The notes under the pieces are model-generated. The model did no database searches, was not told the DNA's origin, and saw only the letters and a list, made by a program, of their open reading frames with translations. Both the position numbers and the translations under genes were made by a program. From NCBI RefSeq assembly GCF_009914755.1, contig NC_060937.1: a stretch of DNA of 64,000 bases. One strand, written 5' to 3'. Below, piece by piece: positions 1 through 64,000 of the stretch (within the stretch, counting starts at the first letter, position 1; the number at the start of each line of letters is the position of its first letter). The DNA is from the human T2T-CHM13v2.0 reference genome, Homo sapiens.

Positions 1-2149
1 ATTAAAATCTAAGATTTATGAATGGACTTCACAAATAAACATTACACAACTTGGACAAAAGGTATATTATGAATTCCAGAGTCTGAAAGGATGGATGAAC
101 TTTTGTCAAAATTCTATTGCTGTCAGTTTCCAGCCAGACATCAAACTCAACTCGTATCACAATAAAGGGCATGAGGGTATTAAATAATAACGTTCTTCAA
201 TAGGACACGTTTCACCCATTGACCGTCACTTGGAACTGCTCATTTTTTCCTAATCATTTAAATGTAGTTTTTGATGAGAAATGAATGGAATTGATTTCTA
301 TTTCTCATCAGGAAAGTTTCAATAAAAAAGATTCTTAAATTAGCTGGAGGAAAAAAAAACTCTGTTCCAAGTAAACATTTAGTGTAATTTTATTACATTT
401 TTCAAATTGTTTTTAGCTGCACATAAAAATCCATATAATGAAGACGAAAGCAATTAAATTTCTATTTACTGTGGAATAGTGAGTTCTGTGTGATACTCAT
501 GGGATCCCAAAACAGTAGCACTGCTTTCAAAAAACTAAAAATATCATCTCCACCCCCATTTTTCTTCCTTTACATCTTATTCATAAGCAATGACTTCATA
601 AAACAAATTCTACTACCAACGATGTTCTGTGCTGCAAGGCGTCCACGTGAGTTACAAAGATACCCATTAGATAGCAAAAGGTTGTAGCATGCTGAGTTAC
701 AGACTGGGAAGAATAATCTTTGTAGTTTTTTTCACTTTACCTAAATACTCCAAACCCCTGCGATGTTCTATTATTGTGGTTTCAGTAAGTTTCTCTAAAA
801 TCCAGGATGCTTTATAAACTTTAAAGATGTTATTTTTCAAAGGGTATGTCTTAATAGGTGCCTATAATTCATCTCTATCACCTGTTCTAATTTCTCAGAT
901 CATTTTCCAGGCTTTTTGAAATGTGCTTATACTTTAAATATCATTCTTGTGTGCTTCAACATCAGCATAATATAATCTGAATTTTATGTAGTTTACCGGA
1001 TCATTATAATGGCAGAAGAAAATGTTGATGTCCTCTCATAAGAAAATAATTAAAGGTGAATAAATCTATGCATTCATTTCTATTGTTGTTTTATAATAGG
1101 AATGTATCAAATGTGTCTTTTCTTTCCTTTGAATTAGTCATGGGACAGACACCCTGCATATCTGCCAGCTTGCCTTTCCCTGTAGCCCCAGGGAACAAGC
1201 GCTGCTTCAAAGGAAGGCCAGCGAGCCTGCTCAGATGACATTTTCCTGATGTCACCATTTGGCTTCTGAAGTCTAAAGAAAATGAAAGAGAATGAAACTA
1301 TTGATAAATTCCAAGGGAGGGGGGGATCAAAGCTCTAAAGAAAAATGGAATAAAACCAAATTCAATTTGAGTTTTTGATCTTTTAAGATTTCAACAAACA
1401 AAAGGGTTGGAGGGCCATGATCTAAAACAATTAATTGAAAAATGTATACATTCTGTCATATTTGAAGAGAGGTTTTCTTTCCGAACTTAATGTTTATGAT
1501 AAATTGCATTAGACTTTTGTGTGGCAATAAGAAGAGCATAGCCACCCGACCACTCCCTATTATTCTTCATCAATATTATTGTTGAATAAGATAATTACAT
1601 TTAATATCACAAAGCTAGTGTTTTGGACACTTTTTAATACAAATAGGTCATCTATATACACCTGTTTTGTAGGGGAACTAGTTCTTCAGACAATTATAAC
1701 TGCATTTTGTGGTTGGAGAACTATTGTCATTCCCTTGGGCTTAGAAACTGTTACATAAAAGGATGACCGTCTATATTTTTAAAAGCAAGAAAATTTTCCC
1801 AGCAAAAGAGAAAAAGAGGCCACAAGAAATCCACCGAGTCATGGCCTCGGATGCTCAGGGTGTCAATGGTAAGGAATTAGGAAATCAGAGGTGACACTGT
1901 CTCATTACTGACGTGTTTTTATCCCGTACCAAGAACTCTTATTTTTCAGCCTCAGAAGGAAAGGCAAACCCTACAAAGACATAATACTTGCTGCCCACAG
2001 TCTTCAGAAGCCAAAAGTTTGCCCACAAAGACTCAATGAGAAAAATTCATTAAAGGTACAAGTCACTCTACCTCCCAGTTTTGCTCCTGACAGTTGGTAG
2101 GTGGCACTTGTGGGCAGTTTTCTTATTTGTCTTGACTTCCCACCCCTAT

Positions 2150-2550
2150 CTATGTTTGTTACTCAAGTTGGTTGTTTTAACAACCACAGGCTCTAGTGGT
2201 TTCACACAATAAAGCTGTCCTTCTATTTTAGTATTCTCTCTTAAGTCACAGTTGACACAGTCATTCAAAGATCAAGGGTCCGTCCGTCTCATGGCTCAGC
2301 CTCCTCTAGGCCTTTGCGGGTGCTCCTTGCTTAGCCAGTAGATGAGGATTAGAGCACAGGGAACAGACCCAGGAGGAATTCATGGCCTGCCTAAAAATGG
2401 CTTAACGTGCCTCCACATTCCATGGGCCAGAACTCAGTCATGGAGCTGCACCTGGCAGGAGGGGCCTGGGACATGTAGACCTACTCTTTGACTAGGGGGA
2501 AAGGGATGCGACTTGGTTGATGATCCGCCTGTATATACCACACTATGTGA
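2150..2550 (-). mobile_element. Old MaLR LTR remnant (MLT1K/J-like)
   Basis: Contains CACATTCCATGGGCCAGAACTCAGTCATGG...GGGGCCTGGGACATGTAG, resembling reverse-strand MLT1K/J. Boundaries approximate. Confidence 0.5.
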
Positions 2551-3057
2551 GGCAGGGAAGTCCTAACTATAACTACCTAAAAGCAATTTTATATTTCCTT
2601 CTGGGCTCAGAAGGTGCACAGAGCCACTAGCCTTCTGCCAACCATGAGATGCAGAAAATTCCCTACATCAGCAGCCGCCAGCCCACCTTCCCAATGGGCC
2701 CTTGTAAGTCTTCCTGTACCCAGTGCTGGAGGGTAACGAGGTAAGGATGAGTGGGAGGAGAGGGGGGATATAGGGAGTCCCTCACTTCCCTGGAAAGCTT
2801 CCCCTCTCCAGGCCTGGCAGCAGTTCAAGCAGGGAGCACTGGGAGGGCCTCGTGGAGGAGCAAGCTGACTCTTCTCTGGGAAGATGCAGTGGGCTCTGCA
2901 GACTATCTATTGGGTCCTCTCTCACACAAGCCCTAGGCAGACAGACATCTCTCTGTTCCTAGAGCTCCTGAGGCTCTTTCCTGAATTCGTGGACATCAGG
3001 AGGAATCTTTGTCCTCCTTCTCTGAAGTCTCTTCAGTCTCTCCCACACACAGTACTC

Positions 3058-3190
3058 TGTGCCCTTCAAAGCGTGGTCCAGTGGCCAGCAGCAATGGTAT
3101 TGCCTGGGAAACTCATCATCCCAATCCTAGACCTGCAAAGTTAGAATCTGCAGGTGAGCCATGTGCACATGGACATTTGAGAAACCCTGC
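3058..3190 (-). mobile_element. MER5A-like hAT-Charlie DNA transposon remnant
   Basis: Reverse strand reads CAGGGTTTCTCAAA...TCACCTG...GCTGCTGGCCACTGGACCACGCTTTGA, matching MER5 termini. Confidence 0.6.
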
Positions 3191-4088
3191 TCTGGAGGTC
3201 CCCAAGTGGCACCCACCAAGCAGCTCACATGCAGTTGTTGGGAGCACCCTCAAGCAGCGCTTACCCAGCAGAGCAGGCTGAGCCGGAGCAGGAGCAGGAG
3301 CACTCAGCCCCGCCTCCAAAGCGAGTCAGCAGTCTTCGTCATGGGCCAGGTACTAGTTCTTGGGATCTCCCCAGTGCAGTAAGCACATTTTCCAGTGCTC
3401 CCTGGGGGCTTTGGGGGAGCACCCTCATTAGGCTCAGCACTAAGAGCAAATGCACTCTCCAAACCCCTCCTGAAAGGGCAGGATGGAACTTACAGTTGAC
3501 CAAATAAATATTTTCATCAATTTTTCCCAGTCCTCTCTCTGACTACTTTTTGTACCTTTAATCCTGCTGAAAGGCCCAAGAGATAGGAGCAGGTTTCCTT
3601 CCTCTCCCTTGTAAAGTATGCATCTGACATATGCAGGGCCACCTGTCTGATACTCCCTTGGTATCCCAATCACCATCATTTAGAAATCAGTGGAAATTGA
3701 GGCAAAAAGAGTCTCAATCTGATATCCTGTTATAACTATATCCTGGAAAGTATATAAACTATGAAATTTATTTCAAAGTCCCATAATTCTTCACTAATTC
3801 ACACAGGCCTTACTCTAATAACACAGCTTGAAAAAAAGTTGCTGTCAATGGCAGTGAACATGCCTCTTTAAGGATTTTCTGCTTTTATCACTCTGCAGCT
3901 AAAGAAAGCATGACTCAGGTTTGAATCCATCTTCTACACTTTGCTGGCAGAATGTTACTACTAAGATGAAAACTTACTGATGAGAGGATTTCTCTGAGTC
4001 CATTCCTAGTGCTAGACAAATAGCTTGGGCAAAAAATGTTGGTGACGTTGTGCCCGACAGAGAACTTCCAGAGAAAAGGTTGAGAAAT

Positions 4089-4466
4089 TGTATTAGTCTG
4101 TTCAAACACTGCTATAAAGAACTATGTGAGACTGGGTAATTTATTTTTTTAAAAAGAGGTTTAATTGGCTTATGGTTCTGTAGGTCGTATAGGAAACATG
4201 GCTGGGGGAGCCTCAGGAAACTTACAATCATGGTGGAAGGTGAAGAGGAAGGGGGGATTTCTCACATGGCCAGAGCAGGAGGAAGAGAGAGGCGGGAGGT
4301 GCCACACACTTTTCAACACCCAGATCTCGTGAGAACTTAGTATCGTGAGAACAAGGGGGAAGCCGGCCTCCGTGATCCAGTCAGCTCCCAGCAGGCCTCT
4401 TCTCCAATGCTGGGGATTGCAATTTGACATGAGATTTGGGTGGGGGCACAAATTCCAATCATATCA
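4089..4466 (-). mobile_element. MSTA-like solo LTR (ERVL-MaLR)
   Basis: TGTATTAG...ATATCA termini, typical GAGACTGGGTAATTTA and GGAAACTTACAATCATGG motifs, perfect 5-bp TSD GAAAT (4084-4088 / 4467-4471). Confidence 0.9.
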
Positions 4467-5895
4467 GAAATTAAGAATCGACTACCATGCAATCAAGGGA
4501 CATGGTCACATTTGATACTCTAGATGCCAGCCAGCACCACTCTAATTAGAGACCAGAGAGCTTTCATTCAGGGCAGTTCCTCCTTTTGTTTCAACTCCTT
4601 GTAGTGACTTGGGATTGGGGAGCAAAGGTTGGAAAACCTGTAGACGGGTTTTAGCTTAAACATTGCACCCATTGAGCTGTCCTCATGAATAATTTCAGTT
4701 AGTCTGTCTCCTTGTAGATAAGATGCAATCATGTCACCCATGGTGTCACCACTCTCATTGGGTTGTTAGAAATATCAAAATAAAATTAAGTGTGGGAAAA
4801 CTCTTGGGAATCTACAAAGGGCTAAGCAGAATGAGGTGTTGGCATCCTCCCTGAGAAGGAAGGTGAGGTAATGATAGGAAGATGAGAGGGGCAGGACATA
4901 AGCTAAAGGGTCTCAGGACTGGCTTATCCCAGCTAAGTCCCAGCAGGCAGTACAGGGCAGTCTCAGGCTCCCTGCACCCTCCTCCTGCTCACAGGGGCAG
5001 TTTGTGATCTCTGAGAGACATGAGACCTTCTTTCTTTCCATATCAAAGAATGAGAAATTAGATTTCTGACTCACTGCCTTCCTTTTAGGGGAGAAGAGGG
5101 CTCTACGATGCGGTTGGGCTTAGAGGAAAATAGCAGCTCCTCTGCTGTGATTTTAGGTCTCCTCCCTCCCAGAGTCTCAGGATGTGCCTCCAGAGTAGCC
5201 ACCATGGAAATGACATGTGTTCTTCCGCTTAGCTAAGCATGTGTATGTGATTCTATTTAATTAATTATTGATATTTATTAAAATACAACGTGTAGATTTC
5301 TATTTTCATTTTGCTGCCAATACACTGAAAAAAGATATAGTTAAGTTCCAATGACAGAAACATATCTCAATATACAAATCAACTATTTGTTGAGTTGAGT
5401 ATTACATGAAGACCTACCGTGTTGCAGTGTGTGGCAGAGAAACCATACTTTCCTGAATATCATCACAAACCTGTGAATCGGATAGATTGCTCCTCTAGGC
5501 AGATGCAGTATCTGATGAAGTCAAAGGTTCTTGCCACTCTTCACCTTAGTTTTCTGGCTAAAAAGAGCCTGGAAACGTTTCTACAGAGGACCAATGTCAG
5601 CCATGGGATCTCAAAGATGAAAACAATTTCCTAAAGACACAGGTTCTTTTCTATGCAATTATTACTGCTGACGCCAGTGTTGCCCCGGCAAGAAAGATGA
5701 TAATATTGGTGAATATGATAGCTAAAATTTACTCAGTGCTTACCATGTGCGAAGAATTTTGCTAGGAGCTCCTCACATATTTACATGGTCTGCATTTAAC
5801 TCATTCAATCTTAAAGGAAATGTATGAAATATGTTCTATTATTGTGGCTGTAAGTGATGGCTTGAGAATATGTCTGCAAGTCTCTTAACAGTTAA

Positions 5896-6082
<187 letters not shown>

Positions 6083-6259
6083 TGTATTACTCAGGGTTCT
6101 CTAGAGGGACAGAACTAATTGAATACTTATATATTCAATTATATATATATACTATATATATATATAAAGGGCAAACTAATTGAATAAAGGGCAAACTAAT
6201 TGAATACATATACTCAATTATATATATATATAAAGGGCAGTTTATCAAGTATTAACTTA

Positions 6260-6809
6260 ATGTACATAATATATATTATATATATTATATTTTATATATT
6301 ATATATTTATATATATTTTCATATATATAATTATATATTTTATATTTTTATATCATAAATACATATAATATATATATATTTATTTATTATATATAATATA
6401 TATTATATTTATATATTATATATAATATATATTATATTTATATATTACATATAATATATAATATATAATATATAATAGATATATAGTATATATAATATAT
6501 AATAGATATATAGTATATATAATATATAATATAACAGATATAATATATATATTATATATAATTATATATAATAATGATATATATAATAAAATATATATTA
6601 TATATAATTATATATAATGATATATAATAAAATATATATTATATATAATTATATATAATAATGATATATAATAATATATAATATATAATTATATATAAAA
6701 TATATATTATATAATTATATATAATGATGATATATAATAAAATATATATTATATACATAATATATATCTATTATAAATATATAATATATATTATATATAA
6801 TTACATATA

Positions 6810-6852
<43 letters not shown>
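6260..6852. repeat. AT-rich low-complexity/(TA)n tract
   Basis: Nearly pure A/T with short internal repeat units, ending in perfect (TA)n at about 6817-6852. Confidence 0.97.
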
Positions 6853-6855
<3 letters not shown>

Positions 6856-7112
6856 GCTGGGTGGGCAAAATCTAATCAGCTGCCAGTGCAGCTAGAATAT
6901 AAGCAGGCAGAAAAATATGAAAAAAGAGACTGACTTAGCCTCCCACCTTACATCTTTCTACCTCGCTGGAAGCTTCCTGCCCTCAAATATTGGACTCCAA
7001 GTTCTTCAGTTTTGGAACTCAGACTGGCTCTCCTTGCTCCTCAGCCTGCAGATGGACTATTGTGGGACCTTGTGATCGTGTAGGTTAATACTTAATAAAC
7101 TGCCCTTTATGT
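6853..7112 (+). repeat. Inverted 260-bp copy of MLT2A LTR segment 8353-8612
   Basis: Reverse complement aligns ungapped to 8353-8612 with about 9 mismatches (hand count). Confidence 0.95.
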
Positions 7113-8352
7113 GTATATATATATTATATATATTAAGTTATACATGTATTATGTATTATATATATTTAGATATATTATATATAATATGTAATATATATAA
7201 TATGTATTATATGTAATATATAATATGTAATATATATAATATGTAATATATAATATATATAATATGTAATATATAATATATAATTATATATAATATATAA
7301 TTATAATTATATATCATATATGTAATATATAATTATAATTATAATTATATATATAATATATAATTATAATTATAATTATATATTACATATATAATATATA
7401 ATTATATATTATATATTTATTAATTATTAATTATATTTTTATATATATTAATTAATATATAGTATATAATCTTATATATATTTATGATAGATATATTATA
7501 TATTATAATATATTACTATATATTATATATAATTATATATTATATATTATTATATATAATTATATATTATATATTATTATATAATTATGTATTATATATT
7601 ATTATATAATTATGTATTATTTATAATAATATATATTTTTATATATAATAATATATAATTATATATATTGCATAATATAATATATATTATATTATAGAAT
7701 ATATATAATTATAAATAATATAAAAATATTAAATATATAATTATATAATTATATATAATTATATATTATATGTACTATATATTATACATTATATATGATA
7801 TATTATATATCATATATGATATATAATATATATTATATTATATACGATATATGATATATCATATATAATATGTATATTATATATATTATATAATATATAT
7901 TATATTATATATTATATATTATATATTATATATGTATATTATATATTATATATTATATATTATATATATAATATGTATAATATATAATATATAATATATA
8001 ATATATAATATATATTAATTATACATAGTTATATATTTAATTATATATAATTAAATATTTATATATTTTTAATTATATATTTAATATTTTTATATTATAT
8101 ATAATTATAGATATTCTATAATATAATATATATATTATGTAATATATAATTATATATAATTATATATAAAAATATATATTATATATATTATATATAATAT
8201 ATACTATTATAACATATATATTACATATAATATATATTAATTAATATAATATATACTAATAACATAATAATTAACATATATATTATATATCTATGAATAT
8301 ATAATATATATTATATATGTAACTTTATATATATATTGTATATATATAATAT
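7113..8352. repeat. 1.24-kb AT-rich spacer between the inverted arms
   Basis: Almost exclusively A/T (TATAA/TATAT-type units). Confidence 0.97.
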
Positions 8353-9282
8353 ACATAAAGGGCAGTTTATTAAGTATTAACCTACACAATCACAAGGTCC
8401 CACAATAGTCTGTCTGCAGGCTGAGGAGCAAGGAGAGCCAGTCTGAGTTCCAAAACTGAAGAACTTGGAGTCCAATGTTCGAGGGCAGGAAGCTTCCAGC
8501 GAGGTAGAAAGATGTAAGCTGGGAGGCTAAGTTAGTCTCTCTTTTCATATTTTTCTGCCTGCTTATATTCTAGCTGCACTGGCAGCTGATTAGATTTTGC
8601 CCACCCACCTTAAGGGTGGGTCTGCCTTTCCCAGCCTACTGACTCAAATGTTAATCTCCTTTGGCAACACCCTTACAGACACACCCAGGATCAATTCTTT
8701 GCATCCTTCAATCCAATCAAATTGACACTGAGTATTAAAAGTCCACTCCTTGTCAACTTGAACCCATACACATCTCCTGAGGTCATACATAATCTTCAAA
8801 TAAAGCCAGTAATAAGGTAATAATTATGCCTAACATAATACAAGTATCCTTCTTACAACCAGAAACACACCAATCCCCAACCCAAATACTACCACATAAA
8901 GTTAACAATACTTAAATGCTGATGTGAAGTCAATAAATCTTATGTCACATGATAAAGGAGAAAGGAAATAAATTGAAGATATTTTCTTAGTACAAGTGTA
9001 TACATGCACAAACATGTTTTTAACAAAAGAAGGAGGAAATACTCATGACAATTACAGTCCTTGTTTCTGCAGCTGGTCATGTGGTGGTAGCTGGTATTGA
9101 TGACTACCGTCTTCTACTACCCATTCTGTATTCCCCTTGGCTCCAGCAAGCCCCTCAGCAGGTCACGTTTTTTATTTTTTCGTGGTGGAGTGACCCCAAA
9201 CCTTTATTCCTGAAGGGTCTGGGTCATTTGTAGTCCCTCTTAGATTGGGCTGTTGTAGTTTCCTAGTGACCTTAATCACAGG

Positions 9283-9560
9283 TCATGGTAATACTAAGAG
9301 ACACCCTAATGGAGCTCCTGTACTCCATGGATACTCTTCATTACCTCCATTGTGGAGTAGCAGACTGATTTCACCTTGATAGTCCGGGTCAGTCACCCCA
9401 GTCAACACTGTAACTCCCTTCTTAGTTGACTTAAAAGTAGTAGAAGCCCGAAGAGTCCACATGGCAATTTTAACTTCTAGTTTAATGGAACCATTGCTGT
9501 GACTCCTGGTGGCAGCATTCCTCCCTCTGGAACTAAGACCTCTAGACCAGCAGAACATAG
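9283..9560 (-). pseudogene. HERV-L dUTPase remnant
   Basis: VLTGVTDPDYQGEISLLLHNGG matches dUTPase motif III (GxIDxDYxGE); lies downstream of integrase as in ERV-L; frameshifted. Confidence 0.85.
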
Positions 9561-9599
9561 TGTTGTGGGAACAAGAAGCAAAAATTTTGCTAGTGGATC

Positions 9600-12500
9600 A
9601 CTATGGGTGACGGTGACTGGTGCCACTTCCACTTCCATCCCTTGATTTCTGGACCCATGAATCTTAGCTTTGGGAGAAACAGTACCATACATTGGACACC
9701 GACTGAGAGAACACATGGCCTTCTGAAGAACTCTGCCCCAGGCTTGCAAAGTATTGTCACTTAGTTGGCCTTGGAATTGTGACTTCAAAAGGCCATTCCA
9801 TCATTCTATCAATCCACTGCTTCAGGCTGATGGGGAACATGGTGAGACCAGTGAATTCCATGAGCACGAGCCCACTGATGCACTGCTTTAGACATCAAGT
9901 GAGTGCCTTAGTCAGAGGCAATGCTGTGGGTAATACCATGATGGTGGATAAGGCATTCTGTGAGTCCAAAGATGGTAGTCTTGGCAGACGCATTGCATGC
10001 AGGATACGCAAACCCATATCCGGATTAAGTGTCTATTCCAGTGAGGACAAACTTCTGTCCTTTCCATGATGGAAGTGGTCCAATATAATCAACCAGCTAC
10101 CAGGTAGCTGGCTGATCACCCTGAAGAATGGTGCCATATCGAGGGTTCAGTATTGTTCTCTGCTACTGGCAAATTGGACACTCAGCAGTGGCCACAGCCA
10201 CGTCAGCCTTGGTGAGTGGAAGCCCATATTTCTGAGCCCATGCATAACCTCCATCCTTGCCACCATAGCCACTTTGTTCATGGGCCCATTGGGCGATCAT
10301 AGGGGTAGCTGGGGAAAGAGGCTGAGTGGTGTCCATAGAATGGGTCATCCTATCCACTTGATTATTAAAATCCTCCTCAGCTGAGATCACCCATTGGCAA
10401 GCACTCACATGGGATACAAATATCTTCAGTTTTTGACCACTCAGAGAGGTCCATCCACATACTTCTTCCCCAAATTTCTTTTTCCAGTCATGCTTATTCC
10501 AAGTCCCTGACCATCCAGCCAAACCACTGGCTGCAGCCCATGAATCAGTATATCATTGCACATCTGGCCATTTCTCCTGCCATGCAAGGTACACAACAGG
10601 GTGCACTCCTGGAAGTTCTGCCCACTGGAAAGATTTCCCTTCACCTCTGTCCTTCAGGCATGTCCTAGAAAGGGGCTGTAGTGCTGCAGCCCTCCACTTT
10701 TGGGTGGTGCCTGCATATTGTGCAGAACCATCTGTGAACCAGGTCCAAGTCTTCTCCTCCTCTGTCAACTGATCATAGGGAACTCCTCAAGAGGCCATTG
10801 GTACAGGCTGGGGGAGAGAAGGCAGGGTGGCACAAGTGGAGACCATGGGCATTTGAGCCACTTCTTCATACAACTTACTTGTGCCTTCAGGACCTGCTTG
10901 AGCCTCATCACATATACACCACTTCCATTTGATGATGGGAAGCTGCTGTGCATGACCCACTTTATGGCTAGATGGGTCAGAAAGCACCCAGTTCATGATA
11001 AGCTGTTCAGGTCACATGGTGACTTGATGACCCACAGTCAAACATTCAGTTTCCACTAAAGCCCAGTAATAGGTCAAGAGCTGTCTCTCCAAAGGAGAGT
11101 CGTTATCTGCAGAAGATGGCAGGGCCTTGCCCCAAAATCCTAGAGGCCTCCGCTGTGATTCACCTATGGGGGCCTGCCAAAGGCTCCAAACAGCATCCCT
11201 ATCTGCCACTGATACCTCAAGCATCTTTGGATCTGCTGGGTTATATGGCCCAAGTGGCAGAGCAGATTGCACAGCAGCCTGGACCCGTTGCAGAACCTTC
11301 TCCTGTTCTGGACCCCACTCAAAACTGACAGTCTTTTGGGTCACTTGATAAATGGGCCAGAGAAACACACCTAAATGAGGACTGTGTTGCCTCCAAAATC
11401 CAAATCAGCCCAATAGGCATCGTACCTCTTTCTTGGTTGTAGCAGGGGCCAAATGCAGCAACTTATTCTTCACCTTAGAAGGACTATCTCAACAGGCTCC
11501 ACACCACTGGACCTCTAGAAATTTTACTGAAGTAGAAGTTCCCCAAATTTTAGTTGGATTTATTTCACATCCTCTGGCATGCGAATGTATCACCAATAAG
11601 TCCAGTGTGTTTGCTACCTCTTGCTTACTGAATCCAATCAGCATAATGTCATCAATGTAATGGACCAGTGTGATATCTTGCAGAAGTGAAAAGTGATCAA
11701 GATCCTCTGAATAAGATTATGACACAAATCTGGAAAGTTGATACACCTTTAAGGTAGGACAGTAAAGGTATATTGCTGGCTTTGCCAGCTGAAGGCAAAT
11801 TGCTTCTGCTGGGCCTTATGGACAGGAATGAAGAAAAAGGCATTTGCTAGGTCAATGGCTGCATAACAGTACCAGGAGATGTGTTAATTTGGTCAAGCAA
11901 TGAAACCACATCTGGTACAGCAGCTGCAATTGGAGTCACCACTTGGTTAAGCTTACAATAATCCACTGTCATTCTCCAAGATCTGTCTGTCTTCTGCCCA
12001 GGCCAAATGGGAGAGTTGAATGGGATATGGTGGGAATCACCACCCCTGCATCTTTCAAATCATTTATGGTGGCACTAATCTCCACAATCCCACCGGGGAT
12101 GTGATATTGTTTTTTATTTACTATTTTTTCTAGGTAGAGGCAGCTCTAATGGCTTCCATTTGGCCTTTCCTACCATAGTAGCCCTCACCCTACCAGTCAG
12201 GGAGCCAAGGTGGGGGTTCTGCCAGCTGCTAATTATGTCTATGCCAGTTATACTTTCTGGCACTGGGCAAATGACCATAGGATGAATCTGGGGGCCCACT
12301 GGACCCACTTAAGTCAGACCTGAGCTAAAACTCCATTAATAACTTGACCTCCATAAGTCCCTACTTTAACTGGAGGACCATAATGATGTTTTGGGTCACC
12401 TGGAATCACCATCAGCTCAGAGCCAGTGTCCAGCAGTCCCCAAAAGGTCTGATCATTTCCCTTTCCCTAATCCACAGTTACCCTGTCCTTAAAAGGCCAG
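9600..12500 (-). pseudogene. pol: HERV-L pro-pol remnant (protease, RT, RNase H, integrase), disrupted
   Basis: GLLDTGSEL at about 12415-12440; YIDD at 11648-11659; WFTDGSA (ORF 10553-10768); WAHEQSG...ECPICQ integrase zinc finger (ORF 10163-10522); many stops and frameshifts. Confidence 0.92.
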
Positions 12501-12649
12501 AGGTTTCCTTGGGGAAGGATGGGAGAAACATTCACTGCATAAATTGTCAGAAACGTAGTGGGGTCTTTCCTCAAGGGGACCCAGCTTCCCCTTCATTCAA
12601 GGGGTTCTTGGTCTGTAAACTGGCTCAAGTCTGGAAATTGATTGAGGGG

Positions 12650-14336
12650 CTGTGATTTTCTGTCTTTATAATTCAAATTAATCTTTTGTCCTTTCGACCT
12701 AGAAGGTTTCTGCTTATATAAATTAAATAGGAATGCAGTAGGCTTCTTATAAATTTCACTTCTAGGAACACCGTGATTGATTAGCCAATGCCAGAGCTCT
12801 ACATGGATCAGACTATTCTGATTGCTGCTTTGCTTCTGCTGTCTCTTATGGTAGCTATGCCCACCTTACCTTTGATGGTTAAGTGCCGCTACTTGGCCCC
12901 TGCCCCTCGGGATCTAATTATTCCCATTGTATTTAAATTTTGTAGTTGAGTGACTGTAGTTCCCACTGTTAGATCTAACATACAGAAAAGAGCAATTACA
13001 GGGCTTTTCAAAGATGTAGGTGCTGCCCTCACAAATCTATTTCAGAAGACATTGGTCAAGAGTATATCTTCTGGACCCTCTCAGCTGGTGTGAGTAGATC
13101 TAAAGTGACTAATCCAATCCACCATCCCAATGCCCCTAAGCCTTTGGACCCCTTCCTCAACATTAAACCAAGGGAGATCAGACATTTCCATCTCACTCAC
13201 AGTGGGCCATATTATAATGCATATTTCAGCTAACCAAGCAAATAAACTATTAGAACCTTTTCTAACTCCCCAAGCTGCAGCATTAAATGTAGAGTTCCTA
13301 CATAGTGGGCACAAATCAATAAATTCAGCCTCATCCAACTCTGTTTTTTCCACCACTATCCCACACCCTTAATATCCACTCCCATACCTGTTCTCCAGAT
13401 TTCTGTTTATATAAATTAGAAAACTCAAGCAGTTCTTTTTGAGTATAGCACACCTCCCTCATGGGTCACACTCTCAACCTCACCTCTTGGAGCCCACTGG
13501 GACTTTAGACTAGTTATAGGTCTAGAAGCAAAAAGGGTATTGGGGGTGGCTCCTGAGGAGATTCATTATCTTGCCTGACAGCTGCCTCAGGGGAGGCCAT
13601 CACTGTTGCCTCAGGCAGCGCAGGGTTTATCTCCTCAGACAAAGGTGGAGAAGCTGATGGCAGCATGAGTCGGGTGAGGGGGGAATGTTGCCACTACTGA
13701 TGATAGGGAAGCTGTTTCTTCTGGCAAAAAGGGTTCATCAGAGTTTACAAACTCAATGTCCCCAGCTTCATCATGGTCCTCCCATACATTCCCATTCCAA
13801 GTTGCAGCGTCCCATTCTTTTCCAATCAATGCCCTCATTTTATCAGTAGACACCTGGCAAGGCTGTGCATGCACCTTTTGTTGCAGGTCAGCCACTCACA
13901 TGATAAGAGTTTATGTCTGTTTTTCCACAATTTCAGCTCTTTCTCTGCAAGAGATAAGACTCTCACTCAGGGCAGTCTTAACAGAGTTGAAGCTCAGTAT
14001 CTGCTTCTGAAGCCAGGAGACAGAATCACTGAATTCATAATTTTCTTTAATCACTTTGTCCATTGAACTTAGGAGCAACCAACCAGCTTCATTATATTCC
14101 TTGGTTCTCCATATATGGTCAAAGGTATTATGTATAGAGTCACTAAACTCATTGCCCCTTATGAGCAATGAATCAGAAGTGTAAAATGCATTTATTTTGC
14201 ATAACTCTCTGAGCAATTCATGCCAAGGACTATCAGTGTTCTCCATACTATTAGAAGTAGAGTCCCTAGCATTTTTGGGTCTAATCATATTAAGAAGCCA
14301 ACTCCAGAAAACCCAAAACCAACAAAAGAACCCCAT
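12650..14336 (-). pseudogene. gag: HERV-L gag remnant
   Basis: ORFs 13911-14336 (FWSWLLNMIRPKNARDSTSNSMENTDSPWHEL), 13635-13895 (RALIGKEWD..TWNG.VWED) and 13081-13356 (LPWFNVEEGVQRLR) resemble ERV-L Gag; fragmented. Confidence 0.88.
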
Positions 14337-14360
14337 CCTTAATATTCTCTTCCTCTAGAA

Positions 14361-14375
14361 CAACTCCTGGTACCA
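14361..14375 (-). promoter_or_regulatory. HERV-L primer binding site (tRNA-Leu type)
   Basis: Minus strand TGGTACCAGGAGTTG, 5 nt after the 5' LTR end. Confidence 0.75.
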
Positions 14376-14380
14376 AAATC

Positions 14381-14824
14381 TGTATTAGTCAGGGTTCTCT
14401 AGAGGGACAGAACTAATATATATATATATATATGTATAGGGGAGATTTTAAAGTATTAACTCACATGATCACAAGGCCCCATAATAAGCTGTCTGCAGGC
14501 CGAGGAGCAAAGAGAACCAGTCCAAGTTCCAAAACGGAAGAACTTGGAGTCCAATGTTTGAGGTCCAGAAGCATTCAGAACTGGAGAAAGATGTAGGCTG
14601 GGAGGCTAAGTCAGTCTCTCTTTTCATGTTTTTCTGCCTGCTTATATTCTAGCTGCATTGGCAGCTGATTAGATTGTGCCCATTCAGCTTAAGGGTAGGT
14701 CTGCCTTTCCCAGCTTACTGACCAAATGTTAATCCCCTTTGGCAACATCCTTACAGACACACCCAGTATCAATGCTTTGTATCCTTCATTCCAATCAAGT
14801 TGACACTCAGTATTAACCATCACA
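14381..14824 (-). mobile_element. HERV-L 5' LTR (MLT2A)
   Basis: TGTATTAGTCAGGG...TATTAACCATCACA termini; only a short (TA)n at about 14417-14432. Confidence 0.95.
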
Positions 14825-14935
14825 CAGAGTTTCTCCATGTTGGCTAGGCTGGTCTCAAAATCCTGACCTCAGGTGACATGCCCTCCTTAGCCTCCCAAAA
14901 TGCAGGATTACAGGTGTGAACCACCACACCTGGCC
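14825..14935 (-). mobile_element. AluS, 5' part (continuation of 5899-6082)
   Basis: CAGAGTTTCTCCATGTTGGCTAGGCTGG...ACCTCAGGTGA...CCTGGCC resumes where the other half stops; degenerate TSD TTAA(C)ATACTT. Confidence 0.92.
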
Positions 14936-16509
14936 TTAACATACTTTCTGTTGAGAGATGGAGTACAGTCTGCTTCTTTTGAATATAGTCTTATCTTAGT
15001 GACTTGCTAATAACATATTGATGCTGCCTGACTTCTGAGGTTGGGTCATAAAAGGTGACACTGCTTCCATTCGGCCCTCTTGAGATGCTCATCTCTGGAA
15101 TCCAGATACTATGGTGGAAAGAACTCCTAGCCACATGGAGAGGATACATGGAGGTGCTTCTGTCAACAGTCCCCACTGAAGTCCTAGTTAATATCCTACA
15201 TCAACTGCCAGCCAGGCATGTGAGGAAGCTTTGCTGTGACACCAGCCTTGGTCACCATCTGAATGCAACTGCATAAGAGGCCATGAACACAAACTGTCTA
15301 GCTGAGGCCAGCCTCCCCTAGAACTAGAGGGCGGGGGGGTGATGGTAATAAATGACCATTGCTTTACACCAGTGTTTTAGGGTTCCCCAGAGGAGTGGAA
15401 CCAATAGAATACTAGTAATGTAAAATTCCTGCTTAAGTAAGATTATCGCTGAACAGTTATAATTTGACAGCATGAAAGCATTCCAGGCAGTCACTCAGAG
15501 GGGTCCAGCCTAATGGAGTGCAGGCCCCTTCGACACATGGCCCCCATACAGAACTCAGGCTCCTTGGGCACACAGCCCCTATACAGAGATCAGGCTCCTT
15601 GGGCACAAGGCCCCCATGCCAGCATGACTTTCACTTCCCAGTCAGAGGAATGTGAGGAGCCCTGGGAAGCACATATGGGAGGTTTCTATGGGCCAGACCT
15701 GCAAACAGTGGGCAGTAAGTTTGTCATTTCATTGGTGACAGCTAAGTCCCGGGACCACGAATAACAGGAAGGGAGACTGAGAAAAATGGGTCAGACAAGA
15801 CAGCCCAGGAAAAAAGAAAATGGCATTGGCTAAAGGGAGCCATTCTCTGTCACAACATTAGGAAACAAATGGAATTCTACCCCTATCATGATTGTAGGCT
15901 GAGACGGGAGAGTTTGGCAGCATTGTTTTGTGGAGGTCTAGACCTGGCAGCTGGTGAAAAATCAGTCTTGAACCAGGAGAATACAGAAAGAGGAAAATAC
16001 CTCAAATGAATGATTTCCCTTTGGAAAATGATGTTGAAGTATTGAGAGGTACTGAGTGAAACTATCTAAAGGTTGTTGAAAATATGGATCTTGTATTCTA
16101 GAAAGAGGTCCAAGCTGTAGATAGAGACATTCAGCCAAGGATAACTCAACCTTCCTTGGCAGCAGTACCAGAGTTTTAACAACTCTGCTGGATATCATTA
16201 AGCAGTGGCAGCGAAATCACCAGAATAAAGCCAAACCTCTTATTTCTCATAGCTTGCTGTGGTCAGCAGATAGGCATCCCTACATCTAAACTTTTGAAGT
16301 TGCTCACATGCATTTTGAAAACCAGGAGCCACAGATAATTAGAAGACTTTGGGAACTTCTGCAAGCACTTTTTTTCTAGAAAATGATTTAGTGAAATATT
16401 CAGGGAAAAAAATACTTTTACCAATTATGTTATCTAAAAATAATTGTTCTGTTCAAAAGACCAGTATGATGCCCCTTCTTCCAGATGTTAAGTAGATGAT
16501 GAAGTGAGA

Positions 16510-17070
16510 TGTACTGGTTATCTATTGCTGTGTAACAACTTATTCCAACACTTAACTGCTTGAAGAAGCAGGTAGTATCTCATACTTTCTATGGGTCAAG
16601 ATTGTGGGAGTGGCTTTGCTAGGGTCTCTGGTTCCAGATCTCTCCCAAGGTTGCAAGCAAGATGTCATTCAGGAAACTTACAATCATGGCAGAAGGAGAA
16701 GGAGAAGCAGTCATTTCAAGGTCAGGCTTGGGGAGATCTACTTCCAGGCTCACTCATGCAGCTGCTGGCAGGATTGCATTCCTTTTGGGTTGTTGGATTT
16801 TGGGGGCCTCAATTCCTTGTTGGCTGCTGGCTGGAAGCACCCTCAGTTCTCTCCACACGGGCTTCTCCACAGGGCAGCTTGCAACATGGCCACTGGCTTC
16901 CCTCTAAGGGAGCGAGTGAGAAGCACCACAGAGCAGGATAGTGAAGGGCATTCTATTAATACTGCCATGTTATATTTGTCAGAAACAAGTAACCAGTTCC
17001 ACCCCACATTCAAGGAGAGGAGACACAGGTCCTGGATGAAGAGGTAGTAATTATTGGGAACCATCTGAGG
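16510..17070 (-). mobile_element. MLT1 (E/F-like) LTR
   Basis: GGTTATCTATTGCTGTGTAACAA start, TCTATGGGTCAAGA, GCTCACTCATG..GCTGGCAGGATT, GCAACATGGC motifs. Confidence 0.7.
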
Positions 17071-17270
17071 CCCTAGTGGGGTCCTGGTAAAGCAACCGCT
17101 ATAAATAGAAAGTCCTTGCAGCAGCTAACTCCAATTCCCACACCCTGGAGTGACTTCTGTTTCAGTGAGCTCATAAATCCATTGAAGTTTTCTCAGTTGA
17201 ATGTTAGAGAGGATGCAGAAATTCCATTTCTGTTTCTGTCTACTGACGGTGCTTGCCAGTGCAGAGATGG

Positions 17271-19679
17271 TGTATTAGTCTGTTCTCACACTGCTATAAA
17301 GACATACCTGAGACTGGGTAATTTATAAAGAAGAGAGGTTTAATCAGTTCATTGTTCTGCAGACTGTACAGGCTTCTGCCTCTGGGGAGGCCTTAGGAAA
17401 CTTACAATCATAGCAGAAGGATAAGGAGAAGCAGGCACTGTCTTCACACGGCCAGCAGGAGTAGGTGAGGAGGTGCCACACACTTTCAAACAACCAGATC
17501 TCATGAGAACTCTATCATTGGACAGCACTATGGGGATGGTGCTAAGTCATTAGAGACCACCCCCATGATCCAGTCACCTCCCACCAGGCCTCACCTCCAA
17601 CATGGGGAATTACAATTCAACATGCGATTTGGGTGGGGACAGAGCCAAACCATATCATTCTGCCCCTGGCCCCTCCCAAATCTCATGTCTATTGCACATT
17701 TCAAAACACAATTATGCCTTTCCAACAGTCCCTCAAAGTCTTAACTCATTCCAGCATTAACTCAAAAGTCCAAGTCCAAAGTCTCATCTGAGAAAGTCAA
17801 TTCCCTTTGGCCTATGAGCCTGTAAAATCGAAAGTTAGTTACTTCCAGGATACTATAGGGGTATAGGCATTGAGTAAATGCATTCATTCCAAGTGGGAGA
17901 AATCAGCTGAAACAAAGGGGTTACAGGCCCCATGCAAATCTGAAACCCAGCAGGGCAGTCATTAAATTTTAAAGCTTCGAAAGAATATCCTTTGACCCCA
18001 TGTATCACATCCAGGCTACAGTGATGGAAGGGGTGAGCTTCCAAGGCCTTGGGAAGCTCCACCCATGTTGCTTTTCAGGGAACAGCCCCCACTGCTGCTT
18101 TCATGGGCTGGGATTGAGTGCCTGTGGCTTTGGCACATGGTGTAAGCTGTTGGTAGAACTACCATTGTGGGGTTTGGAGGACGGTGGCCCTGTTCTCACA
18201 GCTCCACTAGACAGTTCCCCAGTGAGGTAGGTCTCTACTTGGGGACTCTTAACACCACATTTCCCCTCCACCCTACTCTAGTAGAGGTAATCTGTGAGGT
18301 TCTGCCCCTGCACCAGACTTCTGCCTGTACATCCAGGTGTTTCTATACTTCCGCTGAAATCTAAGTGGAGGCTACTAAGCCTCAATTCTTGCCCTCTGCA
18401 CATCCACAGGCTTAACACCACATGGAAGCCACCAAGGCTTGGGGCTTGCACCTTCTGAAACAACATCCTGAGCTGTTCTTTGGCCCCTTTTAGCCGTGGC
18501 TGGAGCTGGAGCTGGAGTGGCCATGATGCAGGGTGCCTTTTCTGGAGGTTGTGCAGGGCAGTAGGGCCCTGGGTAAGGCCCATGAAAACATTCTTTTCTC
18601 CTAGGCCCCTGGGTCTGTGAAGGGAGGGGCTACCACGAAGAGCTCTGACATGCCTTGGGGGCATTTTCCTCATTGTCTTGGCTATTAATATTTGGCTCCT
18701 CTTTACTTACGCAAATTTCTGCAGCCAGCTTGAATCCCTCCCCAGAAAATAGGTTTTTCTTTTCTACCACATCACTAGGCTGCAAATTTTCCAAACTTTT
18801 ATGCTCTGCTTTCTTTTTCAATAAAGTTCCAGTTTTAGATCATCTCTTTGTTTGTGCAGATGAACGTTGGCTTTTAAAAGCAGCCAGGGTACATCTTGAA
18901 TGCTTTGTTGCTTAGAAATTTCTTCCACCAAATACCCTAAATCATCTCTGTCAAGTGCAAATTTCCACAGGTCCCTAGAGTGGGGCAGAATGCTGCCAGT
19001 CTCTTTGCTAAAGCATAGCAAGAGTGACCTTTGCTCAAGCTCCCAATACATTCCTCATCTCCAGCTGAGACCGCCTCAGCCTGGACTTCATTATCCATAT
19101 CACTATCAGCATTTTGGTCACAACAATTTAACAAGTCTCTACAAAGTTCCAAACTTTCCTTCATCTTCCTTTCATGTTCTGAGCCCTCCAAACTGTTCCA
19201 ACCTCTGTCTGTTACCCAGTTCCAAAGTTGCTTCTACATTTTCAGGTATTTTATAGCAATGCTCCACTTCTCTGGTACCAACTTTATGTATTCGTCCATT
19301 CTTGCACTGCTATAAAGACACACCCGAGACTGGGTAATCTATAAAGAAGAGGGGTTTAATCAGCTCATGGTTCTGCGGGCTGTACAGGCTTCTGCTTCTG
19401 GGAAGGCTTCAGGAAACTTACAATTGTCGTGGAAGGTGAAGGGAAAGCAAGTGCATCTTCACATGGCCAGCAGGAGAGTGGGGGTTGGGGGAGGTGCCAC
19501 ACACTTTGAAACAACCAGATCTCATGAAAACTGTATCATGAGAGAGCACCAGGGGAATGGTGCTAAATCATTTGAAACCACCCCCATGATCCAACCACCT
19601 TCCACCAGGCCCTGTCTCCACCATCGAGAATTACAATTCAACATGAAATTTGGTGAGGACACGGAGCCAAACCATATCA
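17271..19679 (-). mobile_element. Full-length MST (MSTA-like) MaLR provirus: LTR 17271-17657, internal 17658-19286, LTR 19287-19679
   Basis: Two LTRs TGTATT...CATATCA, perfect TSD GATGG (17266-17270 / 19680-19684), TGGTACCAG next to the 5' LTR, MaLR ORF remnants (MEGSEHERKMKESLEL..DLLNCCDQNADSDMDNEVQAE). Confidence 0.93.
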
Positions 19680-20309
19680 GATGGGATACTCTTGAATTGA
19701 GTGGAGTGAAGGAATGGAGACTCAAACTGAGGTAACTAGATGGCCAAATTAGAAAAGCTAGCAAGGTTTCAGGGAGAAAATAAAACAGAAGCAGCAACAT
19801 GCAATAGAGGGTAGTATATTTTGGGCAAGCACAAATGAGTCCTGAGCATCAGATGGTTTCCAGGTGTGGCCTATTGACTCCTGTGTCCTGAAGGAAGATA
19901 TGGTAAGTGATGGAGACTTGGATGGGATGGAAGAGGGGATTGGAAATATGAGCAGGATGGAAGCAAAACAGAAATGAAGGCAGGGTCTGATGTGCATCAG
20001 TCATACAGAACTGTGTCTCCAAGACAAGGCTGAAGAGAGGGAAATGGGATCCAACCTGCAAATGTGGTGAAGGAACAAGCTAGAAAACCATCCCCATGAA
20101 GCTGACTCATGAACAGAGGTCCCAACTAGTGCCTGCAAATTGGCACACAGTCATAAGGTGAAGGACCTAGGAAATCTTAGTACCTTCAAGTCTTTTGAAA
20201 GGGGGACCAGACAAGTAATCTATCTTCTTAGCTGAGGGAGATGTGACTCTTCCCATTTTATTTTTCTGATAAAACCAATGCAGTGTATGTAAAAATACTT
20301 TTGGGCCTC

Positions 20310-20619
<310 letters not shown>

Positions 20620-23600
20620 CTAAAAAGCCATTTTTCTAATCATTTAGTTAATAAACGTTTACATCATGACTTGAAGGAGCAAAAAAGATAGTCTTGCAAT
20701 TGAGCATGTAAAGGAAGATTTTTGCAGAAGAAAGGGTAGCAATACAACAGCCAGCAGATGCAGGTTCCATTAATGTGCCTGAAACACACACAGAACAATG
20801 TTAACATAGTAAAGCAAACACTGTAAACCTTAAAGTGAGGAGGCCGAGTTCCATGTGCATGTGTGTCACCAATAAGCCTTCTGACCTTAGACAAGTCACT
20901 GCACCTTTCTGCTGCCTTAATAAAATGAACAGTTTTACTACCTCAACATTTCTTTCAGCTTTAAGTATTCTAACCAACAAGCAAAGTTTTTTAAACTTTC
21001 TCCATATTAACTTTCTTATCAAAATCTGTAAGATGGAGTAAATGAACATGCATGTCCTTCTAAATGATAAACTCAGTGGGATGCACATAAGGGTAGTTTG
21101 GAGGGTCACTGGATGCAGCAGATCTGAGGCTTAGTGTGCATGGGGCACTGCTTTGCATCCAACCACCCTACACTTGCACCCTAATATGCTTTTGTCTGGC
21201 CAAAAGCAGGAAAATTGTTTTTTTTATTGAATTTATCTCATTTATTCCCCTCAAACATAATGCGTTAATCCTTCTTCTATAGTTGAGCAAATTGAGGCTA
21301 AGAAAGGACAAGGCAGAGGTCACCCAGCATGAAGTTTGATCTAGGGCTCTCTGTTTCCAAACTTTCCACTTCTCTGTATAAAGACCAGTTGCCAAACCTC
21401 TGCCCCACAGGCAGCACTCACAGCACTATCTGTGCATGGAGGTTTGGCAGCCTCTCTGAAAATAGCACATCTATATGATTTCTATGTTTCCTAAAGAAAT
21501 TACTATTTGGTGAATCATGCTAATGGAGAAAAGACAGTTGAGACAACCTCTAGAAGGAATCAACTGTTCACAGGATTTCGGCATTCTAGAAGGTAGGAAT
21601 AACCAGCCATGGAATGAGACTCCAAAAGCATCCTGAGTGTGGCCTCCCATGGCTCCCTTCTGAGAGGCAACTCATCTTTTGTAGACTGCAGAGCATATGC
21701 ACATTGGAACAGGTTACAAAGACTGGTGTGAAAATTCCCCCATGTCCCTTAACATGATACCAAATCCCACTTGCTTGAAATAACTTGGAGTGGTCTCACC
21801 TAAGGACAAAGGTAAAAAAGCAAAATGAAACAAAACAAGTTCTCATCCATCTCAAAGGGATAAATGGGATAAGGGTTATTCATTTGTTTTACTTTTGCCT
21901 TATTTTGTTGAGAATCCATTTGGGAAAATAAGTTAAAAACGACACTAGAAAAAATGCTGTGAATTCTAAAGGTCATTGATTTCTCTTCTCCCTGGGCTTG
22001 CATTTTCACTCTAATTTTGGGGGTTGTGACACTAATACAGGTTAGAAATTGTACAGATAAAATTCATGTCTTTTTTTTTGTTTTCTGCACAACTTGCGGA
22101 ATTTCAGTAATAGTTTGTTCTATGTTAGTCTCAAGTCATACTGATATTTTCATATGTAACTATTCCTGGTTCCAAATTTCAATCTAAAATTTGTTTAGAA
22201 GTTTTTATGTTATACCTAATGTTGACTTGGTTTGAATTTCCATGCCTTAATCAAGAATAAACCTTCCCACAGCTCCTGTCAAGCCATTAATGCCAGGTGA
22301 AATGAAGTAAAAACAAATGTGCTACCAATGAATTCAGTTGACATGTGGCCCATGCTTTCACTGTAATCTCTAAATAAGAAAACATATGGTGATATATTAC
22401 CTTGAGAAGCATACCACTGGAAAATAAATCACAGAAAAGAATATTCCAAAATGTAGTACTTTGCTTTCAGCTATCAGACCCACGTTTACTTTTTGGATGC
22501 TTTCTTGCTTCCTGTGGTTTATTGTTGGGTGTTTTTGTTGTTGTAGTTGTTGGGTTTTTTTTGGGGTTTTTTGTTTTTTTTTTTTGTTTTTTACTTTACC
22601 TCTATTCACGGCCTCTTTATATCCTCTCCTTTTTATGGCAGTTACAAGAGGACTGTTCACACATCGAAAAATGTTTGCTCACTCAGAACTGTGACCCGGA
22701 TCATTCATTGGATGAGAAATGACACCCCAGCACTGGGTAGCTGTTGAACGAAAGGGTCCCTACCCCCTTGTTGAATGGCTATCTGTGGTGGGCCTGCCAG
22801 AAGCTGGTGGAGCTGGGATGTGGCCGGGACTACTTGTTCCTCTCTTCAGCCAGATGAAGAGGGCAAAGAGAGAGCAGCGAAAAGAAATGCAGTTTCACTC
22901 TCACCGTGGATTAGTCATTTGTGTGAGAATGAGACTAAGTTAGTGCGTGCATTCTCCTTGCATTTTCAACTGAGAAATAGGTCTGATACTTTGGTATGAA
23001 ATTCACAGAGAATCCCACTGAAATTTTCTCTGTGCATATCCTTATCCTTTATGTATGGATCACCTAGAGCAAGTTCATTTATTCACATTTAAACATAGAT
23101 TTCTGAAACTCCTCCTCTGCACATTTGGCATGGAATACGTATTGATGTTACAGTAGGCAGAAAAACAGAATAATTCCACATATAACCATTTGAAAAGTGG
23201 TGTTGTCAAGCACTATGAAGGCAAAAGTACAAGGCATAATAAAAATTTAAAGAATAAATCAGGTTTGCTTAAAGGAGTCATGAAAGTATTTTCCAAAGTG
23301 GAATTTATACTGAGACATAAGAATCAGTGAAAACTGGCAGGTGAAAAAGGAGATGAATGTAAGACTCCATTACCATGCTGGACATAGAGAGTCCCAGAAA
23401 TGGGAAGCTCAGATGTACTCTCTTCTACTAAATGACTCTTCCCTTCTAAGTTCTCAAAAATCCTCTGCATACACCTTCACTGCAGCACCTGCCAGCTGGT
23501 GTCATGATTTCTGTCATTCTCACTCAACTGTGGGGATGTAAGAAATCTTCGTATGTCTCAGATTCCAGAACAGTCCTTGGCACACAGAGAACAGCAATAT

Positions 23601-24417
23601 ACTATTAATGGATGAATAAACTAAAGGGTGCATAAATGAATGAATGAGAACCGGTTAAAGAGTTTTCAAGATATCAGGCTGTGACACTTATGGTATCACT
23701 TATGATATCCGCATCATCCCAAATTTCTAAAAACAATGTAACAAATATTGGTTTAACATGTAAATCATTACACAGGACTTTTGATGGATCAGAAAATGTG
23801 GGGGAAAATCCCTTAAATGTGGAATGTAGTGGCAATAGAATTGCAAAGGAAATCACAGCATAACATGCATGCAGGAGGGCCATGGCCAATGGGGGGCAGA
23901 TCCCACAGCACTCCATGGACACAAAGGGGCACCAGGACTCCCTGAAGATACTTAGCTGGGATACCCTCATAGGAGAAGCCAGGTGTGCAACACAGACATC
24001 TCCCCTTTTCCACTATTAGCCAAGCAGAATATATAGGCTTAGCACATGTCAAAAGGCTCAGTCAGAGAGAATGGCAGGACCCCAGTGCTATGTTCTGAAT
24101 GTTGGTGTCCCACGAAAACCATATGTTGAAACCTAATATCATATTAAAACATGGGACCTTTGGGAACTGAGTAAGTCATGAGGGCTCCACCCTCATGAAT
24201 GAGATTAGTGCCCTTAAAAAGGGGGTGTGCGTGAGGTCCCTTGCCCTTCCTGACACTTGAGGATGCAGTGAGAATGCACCGTCTTCAAAGCAGAGAGCTC
24301 TCATAAGACACCAAACCTGCTGGTGCCTTGATCTGGGACTTCTCAGCCTCTAGAGCTGAGCAATACATTTGTGTGGCTTATAAATTGCCCAGTCTATGGT
24401 ATTTTGTTATAGCAGCC

Positions 24418-24890
24418 TGATATGGTTTGGCTCTGTGTCCTCACCCAAATCTCATCTTCAGTTGCACTCCCATAATTCCCATGTGTTGTGGGAGGGACCT
24501 GGTGGGAGATAATTTGAATCATGGGGGCGGTTTCCCCCATACTGTTCTTGTGGTAGTGAATAAGTCTCACCATATCTGTTGGCTTTATCAGGGGTTTCTG
24601 ATACTGTTCTCGTGGTAGTGAATAAGTCTCACAATATCTGTTGGCTTTATCAGGGGTTTCCGATACTGTTCTCGTCGTACTGAATAAGTCTCACAATATC
24701 TGTTGGCTTTATCAGGGGTTTCTGCTTTTGCATCTTTCTCATTTTCTCTTGCTGCCGCCATGTAAGAAGTGCCTTTTACCTCCTGCAGTGATTCTGAGAC
24801 CTCCCCAGCCATGTGGGAGTCCAATTAAACCTCTTTTTCTTCCCAGTATCGAGTATGTCTTTATCAGCAGTGTGAAAATGAACTAATACC
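24418..24890 (+). mobile_element. THE1A-like solo LTR with internal triplication
   Basis: TGATATGGTTTGGCTCTG start, TATCAGGGGTTTC motif, TSD CAGCC (24413-24417 / 24891-24895). Confidence 0.9.
24539..24724 (+). repeat. 3 x 62-bp tandem repeat
   Basis: Units start ATACTGTTCT at 24539, 24601 and 24663; a few mismatches between units. Confidence 0.95.
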
Positions 24891-26016
24891 CAGCCCTAAG
24901 AACTAAGGCGCTTGGGTATCCGGGCCCCTCTGTCCACTAAGACTTGTCAAGAGGTAACGTTCAGCCCTCCCATCTCTCAGGGAAAACAATGTCAAATGGA
25001 AACCACGCTGCACATTCCACCCCTTCCCTGAGGTGGCAGCACAAACAAATTCAGCACAAAGTCTAATTGCCTCGGCACAAAACATGAAAGCACCAGCAAG
25101 GGTCACCAGGTACTGGAGGGAAAAAAAAAAAAAAAGACAATAACTTCAACACAAGCATGAAATTCTGCCCAAAGAACATCATCATTAGAGCAGCAGAACA
25201 CTGTTGACACAGCATGTGGTCACTAATTTTGATGACAGCTTTCCAGTTTGGCAGGGGAGGAGCTGGCCCTGGAGCTGGCTTCCTTGTTCTGCAGGCACCT
25301 TCCTGATTTTGTCCAATTCAACATCTCTTGTGGCAGTCTGGGCTTGTAGTACAGGGATCTTTCCATCAGGCTCAGTCTGGAGACTGTTCTTCAGCCCCAC
25401 TTAAAGACTCTGTAAGTCATTGAATATCCTGTAAAAAAAAAGTGGCTAAACTAGCTACAGTTGACTGTTTCTTCACCTGGACTTCCCTCGATACAGTAAT
25501 TGGTACCTGAGGTAGCTGGAGACAATAGACTGTCAGGGAAACGGGAATCTGAAACGCGTCTGAACTGGTTAGATTTGAAGGCAGTAAAGTTTCTGCCAGC
25601 ATTGAAGGATGAGACACTGGCAGTCCACAGTATCTGGTGGTGAAAGAGATACTTAAATTATCCCCTGTGCTTGTGGGAAATAAAGTGCCCATTGAAGGAA
25701 GGCTTTGGCAGGCTACATGTCTACTGTCGAGGGCAAGTATGGCAAAAATGAGAAGCACAATGACTATGGAGTATGTCTGGCTGTATTCAACTGTGTTCAA
25801 AATCTTAAAGTCAGAAAATGAAACACTCAGGACTTTTCATTCTCAGCTTATGACGTAGTCAGTGGACCAGGTAACATTTGTGGCTTTAAGGCTATCTTAT
25901 CTCTCATAGCTATGAGGCAAGCATAAAAATAAAAATAAAAAAAATCAGCATCTGATTCTAAGTGTGGAGTTTGCAGACTCACAGGGCTTTTAAGATTAAG
26001 ACATTGGTTGCCAAAG

Positions 26017-26314
<298 letters not shown>

Positions 26315-26529
26315 ACATTTGTTGCAAAAATTTGGAGCCCAAAGAACTGGGGCAGGGACTAGTGGGCAAATTTAATTACTCTGAATACCTAAAGATCTCC
26401 AAAACCTTGAACTTCTCCAGCCACCGAGAGATGCTCTTTCTTTCTTTTCTCGTGGTCCTATTCCTGCCTTATCTAAAGACCATAGAATTAACTCATCTCA
26501 GTGAATTTCCCAGGACTGCAGAGCTGCTT

Positions 26530-26695
26530 GGCCTTGGCAGCAGATTAAAATCACCTGGGATCTTTCAAAAATTCTAGTGCCCAAACTACATCTCAGACTA
26601 ATCAAGTTAGAATCTCTGAATGTGAAACCCAGACATCAGCATTTGTATAGTTCCACAGGTAATTACAAGACGCAGCCAAAATTGAGAATCCTTGT
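26530..26695. mobile_element. MER5-family DNA transposon remnant
   Basis: AAATCACCTGGGA..TAGAATCTCTG..CAGGTAATT..GCAGCCAAAATTGAGAATCC. Confidence 0.6.
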
Positions 26696-26989
26696 TGTGA
26701 GGGGGTTCAGTGGATCCTACGTCATCCTCTACCAACTGCTATTTCTTACTACCTTCCCTTAATAGCCTTCTTGGGCCAAACTAAGCATAATTACAATTTT
26801 TCCACACTGCCTATTTACCTTCTGTGCATTGTTTTCTCTGTGACATTTATAGCCATCTGACATATATTTTTGTGCTTGCTTTTCTAGTACATCTTCTATG
26901 TTTCTATGGTAGAATATAAGATATATTCTACTGGGGTTGCCGAATCCATCCTAGTGAGCAAACAAATTTTGTTTACTCTCCTATGTAAG

Positions 26990-27900
26990 ATAGAAGTAGG
27001 GAGGTAGGTGAATTCACAAACAAAGGCTAATGCTTTGTCTAGATAGTCTGAGACTTGGAAAAAACAAAATCGGAAGACTGGTGAAAGGAAGATGTTTGTG
27101 AAATAATTATGAGACTGGAGCTTTCAAAATTGAGTCACGTGAATATTCTCCAAAAGAACTCATTTTGGAGGATGTTGTGCAAACCAAGCCCACTCTGTGG
27201 ATGTCAGTCAGCCTCATTTTTTAGCTACCCCAAAGAAATTCTCAAAAAGACTTGAACAAAGTGGCCATAGCAAAGGTGATGAAGATCAAGCATGGCTTAA
27301 CATACATACTGCTGCTCAGAAGGTCTTATGAGGTTGCTGAAACTTCTAAATGCCCAATCTTCCAAAAGATGAGACCAATAATGAATACCTGTTATGACCT
27401 CAGGGTTATACCTGTTATAACCCATAGGCACCAGCCTATAATGTTTAATTGACCATGATGGGTTAATGAAAATGAACCTCTGCAATCATGGAGGAGAAGA
27501 TGAATCCTCGCTTGCAGTGATACATTCTGGTGGTGAATTTGTCATCTCTTCTTGCCAAGCTTTTTCCAGCAATACCATCCATAAAGTCACAGAATGCCTT
27601 ACAACCATCTTAGTATCACATAAAATTCTTCTGACCTAAAGCCTCATTTTATAGAGAAGTAAGTATGCTGATGTCTGATGCTCATGGTATCCACTGGCTT
27701 TCATTACTCAGGAGCATTTTGGCCTTGAAAAATGATGACATGGCCCACTGAAGACCTAGTTATAGCACCAGCTGGTATTCAACACCGTGTAAAGAAGGTG
27801 TGTTGTCCAATAAATTGAAGTTTACTTCCTCAAACAGAGACAATATATGGTACTGATTCTTCCATAGCCAGCACAGATGGGTAAGGGATCCAAGGACGGG
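26990..27900 (+). pseudogene. Ancient, heavily decayed ERVL pol (RNase H to integrase) fragment
   Basis: Conceptual translation gives ANALSR*SETWKKQN, SVDVSQP, EQSGHSKGDEDQAWL and SKCPIFQKMRP, colinear with HERV-L segments GWSGTWNKHDW, SMDTTQPL, HEQSGYGGKDGGYAWA and AECPICQ seen in this window. Confidence 0.7.
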
Positions 27901-28789
27901 AAATGAGAAGAACAGCTCATTCTCACACTGAGTAGCATGCTCACACAATCTATGTGATTTCAACATTGGACTCTACGAATATAACGGCTTGAGATCCAAG
28001 GAAGAAGTCCTTCCATTGACACCCAGGTCACATGTTCATGGTGGGTCCCCCATAACCCTAGACCAACAGTGGATTCTGTGTAAAGAGTCATTTGTCTTTA
28101 TGGTCAAGGGAAAATGCAATGTAGGAGGAATACATATGGCTTGAATTAAAGGGATTCTATAGTTTATATCCTACTAAACACATGTCCTGTAGTGTAAATT
28201 AAATAACAGAGTACAGTAGGTCTGCAATAATTTAGGTTGGGGTGCTTCACAAGGGAAGAATCCTCTTTGCCCAGAGCAAAGGAACATGGAAGAGATCATG
28301 GAAAAAGCAAGTCATAAACACCAGTGCAGAAGTGCCACATTAGCTCAAAACAAGAACGGAAGCTGCTATCCATATAGTTTGCTTGTTTTACTATTTGTGT
28401 GTACATATATGCACATAAGGAGGAATACAGAGCAAAACATATAGGAGGATAAAATAGAGGACTGAAAGATAGATGATGACTAGTAGATAGATGAATAAAT
28501 ACTGGAACACAAATTGGAAAACTACAGTTTTCCTTATTTTTTCTATTTTCTTTCCTGTACTCCTTTTATGTAGATGTATAGTAAGTCTAAGTGTCAGTAA
28601 TATTTACAATCAAATTCATAGGTTGTAGGATATTGAATCATGTTGTGATTTAAATGGAAGAAGAATAAAAGCCATCTGCAGGTACACTACAAGGCTCATG
28701 AAATGCTGGGTCTACTTTCTGAAGAAAGAGAGAATTGGTCTCTAGACAGGAACGTGCTGTTGTTACTACCGTTGCTTCAAATTTAAGAA

Positions 28790-30020
28790 TATAAAAGACA
28801 CCAATTTCTTACCTTTCAGATTTATAAACATTCAAAAGTTCACTAACATGTTCTGATGGCCAACACAAAATGCTACAAATACTATGTAAGGCAATTTCGT
28901 CACATCTAACAAAATTACATGTGCACTTGACCCTGCAATCTCATTTCTACTCATTTATGTTGAAGGGCACCTTTTCAAATCTAAAACAACATATGCACAT
29001 GGTCAACCATTGCAGCATTATCTGCAACAGCAAAATATTGGTGACAATATTCAATAATAGGAAACTGATGGAATAAACTATGATATCTCCACACAGTGTT
29101 GTACTACATGCATCTGTTTAAAAAGAAGAAAGGAAGATCCTACAGCTTGATAGGGAGTGATTTCAAACATCCATTGTTTATTGAAAAAAAGGAAATTGGA
29201 AAAGAATATATGACATATGCTATACTTTATGTCAGAAAAAAGGAAAACTAAAAAGACTATATATTCAAACCTCATGAAATATTATAGACGATCAGTGAAA
29301 ATGGGGTGGAAGTAATAGAATTGGGAATAAGAAATCTGAGTATCTTTTCTTACATAATTTTTGACTTTTGATGCATCTAAATGCCTTATATATTAAAAAG
29401 TACAAGTTAATCAAAATAATAAGTAAACTCTAAAACTAAATAAAAACTGATGGAAGTGAACCAAGATTTAAATCAAATTACTAACCATATCACATATAAT
29501 AAAAAAATTAATTCAAGTAGCTTTTGAACAAGTATTCTAACTATACATCTTTACTAGAATATAGTTTAAAGAAATCTTGAACTTAGCCACTCTGTTGACA
29601 CCATGGTATTATTAAAATTATTCTGAAGCTATTTTGTATCTATTTCAGGGTTGAACAAATGAGTTTCTATGTTGATGTTAGGTATCTCCATTCTCACTGT
29701 AGGAGAAGGGAGATACAAATATAGAATGAGGAAAGATGAGGAAGAAGCCCGTGGTTTCAGATTTGATTTGAAGGTTTCAGAATAAGGCATAAAAACATCC
29801 CTTGCTCTAGCCTCTGAACGCACCTGGAAATCACAAACCCCAGCAGCAGTGCATGCACCTCGCACACAGAGCTAGGTTGCTAAATGGTGGATTTCACCTC
29901 TGGAGCAGAAAGAATATGTGGTAAGCCTGGAATAGCTTGTTGAATCAGAAAGCAAGGAAGTAGTCATGACATCAGAAAACAGGAGCTGGCTTGAAACGGC
30001 TCCCATTGGCCAAACCGAGG
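28790..30020 (+). mobile_element. Old L1M (L1MC-like) 3' fragments
   Basis: AAAATTACATGTGCAC..TTGACCCTGCAATCTCATTTCTA and CATTGCAGCATTAT motifs typical of L1M 3' ends. Boundaries approximate. Confidence 0.55.
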
Positions 30021-31901
30021 ACTCTTCATATTAAATTTTTATGAGGAACACAAAATAACTGATATTGACAGTTTACATTTCAAGCAAGTAGAGAAAAAAA
30101 TTAAAAACTGAAAATCTAATCCAACTAAATAACAAAGAGGCAGGAATTAAAACATGAGTAGGCAATTTAGGAGCAATGTTGATTAAAAGCGAGGATACCA
30201 GAATTCTTCGAACACACAAGAAATCATAGTAAATGTGAGTAGATACTCACTTATGAAAAGGTGGTGAAACTTAAATTGTATTTTAAAAAGAAGGAAGAAA
30301 AGAAGAAAAGGGAAAGGAGAAAACAAACATCTGAAATAGAATTTTACGTCAGAACATGGTATAATTTCCTTCCCATATACTGAGTGTTTGCGCATGAAAT
30401 ACTTATTGCACTGACATGACCCTCAGTATGCCCAACAATAAATGAAGGGTAATATTTATATCTGCCATAGGAAGTAAAAATGCATAGTAAATGAAATGGT
30501 ACAGGTGAAAGTAGCAAACTGTGCAAACATTAATTATCATTATTCTATCTAGAGTTACTACTACTTTGTTACTTAACTATTTATGGCTCTCTAATAGCAA
30601 AAGAATACTTAACTTTTGCTTTTCTTAAGTGATTTAAGACAGCCCTGAGGTAAAGAAGACAAAAGAATAAATATGCATCCCATTTGCTCTCCTATTTTAC
30701 TTCAGGAAAAGATAAAATTAATAGGCCAGTCATCATGATGAGCAAAGAAGTCTGATACGCATTCATCCATAGTGAACGTGGACAGGAGCCATAGGAATCT
30801 GGATGCGGCTTTTGGCTTAGTAGTTAGCTTGCTATTTTTGGAAAGAGAGAAAGAGTAAGAGAGACAGTTGGGGACAAGGAGGTGAAAGGCTGTGTAGTAC
30901 ATTTCTAAACAATAGCTTTAAAATGTTATGATCTTATCATAAGGGGATCATAAGAGGATAATTGATGCTTTTGAAAAAATGAGATAGAATAGCCAAAAGA
31001 TTGTTTTGTCCCAATCAGAAAGTATAAAAGATAGAGAAGACAAGTCTCTAATCAGAGGGAAGAATGAAACTTACTCAAAGTAAAATAGTAAATTTTATGA
31101 ATATATACATAAGTTTACAGAAAAAAATACCAGAAAAGTGACTTCAAGAATCAGCTGAGATAGAAACATATGCCCATCATCTTCAAAGTACCCACTGACA
31201 CTTATCCCCTAGACAGCCATTTCTTTTTGAATGACGACAATAAAAATGATTTGAAATTGGGAATAAAGCCCTCCCTCTAATGATTTGACAGTGTTAGACC
31301 TTGCCTAGGGCAAGCCTAAGGAAAAAGACAAAGAAACACAATGAATTCAGAGTGCCAGAATTTATCAAAGTCAAAATAGTATCTTCTTAAAAATGTAAGT
31401 AAGGCTTAAAAGATGATATAATAGAAATGAACATCTAATCTGACCAAGTGGGGAATTAAGGGGGAGGTATGGAATCTGTGAATGCATATTTCTTCCAGGA
31501 TAGAGCACACCAGTGAAGGTGTCAAAAGATACTTTGAAATCTAAAATTAAGGCAATAACTGTAAAATGAAATTTAAGACATTGGTTTATGAGTCTTTATA
31601 AAATCTAGGAAAATCATGAAATCAAATCAATTAAAAAGGCCCTTAGATGCTGCTGCATTGCACATTTTAAATACAGACTGCCATTAAAGCCATTCTAATT
31701 AGACAGATAGTGTCACTTTTTTCAAGTTTATTTGTTATGTACTTGTTTCATCTATAATGACCTTTTCCCTCTGATTATTCTGAGAAAAGAAAAAAAAATA
31801 TTCAAAGTGAATGAGTTGCTAACTGATAAATTGCAAAGGAAAAACGTGGCTTCTTGTTGCAATCAATTAATCCATATTTTGAGCACTTATGACATGGTAG
31901 A

Positions 31902-32293
31902 TTATATAGTTTGGCTCTGTGTCCCCACCCAAACATCATCTCAAATTGTAATCCCCATAATCCCCATGTGTTGAGGGAGAGACCTGGTGGGCAGGTGGTG
32001 ATTGGATCATGGGGGCAGTTCCCCCATGCTATTTTCATGATACTGAGTGAGTTCTCATGAGATCTGATGGTCTTATAAGCAGCTCTTCTCCCTTTACTCA
32101 TTTGCTGTCTCTCTCTCTCACCTGCTACCATGTAAGACGTGCCTTTGCTCCTCTCTCACCTTCCTCCGCAATTGTAAGTTTCCTGAGGCTTCTCCAACAG
32201 TGTGAAATTCTGAGTCAATTAAACCTCTTTTCTTTATAAATTACCCAGTCTCAGGTATTTATTTATAATACAGTGTGAAAACGGACTAACACA
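31902..32293 (+). mobile_element. THE1D-like solo LTR
   Basis: GTTTGGCTCTGTGTCCCCACCCAAA...GTAATCCCCATAATCCCC...ACGGACTAACACA; TSD GTAGA (31897-31901 / 32294-32298). Confidence 0.88.
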
Positions 32294-35200
32294 GTAGACT
32301 TGCAAGAGTCCTGCGGTTCACAAAACCAAGAAGTCCAGAGCTCCAGATCATGGGTACGTAACAATCCGGACTGTTGAGTAAAAGAATAATAGCAGTAAGG
32401 CTATTGTTCTAGACCAAAATCTAGCCATTACGAGAACATGTTGCTTGGAGATGAGATTAAATAACTGATAGAACACAGAGGAGGAGGAAGGGTACATCCC
32501 AGTTTGCCATGTGCCATGAAAACTTCGGAGAAGTGAAGATGAATTACGACTGATGAGATAATTTAATGCAAAGAGCCAGGTAAAACGTCTGCAAGCATTT
32601 TAAAACTGTGTATGCGGGACACCAAAGAAGAAATAATGTCCTTTTGAATAAGCAATTAGAGAAATGCATTAACAACTAATGAAGGAGTGAATTATTTTGT
32701 GCGAGCTCAGATGTTTTTTAAGCTACCTTTGGTGGTTTTCATCCACCTCCGCATTTAATCTCATCTCAGGGTACCAAGTGTGTTTCTGTGCTCCTCCCCT
32801 GGCTTTATCTGAGAGGACAAGTGGGCCTGGTTCATCCAGATCTGAACTCCCCTTTTTGCACTAATCCCAAACCCAGTAGCAACAAAAATGCTTTCTTTTT
32901 GACCAGATGGAAATCTGAGGCTAGCCTAGGACATGACATGCATTTTAATCCAATGACTCAGCATAGGAGGACTGGATCAACCCAACTCTAGTGAAACCAG
33001 GTCTCTCTTTCCTGCTGTATACATTGGGAGGGTGATCAAAATCTGTCCACCTTATTTTAAATCAGCTGTGGGTCACCACCACACTGTTTCCATGAGGTCA
33101 TTTCTTGTTCATCATCCACTAAGGCGTTTGCCACGAGCAGCAGTAAAAAGCACAAAGGACAGAAAGCCCTCGAAAGGAGAAAATGAAATGCAACACAGCC
33201 AGCTCACATACTTTCCATGCCACAATCCCCACCACCTAACATTCCGTTCTCGTCGATGAGGAAACAATAGAATGTACAGCCCTGTCACTGTCGCTATTAA
33301 TAACTTGGAGGGCTTCCAGAACCACACGGGTTCAGGGGAATATGCTGTCCTTAGCAGTCACATCAATGCTTAGGTATCTCTTCATGAGACTGTGCCTCTG
33401 TGTCTCCTGCCTGCCATGTGTGAAAGTTCTAATTTTCAAGTCACACATAAGCCCTGATTAGTGGTGATAAGGCAATAAGGAGGACCGGTTTTTTTGAGAC
33501 TATGAAACCACAAAGAACTCTGAGTTCCAAAACACTCTATTAGCACTTTCCAGTCCTATTTTAGAAAACCAATGGGAAAAATGTAAAATGGAGTGGGCTG
33601 GGAAATTTTTTCATCAAAGTATAATTGTAATTTTAAGTAGGAGTTTTGTATTTAAAGCCCTTAATGGCAAGCGTGATTAAGAGAAGCTTGGCTTCACTGT
33701 TTACAGCAAACCTTGATTAAATACAAACAAGCAAATGAAACAAAAAAGAAAAGAAAAATGAAAAGAAAAAAATCTTTCTGGAGTGTCCTGGGGTCCTTAG
33801 CCAGGAGAATTATCTTGGAGGGGAAAAAAAAAATCCATGGAGTCAGCCATCTGTCTCTATCCCCTTCCTTCCTATTTTCTTCAATTCTTTGTCCATCTGT
33901 ATGATTTGCCTACACTGGTCTGTCTTTTGAATTTCAGCTTTTCAAAAAGCAGATACCACACCAGCTTATTTTATTTTCAGCATCTATCACTGCAGGCTTT
34001 ATTAAATGTTAAGGAATAATAAGACCTATTATTGCACTGCGACTCCCTGGGATTTTTTGTAAGTCAGTAAGGCCCAGTGTCATGTGTTTGCATTTTCTCT
34101 GGGCTGTAGATGCCAGGAGACCAGGACCATTAAAAGAGGAGGGAGAGAAAGGGAAGGTTGGCGGGTTATTATGCACTCTTGGGGGTTTCTTTCCTACAAC
34201 GCTTTCCCCTGCTCCCTTCTGTTCCCGCTTCTATAAAAGGAGTAAGCACACAACAACCGTCATATAAACCAACATCAGAAAAGCAAAAAGAATTCATCTG
34301 TCAAGAAGAAAGAGAAAATCTGTTACGGTTACGAATGGTTATAGCAAAGTGAGTAAGGAGAAGAATGTTGGCAATAAATGGGAACTTATTTTATTGCAGA
34401 GGGTCCAGCTCTGTGCTAAGGGAAAATCTGCAAAGTCTTAAAGAAGCAGAAGCATGATGGAGTGAGTAGGTAACACTTACCTGACAGCCTAACACGTGGC
34501 AGGTGGTATTTGGGGAATGAGTCTGTAGACGGGCAAGGCTACGGAGAGCAAACTCAATGTCGCCACATGGATTGGAGAAGGGTCTGTGGGAAAGTTCACT
34601 CTCATGGAAAACAGTTCTTATAATTATGAAATAGTTTCATTGTTCTGATTGAAATTGAGCTGAGTTTACTGCCTCCCCCTTCTCATTTTCTTTCTTCATC
34701 TTTCTCCCACTTCTCTTCCTCCGTTCCCTTCCCTTTCTTCTTCTTCCTAACTGCCCATACAAGTAGCCATCGTCTGCTGCATAATATCATTAATTCAAAA
34801 TGATCTTTCTTATTTCAAATAGGAAATGTCACTTTGAATTAATGTGAACTATGTCTCCTATCATCCTTTTTACCTGACAATAATATAAGGCCATGTGTGA
34901 CTCTCTTTATTTTCTTATGTTCATGGATTTTAAATAAATTCTTTTCTCTCTTAGAAAACCATCTATTGGAGGGTGGTATCAGGTTCTCCCTAGTTTTGCA
35001 CTTTGCTTCTTACCACCTCTTCCTCACTTATATTTGATTTTGTTTACTATTTAAAAACAATTTGACTGTCTCCTTCTCTGGTGATTTTCCAACACATATC
35101 TTTTCCCCACCTCTAGACCATGTGAGGTGCATCAATATGTATCAATTATTGCACTTAGCATGTGAGATTACAATCTATTCATTTGTTTTGTATTTTGGTG

Positions 35201-35299
35201 AGTGGAGGTGTTGTAACACTGGATTATACAATCAAGATGGAGGGGCATTTTTAAGAAAAGGAATACAAAATTGTTAATGCAAAATTTGATATATGACAG

Positions 35300-38200
35300 A
35301 GATTTCTGCTTCTCTCCAAGATGGAGTAGAAAGACTGGATTTATCCTCTTGCATGAATTTAAAAAAATGACAAAATATATACAACAAAGGTTTTCAAGAC
35401 ACAGGATATGAGGCATCTGTCCTTGCGAGAGAGAAAACAAATGAAATAAGCTCCAAAGACTTGTCCAGGTTCCGGCCTTGAGAATTTTACAAACCACAGA
35501 TCAGGAAAGGGGAGCTGAGGTGTGTACTGGTGGTCCCTCTGAGTTGAGTAGGAGGAGCTGGAAGACCACAGTGACTACAGTTCACAGGAGAGGGCTGCAA
35601 GGAGGGGGCTCTTCAGGGTTGCAGAGGGCACCCTGGGGTCCTCAGATGATTAAGGACATGTTTCTGCATGTGAGAAAGCCACCCAAGGCTGGGAAATAAT
35701 CACCCAAAGGATTAGTGGTAACATTATCTGACACTCACAAAGGTCAGAGAACAATGCCTCTTCCCTTGAGCTAGACTTGACAATGTCCTGATTCTCAGGG
35801 CACTGGGTAGAGTGCATAGAAGTGTCTTGTCTGAGTGAAGGGGGATAATTAGCCTAAACTGAGGACTACTCCAACCCCTCCCAACAATTCTTAACAGGAA
35901 GAATCAGTTTCCTAGATAATTAACAGTATACAAGAACCAAAATGAAGAATATTTATATAAATACACAAGTTTATAGCACCCAAAAAGATATAATTCATAA
36001 TGTCTGACAATCAATCAAAAATTACCATGCAGAAAATATAATCATTAAAGAATAGAAAAATCAGTCAACTGATACTGATCCAGAAATGACACAGATGTAA
36101 GAATTAGCAGGCAAGAATATTAATACAGTTATTATAACTATACATTCAAAAAGTTAAGCAGATATATGGGAGACATAAAAAAAAGAACCAGTTCCTAATT
36201 CTACAAATGAAAGCTGCAATATGTAGGATGAAAAATACACTGAATGAAATTAATAGCAGTTATGTATTTAGAAGAAAAGTTAGTGAGTTTTAAGAAATAG
36301 GAATACAAACCATTCAATATGAAATATAGAATATAATTTTTTTTAAGTATGTTAAAGAGTACCAATGAGCTCTGAGAAAACTTCAAGCAGCTTAAAACAC
36401 ATGAAATTTAACCCCCTAAAAGGGAGGAAGGGGGACATACTGGAAGATAGAATACCTGAAAATTCTCTACATTTGATGAAAATGAGAAACTTGCAGGTAC
36501 AAGACACTCGACATACTCAAAGCATAAGAATCATGATGAAAACTGTACTAAGGCAAATCAGAATCAAATTGTGCAAAAACAGTGATAAAGAAAAAAAATT
36601 AATAGCAACCAAAGGAAAAAGATTCCATGTAGAGGAACAGAGATAAAGATGATTGCAGATTTCTCATAAGAAGCAATGCAAGTGACAAAAGAGCTGGGAA
36701 ACATCTTCAAAGTACTGAAAAAAAAGTCAATTTAGAATTCTGTAACCAGCAAAATACCTTTCAAAAGGAAGCAGAAATACTTTTCCAGACATACAGAATG
36801 TGAAAGAATTTGTCACTAGCAGAATGTTAAAGGAAGTCCTTCAGGCAGAAGATAAATAATACAAAATTGCTATGTGAATCTACACAACTAGATGAAGATC
36901 ACTGGAAATAACTACATGGAAAAATCTAGAAGATATTTTTATTTCAGAAATATCTTTAAAAGAAAATTGAATTTTTTAAAATGCTATGGTATTGTGGGAT
37001 TTATAACACCTGTGTAAGTATAATGTATGAAAACAATAGCACAGGCCTGGAGAGGAAAAATGGAAATATACTATGGTAAGATTCTCTTGGTATGTGTAAA
37101 GTGCCATCATATCATGGATGTTAGACTGTGATACATTAAAATGCATACCATACACCCTAAATATACCAGTAAAATAAATAAAATGTTATATTTATATAAC
37201 ATTACACATATTATCGCATGCCATTATATATATAACATTATTATATCTATGTAACATACCAGATAAAGTAGAATTATAAAAAAAATGCTCAATCTAAAAG
37301 AAGGCAGGAGAAAAATGAAAATTAAAAAAGAACAGATGGGACAAGTAGAAACAAGTAGCAAGATGGTTAGTTTAAACCTAACCATGCCAATAATCACACT
37401 AAATGTAAATGCTCTAAATATCCCAATTAAAAGATGGAAATGATCAGATTAGGCAAAAAACCAAGACCCAACTCTATGCTGCATAAAACAAACACACATT
37501 AAACATAGACAGTAAAAAGTTTAAAAGTAAAGTATAAAATATACATTATACTATAACCAATAAAAATAAAACTGGAGTGATGGCATTAGTATCAGATAAT
37601 GTAGATTTCAGAGCAAAGAATATCAAGGATAAAGAAAGTCATTTAATCAAAGGCTCAATTCATTAAGAATAAATAATATTCATAAAACTTTATGCACATA
37701 GCAATATAGATTATAAATATACAAAGCTACAAATTACATACTGACAAAGGTGTTAAAAGGAAAACTTTAGACAAATTAACAGTCTAAGTGAGCAAAGAAC
37801 AGTTCACGATTGGGCACTACCCAAACCAGAATAGGTTCAGAGCAACTCCAGGGTAGCCACATAGTCAGATAATATTTACAGACAAAAGAAAAGTGATGTA
37901 CAGAAAACAGAAGGACAGTCCAGAAACAACTGGATTGGTTACAGCTCCTAACATTTGCTTGTTTGAATATGGTTTGAACAGCTGGCTGCCTGTGAGTAGC
38001 TGAAACTCTGCGATTGTACAAGAGTAGGTTACAGTCTGTTTACACATCCAGTTAGGTTGCAGCTTACTACGTGCAAGCTTTGGTGCCAAAGTTAAAATAT
38101 GTAAGGAGGCAACTTCAGGCTAAATTTAATTTAACAAGGACATGCATCCAGAATATGTGTGGAACTCAAACTCAGTAATAAGAAATCAAACAGCCCAATT

Positions 38201-39050
38201 AAAAAACTGGAAAAAAGATTTGAGCAGATACTTCACCGCAGAAGATATGTAAGTTGCAAATAAACACACAAAAAGATACTCATCAATAGCCCTTAGGAAA
38301 AGAAAAATTAGAACCCCAATCTGATGCCACTATACATCCATTTGAATGAGTAAAATTACAGATTGTTAATATCAATTATTGGTGAGAATGTGAAGAACTT
38401 AAATGTTCATACACTGGTGTTAGCTGTGTGAAATGATAAATTACTTTGGAAAACAATTTAGAAATTTCTGAAAAATGTAAACATACATCTGTCAAGTGAT
38501 CCAACCATCCCTCTCCTTCATATTTACCCAAGAAAAATGAAAGCAGATGTCTATACAAAGAGTTGTAAGTGAATGTTAATAGTGGCTTTTTTTGGTAATA
38601 GCCCAAAACTGAAAACAATTTAAATGTCCATCAAAAGGTAAATGAATAAACAAATGGCTGTCCATCCATATAATGGAGAGCTACTCAGCAATAAAAATGA
38701 ATGAACCATTGATACACACTACCACGTGGTGACTCTCAAAATAACGAGGCTGTGGGAAGAAAAATAGACCTGAAACAGTACAGACTCTATTATTCCATTT
38801 ATATGCATTTTTAGAAATTGCAAACTAATCTATAACGACATACATTGGAACAGTGGTAGCCTGAGGACAGGGAAGGGGTGGATTGAATTACAATGGGACC
38901 TGAGGAAACTTGGGGGCTGATGAATGTGCTTTCTCCTTTGATTGTTTTGGTAGTTTTATAGGCATGTACACATGTCAAAACATATCAAATGATATACTTT
39001 AAATATATGCACTTTATTACATGTCAATTATATTTAATTAATGCTCTTGG
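35300..39050 (+). mobile_element. Old L1M element: 5' region, ORF1, start of ORF2, large deletion, 3' end
   Basis: ORF 36365-36646 (RQIRIKLCKNSDKEKKLIA) resembles L1 ORF1p; 37385 onward reads PIITLNVNALNIPIKR (endonuclease N-terminus); 38140-39040 is an L1M 3' end. Confidence 0.8.
37751..38136 (-). mobile_element. MER57-like ERV1 solo LTR inserted in L1
   Basis: Minus strand starts TGTTAAATTAAATTTAGCCTGAAGTTGCCTCCTTACATATTTTAA; inverted termini TGTTAA/TTAACA; (A)AGG duplication. Confidence 0.8.
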
Positions 39051-39878
39051 AAAAAGAAAGGGAAAGATTAATTACAGGGCTCAGGAAAGAGCTATTGCAG
39101 GTGGCAAGGCATAGAACTTAAATTTTAGAAGCTTAATAATAAACATTTCTGTTTACATATATGTCTATCTTGTTAGTAAAGCTTCCAAAACATTCATCTT
39201 TGTATCTCTGGGCCTAGCAGAGTTCAGAGTGGCTTTATTTGTACCTGCCTAAAACTGAAAACTGTTTAAATGTCCATCAAAAGTCAAACAATAAACAAAT
39301 GTTAGACTATCCATTTTGTCACATGATAATTGTTCCATTAATTCTTCTAACTGACTGGTTGACCAAAGAAACCAATGCTTAATCTCTGGGTGGTATCCAA
39401 GGTCCTGAGATAACACCAGACAGAAAGTGAATGCAGGGTTGTAGAAGAGACCTAGAGATTGAATGAGTCAGCTTTATATCAAAGAAGCAGAGCCACTAGA
39501 ATATAATGAACCCCTCCCTATGAAAAAGAATTTGATTTAGGTATTTAATCTTGGGTAACTGTAGGGGTGGTTAAATGTTTATTAAGAGACCATTTCTCAG
39601 ATTTCTGGTGCTGCAGGTTGAAGTCAGCAGGTAGACAGTCGAGAAAGGAAAACATAGGTGGAGTGGGGAAGACAAGACCAACAGGAAACACCCAGGATGA
39701 GTGGACTCCACAAAAACCTCCAATTTCTCACTGCCCCTAATCCTCCACCCTGAATGATAGAGATGTCTTTCAGGAGAAAGTAATTCCTTTGTCATGGAGA
39801 AGAAAAGAAAGGTAATGACAATGGTCTTAATCACACATTCCTTGTTCCACTTGTAAAGTTTTAAAAAATGTGTTCATT

Positions 39879-40166
39879 GGCTGGGCGTGGTGGCTCATGC
39901 CTTTAATCCCAGCACCTTGGGAGGCTGAGGTGGGCTGATCACAAAGTCAGGAGTTCGAGACCAGCCCGGCCAATATGGTGAAATTCCATCTCTACTAAAA
40001 ATACAAAAATTAGCGTGGTGGCGGGCACCTGTAGTCCCAGCTACTCAGGAGGCTTAGGCAGGAGAATCACTTGAACCCGGGAGGCAGAGATTGAGCAAAT
40101 ATCGCACCACTGCACTCCAGCCTGGGTGACACAGTGAGTGAGACCCCATCTCAAAAAAAAAAAAAA
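39879..40166 (+). mobile_element. Alu (AluSg-like)
   Basis: Dimer plus poly-A; degenerate TSD AAAAATGTGTTCATT / AAAAATGCATTCATT. Confidence 0.93.
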
Positions 40167-42724
40167 TGCATTCATTTAGTTAGCACCTTGTCTATCTCAT
40201 TATTATCCAACATTGATCTTTTACTCAACTGCTTTTCTTATCAATCATTATTTTCCACTCTCTCGAAGTTTAGTTCTAAGGCTCCTTTAGCATATAAGCG
40301 TCCAGGCACAGTATGAGTTTGTAATTTTTATATGCTACACAGTAATGCTTATAGTTCTGTGGGCCCAAAACCTGCCTTTTGTTTGGGATATTTATTTAAA
40401 GAGTGAAAGCCCAATAGACACTTTTCGTCTGACTGATTGACTAAAGGCTCTAAAGAGTGTATTGGGTCTACAGAGCAGCCTTATTTCCTATTACTGTTTG
40501 AGCAGTTGCCAAATTTAGTTTGACTCCCCTATCTGTGAAGCCAATGAGATTCATTCAAAGTAATATTGGGAGTTTTCTGGATCAATATTGCTAAGTGTTC
40601 AATGTCAAGAATCCGTGGAATACCACTTGAAAATAGGTTGATTTGAGGAAGCTAATTGGTTTCTTCTAAGCTCCTTGAATTAATGCTGCTATTATTTTTC
40701 AACTAAAATTCCAGTTTTAATACTTCACAAGGGCATTTTATGAGCTCATTACAAGACATAGGGTAAGTGCAACACATGAGAGGTCATTTAAATGAGTGAA
40801 GAGATGTAACAAGAAACACCTGAAAAGTCAGAATGACCAGATGACATTGTATTTTCTTCTCTAACATTAGTTTTTTTTTTAAATCATATTCATGATACAA
40901 TGAATATCCAGTTGGAAAGAATCACAGTATATTGAAATATGTATTCCCTCTACTGAAACATATTCAAAATAGTTTTTCTCATATTAAATGCATAATATGC
41001 TTTTCAGTTAGAGGGTCTGAAATATGATGCAATGACCAAGTGCTGCTTATTAGGAAACTGATCAAATTTTAAAAGGTGGGGGATGGGAGAGACAAATTCA
41101 GTTTGGAAAGGAAAACTGGTAGCTTTTGGTCTGATTAAAACTATGAACTGTAACTTTATAAATCTTTTTTCTCCTTTACCCAAAGTGCCAAAAACAAAGC
41201 TGTATTCCTTTGATAAAGATTTCTGAAGACAAAAATAGCAACGTTTTTTCTTCAGAAAGTCAATAGTTTCTCCTAATTGGGACTACGGAGCTTACTGTCA
41301 AGGAGATCACAATGTCTGCACCGAGAATTTTCTAGATAATCTTTTGTGGCTAAGTCTCAAGAGCTTCAGAACTGGCAACAAGACTCAAAATGCTGTGAGA
41401 AGAATATCACCCATAATTGGATTAGCACAATTTTCTAAGTTAGGGTTAAAAGAAATTTTTCTTACATATGGAGGTTCTGTTAAGTTTGCTAAGCTAAATA
41501 ATTTAATACTTTTTCCAGGAAATGGCCGTTTGTTATTAGGGAACTTTATGTTTTTTGAAGAAGCATGAAAATTCCAGGAAGGAATTCCAGAAGTGATGAA
41601 TGGGGATGTTTGTTTAGTGAACCACTTTCTGTTCTGGCAATCCATTGAACGTCAATTTCACATCCCAAGATTCTCAGGACATTAGTGATTCTTTACATTG
41701 GTGGGCTCCAACATGGGTAAAACCTCTATGTTCTGCTGCATACACTCGTTTTGACACAACATCTTTGATCTGTACCAAAATTATTGAGGATAAGTTTGAT
41801 GAAACAGTATCTGATGTGAAAAGTTGAAACTTTTTATAAGAAAGTAAAATAAGCAGGAAACAAAATATAGGTATTAAAAAGGAGACAATGAATTCAGAGT
41901 AAAAATAAAAATAATTCCATGATAATAAGATAGCATACATTTTTGTTTTAAATTTTTTTATTACGCAAAATGGCAAATATAAATAAGAGGATAGTAAAAC
42001 AAAGCCTCATACACCTATACCCTAGCTTCAAAAATTACCAACTCAAGGTGAGTCTGGTTTTGTTCCCACCCCACCCACTACTTTCCTTTACTATTTTGAA
42101 GAAAATCCTAGTCAGCATATCATTTCAGTTGTAAATATTTCAGTATTTCTTAAATGAGTAAAAGCTTATGAAAAAGAAATGACCATAATATAATTGTCAC
42201 ATCTAAAAGTTGGTAATTCCTTATATCATCAAATACTAAATTACTGTTCAAATTTCCAAATGTCTCATAAATGTCATATGTTTTAAGTTTAAGTGAGAAT
42301 CTAAATAAGATCAACAATTACAATTAGTTGATAAGTCAATTAAACGTTTTATAATGTAGTAGGTCTCTTCCCTCCATTAGTTTTTTCTTGTAAATTATAT
42401 TTTGAAGGAACCAAGTTGTGTACCTCCTAAAGTTTTCTTGGTCTGAAACATGACATTTTTTTAAAGTAGTACATCCAAGAAGTCATATCAATGCCCACTG
42501 TTGAATTTTAGGTGCCTGCTCGATTTTGAGTTCACTAATGGTATTAAGAGAAATTTTATTTGTCATTGAATAATTATTTTTACAACATTCCTGCTATCTT
42601 GTTAGATCATCTCAATTATTTTGTTTTTGGTCAATTTTGTGACCCATGAAGAAAATCATATAGTTGTCAATTATCTCTTGAGAGTTACTGCCACGGAGTA
42701 TCACGCTAAATTTAAATAAGGTAT

Positions 42725-43087
42725 TGTGGCAGACACAATGCTATGTTTTCATGAAACTCCATCCCATTTTTCCCTCCATGGGCACACAAGGTCTACAATA
42801 TCTAGCCTCCATTCTAACGTGATGCCATATGACCAGCTCCTGGCCACTGGGTGTGGGCAGAAGCCATGTCCTAGCCTGGCTATAAAAGCCTCTGCACATT
42901 TGCCAGCAGTCTGGCTCCCACATGGTTAAGACAGTAAGATCAGTGTCTTTAATACACACTAGGAAGGCAGCTGCCTGACCCACATCAGACTGGAACAGGA
43001 GTGAGATGTAAAGCTCTGTGCTGCAGTAGTTGAGTCTGGGGATTGTTACCACAGCATAGTCCAGCCTCATCTATCTCAACCAATACT
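42725..43087 (+). mobile_element. MLT1I/J-like LTR
   Basis: TGTGGCAGACAC start; CCACATCAGACT and GGGATTGTTACCACAGCATAG..CCAATAC end motifs. Confidence 0.65.
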
Positions 43088-44151
43088 AAGACTGTTAGAC
43101 TGAAATAGAGACTGCATCATTTCCAGTCTGGTTGAGAACACTTCCAAACTTCTATTTGAGTAAGACTCTCCATATAAGTCTCATTTGGACTTAAATGAGC
43201 CAAAACAGAGATTGAAAATAGACAATACATATATAGGCTATAGAGTTGTTTTTTTTAAATTTATTTTGTTTTTTAAACATAGTAAAATACTTAAATATTT
43301 TCATCACATTTACTTTAAAATCTAAATGCTTATTTGACGTCAATATATTGAAAGGGAATAAAATGGATACTGGAAGTAGGAGCGACCAGTCCTTCAGTTT
43401 AATATCAGCTCAGCATAGAGGAAAACATCTTAGCTAAATGTTTCATTTGAACGCAATTATTTTTCAGCATTGAGAGGAGTTTTTGGCCAAATAATCTACT
43501 ACTTTGAAAAAGACAGCCAGAACCTACTTTTCAACGGAAGTTCTTTCAAAAAGCCAGAAAGAAAAAGTGTAGGAGTCATTGATGGTGGTAGAATTTTGAG
43601 TCCATGCCCATATAACCCAGGGCCTCTCTGTCACCTGAAGGGATTTTCTGAGACACCAGGAGTGCCCTCTGGGCCACTCCTTAAAAGTCCATTCTTATGC
43701 CCACCACAGGTCAATCTCCATAAATCCCACTATGTTATTTAACCAAACCTGTTCTTATCCTATCTTGTTGATGGTCAAGTAGACAGGCAATAGAGATGAA
43801 AAGATAATAAGCATTTTATCCAAATGAAACAGCATAGGTTCACAGGAGTTTAGCATGGGAAGTCATAGAGATCATGTGACCTAATTCCTTTATTACACAG
43901 ACAAAGAACCTATGCCACAGAAAGCCTAAGGGGCTTATCCAAGGACAGAATGCAGTCAGGCCGTGATAGACACAGGCAGCTAGATCCAGTTTCCTGACTC
44001 CTGCTTCTGAACCCTTTTCCTGTCCCTTTAATGGAGCCTCACTTTAATACAACTTACATATGCTAAATAAACTGACTTATTACAAACCTGACTGGAAGAT
44101 TCTTGGGACTTGGAATAAATACTCTTTTCACTGACAGACATAAGAAACCAC

Positions 44152-44427
44152 ATTTTTTTTTTTTTTTTGAGGCACAGTCTTACCCTGTTGCCCAGGCTGA
44201 AGTGAAGTGGTGCAATCTCGACTGCAACCTCTGCCTCACAGGTTCAAACGATTCTCCTGCCTCAGCCTCCTGAGTAGCTGGGACTATAGGCATGCGCCAT
44301 CACGCCCAGCTAATTTTTGTATTTTTAGTAGAGACAGGGTTTCACCATGTTAGCCAGGATGGTCTTGAATGCCTGCCTCAGCCTACTAAAGCGCTGGGAT
44401 TACAGACGTGAGCCACTGCACCTGGCC
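44152..44427 (-). mobile_element. AluS with small internal deletions
   Basis: Poly-T, Alu body ending CCTGGCC; TSD AAACCACATTTTT / AAACCACCTTTTT. Confidence 0.92.
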
Positions 44428-44449
44428 AAAACCACCTTTTTAAAAAAAT

Positions 44450-44620
44450 GTAGAATGACCTAGTGAGAGGCAGATTATTAAAATGGAGAGAATGGGTTTT
44501 GAAAGTTTTGTTCTAATCTTATCGCTATTGTTCTAACCTTGGAAAAATTGCTTACACTGTATGAGCCTCAGATTCCTCATTTGTAAAATGGGGAAAATAA
44601 TACCCCCACACAGAATTAGT
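44450..44620 (+). mobile_element. MIR SINE
   Basis: Core GAGCCTCAGATTCCTCATTTGTAAAATGGGGAAAATAATA. Confidence 0.7.
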
Positions 44621-45554
44621 GCCACGGTTACCAAGTCCTCGGCATCAGGGAGGCACCATAAGGCAGTGGAGCTTGCACTCAGTGAGGCATACGTGTGTGC
44701 CTTGTGTTACCAAAGATCTTGGAAAATCTCAATTTAAGATTTGGGGACACATGTCGTTGCTAAATTTATTACAAGTTTCAACTTTCAGTTTTGAGCATCC
44801 TGGCAAACAAACCCACAGTAACCTATTTAGTATACCACTGACATAAATATGTTTTCTAGTGAAATCAACACTGTATATTTTTAAGGAACACAAGTCTACA
44901 AAATCATATCTTGCTTTCATGCCAACCTAATTGCCACAACTAGCTCTAAGACTCCATTTTAAACCCTAATTGCTTCAAGGTGGCAAGAAACATATAGAAC
45001 TTTACTTGTTTAGGCTATTTGCAAAAGGCAATACAGCCTGTCATCATGAACATTCTATTGATGTGGTATGTGGTTGTTCGCTGTGAAAACAGAACCATTT
45101 AAAATTGTGTAGCACTAAACACACCCTGGTATGATGAAGTGTGAGAGAAAGGAAACACAGAACTCAAACACCAGGAAAAATGAACACTCTCATTGCAGTG
45201 AAACATTGGTATGAAATTGGCACAAGGGCAAAAGGAATTCAGAAATGACACAACAAACTTACTCTTTTTCTTACTCTAAGTCATTTAACTCTTACTTTCA
45301 CCTTCTAGTAACAAGCATACATTTTTTACATAGAAAGAAAAACACAGTTATAAAAGATTATTTCACCCCTACTAAAATCAATAGTATATATAAAGGGCAA
45401 TGATACACACAGGTTACAGCATATGAATATGAAATTTGCATATGCAAATGAAATTTGTTTTTCCTTTGAAAACAACACAGGTTTAATCATGTTATTAAGC
45501 AGAATTTTAACGAGCAATTATGAGCGCTACTCTGAAGAGTGTAAATGATAAGTG

Positions 45555-46005
45555 CTACTATTCGCAATAGCAAAGACATGGAATCAACCTAAATGCCCAT
45601 CAATGGTCAACTGGATAAAGCAAAATGTGGTACATATACACCATGGAATACTATGCAGCCATAAAAAAGAACAAAATCATGTTCTCTGCAGGGACATGGA
45701 TGGAGCTGGAGGTCATTATTCTTAGCAAACTAACACAGGAACAGAAAACCAAATACCACATATTCTCACTTATAAGTGGGAGCCAAATGATGAGAACACA
45801 TGGACACTAGAGGGGAACAACACACACAGGGGCCTATCAGAGGGGAGACTGGGAGGAAGGAGAGGATCCAGAAAATAATTAATGGCTACTAGGCTTAATA
45901 CCTGGATGATTAAATAATCTGTAAAACAAAACCCTATGACACAAATTTACTTATGTAACAAACCTGCACTTGTACCCCTGAACTTAAAATAATAGTTTAA
46001 ATAAA
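45555..46005 (+). mobile_element. 5'-truncated L1P (L1PB/old L1PA) 3' end
   Basis: ORF2 C-terminus MWYIYTMEYYAAIKKN (45625-45810), 3' UTR and A-rich tail. Confidence 0.9.
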
Positions 46006-47384
46006 GATGCCTGGTGCAGTCCCAAACATAACAGAGGCTGTAATTCAAAATATCGCTATTCAATTACTTTAAAATAAGCTTTCCTTAATACTTTTAAATT
46101 GTAAATGAGAAAACAGATATGTACAGAAAAGACCATTAATAAAAGTTTAGGTTTTTCAAGGTGTTGTTTGTTTGTTAATTCATGTGTTTGCTTTTGTTTC
46201 AGTTGTTGTTGTGTGTTTGGGGGTGAGGCTGGGGATATTTGTTTCCTGAGGACCTCTGCATTTTCTGACTTTTATTTGAATGTGCTAAGGCAAACTGAGA
46301 AAATTCAAAATTGTGTCCAACCATTTGACTTCTCAAGTCACATACCAAAACAAAAACTATGGGATTACATCAAAGGGCATAGTAGGGATTCCTGGGTTAA
46401 GGAGAAAAAAGTGTGTAACATTCCTAACTAGAGTGATGGAGTATGAACTATATAAGGAAAGCTATCATCACCATTGACAAATATTTGTTATGTTAGGCAC
46501 TAGCCTCCCTGTAAAGGAAGACAATACCCATGAATTCAGAATGTAAGCCACCCACAGCCCGATACTGAAGTTATCCTGGACTTTCCTGCCTGTGTCCACA
46601 CAGATAGGAATCCTAGTCATGATGAAACTGAACATCCACACTGGCAGCTAGCTCCATGATAGGACATGTGAGCACAAATAGTTCAAATTGCTCAGAGGGA
46701 GAAAGTCAAAAGCACATTGTGCAATCTGACTCTTTGGAATGTCAATGTGAGGCATGAATCACCTGACAGAATTTGCCTCGGTCCATTTAAAGACATTATT
46801 CAAAGAAACTCATCTACACATCACTGCCCAACAAGGAGACGTTTCTATTTCAAAATTAAATAAGAACCTCAGACAATTTTTTCACAGCAGTTATCATGAT
46901 TATTGAATATGTGATAATCCACAGTGTGTTCAATCCTTGTGGATTACAAAGGACACATTGTAGAAAACTGCAGATTTGGTGACAGCATTGGCACTAAGAG
47001 TCAGAAATCCCAGATTCTAGACCATGCCAAACCACTTCCCAGACAGGTGACCTTGGACAAGTACCTTCATCTTGCTAAACTTTTTTTTTCTTTTTTGTTA
47101 AAAATAGTAGTAAGAGTTCCTGAATTTTTCATCACACACAGGTTGCACAGGAATCAAAAGAAACTCTATAACAATATTTGATAAAGTGTAATGCATATGG
47201 ACACAATAACCATAATAATTACTAAAATATTTTTATTATACAAGCAAAAACTTATAAAAAGAAAATGTTTAATTCAAGTCATGGGAATAAATGAGACTCT
47301 TCAGAGAACTTGTAATATAAGTCAGAAAGAAGTAAAAGAAAAGAAAAGCCATGAGGAACACTAATACTTAGAAATAAGGCAGAC

Positions 47385-47680
47385 GGCCGGGCGCAGTGGG
47401 TCACACCTGTAACCCCAGCACTTTGGGAGGCCGAGGTGGGTGGATCATGAGGTTCAGGAGATCGAGACCAACCTGGCTAACACAGTGAAACCCCATCTCT
47501 ACTAAAAATACAAAAAATTAGCCAGGCGTGGTGGCAGGCACCTGTAGTCCTGGCTACTCAGGAAGCTGAGGCAGGAGAATGGTGTGAACCCAGGAGGTGG
47601 AGCTTGCAGTGAGCCGAGATCACACCACCGCACTCCAGCCTGGGTGACAGAATGAGACTTCATCTCAAAAAAAGAAAAAA
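47385..47680 (+). mobile_element. Alu (AluY/Sc8-like)
   Basis: GAGATCGAGACCA and GAATGGTGTGAACCC..GGAGCTTGCAG diagnostics; perfect 15-bp TSD AGAAATAAGGCAGAC (47370-47384 / 47681-47695). Confidence 0.95.
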
Positions 47681-47879
47681 AGAAATAAGGCAGACACAAG
47701 AGCCAATAAAGAAGTGAGAAGGTGGGTTTGTAGAAATGTCAGGGAACTAGGGATGTTCTGTGTTACAGATGCCAAGAGAGGGGAAGAGTAATCGTCAGCA
47801 AAGTACCTCCCAAATGGATCAAATAGGATGATCACAACTAAATTAAAATCATTAGCTTTGGTAACTAGAAAGTCACTGC

Positions 47880-48730
47880 TCTGTTTCTATCAACTGATTT
47901 TTTTTCTTGGTAGGGTCACATTTGCTTGCTTCCCCACATGTCTAGTAATTTTAATTGGATATTTGACATCACCACTGTTGTTCAATGTCTGGATTCCTGT
48001 CTTCCTTTAAAATACTCTGTACTTTGTTCTGGAAGGAGATTAATCTCTTTGAGGATGTTTGACCTTTACAGTCTTTCTTAGGATGTTTTTAAGCTTTGTT
48101 AGAGAAGGTTTAGAATAGCTTTTGCTCTGGGGTTAGGTGAGCCCTGCACTTAAGATGTGGCCTTTGTGGAGCCTCTACTGAATGCCCTGGTCTTTCCATT
48201 CAGGCTAGCTGGAGCCCAAATGTCTCCCAGCTCTACATGAGCTCCAGTGGTTTGTGTTTGTAGTTCCATGACAGTTATCTTTTCTTGATAGTTGTTCTGT
48301 ACCCTACACAAGTTCAGGTTACTATTCAGACAAAGACTCAGGGAAAACTCTGAGTAGATTCTGAAGCTCCTTCTCTGCTTGGCCCTTCCTCTCTAGTACC
48401 CTGCCCCAAAAATTTCAACTGTGCATTTCCTGTGCAAGTACCTTTATTCTCAGTCTTTCTGAACTTTGATCTCTATCACCTCATCTCAGTGAGACTCCAA
48501 GTTCTGCTTAGGCTGCCTCTTCAGGGGCCTTGGTCCAGAAGCACTATCCAGGCAGAAAGCCAAGGCATCCAGGGCCCACCACATTAGTTTTTTCCTGCCA
48601 TGGATTATATTCCTATGCTGCCTTTTGTTTAATGTCTAAAAACCATTTCTTTTTCAGTTTCTCTAGCTCTTTATGTCCGGAGGACTAGTTCAGTACCAGT
48701 TACTACATTTTAGCCAGAACCAGAAGCCCA
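47880..48730 (-). mobile_element. Old L1M 5'-region fragment
   Basis: Resembles the reverse complement of the L1M 5' region at 35300-36010 (e.g. ends TTTAGCCAGAACCAGAAG). Confidence 0.5.
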
Positions 48731-51175
48731 CTGGAGATCTTAGGAAAAGAATTTTGAGTGGATTTAGGCATAAATGAAAGAAAGTAATGAGCCAGCACAT
48801 ATAAGCAACTCTTCAACAAAGAGACAGAGGTAGACTGAACAGTGACTTGTGCAGAGATCTTCATCCAAATTATTGCTATTTTGTTATTTATGACTTAATC
48901 TCAATAGTATTTCTTAATGTTTGACTCTATGTGGCTAATAACTGTGTCTACTTTGGTTAGTCTTGTATCTTCAGTTAACACAATTCCCATAACACTGGCC
49001 CATAACTGGCACTTAAAAATACTTAAAAAAATACTTGCTGAATAAATAAATAAATAACAAATAAATGAATGAATGACTGGAAGAACCAGTCTCCATTTTC
49101 CAAATGCTTAAAAGTGTAATGTTATGTGAATATAACACTTGTATGTCATATTACCTGGAAATTTTATTTCTTTATCAAGCCTCCTTTAAAAACAATTTAC
49201 TTTGTTTTCTAGTGGAATGTGTCCTACTTGAATCTAGAACATGACCCTTTTGCGAAATTGGTTGTCATTTTGTGAACTTTGAGGAATGCCAACCAGGAAG
49301 GAACAGTTTGCATTATGAGAAATTTGAGTAGGTACACCAATCAGATGACAGCCATACTTCAGAAACACATCTTAAAATAAATGAATAGCTCTACCTGGCC
49401 AAACATAACCTCAACAAATGACTGTTCCAGGCCTCTTAACAACATACATGAGAAAAAATGAATTCAGACTTAGCATACAAAATAACTAAAATGTTTTTAC
49501 CTGCAAGACATATTTTGTAAGTGAAGGCAAGTAGCTTTTGCCTTTACTGGCTGATACCAGATTACTAATTAATCACGTGAGATATTGCTAGATCAGACTT
49601 CTAACGAGTGACTTTCAGAGTCTGACGATGAAAAAGTTAAAATCTTTAGTGATGCTTTCTGCACGTATTGTCTTCTTCTCAAGAGACAATTGAGGATTTA
49701 TAGGTTCTGTTAGAATGAGAAGTTTTCTCAATTCAACATATTGTGATACTTATTCTCCCTAATTTTGTGATGCCATATTCCTCCTCTACACTAGCAAAAT
49801 AAGAGGAAACTAAAGCAAAATAGCTGGAGAAAAACAGACAATCTCATACATTGATAGAAATACAAAATGACCTTATCTTATAAAAAGGGAATTTGGAAAT
49901 GTGTAACAGGATGACTTAAGCATTTATCTTTGACCCAGCAATCTCATTTCCAGAGATCTATCCTAAAAGTACATGGCAAAAATATGAAAAATAGAGGTGT
50001 GCAACTATATTCCTTGCAGCATTATGACTAATAGAAAGGGTGCAAGAACAATGTTTTCCAATATTTCAATAAACTATGCTATGTCCTCACAACAGAGTAC
50101 TATAGAGCTGTACAAATAAAAGATGAATACTTCTAGAAGCTTCAATGTGTAGAATATTTAACTAAGAAGAGTATGTGTGTATATATACATATATATCTAC
50201 AGAAAACATGTTTTATTTTAATAACTTAAAAAATTTGTACCTACAGAGGGTTAAATACATACAAGAGAAAGGAATAGAAGCAAGTCTTCCCTGAGTATAC
50301 ATTGTTTTGTACATTTGACAAATAACTCATGTAAATGCTTAACATTATATTAAATAAAATTAAAATTACAAAGGCCATTCTTAAAATCAAAAGCAAATCA
50401 AAAATAATGAACCTGTTTATCAGGTTAGTAGCATATTCACAAAAAGACAAAAATTTCAAGTAACTTTAAAGAATATTGATTTACTATACCCCCTATTGGG
50501 TTAGATACTAAAGACCTGAAGAACAATCTTCAACTCTTTTCAATAATCACATTATTTGTGACAGAAGTGATATAACTATTCTGAGAATATGTCATTATTT
50601 TCTGTATGTAATGAGTAATTATCGTGAGATAAATCAAATGAACTATTATCATTGAGGATTGGCGTTTTCACCATGAAAGGAATGAGATACGGATGTAAGG
50701 TTGATGAGATGAATAATAACCTGTAGTCTTAAATTGTATTTAAAATTAGTAATCAATATGAATTCACATTGTATATCATCTTTATGAATACATTGTGTGT
50801 GGGCATGTGCGTGTGCGTTTCTTAGCTTTGTCCTCTAGAAAAGTCTAGAAACAGTGACTAACTCGGTAGCAATTAGCACCTCTAGCACAAAGATCATGGT
50901 CTCTAAATATGATTTCCCACTGCAAGGAACCAGAATTCCTTGGTGAAATAATTGCTTTCAGCTTGAGAAAGAAAATGTTAAAGATGAGTCTGAAATGTCT
51001 GTTCTTCCCAGACAGTAAGAAGCTAACAAAGTCTATTGAAATCGTGAGCAAATAATTCAACAGCCACATTCAAGAGTTTTTCATTAGCCAATGGAGGGCG
51101 AATTTGGCCACAAATAAGATTAACAAATGAAATAAATTACATTAAGCATGTAAATTCATGTGTTTATAATAATAC

Positions 51176-51531
51176 TGTAATAGTCTGTTCTCATGCTCCT
51201 AATAAAGACATACCCAAGATGAGGTTATTTATAAAGAAGAGAGGTTTAATGGACTCACAGTTGCACATGGCTGAGAAGGCCTCACAATCATGGCAGAAGG
51301 CAAAGGAGAAGCAAAGGCACGTCTTACCTGGTGGCAGGCAAGAGGGCATGTGCAGGGGAACTCCCCTTTATAAAACCATCAGATGTCATGAGACTTACTA
51401 TCACTAGAAGAGCATGGGAAAAACTTGCCCCCAAGATTCAATTAACTCCCACAAGGTCACTCCCACAATGTGTGGGGATTATTATAATTCAAGATAAGAT
51501 TTGGTTGGTGACACAGAGCCAAACCATATCA
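51176..51531 (-). mobile_element. THE1B/C-like solo LTR
   Basis: TGTAATAGTCTGTTCTCATGCT...AAACCATATCA; TSD AATAC (51171-51175 / 51532-51536). Confidence 0.9.
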
Positions 51532-52078
51532 AATACTTAAGTCAAATTTCAGTGATCATCTTCAGAGAGTGAAAGGAAAACAATTTATTGTTTTGAAAAC
51601 TAGTGGATAAGAGGATATAACCAAGAACTTACATTGCTTTTCCTATAATAATTCTACCTCAAAGTAAACATATAATATACAATGGAAAGGCATTGTTTGT
51701 AGATACACTACAGACAATAAATTTAAAAGAAATGATCACATTAAGACATCACCATTTTGTAACTCTCTTTTTTTTATGTATTTAGTCAGATTAGTCATCT
51801 ACCTTTACAAAGAAAAGAGATGGCTAGACAATGTACACCTCCTAATAACAAATATAATTCTGCCTACAAGTATTTTTGAATAAAGAGTAAAATACAGTAA
51901 ATAAAACCCAAATCCTACTAAAAGTTTAGGTTTACTAGTTTATAAGAAATTCAGGTTTCAAAGGAATTACACAACACAATCTGGACTGTAAAAATTTCTT
52001 TAGGACAAACAACCTGTTTCTTCGACCAATAAAATGCAAGGAAAAAGCCAACAAGTTCTATATCTTAAAAGAGGTTTA

Positions 52079-52434
<356 letters not shown>

Positions 52435-52508
52435 TCAGGCAAATTGTAAAAGAAGAAAAGAGAATCAGGAAAATTAGAACACTTAGTAGATATGTAATAG
52501 TATTAAGG

Positions 52509-52797
<289 letters not shown>

Positions 52798-52808
52798 AAT
52801 AGTATTAA

Positions 52809-53112
<304 letters not shown>

Positions 53113-54543
53113 TAAGGAATAATTTTTAATTTTTAAGTATGATAATCATATGGAAATTAACCTTTTGAAAGAGGTCTAAACTTTCAGAGATGTATATTGA
53201 AATATTTATGGAGGAAATGATATGATGTCTGGGATTTGCTTCAAAATATTTGGTGAGGGACAGGGTGCAAGATAGGATTATAGAGGACACAAGACTTGAA
53301 CTTTCACCCTATTTGGTTGTACTTTCTGAAGTTCTATGGACTAGATAGTCACACAGGGGTTAAGCTGTGTGTTGTGGCTCATGCCTGTAATCCCAGATAA
53401 AGGAACAGAAAGGCCTATATGGAAACATTTGAACACCTAGTCAGGCTAATAATTTAGTTCCTCAGAATAAATATATTTGTGAAATGTATATTAAGAGAAG
53501 CTAAGCACTGAACAGGGAAGAACAGAATGGAGGAATTAAAAGACCACCGAGTCAGTGCTTTGATCACCTTATTGTCCTAAACCCTTGATATCCCCACACT
53601 CATATGCCCACTCAGCTGAATAAAGCCCATGAAGTTACCAGAATATTTAACTATTATATATTATTTCCCAAGCGTTCCCCTTGAAGGAATCACTCCCAGA
53701 ACCAACCAAGGGGCTTATCAAGATATAATTCCCAATCATGTACACTAAGTCATCTTTCAAAGATAACTTGTGGAGAATACAATTTCTTCATCTAATCCAG
53801 GGGGCTTTGGCATTTCTCACCAACTCCCCTCACTGGCAACTGCCTCCCTTCACATGGCTTCAGAGAATTTTCCTGCTAACAGAGATTGCTCAGGAAATAG
53901 CTATAAACACCTATTATCTCCCTTCCCAGAGCTTTCTTTAACAATAAGACCCTTCCCTTGGCCATCATTTCCATCATTATTTTGACTTCTCCCTTGTCCC
54001 TTAAGTCCAATTAGCTGATTGGAAACCTTCCCACATAATCTGCCATTCTTGCTTCCTTTCCATTCCTAATGCCACTGGATTTGGCTGGACCCCATAGTGA
54101 GCGAGGAAGTAAAAAGAGAATAGCTAGGCAGATAGCTAGGTCAAAATTCCTCAGTAGAACTTCCTTTCTCACAAAAAGCAGCCCAAGAAAACACGTGTCT
54201 CCTAACAAAGAGCAGCCTGGAAGATTGTGCTGCAAACATAGATAAGGAAGCTGGAAGCTTGCAGCTGGGAGCTGCCGCACTAGAAAGGGGTACCTGGGGC
54301 CAGTCATGTGCACCATGAGGGCTCCGCCTCCCACTTTTTTTTTTCTTTTTCTTTTTTTTGCACCTGCACAGTAGGAAAGCAACATGGAGTAGCTCAGGCA
54401 AAGGACCCGCCTCCATAATAAAAGGCTGGGATGGGGGCTGCCAGAGATTCGCACTCTATGCTGATGGCACACCTGGTCTTAACTGTTTTTTCACACCCTA
54501 TGTAGGTAAAATACTGCCTCCCCACTAGGTCACTTATAAAAAC

Positions 54544-54975
54544 TGTCAGGCCTCTGAGCCCAAGCCAAGCCACCGCATCCCCTGTGACTTGCACGTATAC
54601 GCCCAGATGGCCTGAAGTAACTGAAGAATCACAAAAGAACTGAAAAGGCCCTGCCCCGCCTTAACTGATGACATTCCACCATGGTGATTTGTTCTTGCCC
54701 CACCTTAACTGAGTGATTAACCCTGTGAATTTCCTTCTCCTGGCTCAGCAGCTCCCCCACTGAGCACCTTGTGACCCCCGCCCCTGCCCACCAGAGAACA
54801 ACCCCCTTTGACTGTAATTTTCCATTACCTTCCCAAATCCTATAAAACGGCCCCACCCCATCTCCCTTCGCTGACTCTCTTTTCGGACTCAGCCTGCCTG
54901 CCCCCAGGTGAAATAAACAGCCATGTTGCTCACACAAAGCCTGTTTGGTGTCTCTTCACACGGACTCGAGTGAAC
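54544..54975 (+). promoter_or_regulatory. HERV-H 5' LTR7 (TATA 54841-54847, AATAAA 54912-54917)
   Basis: About 97% identical to 60152-60584 by hand count; TATAAAA and GC boxes (CCCCGCC) present. Confidence 0.93.
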
Positions 54976-54977
54976 TT

Positions 54978-54995
54978 TGATGCCGTGGCTCGGAT
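54978..54995 (+). promoter_or_regulatory. Primer binding site, tRNA-His
   Basis: TGATGCCGTGGCTCGGAT, 2 mismatches to TGGTGCCGTGACTCGGAT. Confidence 0.88.
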
Positions 54996-55409
54996 CGGGG
55001 GACCTCCCTTAGGAGATCAATCCCCCGTCCTCCTGCTCTTTGCTCCATGAGAAAGATCCACCTACGACCTTAGGTCCTCAGACCAACCAGCCCAAGAAAC
55101 ATCTCACCAATTTTAAATCCAGTAAGCCGCCTCTTTTTACTCTCTTCTCCAACCTCCCTCACTATCCCTCAACCTCTTTCTCCTTTCAATCTTGGCGCCA
55201 CACTTCAATCTCTCCCTTCTCTTAGTTTCAATTCCTTTCATTTTCTGGTAGAGACAAAGGAGACACGTTTTATCTGTGGACCCAAAACTCCAGCGCTGGT
55301 CACGGACTGGGAAGGCAGCCTTCCCTTGCTGTTTAATCATTGCAGGGACACCTCTCTGATTATTCACCCACGTTTCAAGGGTGTCAGACCATGCAGGGAT
55401 GCCCGCCTT

Positions 55410-56045
55410 GGTCCTTCACCCTTAGCGGCAAGTCCCGCTTTTCTGGGGAAGGGGAAAGTACCCCAACCCCTTCTCTCTGTGTCTCTACCCGTTCTCTGCT
55501 TTTCTGGGGAAGGGGCAAGTACCCCAACCCCTTCTCTCTGTGTCTCTACCCCTTCCCTGCTTTTCTGGGGAAGGGGCAAGTACCCCAACCCCTTCTCTTC
55601 TTGTCTCTACCCCTTCTCTGATTTTCTGGGGCAGGGGCAAGAACCCCTCAACCCCTTCTCCTTCACCCTTAGTGGCAAGTCCCACTTTTCTGGGGGAGGG
55701 GAAAGTACCCCTCAACCCCTTCTCCTTCACCCTTAGTGGCAAGTCCCGCTTTTCTAGGGGGCAAGAACCCCCAATCCCTTATTTCCACACCCCGACCTCT
55801 TATTTCTGTGACCCAATCCCTTATTTCCACACCCCAACCTCTTATCTCTGTGCCCCAATCCCTTATTTCCATGCCCCAACCCCCCTTCCCACTTTTCTAG
55901 GGGGCAAGAACCCCCAATCCCTTATTTCCACACCCTGACCTCTTATCTCTGTGCCCCAATCCCTTATTTCTGTGCCCCAACCCTTTCTCTGCTTTTCTGG
56001 AGGGCAAGAAACCCCCACCCCTTCTCCGTGTCTCTACTCTTTTCT
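55410..56045 (+). repeat. HERV-H leader tandem repeats (about 60-bp and 41-bp units)
   Basis: TTTTCTGGGGAAGGGG(C/A)AAGTACCCC units at about 55440, 55500, 55561, 55622, 55686; CCCAATCCCTTATTTCC units at about 55770, 55812, 55854, 55913, 55955. Confidence 0.9.
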
Positions 56046-56066
56046 CTGGGCTTGCCTCCTTCACTA

Positions 56067-57240
56067 TGGGCAAGCTTCCACCTTCCATTCCTCCTTCTTC
56101 TCCCTTAGCCTGTATTCTTAAGAACTTAAAACCTCTTCAACTCTCACCTGACCTAAAATCTAAGTGTCTCATTTTCTTCTGCAATGCCTCTTGACCCCAA
56201 TACAAACTCTACAGTAGTTCCAAATAGCCGGAAAACGGCACTTTCAATTTTTCCATCCTACAAGATCTAAATAATTCTTGTCATAAAATGGGCAAATGGT
56301 CTGAGGTGCCTGACATCCAGGCATTCTTTTACACATCAGTCCCTTCCTAGTCTCTGTGCCCAGTGCAACTCATTCTGAATCTTCCTTCTTTCCCTCTCGC
56401 CTGTCCCCTCAGTCCCAACCCCAAGCGTCACTGAGTCTTTCTAATCTTCCTTTTCTACAGACCCATCTGACCTCTCCCCTCCTTGCCAGGCCAAGCTAGG
56501 TCCCAATTCTTCCTCAGCCTCCGCTCCTCCACCCTGTAATCTTTTTATCGCCTCCCCTCCTCACACCTGGTCTGGCTTACAGTTTCGTTCTGTGACTAGC
56601 CCTCCCCCACCTGCCCAGCAATTTACTCTTAAAAAGGTGGCTGGAGCCAAAGGCATAGTCAAGGTTAATGCTCCTTTTTCTTTATCCCAAATCAGAAGCG
56701 TTTAGGCTCTTTTTCATCAAATATAAAAACCCAGCCCAGTTCATGTCTCGTTCGGCAGCAACCCTGAGATGCTTTACAGCCCTAGACCCTAAAAGGTCAA
56801 AAGGCCATCTTATTCTCAATACACATTTTATTACCCAATCTGCTCCCGACATTAAATAAAACTCCAAAAATTAGAATCTGGCCCTCAAACCCCACAACAG
56901 GACTTAATTAACCTCACCTTCAAGGTGTACAATAATAAAAAAAAGGAAGTTGCAATTCCTTGCCTCCACTGTGAGACAAACCCCAGCCACATCTCCAGCA
57001 CACAACAACTTCCAAATGCCTGAACCGCAGTGGCCAGACATTCCTCCAGAACCTCCTCCCCCAGGAGCTTGCTGCAAGTGCCAGAAATCTGACCACCAGG
57101 GCAAGGAATGCCTGCAGCCCAGGGATTCCTCCTAAGCCATGTCCCATCTGTGCGGGACCCCACTGGAAATCGGACTGTTCAACTCACCTGGCAGCCACTC
57201 CCAGCGCCCCTGGAACTCTGGCCCAAGGCTCTCTGACTGA
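56067..57240 (+). pseudogene. gag: HERV-H gag remnant
   Basis: ATGGGCAAG start at about 56067; two CCHC knuckles, CCKCQKSDHQGKEC (about 57070) and CPICAGPHWKSDC (about 57140); frameshifted. Confidence 0.85.
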
Positions 57241-57319
57241 CTCCTTCTTGGCTTAGTGGCTGAAGACTGACGCTGCCTGATCGCCTCAGAAGCCCTGTAG
57301 ACCACCATGGACACCGAGC

Positions 57320-59560
57320 TTTAGGTAACTCTCACAGTGGAGGGTAAGTCTGTCCCCTTCTTAATCAATATGGAGGCTACCCACTCCACATTACCTTCTT
57401 TTCAAGGGCCTGTTTCCCTTGCCTCCATAACTGTTGTGGGTATTGACAGCCAGGCTTCTAAACCTCTTAAAACTCCCCAACTCTGGTGCCAACTTGAACA
57501 ACACTCTTTTATGCACTCTTTTTTAGTTATCTCCACCTGCCCAGTTCCCTTATCAGGCCGAGATATTTTAACCAAATTATCTGCTTCCCTGACTATTCCT
57601 GGACTACAGCTGCATCTCATTGCTGCCCTTCTTCCCAATCCAAAGCCTCCTTTGCGTCCTCCTCTTGTATTCCCCCACCTTAACCCACAAGTATAAGATA
57701 CCTCTACTCCCTCCTTGGCGACCGATCATGCACCCCTTACCATCTCATTAAAACCTAATCACGCTTACCCGACTCAATGCCAATATCCCATCCCACAGCA
57801 TGCTTTGAAAGGATTAAAGCCTGTTATCACTCACCTGCTACAGCATGGCCTTTTAAAGCCTATAAACTCTCCTTACAATTCCCCCGTTTTACCTGTCCTA
57901 AAACCAGACAAGGCTTACAACTTAGTTCAGAATCTGTGCCTTATCAACCAAATTGTTTTGCCTATCCACCCCGTGGTGCCAAACCCATATACTCTCCTAT
58001 CCTCAATACCTCCCTCTACTACCCATTATTCTGTTCTGGATCTCAAACATGCTTTCTTTACTATTCCTTTGCACTCTTCATCTCAGCCTCTCTTTGCCTT
58101 CACTTAGACTGACCCTGACACCCATTAGGCTCAGCAGCTTACCTGGGCTGTGCTGCCGCAAGGTTCCAGGGACAGCCCTCATTACTTCAGCCAAGCTCTT
58201 TCTCATGATCTACTTTCTTTCCACCCCTCCACTTCTCACCTTATTCAATATATTGATGACCTTCTTCTTTGTAGCCCCTCCTTTGAATCTTCTCAACAAG
58301 ACATACTTCTGCTCCTTCAGCATTTATTCTCCAAAGGATATCGGGTATCCCCCTCCAAAGCTCAAATTTCTTCTCCATCCGTTACCTACCTCGGCATAAT
58401 TCTTCACAAAAACACAGGTGCCCTCCCTGCTGATGGTGTCTGATTAATCTCCCAAACCTCAATCCCTTACAAAACAACAACTCCTTTCCTTCCTAGGTAT
58501 GGTTAGTGCGGTCAGAATTCTTACACAAGAGCCAGGACCGCACCCTGTAGCCTTTCTGTCCAAACAACTTGACCTTACTGTTTTAGCCTAGCCCTCATGT
58601 CTGCATGCAGCAGCTGCCGCTGCTTTAATAATTTTAGAGGCCCTAAAAATCACAAACTATGCTCAACTCACTCTCTACATTTCTCATAACTTCCAAAATC
58701 TATTTTCTTCCTCATACCTGACGCATATACTTTCTGCTCCCCGGCTCCTTCAGCTGTACTCACTCTTTGTTAAGTCCCACAATTACCATTGTTCCTGGCC
58801 CAGACTTCAATCTGGCCTCCCACATTATTCCTGATACCACACCTGATCCCCATGACTGCATCTCTCTGATCCACCTGACATTCACCCCATTTCCCCATAT
58901 TACAAGCCACTAGCCCATCTCTTAGAACCTCTCATTTCCTTTCCATTGTAGAAATCTATCCTCAAGGAAATAACTTCTCAGTGTTCCATCTGCTATTCTA
59001 TCTGCTATTCTGCTACTCCTCAAGGATCATTCAGGCCCCTCCCTTCCCTACACATCAAGCTCGAGGATTTGCCCCCGCCCAGGACTGGCAAATTAGCTTT
59101 ACTCCACATGCCCCGAGTCACAAAAACTAAAATACCTCTTAGTCTAAGTAGACATTTTCACTAGATAGGTAGAGGCCTTTCCTACAGGGTCTGAGAAGGC
59201 CACCGCAGTCATTTCTTCCCTTCTGTCAGACATAATTCCTCAGTTTAGCCTTCCCACCTCTATACAGTCTGATAACAGACCAGGCTTTATTAGTCAAATT
59301 AGCCAAGCAGTTTTTCAGTTTATATCCCTTATAGTCCTCTGTCTTCAAGAAAAGTAGAACGGACTAAAGGTCTTTTAAAAACACACCTCACCAAGCTCAG
59401 CCACCAACTTAAAAAGAACTGGACAATACTTTTACCACTTTCCCTTCTCAGAAGTCAGACCTGTCCTCAGAATGCTACAAGGTACAGTCCATTTAAGCTC
59501 CTGTATAGATGCTCCTTTTTATTAGGCCCCAGTCTCATCCCAGACAGCAGACCAACTTAG
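57320..59560 (+). pseudogene. pol: HERV-H pro-pol remnant
   Basis: Protease FLINMEATHS (catalytic DTG lost), GRDIL; RT VLDLKHAFFTIPL, LPQG, YIDD (58249-58260); integrase VDIFT and SIQSDNR; stops and deletions. Confidence 0.92.
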
Positions 59561-60151
59561 ACTGTGCCCCCAAAAAAACTTGTCATCCCTACTATTTTCC
59601 GTCTAGTCATACTCCTATTCTCCGTTCTCAACTACTCATACATGCCCTGCTCTTGTTTACACTGCCAGTTTACACTGTTTCTCCAAGCCATCACGGCTGA
59701 TATCTCCTCATGCTATCCCCAAACTGCCACTCTTAACTCTTGAAGTAAATAAATAATCTTTGCTGGAAGGACTATGCTGAACCTCCTTAGGCACTCTCTA
59801 ATTAGATGTCCTAGATCCTCCCAATTCTTAGTCCTTTTATACCTGTTTTTCTCCTTCTCTTATTCCATTTAGTTTTTCAGTTCATACAAAACCGTATCCA
59901 GGCCATCACCAATCTTTCTGTATGACAAATGTTTCTTCTAACAACCCCCTCAATGTCACCCCTTACCACAAGACCTCCCTTCAGCTTAATCTCTCCCACT
60001 CTAGGTTCCCACGCCGCCCCTATTCCCGCTTGAAGCAGCCCTGAGAAACATCGCCCATTCTCTCTCCATACCACCCCCCAAAAATTTTCACCGCCCCAAC
60101 ACTTCAACACAATTTTGTTTTATTTTTCTTATTAATATAAGAAGGCAGGAA

Positions 60152-60584
60152 TGTCAGGCCTCTGAGCCCAAGCCAAGCCATCGCATCCCCTGTGACTTGC
60201 ACGTATACGCCCAGATGGCCTGAAGTAACTGAAGAATCACAAAAGAACTGAAAAGGCCCTGCCCCGCCTTAACTGATGACATTCCACCATGGTGATTTGT
60301 TCTTGCCCCACCTTAACTGAGTGATTAACCCTGTGAATTTGCTTCTCCTGGCTCAGAAGCTCCCCCACTGAGCACCTTGTGACCCCCGCCCCTGCCCACC
60401 AGAGAACAGACCCCTTTGACTGTAATTTTCCATTACCTTCCCAAATCCTATAAAACGGCCCCACCCCTATCTCCCTTCACTGACTCTCTTTTCGGACTCA
60501 GCCCGCCTGCCCCCAGGTGAAATAAACAGCCATATTGCTCACACAAAGCCTGTTTGGTGTCTCTTCACACGGATGCGCATGAAA
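60152..60584 (+). mobile_element. HERV-H 3' LTR7
   Basis: Direct repeat of the 5' LTR, ending GCGCATGAAA. Confidence 0.95.
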
Positions 60585-61261
60585 AAAACCCTTTCATTTT
60601 ACTGTGGGACGGCAACCCTTTCTGGGACCCCTCTCTGCAGCAGAGAACTGTTCTCTTTCTTTCACCTGTTAAACTTCTGCTTCTGCTCTGACCTCGTCCT
60701 TGGTGTGTCTGCATCGTCGATTTCCTCAGCTGTGAGACCAACGACTTGGGCACCCACCCAGGCAACAAGGCCTTTTCAGTAAGGGAAGTGGTAAAATGTT
60801 TTCAATCCCTGTTGCCAAAAATCGGCCTAAGGCTTCCCAAAAAAAGTAACCCAAAGCAGACATGGCAAATATTTGCTACATTTGATAATAAGCCAATAAA
60901 TTATCTGCTAATAAGTGACTGAAATATTTAGCACATATCTGCCTTATTCTGATGACTGATCACATTTCTAGCTCCCCTGTGGACTAAAACAATATGCTTT
61001 CCTTCTCTACACAAGCAATGCTTTCTGCAGAGACACAAACTTTACATCTGAATACAAACGCAGCACGTTTTAATTCTGCCTCTCATTCTCCAGCAAAATC
61101 ATGGGGAAGAAGGAAAGCATCCTTAGTCAAAAGGGGTACAGGGACTTAGAACCTCACCATGCTGCAGTCACACAGGCAATAGAGAAAGATGGCGGTGGTT
61201 CCCTGGGGCAGTTCCCCTCTCAAGCAAGGAGACAGGGGCAGCACTCCTACCATCTCCCCAG

Positions 61262-61842
61262 GGATATAGGAGTTAAGAAGGAATTGCTTAGGCAGATAGC
61301 AAGGGCATGGGAGTCCTGGGTAAGGCTTTTCTTTTTAATGAAAAGCAGCCCCAAGTCATTTTCTAACAAAGAGCAGCCTGCAAGCTGGGAGCTTGCATAG
61401 GTTAATGCCAGCAGGAACTAAGGACTAGACATTTTCAAACTGGTGGCTCCATCTTCCCTTCCCTGCCAGCCAAGTGTATTGTAAGGAGCAGAGAAGATGG
61501 CTCTGATCAACTGGAAAGCCTATTTGCATAATTAGATTAGGGTGGGGCAACCAGCCTTCCCCCGCACACTATGTAGACGTCATACCTGATGGAACCAGTC
61601 TGTGAGCCCTATGTAAATCAGACACCGCCTTCTCCAACTTATTATATCTGTTTTGGTCCACTGCCTCCCCACTTTTCAGATGTCTCTCTCTCTCTCTCTC
61701 TCTAAGAGCTGCTCTCCTCTCTCCTTTCTTCTATCTATTAAATTTTCCACTCCCTAACCCACCCACATGTGATTGTGTCCTGAATTCTTGGTGTGTGACG
61801 ATGAACCCCAGGGTGTATACCCCAGACAGCACAGCCACTTCA
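61262..61842 (+). mobile_element. LTR9-like ERV1 solo LTR
   Basis: GATATAGGAGTTAAGAAG..TTAGGCAGATAG start, ...CAGCCACTTCA end, 4-bp TSD CCAG (61258-61261 / 61843-61846), internal (CT)n. Confidence 0.8.
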
Positions 61843-64000
61843 CCAGCAGGGACAGCAGCTGTCACATGAACTGGAGATGAACTGGAGGTGAGTCTGATGT
61901 CTCGGAATTTTGAGGAAAGTGGGTAGAAAGTTGCCAAGCAAGCTGAAGAGACAAGCAAAAGGGATCATATTCCAGAAGAATTCTTAGCAAGACCACAGTC
62001 AGAACTTCAATCAAGGTGATTGATTGGTCTGAAAGGGGGAATAGAATGTAAATAAAATACAACCATGAGAAACCACATGTATGTTGTTGAACCTTATCTA
62101 GACACTAACTGTGAAAAAGCCAGCTTGGATTATTGATGAAGGACATTCAGAAAACCACAATTTTGCCATGCTTATTTAGAGAACAGAGACAGTGGTATTA
62201 TCAGCCTATAGCTCAATTGTAAAATTGGGATGACTAGATGTCCCGAGACTATTCTGTTCCTCGGCCCTCTCGACACTCACCTAAGAAGCTTCCAAATTTA
62301 CCACTTCTCAGTCATTGTAAGGATGCTGCATGTCATAAGGATGATTATGGAAGATTATGGGCATGTTCTACATAGAGAACAAGAAAAGTCACAATATTTT
62401 CTTTTATAAATTTATATTTTGGAATTTATATTAGTTCCCCTAACTCTAAATAACCATGGGAATATTGACAAATTTGATTTTCCAGAACTTTAAAGCTGAG
62501 GCTAGACACTAACCACAGTGACTTTATCTATGTAGTAGCACACTCTACCAGCTGGGATGTCTGGATAACAAGTTCCCCAGATTGCAGCCTCCCTCCAGCA
62601 CCAAGTAGGATTACGAGTCTGTTTGGTTTCATTTTAGCTATGTAGATTTGTCAAATTTTGTCACCTCTGGACTTCAGTTTTCTCATATGTAAAATGATGC
62701 ATTGGCCTGAATGTTTTCGGAGAACCTTCAATCTCTGTGAGTCTCTTCACTGAAAAAATTGTTGACTTTCTTTTTTTTATTGTTCTGTTTTTCTTTTCTA
62801 TGTCAAAAAAGCACTATGGTAAAAGTCTTTCAGTAAAACTTGAACCTTGGGGCTTGTTCCTGAGTTTGACATGTTAAACAAATGAAAGAACTGTTTTCAA
62901 CTGATTAGTCATATCCTTCAATTCCTACGGGAATATGGGTTCGTTGTGCATGAGAAAGTCAGCCAACTTTGGCATGAAGATGTCTTTCAGGTAGGTAGGC
63001 CACCTGTGATGAAGTGAATCATTGAAGAAAGTCTATTTTCTTGTGGCATAAATACAAGCCTGAAGATTACACATAAGCTGTCATACACGTACCTCCTAAA
63101 TGCAATTCCTCAGAAGTGACATGCTATCATCATTCACATTAATGTCTATTTGTGCAACTACATTGTTTAAAATAATCAACCAATTCATCACAATAGATAT
63201 TTGGGAGGAGTGAGGGAGCTTTCTCTGTACTAATGAAAGAAATGACATTTCTGTTTACCATTTGTCAGTTTTAAGTAGTTAATAAATATCTGAAATGATT
63301 TTCATATTTTGATATGGTATTCACTTGTAAGGATATGCAATGTTTAAGAGTTATGGTGAGAATGTTTCTTCCATAACATTCAGCTTTGAAAAGTTTTAGG
63401 AAACTATTCATTATGTCTCAAAAGTTAAATGCACGACAAATGAAATGCCTCTTATTGGTTGCAATTTTCTAAAAGTAAGTATGCCTATTACTTTGATATT
63501 TAACTCAAATATATTAACAATAATTGAAAGCTTTTGAGTGCTACAGGTTGATAATAAACCTGAAAGTATAGAATAATCATCTGTATTTTAAAATTTTTAT
63601 TCTTAAGGCCAACAAAACAAAGTAAGAATTATGTCAGTGTTTCTAACTGTCCTACCCAGATCTAGCTCCTGACTGATAATTGTCAACAGAGTCAAACACG
63701 CCTTCCTAAGGCCAGCTCCACTTCTCCAAAGCAAGCTCCTCTCACTTTGCCACCCAGAAGCCACACTGGAACCTGGAATCTAAAGAATGTGTTTGCATTA
63801 TCAAAGAACTCTCCCTCTCCTAAAGGGTCCACCCTGGGATTCCATTCTAGTGACTTGACAAAATGCTTCTAATTACTCCTTAGTTAGTTCCCATAATCCG
63901 CTTAAGGACTTGTTTACTTGTTGACAGGCAGGGTAGGAATTCAGCCTTGACAGTCTGTGTCAGTGCAACATCATAAATAAGATAAACATTATCTGAAGTG

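What the first reader, a model, noticed from the sequence alone, without database searches (positions are those of the whole stretch)
6853..8612. PATRR-like structure: 260-bp inverted LTR arms around a 1.24-kb AT spacer in the HERV-L 3' LTR
Seen: 6853-7112 is the reverse complement of 8353-8612 (about 9 mismatches, about 3.5%). Both arms share variants absent from the 5' LTR (AGCGAGGTAGAAAG vs AGAACTGGAGAAAG; GATTTTGCCC vs GATTGTGCCC), so the copy arose locally, well after integration, or was homogenised by conversion. Symmetry seems to extend into the AT tract (AAGTTA and TAGATATA landmarks on both sides). Established: palindromic AT-rich repeats and long (TA)n form cruciforms and are breakage-prone. 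Inference: a retrovirus-derived fragile, length-polymorphic site.
Basis: partly seen in the sequence, partly recalled or inferred. Interest (0 to 1): 0.8.

Follow-up and report, generated by a model that had tools for sequence, protein, structure and literature searches.

The report
Ancient inverted duplication inside HERV-L LTR
A 265-base piece of an old endogenous-retrovirus LTR was copied backwards into the LTR's own overgrown AT-rich microsatellite millions of years ago, leaving a widely spaced inverted repeat that looks like, but does not qualify as, the breakage-prone AT-rich palindromes behind recurrent human translocations.

Summary
The inverted repeat is real. Arms 6852-7116 and 8349-8613 are 265 nt each, with 10 mismatches, no gaps and a 1232-nt spacer that is 95.7% AT. 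The left arm's closest relative in the whole assembly is the right arm (96%; the next copies are 90% or less). The two arms share 11 derived substitutions, and each also carries its own: 5 in the left arm, 3 in the right, 2 undecided. This makes it a local copy made after integration. It is old (K2P 0.039 between arms against 0.14-0.17 between LTRs) and not an assembly artefact. The most likely origin is fold-back or template-switch synthesis at a break in the LTR's expanded (TA)n tract. It is not a PATRR: the arms are only 56% AT, the spacer is over 1 kb, and the main axis shows no symmetry beyond about 70 nt. The spacer does hold its own AT palindromes, one of 126 nt (95%) and one of 557 nt (84%). 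Fragility and polymorphism remain untested. Verdict: an ordinary spaced inverted repeat with an instructive history; low to moderate interest.

The parts
6083..8750 (-). 3' LTR of the provirus, swollen from about 445 nt to about 2.67 kb (84.6% AT overall)
   Evidence: Terminal motif at 6090. Its right part aligns to the other LTR at 87%. Composition. The upper boundary (~8750) was read by eye and is approximate.
6109..6231 (.). Tandemly duplicated units, each spanning the LTR microsatellite and its two flanks. Includes a perfect 20-nt x 2.2 repeat at 6164-6206.
   Evidence: TRF (period 20, 100% matches); family D5; sequence.
6232..6259 (+). Third, partial (28-nt) direct copy of the inner end of the arm sequence. 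The segment order is therefore +, -, +.
   Evidence: the repeat finder D6: 6224-6259 against 8349-8384, 92%.
6260..6851 (.). AT tract 1: 592 nt, 96.6% AT, an impure TA/ATATTAT-type array
6816..6852 (.). Longest pure (TA)n run (37 nt, about 18 units). It directly abuts the outer end of the left arm, at the junction ...TATAT|TAAGC.
   Evidence: One search found it as the only pure run of 16 nt or more in 6080-8700; sequence.
6852..7116 (+). Left arm: the inverted (secondary) copy of an LTR segment, 55.8% AT
   Evidence: It carries 5 private derived substitutions.
7117..8348 (.). Spacer (AT tract 2): 1232 nt, 95.7% AT, with only 53 G/C
7117..7183 (.). Probable AT-rich inward extension of the left arm, pairing with 8277-8348
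   Evidence: blastn extension; 57 of 72 columns match; mirrored unique landmarks. Not significant by the anchored-alignment null.
7292..7417 (.). P1: a 126-nt near-perfect AT palindrome with no spacer, centred at 7354.5
   Evidence: 61 of 64 columns match. DNA hairpin -39.6 kcal/mol, z -13.6, 0 of 200 shuffles as good. 180 bits against a maximum of 131 in 50 Markov simulations.
7626..8182 (.). P2: a 557-nt imperfect AT palindrome centred at 7904.5; its outer ~115 nt are the best conserved
   Evidence: 243 of 291 columns match, 83.5%. 321 bits; 0 of 50 Markov simulations reach 180. Pair I14.
8277..8348 (.). Probable AT-rich inward extension of the right arm
8349..8613 (+). Right arm: the original, in-place LTR segment, contiguous with the rest of the LTR
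   Evidence: It carries 3 private derived substitutions.
8751..14380 (-). Degenerate internal region of the provirus (pol remnants on the minus strand)
   Evidence: Pfam: RT_RNaseH_2 at 11015-11404(-), E 6.5e-9, above cut-off. dUTPase at 9286-9597(-), E 0.004, below cut-off. DUF5535 at 12596-12865(-). 0 of 13 plus-strand ORFs hit anything.
14381..14824 (-). 5' LTR, unexpanded (444 nt). It has only a microsatellite of about 20 nt where the 3' LTR has 2.1 kb.
6000..6082 (+). Left half of an Alu that the provirus interrupts; the right half resumes at 14825
   Evidence: Sequences. The Alu identification is by eye and from recall.

Best explanation
This is an old, local, templated inverted duplication inside the 3' LTR of a HERV-L-type provirus, seeded by the LTR's own (TA)n microsatellite.

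Shown: the microsatellite is about 20 nt in the sister 5' LTR and 7-28 nt in most family copies. In this LTR it has grown to about 1.8 kb of impure, self-complementary AT sequence. A 265-nt (perhaps ~335-nt) copy of the LTR segment lying just beyond the tract sits inside the tract in reverse orientation, at the end of the tract's only pure (TA)18 run.

Inferred: a break or stalled fork occurred at the (TA)n run. The 3' end folded back across about 1.1-1.2 kb of AT tract and annealed to self-complementary AT sequence next to the LTR body. It copied 265 nt of LTR, and the new end was then joined to the other broken end at a TTAA/TATA microhomology. The event dates to roughly a quarter to a third of the provirus's age, probably about 8-18 million years using recalled neutral rates. 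The two arms have since diverged independently.

Today the structure is a widely spaced inverted repeat with no evident function. The LTR arms cannot nucleate a cruciform across a 1.2-kb asymmetric spacer. Any structure-driven trouble would start in the AT tract itself: the P1 126-nt palindrome, the P2 557-nt palindrome, and the (TA)18 run. The arms would matter only secondarily, as annealing or recombination partners once the region is single-stranded or broken (spacer inversion, inverted dimers).
For: The repeat is real and in register. The left arm's best match among 40 scored of 3160 genome candidates is the right arm at 96%; the next best is 90% or less. Polarising with the 5' LTR and 31 other family copies shows 11 derived states shared by both arms. 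Of the 10 arm-arm mismatches, 5 are derived in the left arm, 3 in the right and 2 are ambiguous. K2P is 0.039 between the arms, against 0.170 (arm region) and 0.142 (389 sites) between the LTRs. The 5' LTR and 28 of 31 other copies have only 7-28 nt between the two LTR parts at this position, and 0 of 31 have an inverted second copy within 1.5 kb. Three of 31 copies show growth at the same microsatellite (269 nt; 176 nt; at least 330 nt). One of these (L007) carries a miniature version of the same event, AAACTCCC-(TA)9-GGGAGTTT. The outer junction lies exactly at the end of the only pure (TA)n run. The spacer length fits the fold-back loops sequenced in human inverted duplications (766-70,466 bp; PMC3907307, passages). 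Fold-back templated inverted insertions at breaks, with the second end captured by end joining, are documented in yeast (PMC11724301, abstract). Tandem duplications of the microsatellite plus its flanks at 6109-6231 show repeated slippage or switching here.
Against: No orthologue or second human haplotype could be examined, so age, fixation and polymorphism are inferred from one assembly. The junction microhomology is at most 4 nt of AT sequence and is uninformative. The model does not by itself explain the third partial copy at 6232-6259; that needs an earlier tandem duplication. The ~70-nt inward extension is not significant against a random-pair null. The 31 comparison copies are the best-scoring ones returned by the search, not a random sample. 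Gene conversion between the arms would make the event older than estimated. The substitution rates used for dating are recalled. The family name (HERV-L / MLT2A-type) is recalled and was not tested against a repeat library.
Confidence: 0.6

Rival explanations
1. Perfect palindrome first. A fold-back at a short (TA)n produced a true, nearly spacerless palindrome, rc(LTR segment)-(TA)n-LTR segment. Its unstable centre was later 'revised' and grew to 1.2 kb of AT sequence, which stabilised it.
For: Mirrored unique landmarks with a common 5-nt shift, and a blastn extension of about 70 nt into the tract on both sides. A mirrored G:C skew in the outer 300 nt, 11:3 on the left against 5:9 on the right, p = 0.054. 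The L007 copy shows a spacer-poor mini-palindrome directly across (TA)9. The spacer is rich in secondary palindromes, as expected from repeated hairpin-driven events.
Against: No symmetry on the main axis beyond about 70 nt. The strong internal palindromes have other centres, 7354.5 and 7904.5 against 7732.5. Anchored alignments are not above the null. This model does not explain AT tract 1, which lies outside the palindrome.
Confidence: 0.2
2. One reading: a PATRR-like, cruciform-forming, breakage-prone and length-polymorphic site in present-day genomes.
For: As single-stranded DNA the region folds with 259 of 265 arm bases paired in register. The arms alone give -310 kcal/mol and the spacer alone -266 kcal/mol. 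Its architecture, AT-rich in the middle with GC-richer ends, resembles the PATRR description in PMC1851657. P1 is a 126-nt, 97.6% AT, 95% symmetric palindrome with a 3-nt loop, z -13.6. (TA)18 is close to the 20-22 units at which perfect (AT)n forms cruciforms (PMC11797062, passage). The perfect 20-nt tandem repeat and the pure TA run suggest ongoing slippage.
Against: The PATRR defining features fail for the LTR-arm repeat: a 1232-nt spacer, arms 55.8% AT, and no central symmetry. A 9-bp spacer plus 4 central mismatches abolished extrusion and instability of PATRR22 (PMC1851657). In yeast, breaks at Alu inverted repeats fell by about 50% with 7-8 bp spacers and by 80% with a 9-bp spacer (PMC8053094). 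Hairpins between inverted Alus more than 100 bp apart are described as rare, and inverted Alu pairs about 1 kb apart are common in the genome (I:D about 0.95; PMC3215922). The arms have survived long enough to collect 10 differences. In S1-END-seq data, (TA)n cruciform peaks were 5.8-fold more numerous in microsatellite-unstable than in stable lines (bioRxiv 10.1101/2022.01.19.476973). No breakage or population data were available.
Confidence: 0.1
3. Two independent elements: a second HERV-L LTR (solo or fragment) inserted in opposite orientation into the AT tract and was later truncated.
For: The family has thousands of copies (3160-4124 first-look candidates), so nested insertions do occur.
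Against: The arms share 11 derived states absent from the 5' LTR and from most of 31 other copies. They are 96% identical to each other but 90% or less to any other scored copy. The copy starts exactly at the microsatellite edge.
Confidence: 0.02
4. Assembly or sequencing artefact (a chimeric fold-back read built into the assembly).
For: Long AT tracts and palindromes are hard to sequence (background in PMC4057610).
Against: An artefactual fold-back would give identical arms. Here there are 10 differences, 8 of them transitions, with derived states on both arms.
Confidence: 0.02

Closest known systems
Palindromic AT-rich repeats (PATRR11, PATRR22, PATRR17)
   Same: Both have an AT-rich middle flanked by GC-richer sequence, an overall length of hundreds of bases to 1.8 kb, and strong predicted hairpin potential. 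The internal palindromes P1 and P2 are over 96% AT and spacerless.
   Different: PATRRs are more than 90% AT throughout, nearly perfect and without a spacer, and they break at their centre (PMC4940405, PMC1851657; passages). Here the long-range arms are 56% AT LTR sequence, 1232 nt apart, around an asymmetric centre. P1 is shorter (126 nt) than the smallest PATRR cited (~190 nt), and P2 is only 84% symmetric. No translocation or polymorphism data exist for this site.
Fold-back inverted duplications and fold-back templated insertions at breaks
   Same: An inverted and a direct copy are separated by a single-copy spacer of kilobase scale. Short or low-complexity inverted homology lies where the fold-back would prime, and the second junction looks like end joining (PMC3907307, passages; PMC11724301, abstract).
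   Different: The described human cases duplicate megabases and end in terminal deletions or translocations. The yeast insertions are mostly 5-34 bp. This one is an interstitial 265-335 nt copy fixed in the germline, and its mechanism is inferred from sequence only.
AT/TA microsatellite flexibility peaks of common fragile sites (FRA16D Flex1, Flex5) and the expanded (TA)n broken in WRN-deficient MSI cells
   Same: Self-complementary AT/TA repeats can form hairpins and cruciforms. The interrupted AT repeats here resemble Flex5 (PMC11797062, passages).
   Different: Those sites rely on long perfect runs: more than 20-22 units for cruciforms, (AT)23-34 for fragility. The longest perfect run here is about 18 units, and TRF finds only 64-71% period-2 matches. 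The window is not known to me to lie in a mapped fragile site; this was not searched.
Closely spaced inverted Alu pairs (spaced inverted repeats or quasi-palindromes)
   Same: Arms of about 300 nt about 1 kb apart is the commonest geometry of adjacent Alu pairs (median spacer 930 bp). Such pairs can misroute repair of a nearby break. In yeast, 2-kb repeats with a 1-kb spacer gave mainly inter-molecular annealing and inverted dimers (PMC3215922, PMC6103520; passages).
   Different: The arms here are paralogous copies of one LTR segment at 96% identity, and the spacer is itself structure-prone AT DNA. Alu pairs arise from independent insertions.

Membership tests
PATRR (palindromic AT-rich repeat) | More than 90% AT content over the palindrome (PMC4940405) | tested here: not met
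   The arms are 55.8% AT and the whole 6852-8613 region is 83.7% AT. Only the spacer (95.7%), P1 (97.6%) and P2 (96.2%) exceed 90%.
PATRR (palindromic AT-rich repeat) | Nearly perfect palindrome without a spacer (PMC4940405) | tested here: not met
   The spacer is 1232 nt between arms that are 96.2% complementary, or about 1093 nt if the AT extensions are counted.
PATRR (palindromic AT-rich repeat) | Central symmetry with an AT-rich centre (PMC1851657) | tested here: not met
   The centre at 7732 is AT-rich but not symmetric. No inverted match lies on the main axis beyond about 70 nt from the arms. The local palindromes P1 and P2 do have symmetric AT centres, but on other axes.
PATRR (palindromic AT-rich repeat) | Found at translocation breakpoints; size-polymorphic alleles in the population | not testable with these tools
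   Only one assembly is held. No breakpoint or pangenome data were available, and no literature search for 13q33 translocations was made.
ERV-L / HERV-L provirus with MLT2A-type LTRs | Two LTRs in the same orientation flanking gag-pol remnants, including RNase H and a dUTPase downstream in pol | tested here: met
   The LTRs at 6083-8750 and 14381-14824 align at 87%. RT_RNaseH_2 scores above the Pfam cut-off; dUTPase scores below it (17.3 against 22 bits); both are on the minus strand in the expected order. The family and subfamily names are recalled; no repeat library was available.
Fold-back / template-switch inverted duplication | Inverted and direct copies of one local segment separated by a single-copy spacer | tested here: met
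   Searches show the arms are each other's closest relatives and share 11 derived sites.
Fold-back / template-switch inverted duplication | Inverted (micro)homology at the priming site and microhomology at the capture junction | tested here: inconclusive
   The priming side is AT-rich and self-complementary (57 of 72 columns), which is not above chance for this tract. The capture junction shares at most TTAA/TA.
Cruciform-forming perfect (AT/TA)n microsatellite | Perfect run longer than about 20-22 units (PMC11797062) | tested here: not met
   The longest perfect run in this assembly is 37 nt, about 18 units, at 6816-6852. Allele lengths in other genomes are unknown.

The most novel reading that the evidence does not exclude
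This locus may be a PATRR in the making. On this reading, the (TA)n microsatellite built into ERV-L LTRs is a recurrent seed. Through repeated hairpin-primed fold-backs it grows into kilobase AT-rich palindrome mosaics capped by GC-richer inverted arms, which is the architecture of translocation-prone PATRRs. The 13q33 site would then be structurally polymorphic in humans (spacer flips between the arms, P1/P2 deletions, TA expansions) and break under replication stress. The hints are the two internal spacerless AT palindromes, the mini-palindrome at the same LTR position in another copy (L007), and growth of the same microsatellite in 3 of 31 other copies.
Probability: 0.1. Interest if true: 0.55.

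Novelty: new member of a known kind. Interest (0 to 1): 0.25.

Why it matters
If the reading is right, the locus is a datable natural example of how a transposon-borne (TA)n microsatellite grows and captures flanking sequence in reverse orientation by fold-back synthesis. It also shows that a 265-nt, 96%-identical inverted repeat with a 1.2-kb AT spacer can persist in the germline for millions of years. That is useful calibration for genome-wide 'non-B DNA' annotation, which would flag this site as dangerous. It changes no gene model and overlaps no annotated functional element. If the bolder reading held, ERV-L LTRs would be a source of new AT-rich palindromes and of structural polymorphism.

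Tried and rejected
1. I first read the LTRs as plus-strand, which would make this the 5' LTR. I rejected that after Pfam placed all pol hits on the minus strand and a PBS-like site was found beside the LTR at 14381.
2. A lenient anchored extension test of spacer symmetry could not discriminate (null at or above the true score in 106 of 200). The stricter version also showed no excess. An exact mirrored 7-mer test found 0 of 8 within 100 nt and 1 of 12 within 200 nt, not above the null (P = 0.16).
4. The first Markov-null script timed out with no output. I reran it smaller.
6. Three papers were not held: van Wietmarschen 2020 and Inagaki 2005. The lists of broken (TA)n sites and the evolutionary history of PATRR17 could therefore not be checked. 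bioRxiv supplements with S1-END-seq peak lists are closed, and they may bear on the fragility claim.
7. The GAP-Seq paper and the non-B DNA review held nothing on this locus in the passages shown.
8. One literature search for HERV-L/MLT2A together with inverted repeat and AT-rich found 3 papers holding at least 3 of the 4 terms, none on this topic by title. This is weak evidence that the locus is undescribed.
9. The higher LTR-LTR divergence in the arm region (K 0.170 against 0.086 beyond it) might have suggested mutagenesis of the arms. I rejected this because most of those differences are derived in the 5' LTR, not in the arms.
Full report
**Observation.** The inverted repeat exists as described. 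The repeat finder gives arms 6852-7116 and 8349-8613: 265 nt, 96% complementary, 1232 nt apart. A base-by-base comparison finds 10 mismatches and no gaps. Eight of the ten are transitions. In assembly coordinates the arms are chr13:108,444,852-108,445,116 and 108,446,349-108,446,613.

**Context.** A second LTR lies at 14381-14824. Of 20 stop-to-stop ORFs tested between the LTRs (13 on the plus strand, 7 on the minus), only minus-strand ORFs hit Pfam:
- RT_RNaseH_2 at 11015-11404 (E 6.5e-9, above cut-off)
- DUF5535 at 12596-12865 (just above cut-off)
- dUTPase at 9286-9597 (E 0.004, below cut-off)
- a weak, sub-cut-off DivIVA match at 13914-14354, taken as spurious

On the minus strand a TGG-starting primer-binding-like site follows the LTR at 14381. 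I first read it the other way round and corrected this. The names HERV-L and MLT2A-type are from recall; no repeat library was available. The provirus interrupts an Alu (identified by eye).

**What the LTR looks like.** The 5' LTR is 444 nt and has a microsatellite of about 20 nt. At that position the 3' LTR contains, in plus-strand order:
- tandem duplications of the microsatellite with its flanks (6109-6231, including a perfect 20-nt x 2.2 repeat)
- a 28-nt direct partial copy of the arm's inner end (6232-6259)
- AT tract 1 (592 nt, 96.6% AT), ending in the only pure (TA)n run of the region (6816-6852, 37 nt)
- the inverted arm
- AT tract 2, which is the spacer (1232 nt, 95.7% AT)
- the in-place arm, which continues into the rest of the LTR

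The arms are 55.8% AT. TRF scores the AT tracts as impure, with 64-71% matches at period 2 and a period of 7 also reported.

**Is the copy local, and how old is it?** Searching the whole assembly with the left arm (40 scored of 3160 candidates) returns the right arm as the best non-self hit at 96%. Every other scored copy is 90% or less. I polarised sites with the 5' LTR and 31 other distinct family copies. These are the best-scoring copies, with duplicates and the two own LTRs dropped. Of the 255 sites where the arms agree, 36 differ from the 5' LTR, and at 11 of those both arms share the derived state. Of the 10 arm-arm mismatches, 5 are derived in the left arm, 3 in the right and 2 are ambiguous. 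K2P is 0.039 between the arms, against 0.170 (arm region) and 0.142 (389 sites) between the LTRs. The copy was therefore made from this LTR after it had already diverged, at roughly a quarter to a third of the provirus's age. Both copies have mutated independently since. With recalled neutral rates of about 1.1-2.3e-9 per site per year, the event dates to roughly 8-18 My and the provirus to 31-65 My. This is an inference, and gene conversion between the arms would make it older. Independent derived changes on both arms rule out a fold-back read artefact, which would give identical arms. Shared derived states rule out an independent second insertion.

**Symmetry of the spacer.** AAGTTA and TAACTT are each unique in 6260-8352, and TAGATATA and TATATCTA are mirrored with the same 5-nt shift. 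A gapped blastn extension runs about 70 nt into the tract on both sides (337 columns at 92.6%; the extra 72 columns have 57 matches). The G:C skew is weakly mirrored, 11:3 against 5:9, p = 0.054. These landmarks were chosen after the fact, however. Anchored alignments of the inner ends are no better than random pairs from the same tract, and an exact mirrored 7-mer test is negative. Beyond about 70 nt nothing lies on the main axis.

Instead the spacer contains palindromes with their own axes:
- P1, 7292-7417: 126 nt, 61 of 64 columns matching, 3-nt loop, hairpin -39.6 kcal/mol, z -13.6, 0 of 200 shuffles as good.
- P2, 7626-8182: 557 nt, 243 of 291 columns matching, 83.5%.

Their blastn scores (180 and 321 bits) exceed every one of 50 Markov simulations of the spacer (maximum 131). 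They also exceed the best direct self-match in AT tract 2 (97.6 bits).

**Origin (inferred).** The arrangement rc(segment)-AT2-segment, with the inverted copy abutting a pure (TA)n run on its outer side, fits the following sequence of events:
1. A break or stall occurred in an already expanded AT tract.
2. The 3' end folded back across about 1.1-1.2 kb.
3. The end primed on self-complementary AT sequence next to the LTR body.
4. It copied 265 nt (335 nt with the AT extension).
5. The new end was captured by the other broken end at TTAA/TA microhomology.

Sequenced human fold-back duplications have single-copy spacers of 766-70,466 bp (PMC3907307, passages). Fold-back templated inverted insertions with end-joining capture are documented in yeast (PMC11724301, abstract). 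Some support comes from relatives. Of 31 other copies, 28 have 7-28 nt at this position and 2 have 176 and 269 nt. One (L007) has at least 330 nt of AT tract plus an 8-nt GC-bearing inverted copy of the flank directly across (TA)9. None has a long inverted copy within 1.5 kb. The rival, a spacer-poor palindrome whose centre later grew, is not excluded (about 0.2).

**Present behaviour.** As single-stranded DNA the region folds with 259 of 265 arm bases in register. The arms alone give -310 kcal/mol and the spacer alone -266 kcal/mol. Any long inverted repeat would fold this way, so the real question is whether the structure can form in a cell. The literature passages I read bear on that:
- A 9-bp spacer with 4 central mismatches abolished cruciform extrusion and instability of PATRR22 (PMC1851657).
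- In yeast, breaks at Alu inverted repeats fell by about 50% with 7-8 bp spacers and by 80% with a 9-bp spacer (PMC8053094).
- Hairpins between inverted Alus more than 100 bp apart are described as rare, and adjacent inverted Alu pairs about 1 kb apart are only slightly depleted (I:D about 0.95; PMC3215922).
- Yeast repeats with a 1-kb spacer act mainly after a nearby break, by inter-molecular annealing that gives inverted dimers (PMC6103520).
- Perfect (AT)n forms cruciforms above 20-22 units (PMC11797062); the longest pure run here is about 18 units.
- In S1-END-seq data, (TA)n cruciform peaks were 5.8-fold more numerous in microsatellite-unstable than in stable lines (bioRxiv 10.1101/2022.01.19.476973).

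I conclude that the LTR arms do not make a PATRR. If the site is unstable at all, the AT tract (P1, P2, the TA run) is the initiating element, and the arms are secondary recombination or annealing partners.

**Comparison and verdict.** For the LTR-arm repeat, the PATRR defining features fail: more than 90% AT, near-perfect symmetry, no spacer, a symmetric centre. The fold-back inverted duplication geometry is met, but its junction signatures are inconclusive in AT sequence. The finding is a new member of known kinds: a spaced inverted repeat from a local templated inverted duplication at an AT microsatellite. No function is suggested; the region is intergenic and overlaps none of the annotated enhancers in the hub table. 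Fragility and polymorphism remain open because only one assembly, no orthologues and no break-mapping tables were accessible. Interest is low to moderate. The boldest reading not excluded is that ERV-L LTR microsatellites seed new AT-rich palindromes and that this site is a polymorphic, breakage-prone 'proto-PATRR' (about 10%).

Noticed in passing
window 6000-6082 and 14825-~14935: The provirus splits an Alu: the left half ends ...TAGTAGAGATGAG and the right half resumes ...CAGAGTTTCTCCATGTTGG. The insertion therefore post-dates that Alu. The target-site duplication is degenerate (about ATGAG against CAGAG).
   Followed up: partly
L007 1140-1515 (G000:C10:114832974-114836357): Another copy of the same LTR family has an AT tract of at least 330 nt at the same microsatellite position and has lost the LTR end beyond it. 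It also carries a mini-palindrome, AAACTCCC-(TA)9-GGGAGTTT, in which the flank is copied in reverse across the TA run.
   Followed up: partly
L002 ~1230-1500 and L034 (reverse strand) ~1350-1527: Two further family copies have grown 269-nt and 176-nt compound repeats (TA with GTGTGT or GCATAT units) at the same LTR microsatellite. This position appears to be recurrently expandable.
   Followed up: no
window 6164-6206: A perfect 20-nt tandem repeat (2.2 copies, 100% identity) joins the start of the post-microsatellite LTR segment to the end of the pre-microsatellite segment. It looks like a recent slippage or duplication event in an otherwise old LTR.
   Followed up: no
window 8349-8740 vs 14381-14824: LTR-LTR divergence is uneven: K2P is 0.170 over the arm region against 0.086 over the next 124 sites. 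Most of the arm-region differences are derived in the 5' LTR rather than in the arms.
   Followed up: partly
window 12596-12865 (-): A minus-strand ORF fragment matches Pfam DUF5535 (E 8.4e-6, just above cut-off). It sits where gag or protease remnants of the provirus would be expected.
   Followed up: no
window 7522-7608 vs 6642-6725: An 87-nt stretch of AT tract 2 matches AT tract 1 in inverted orientation at 93% (101 bits, within the range of the Markov null). It may be shared self-complementary motifs rather than a further duplication.
   Followed up: no
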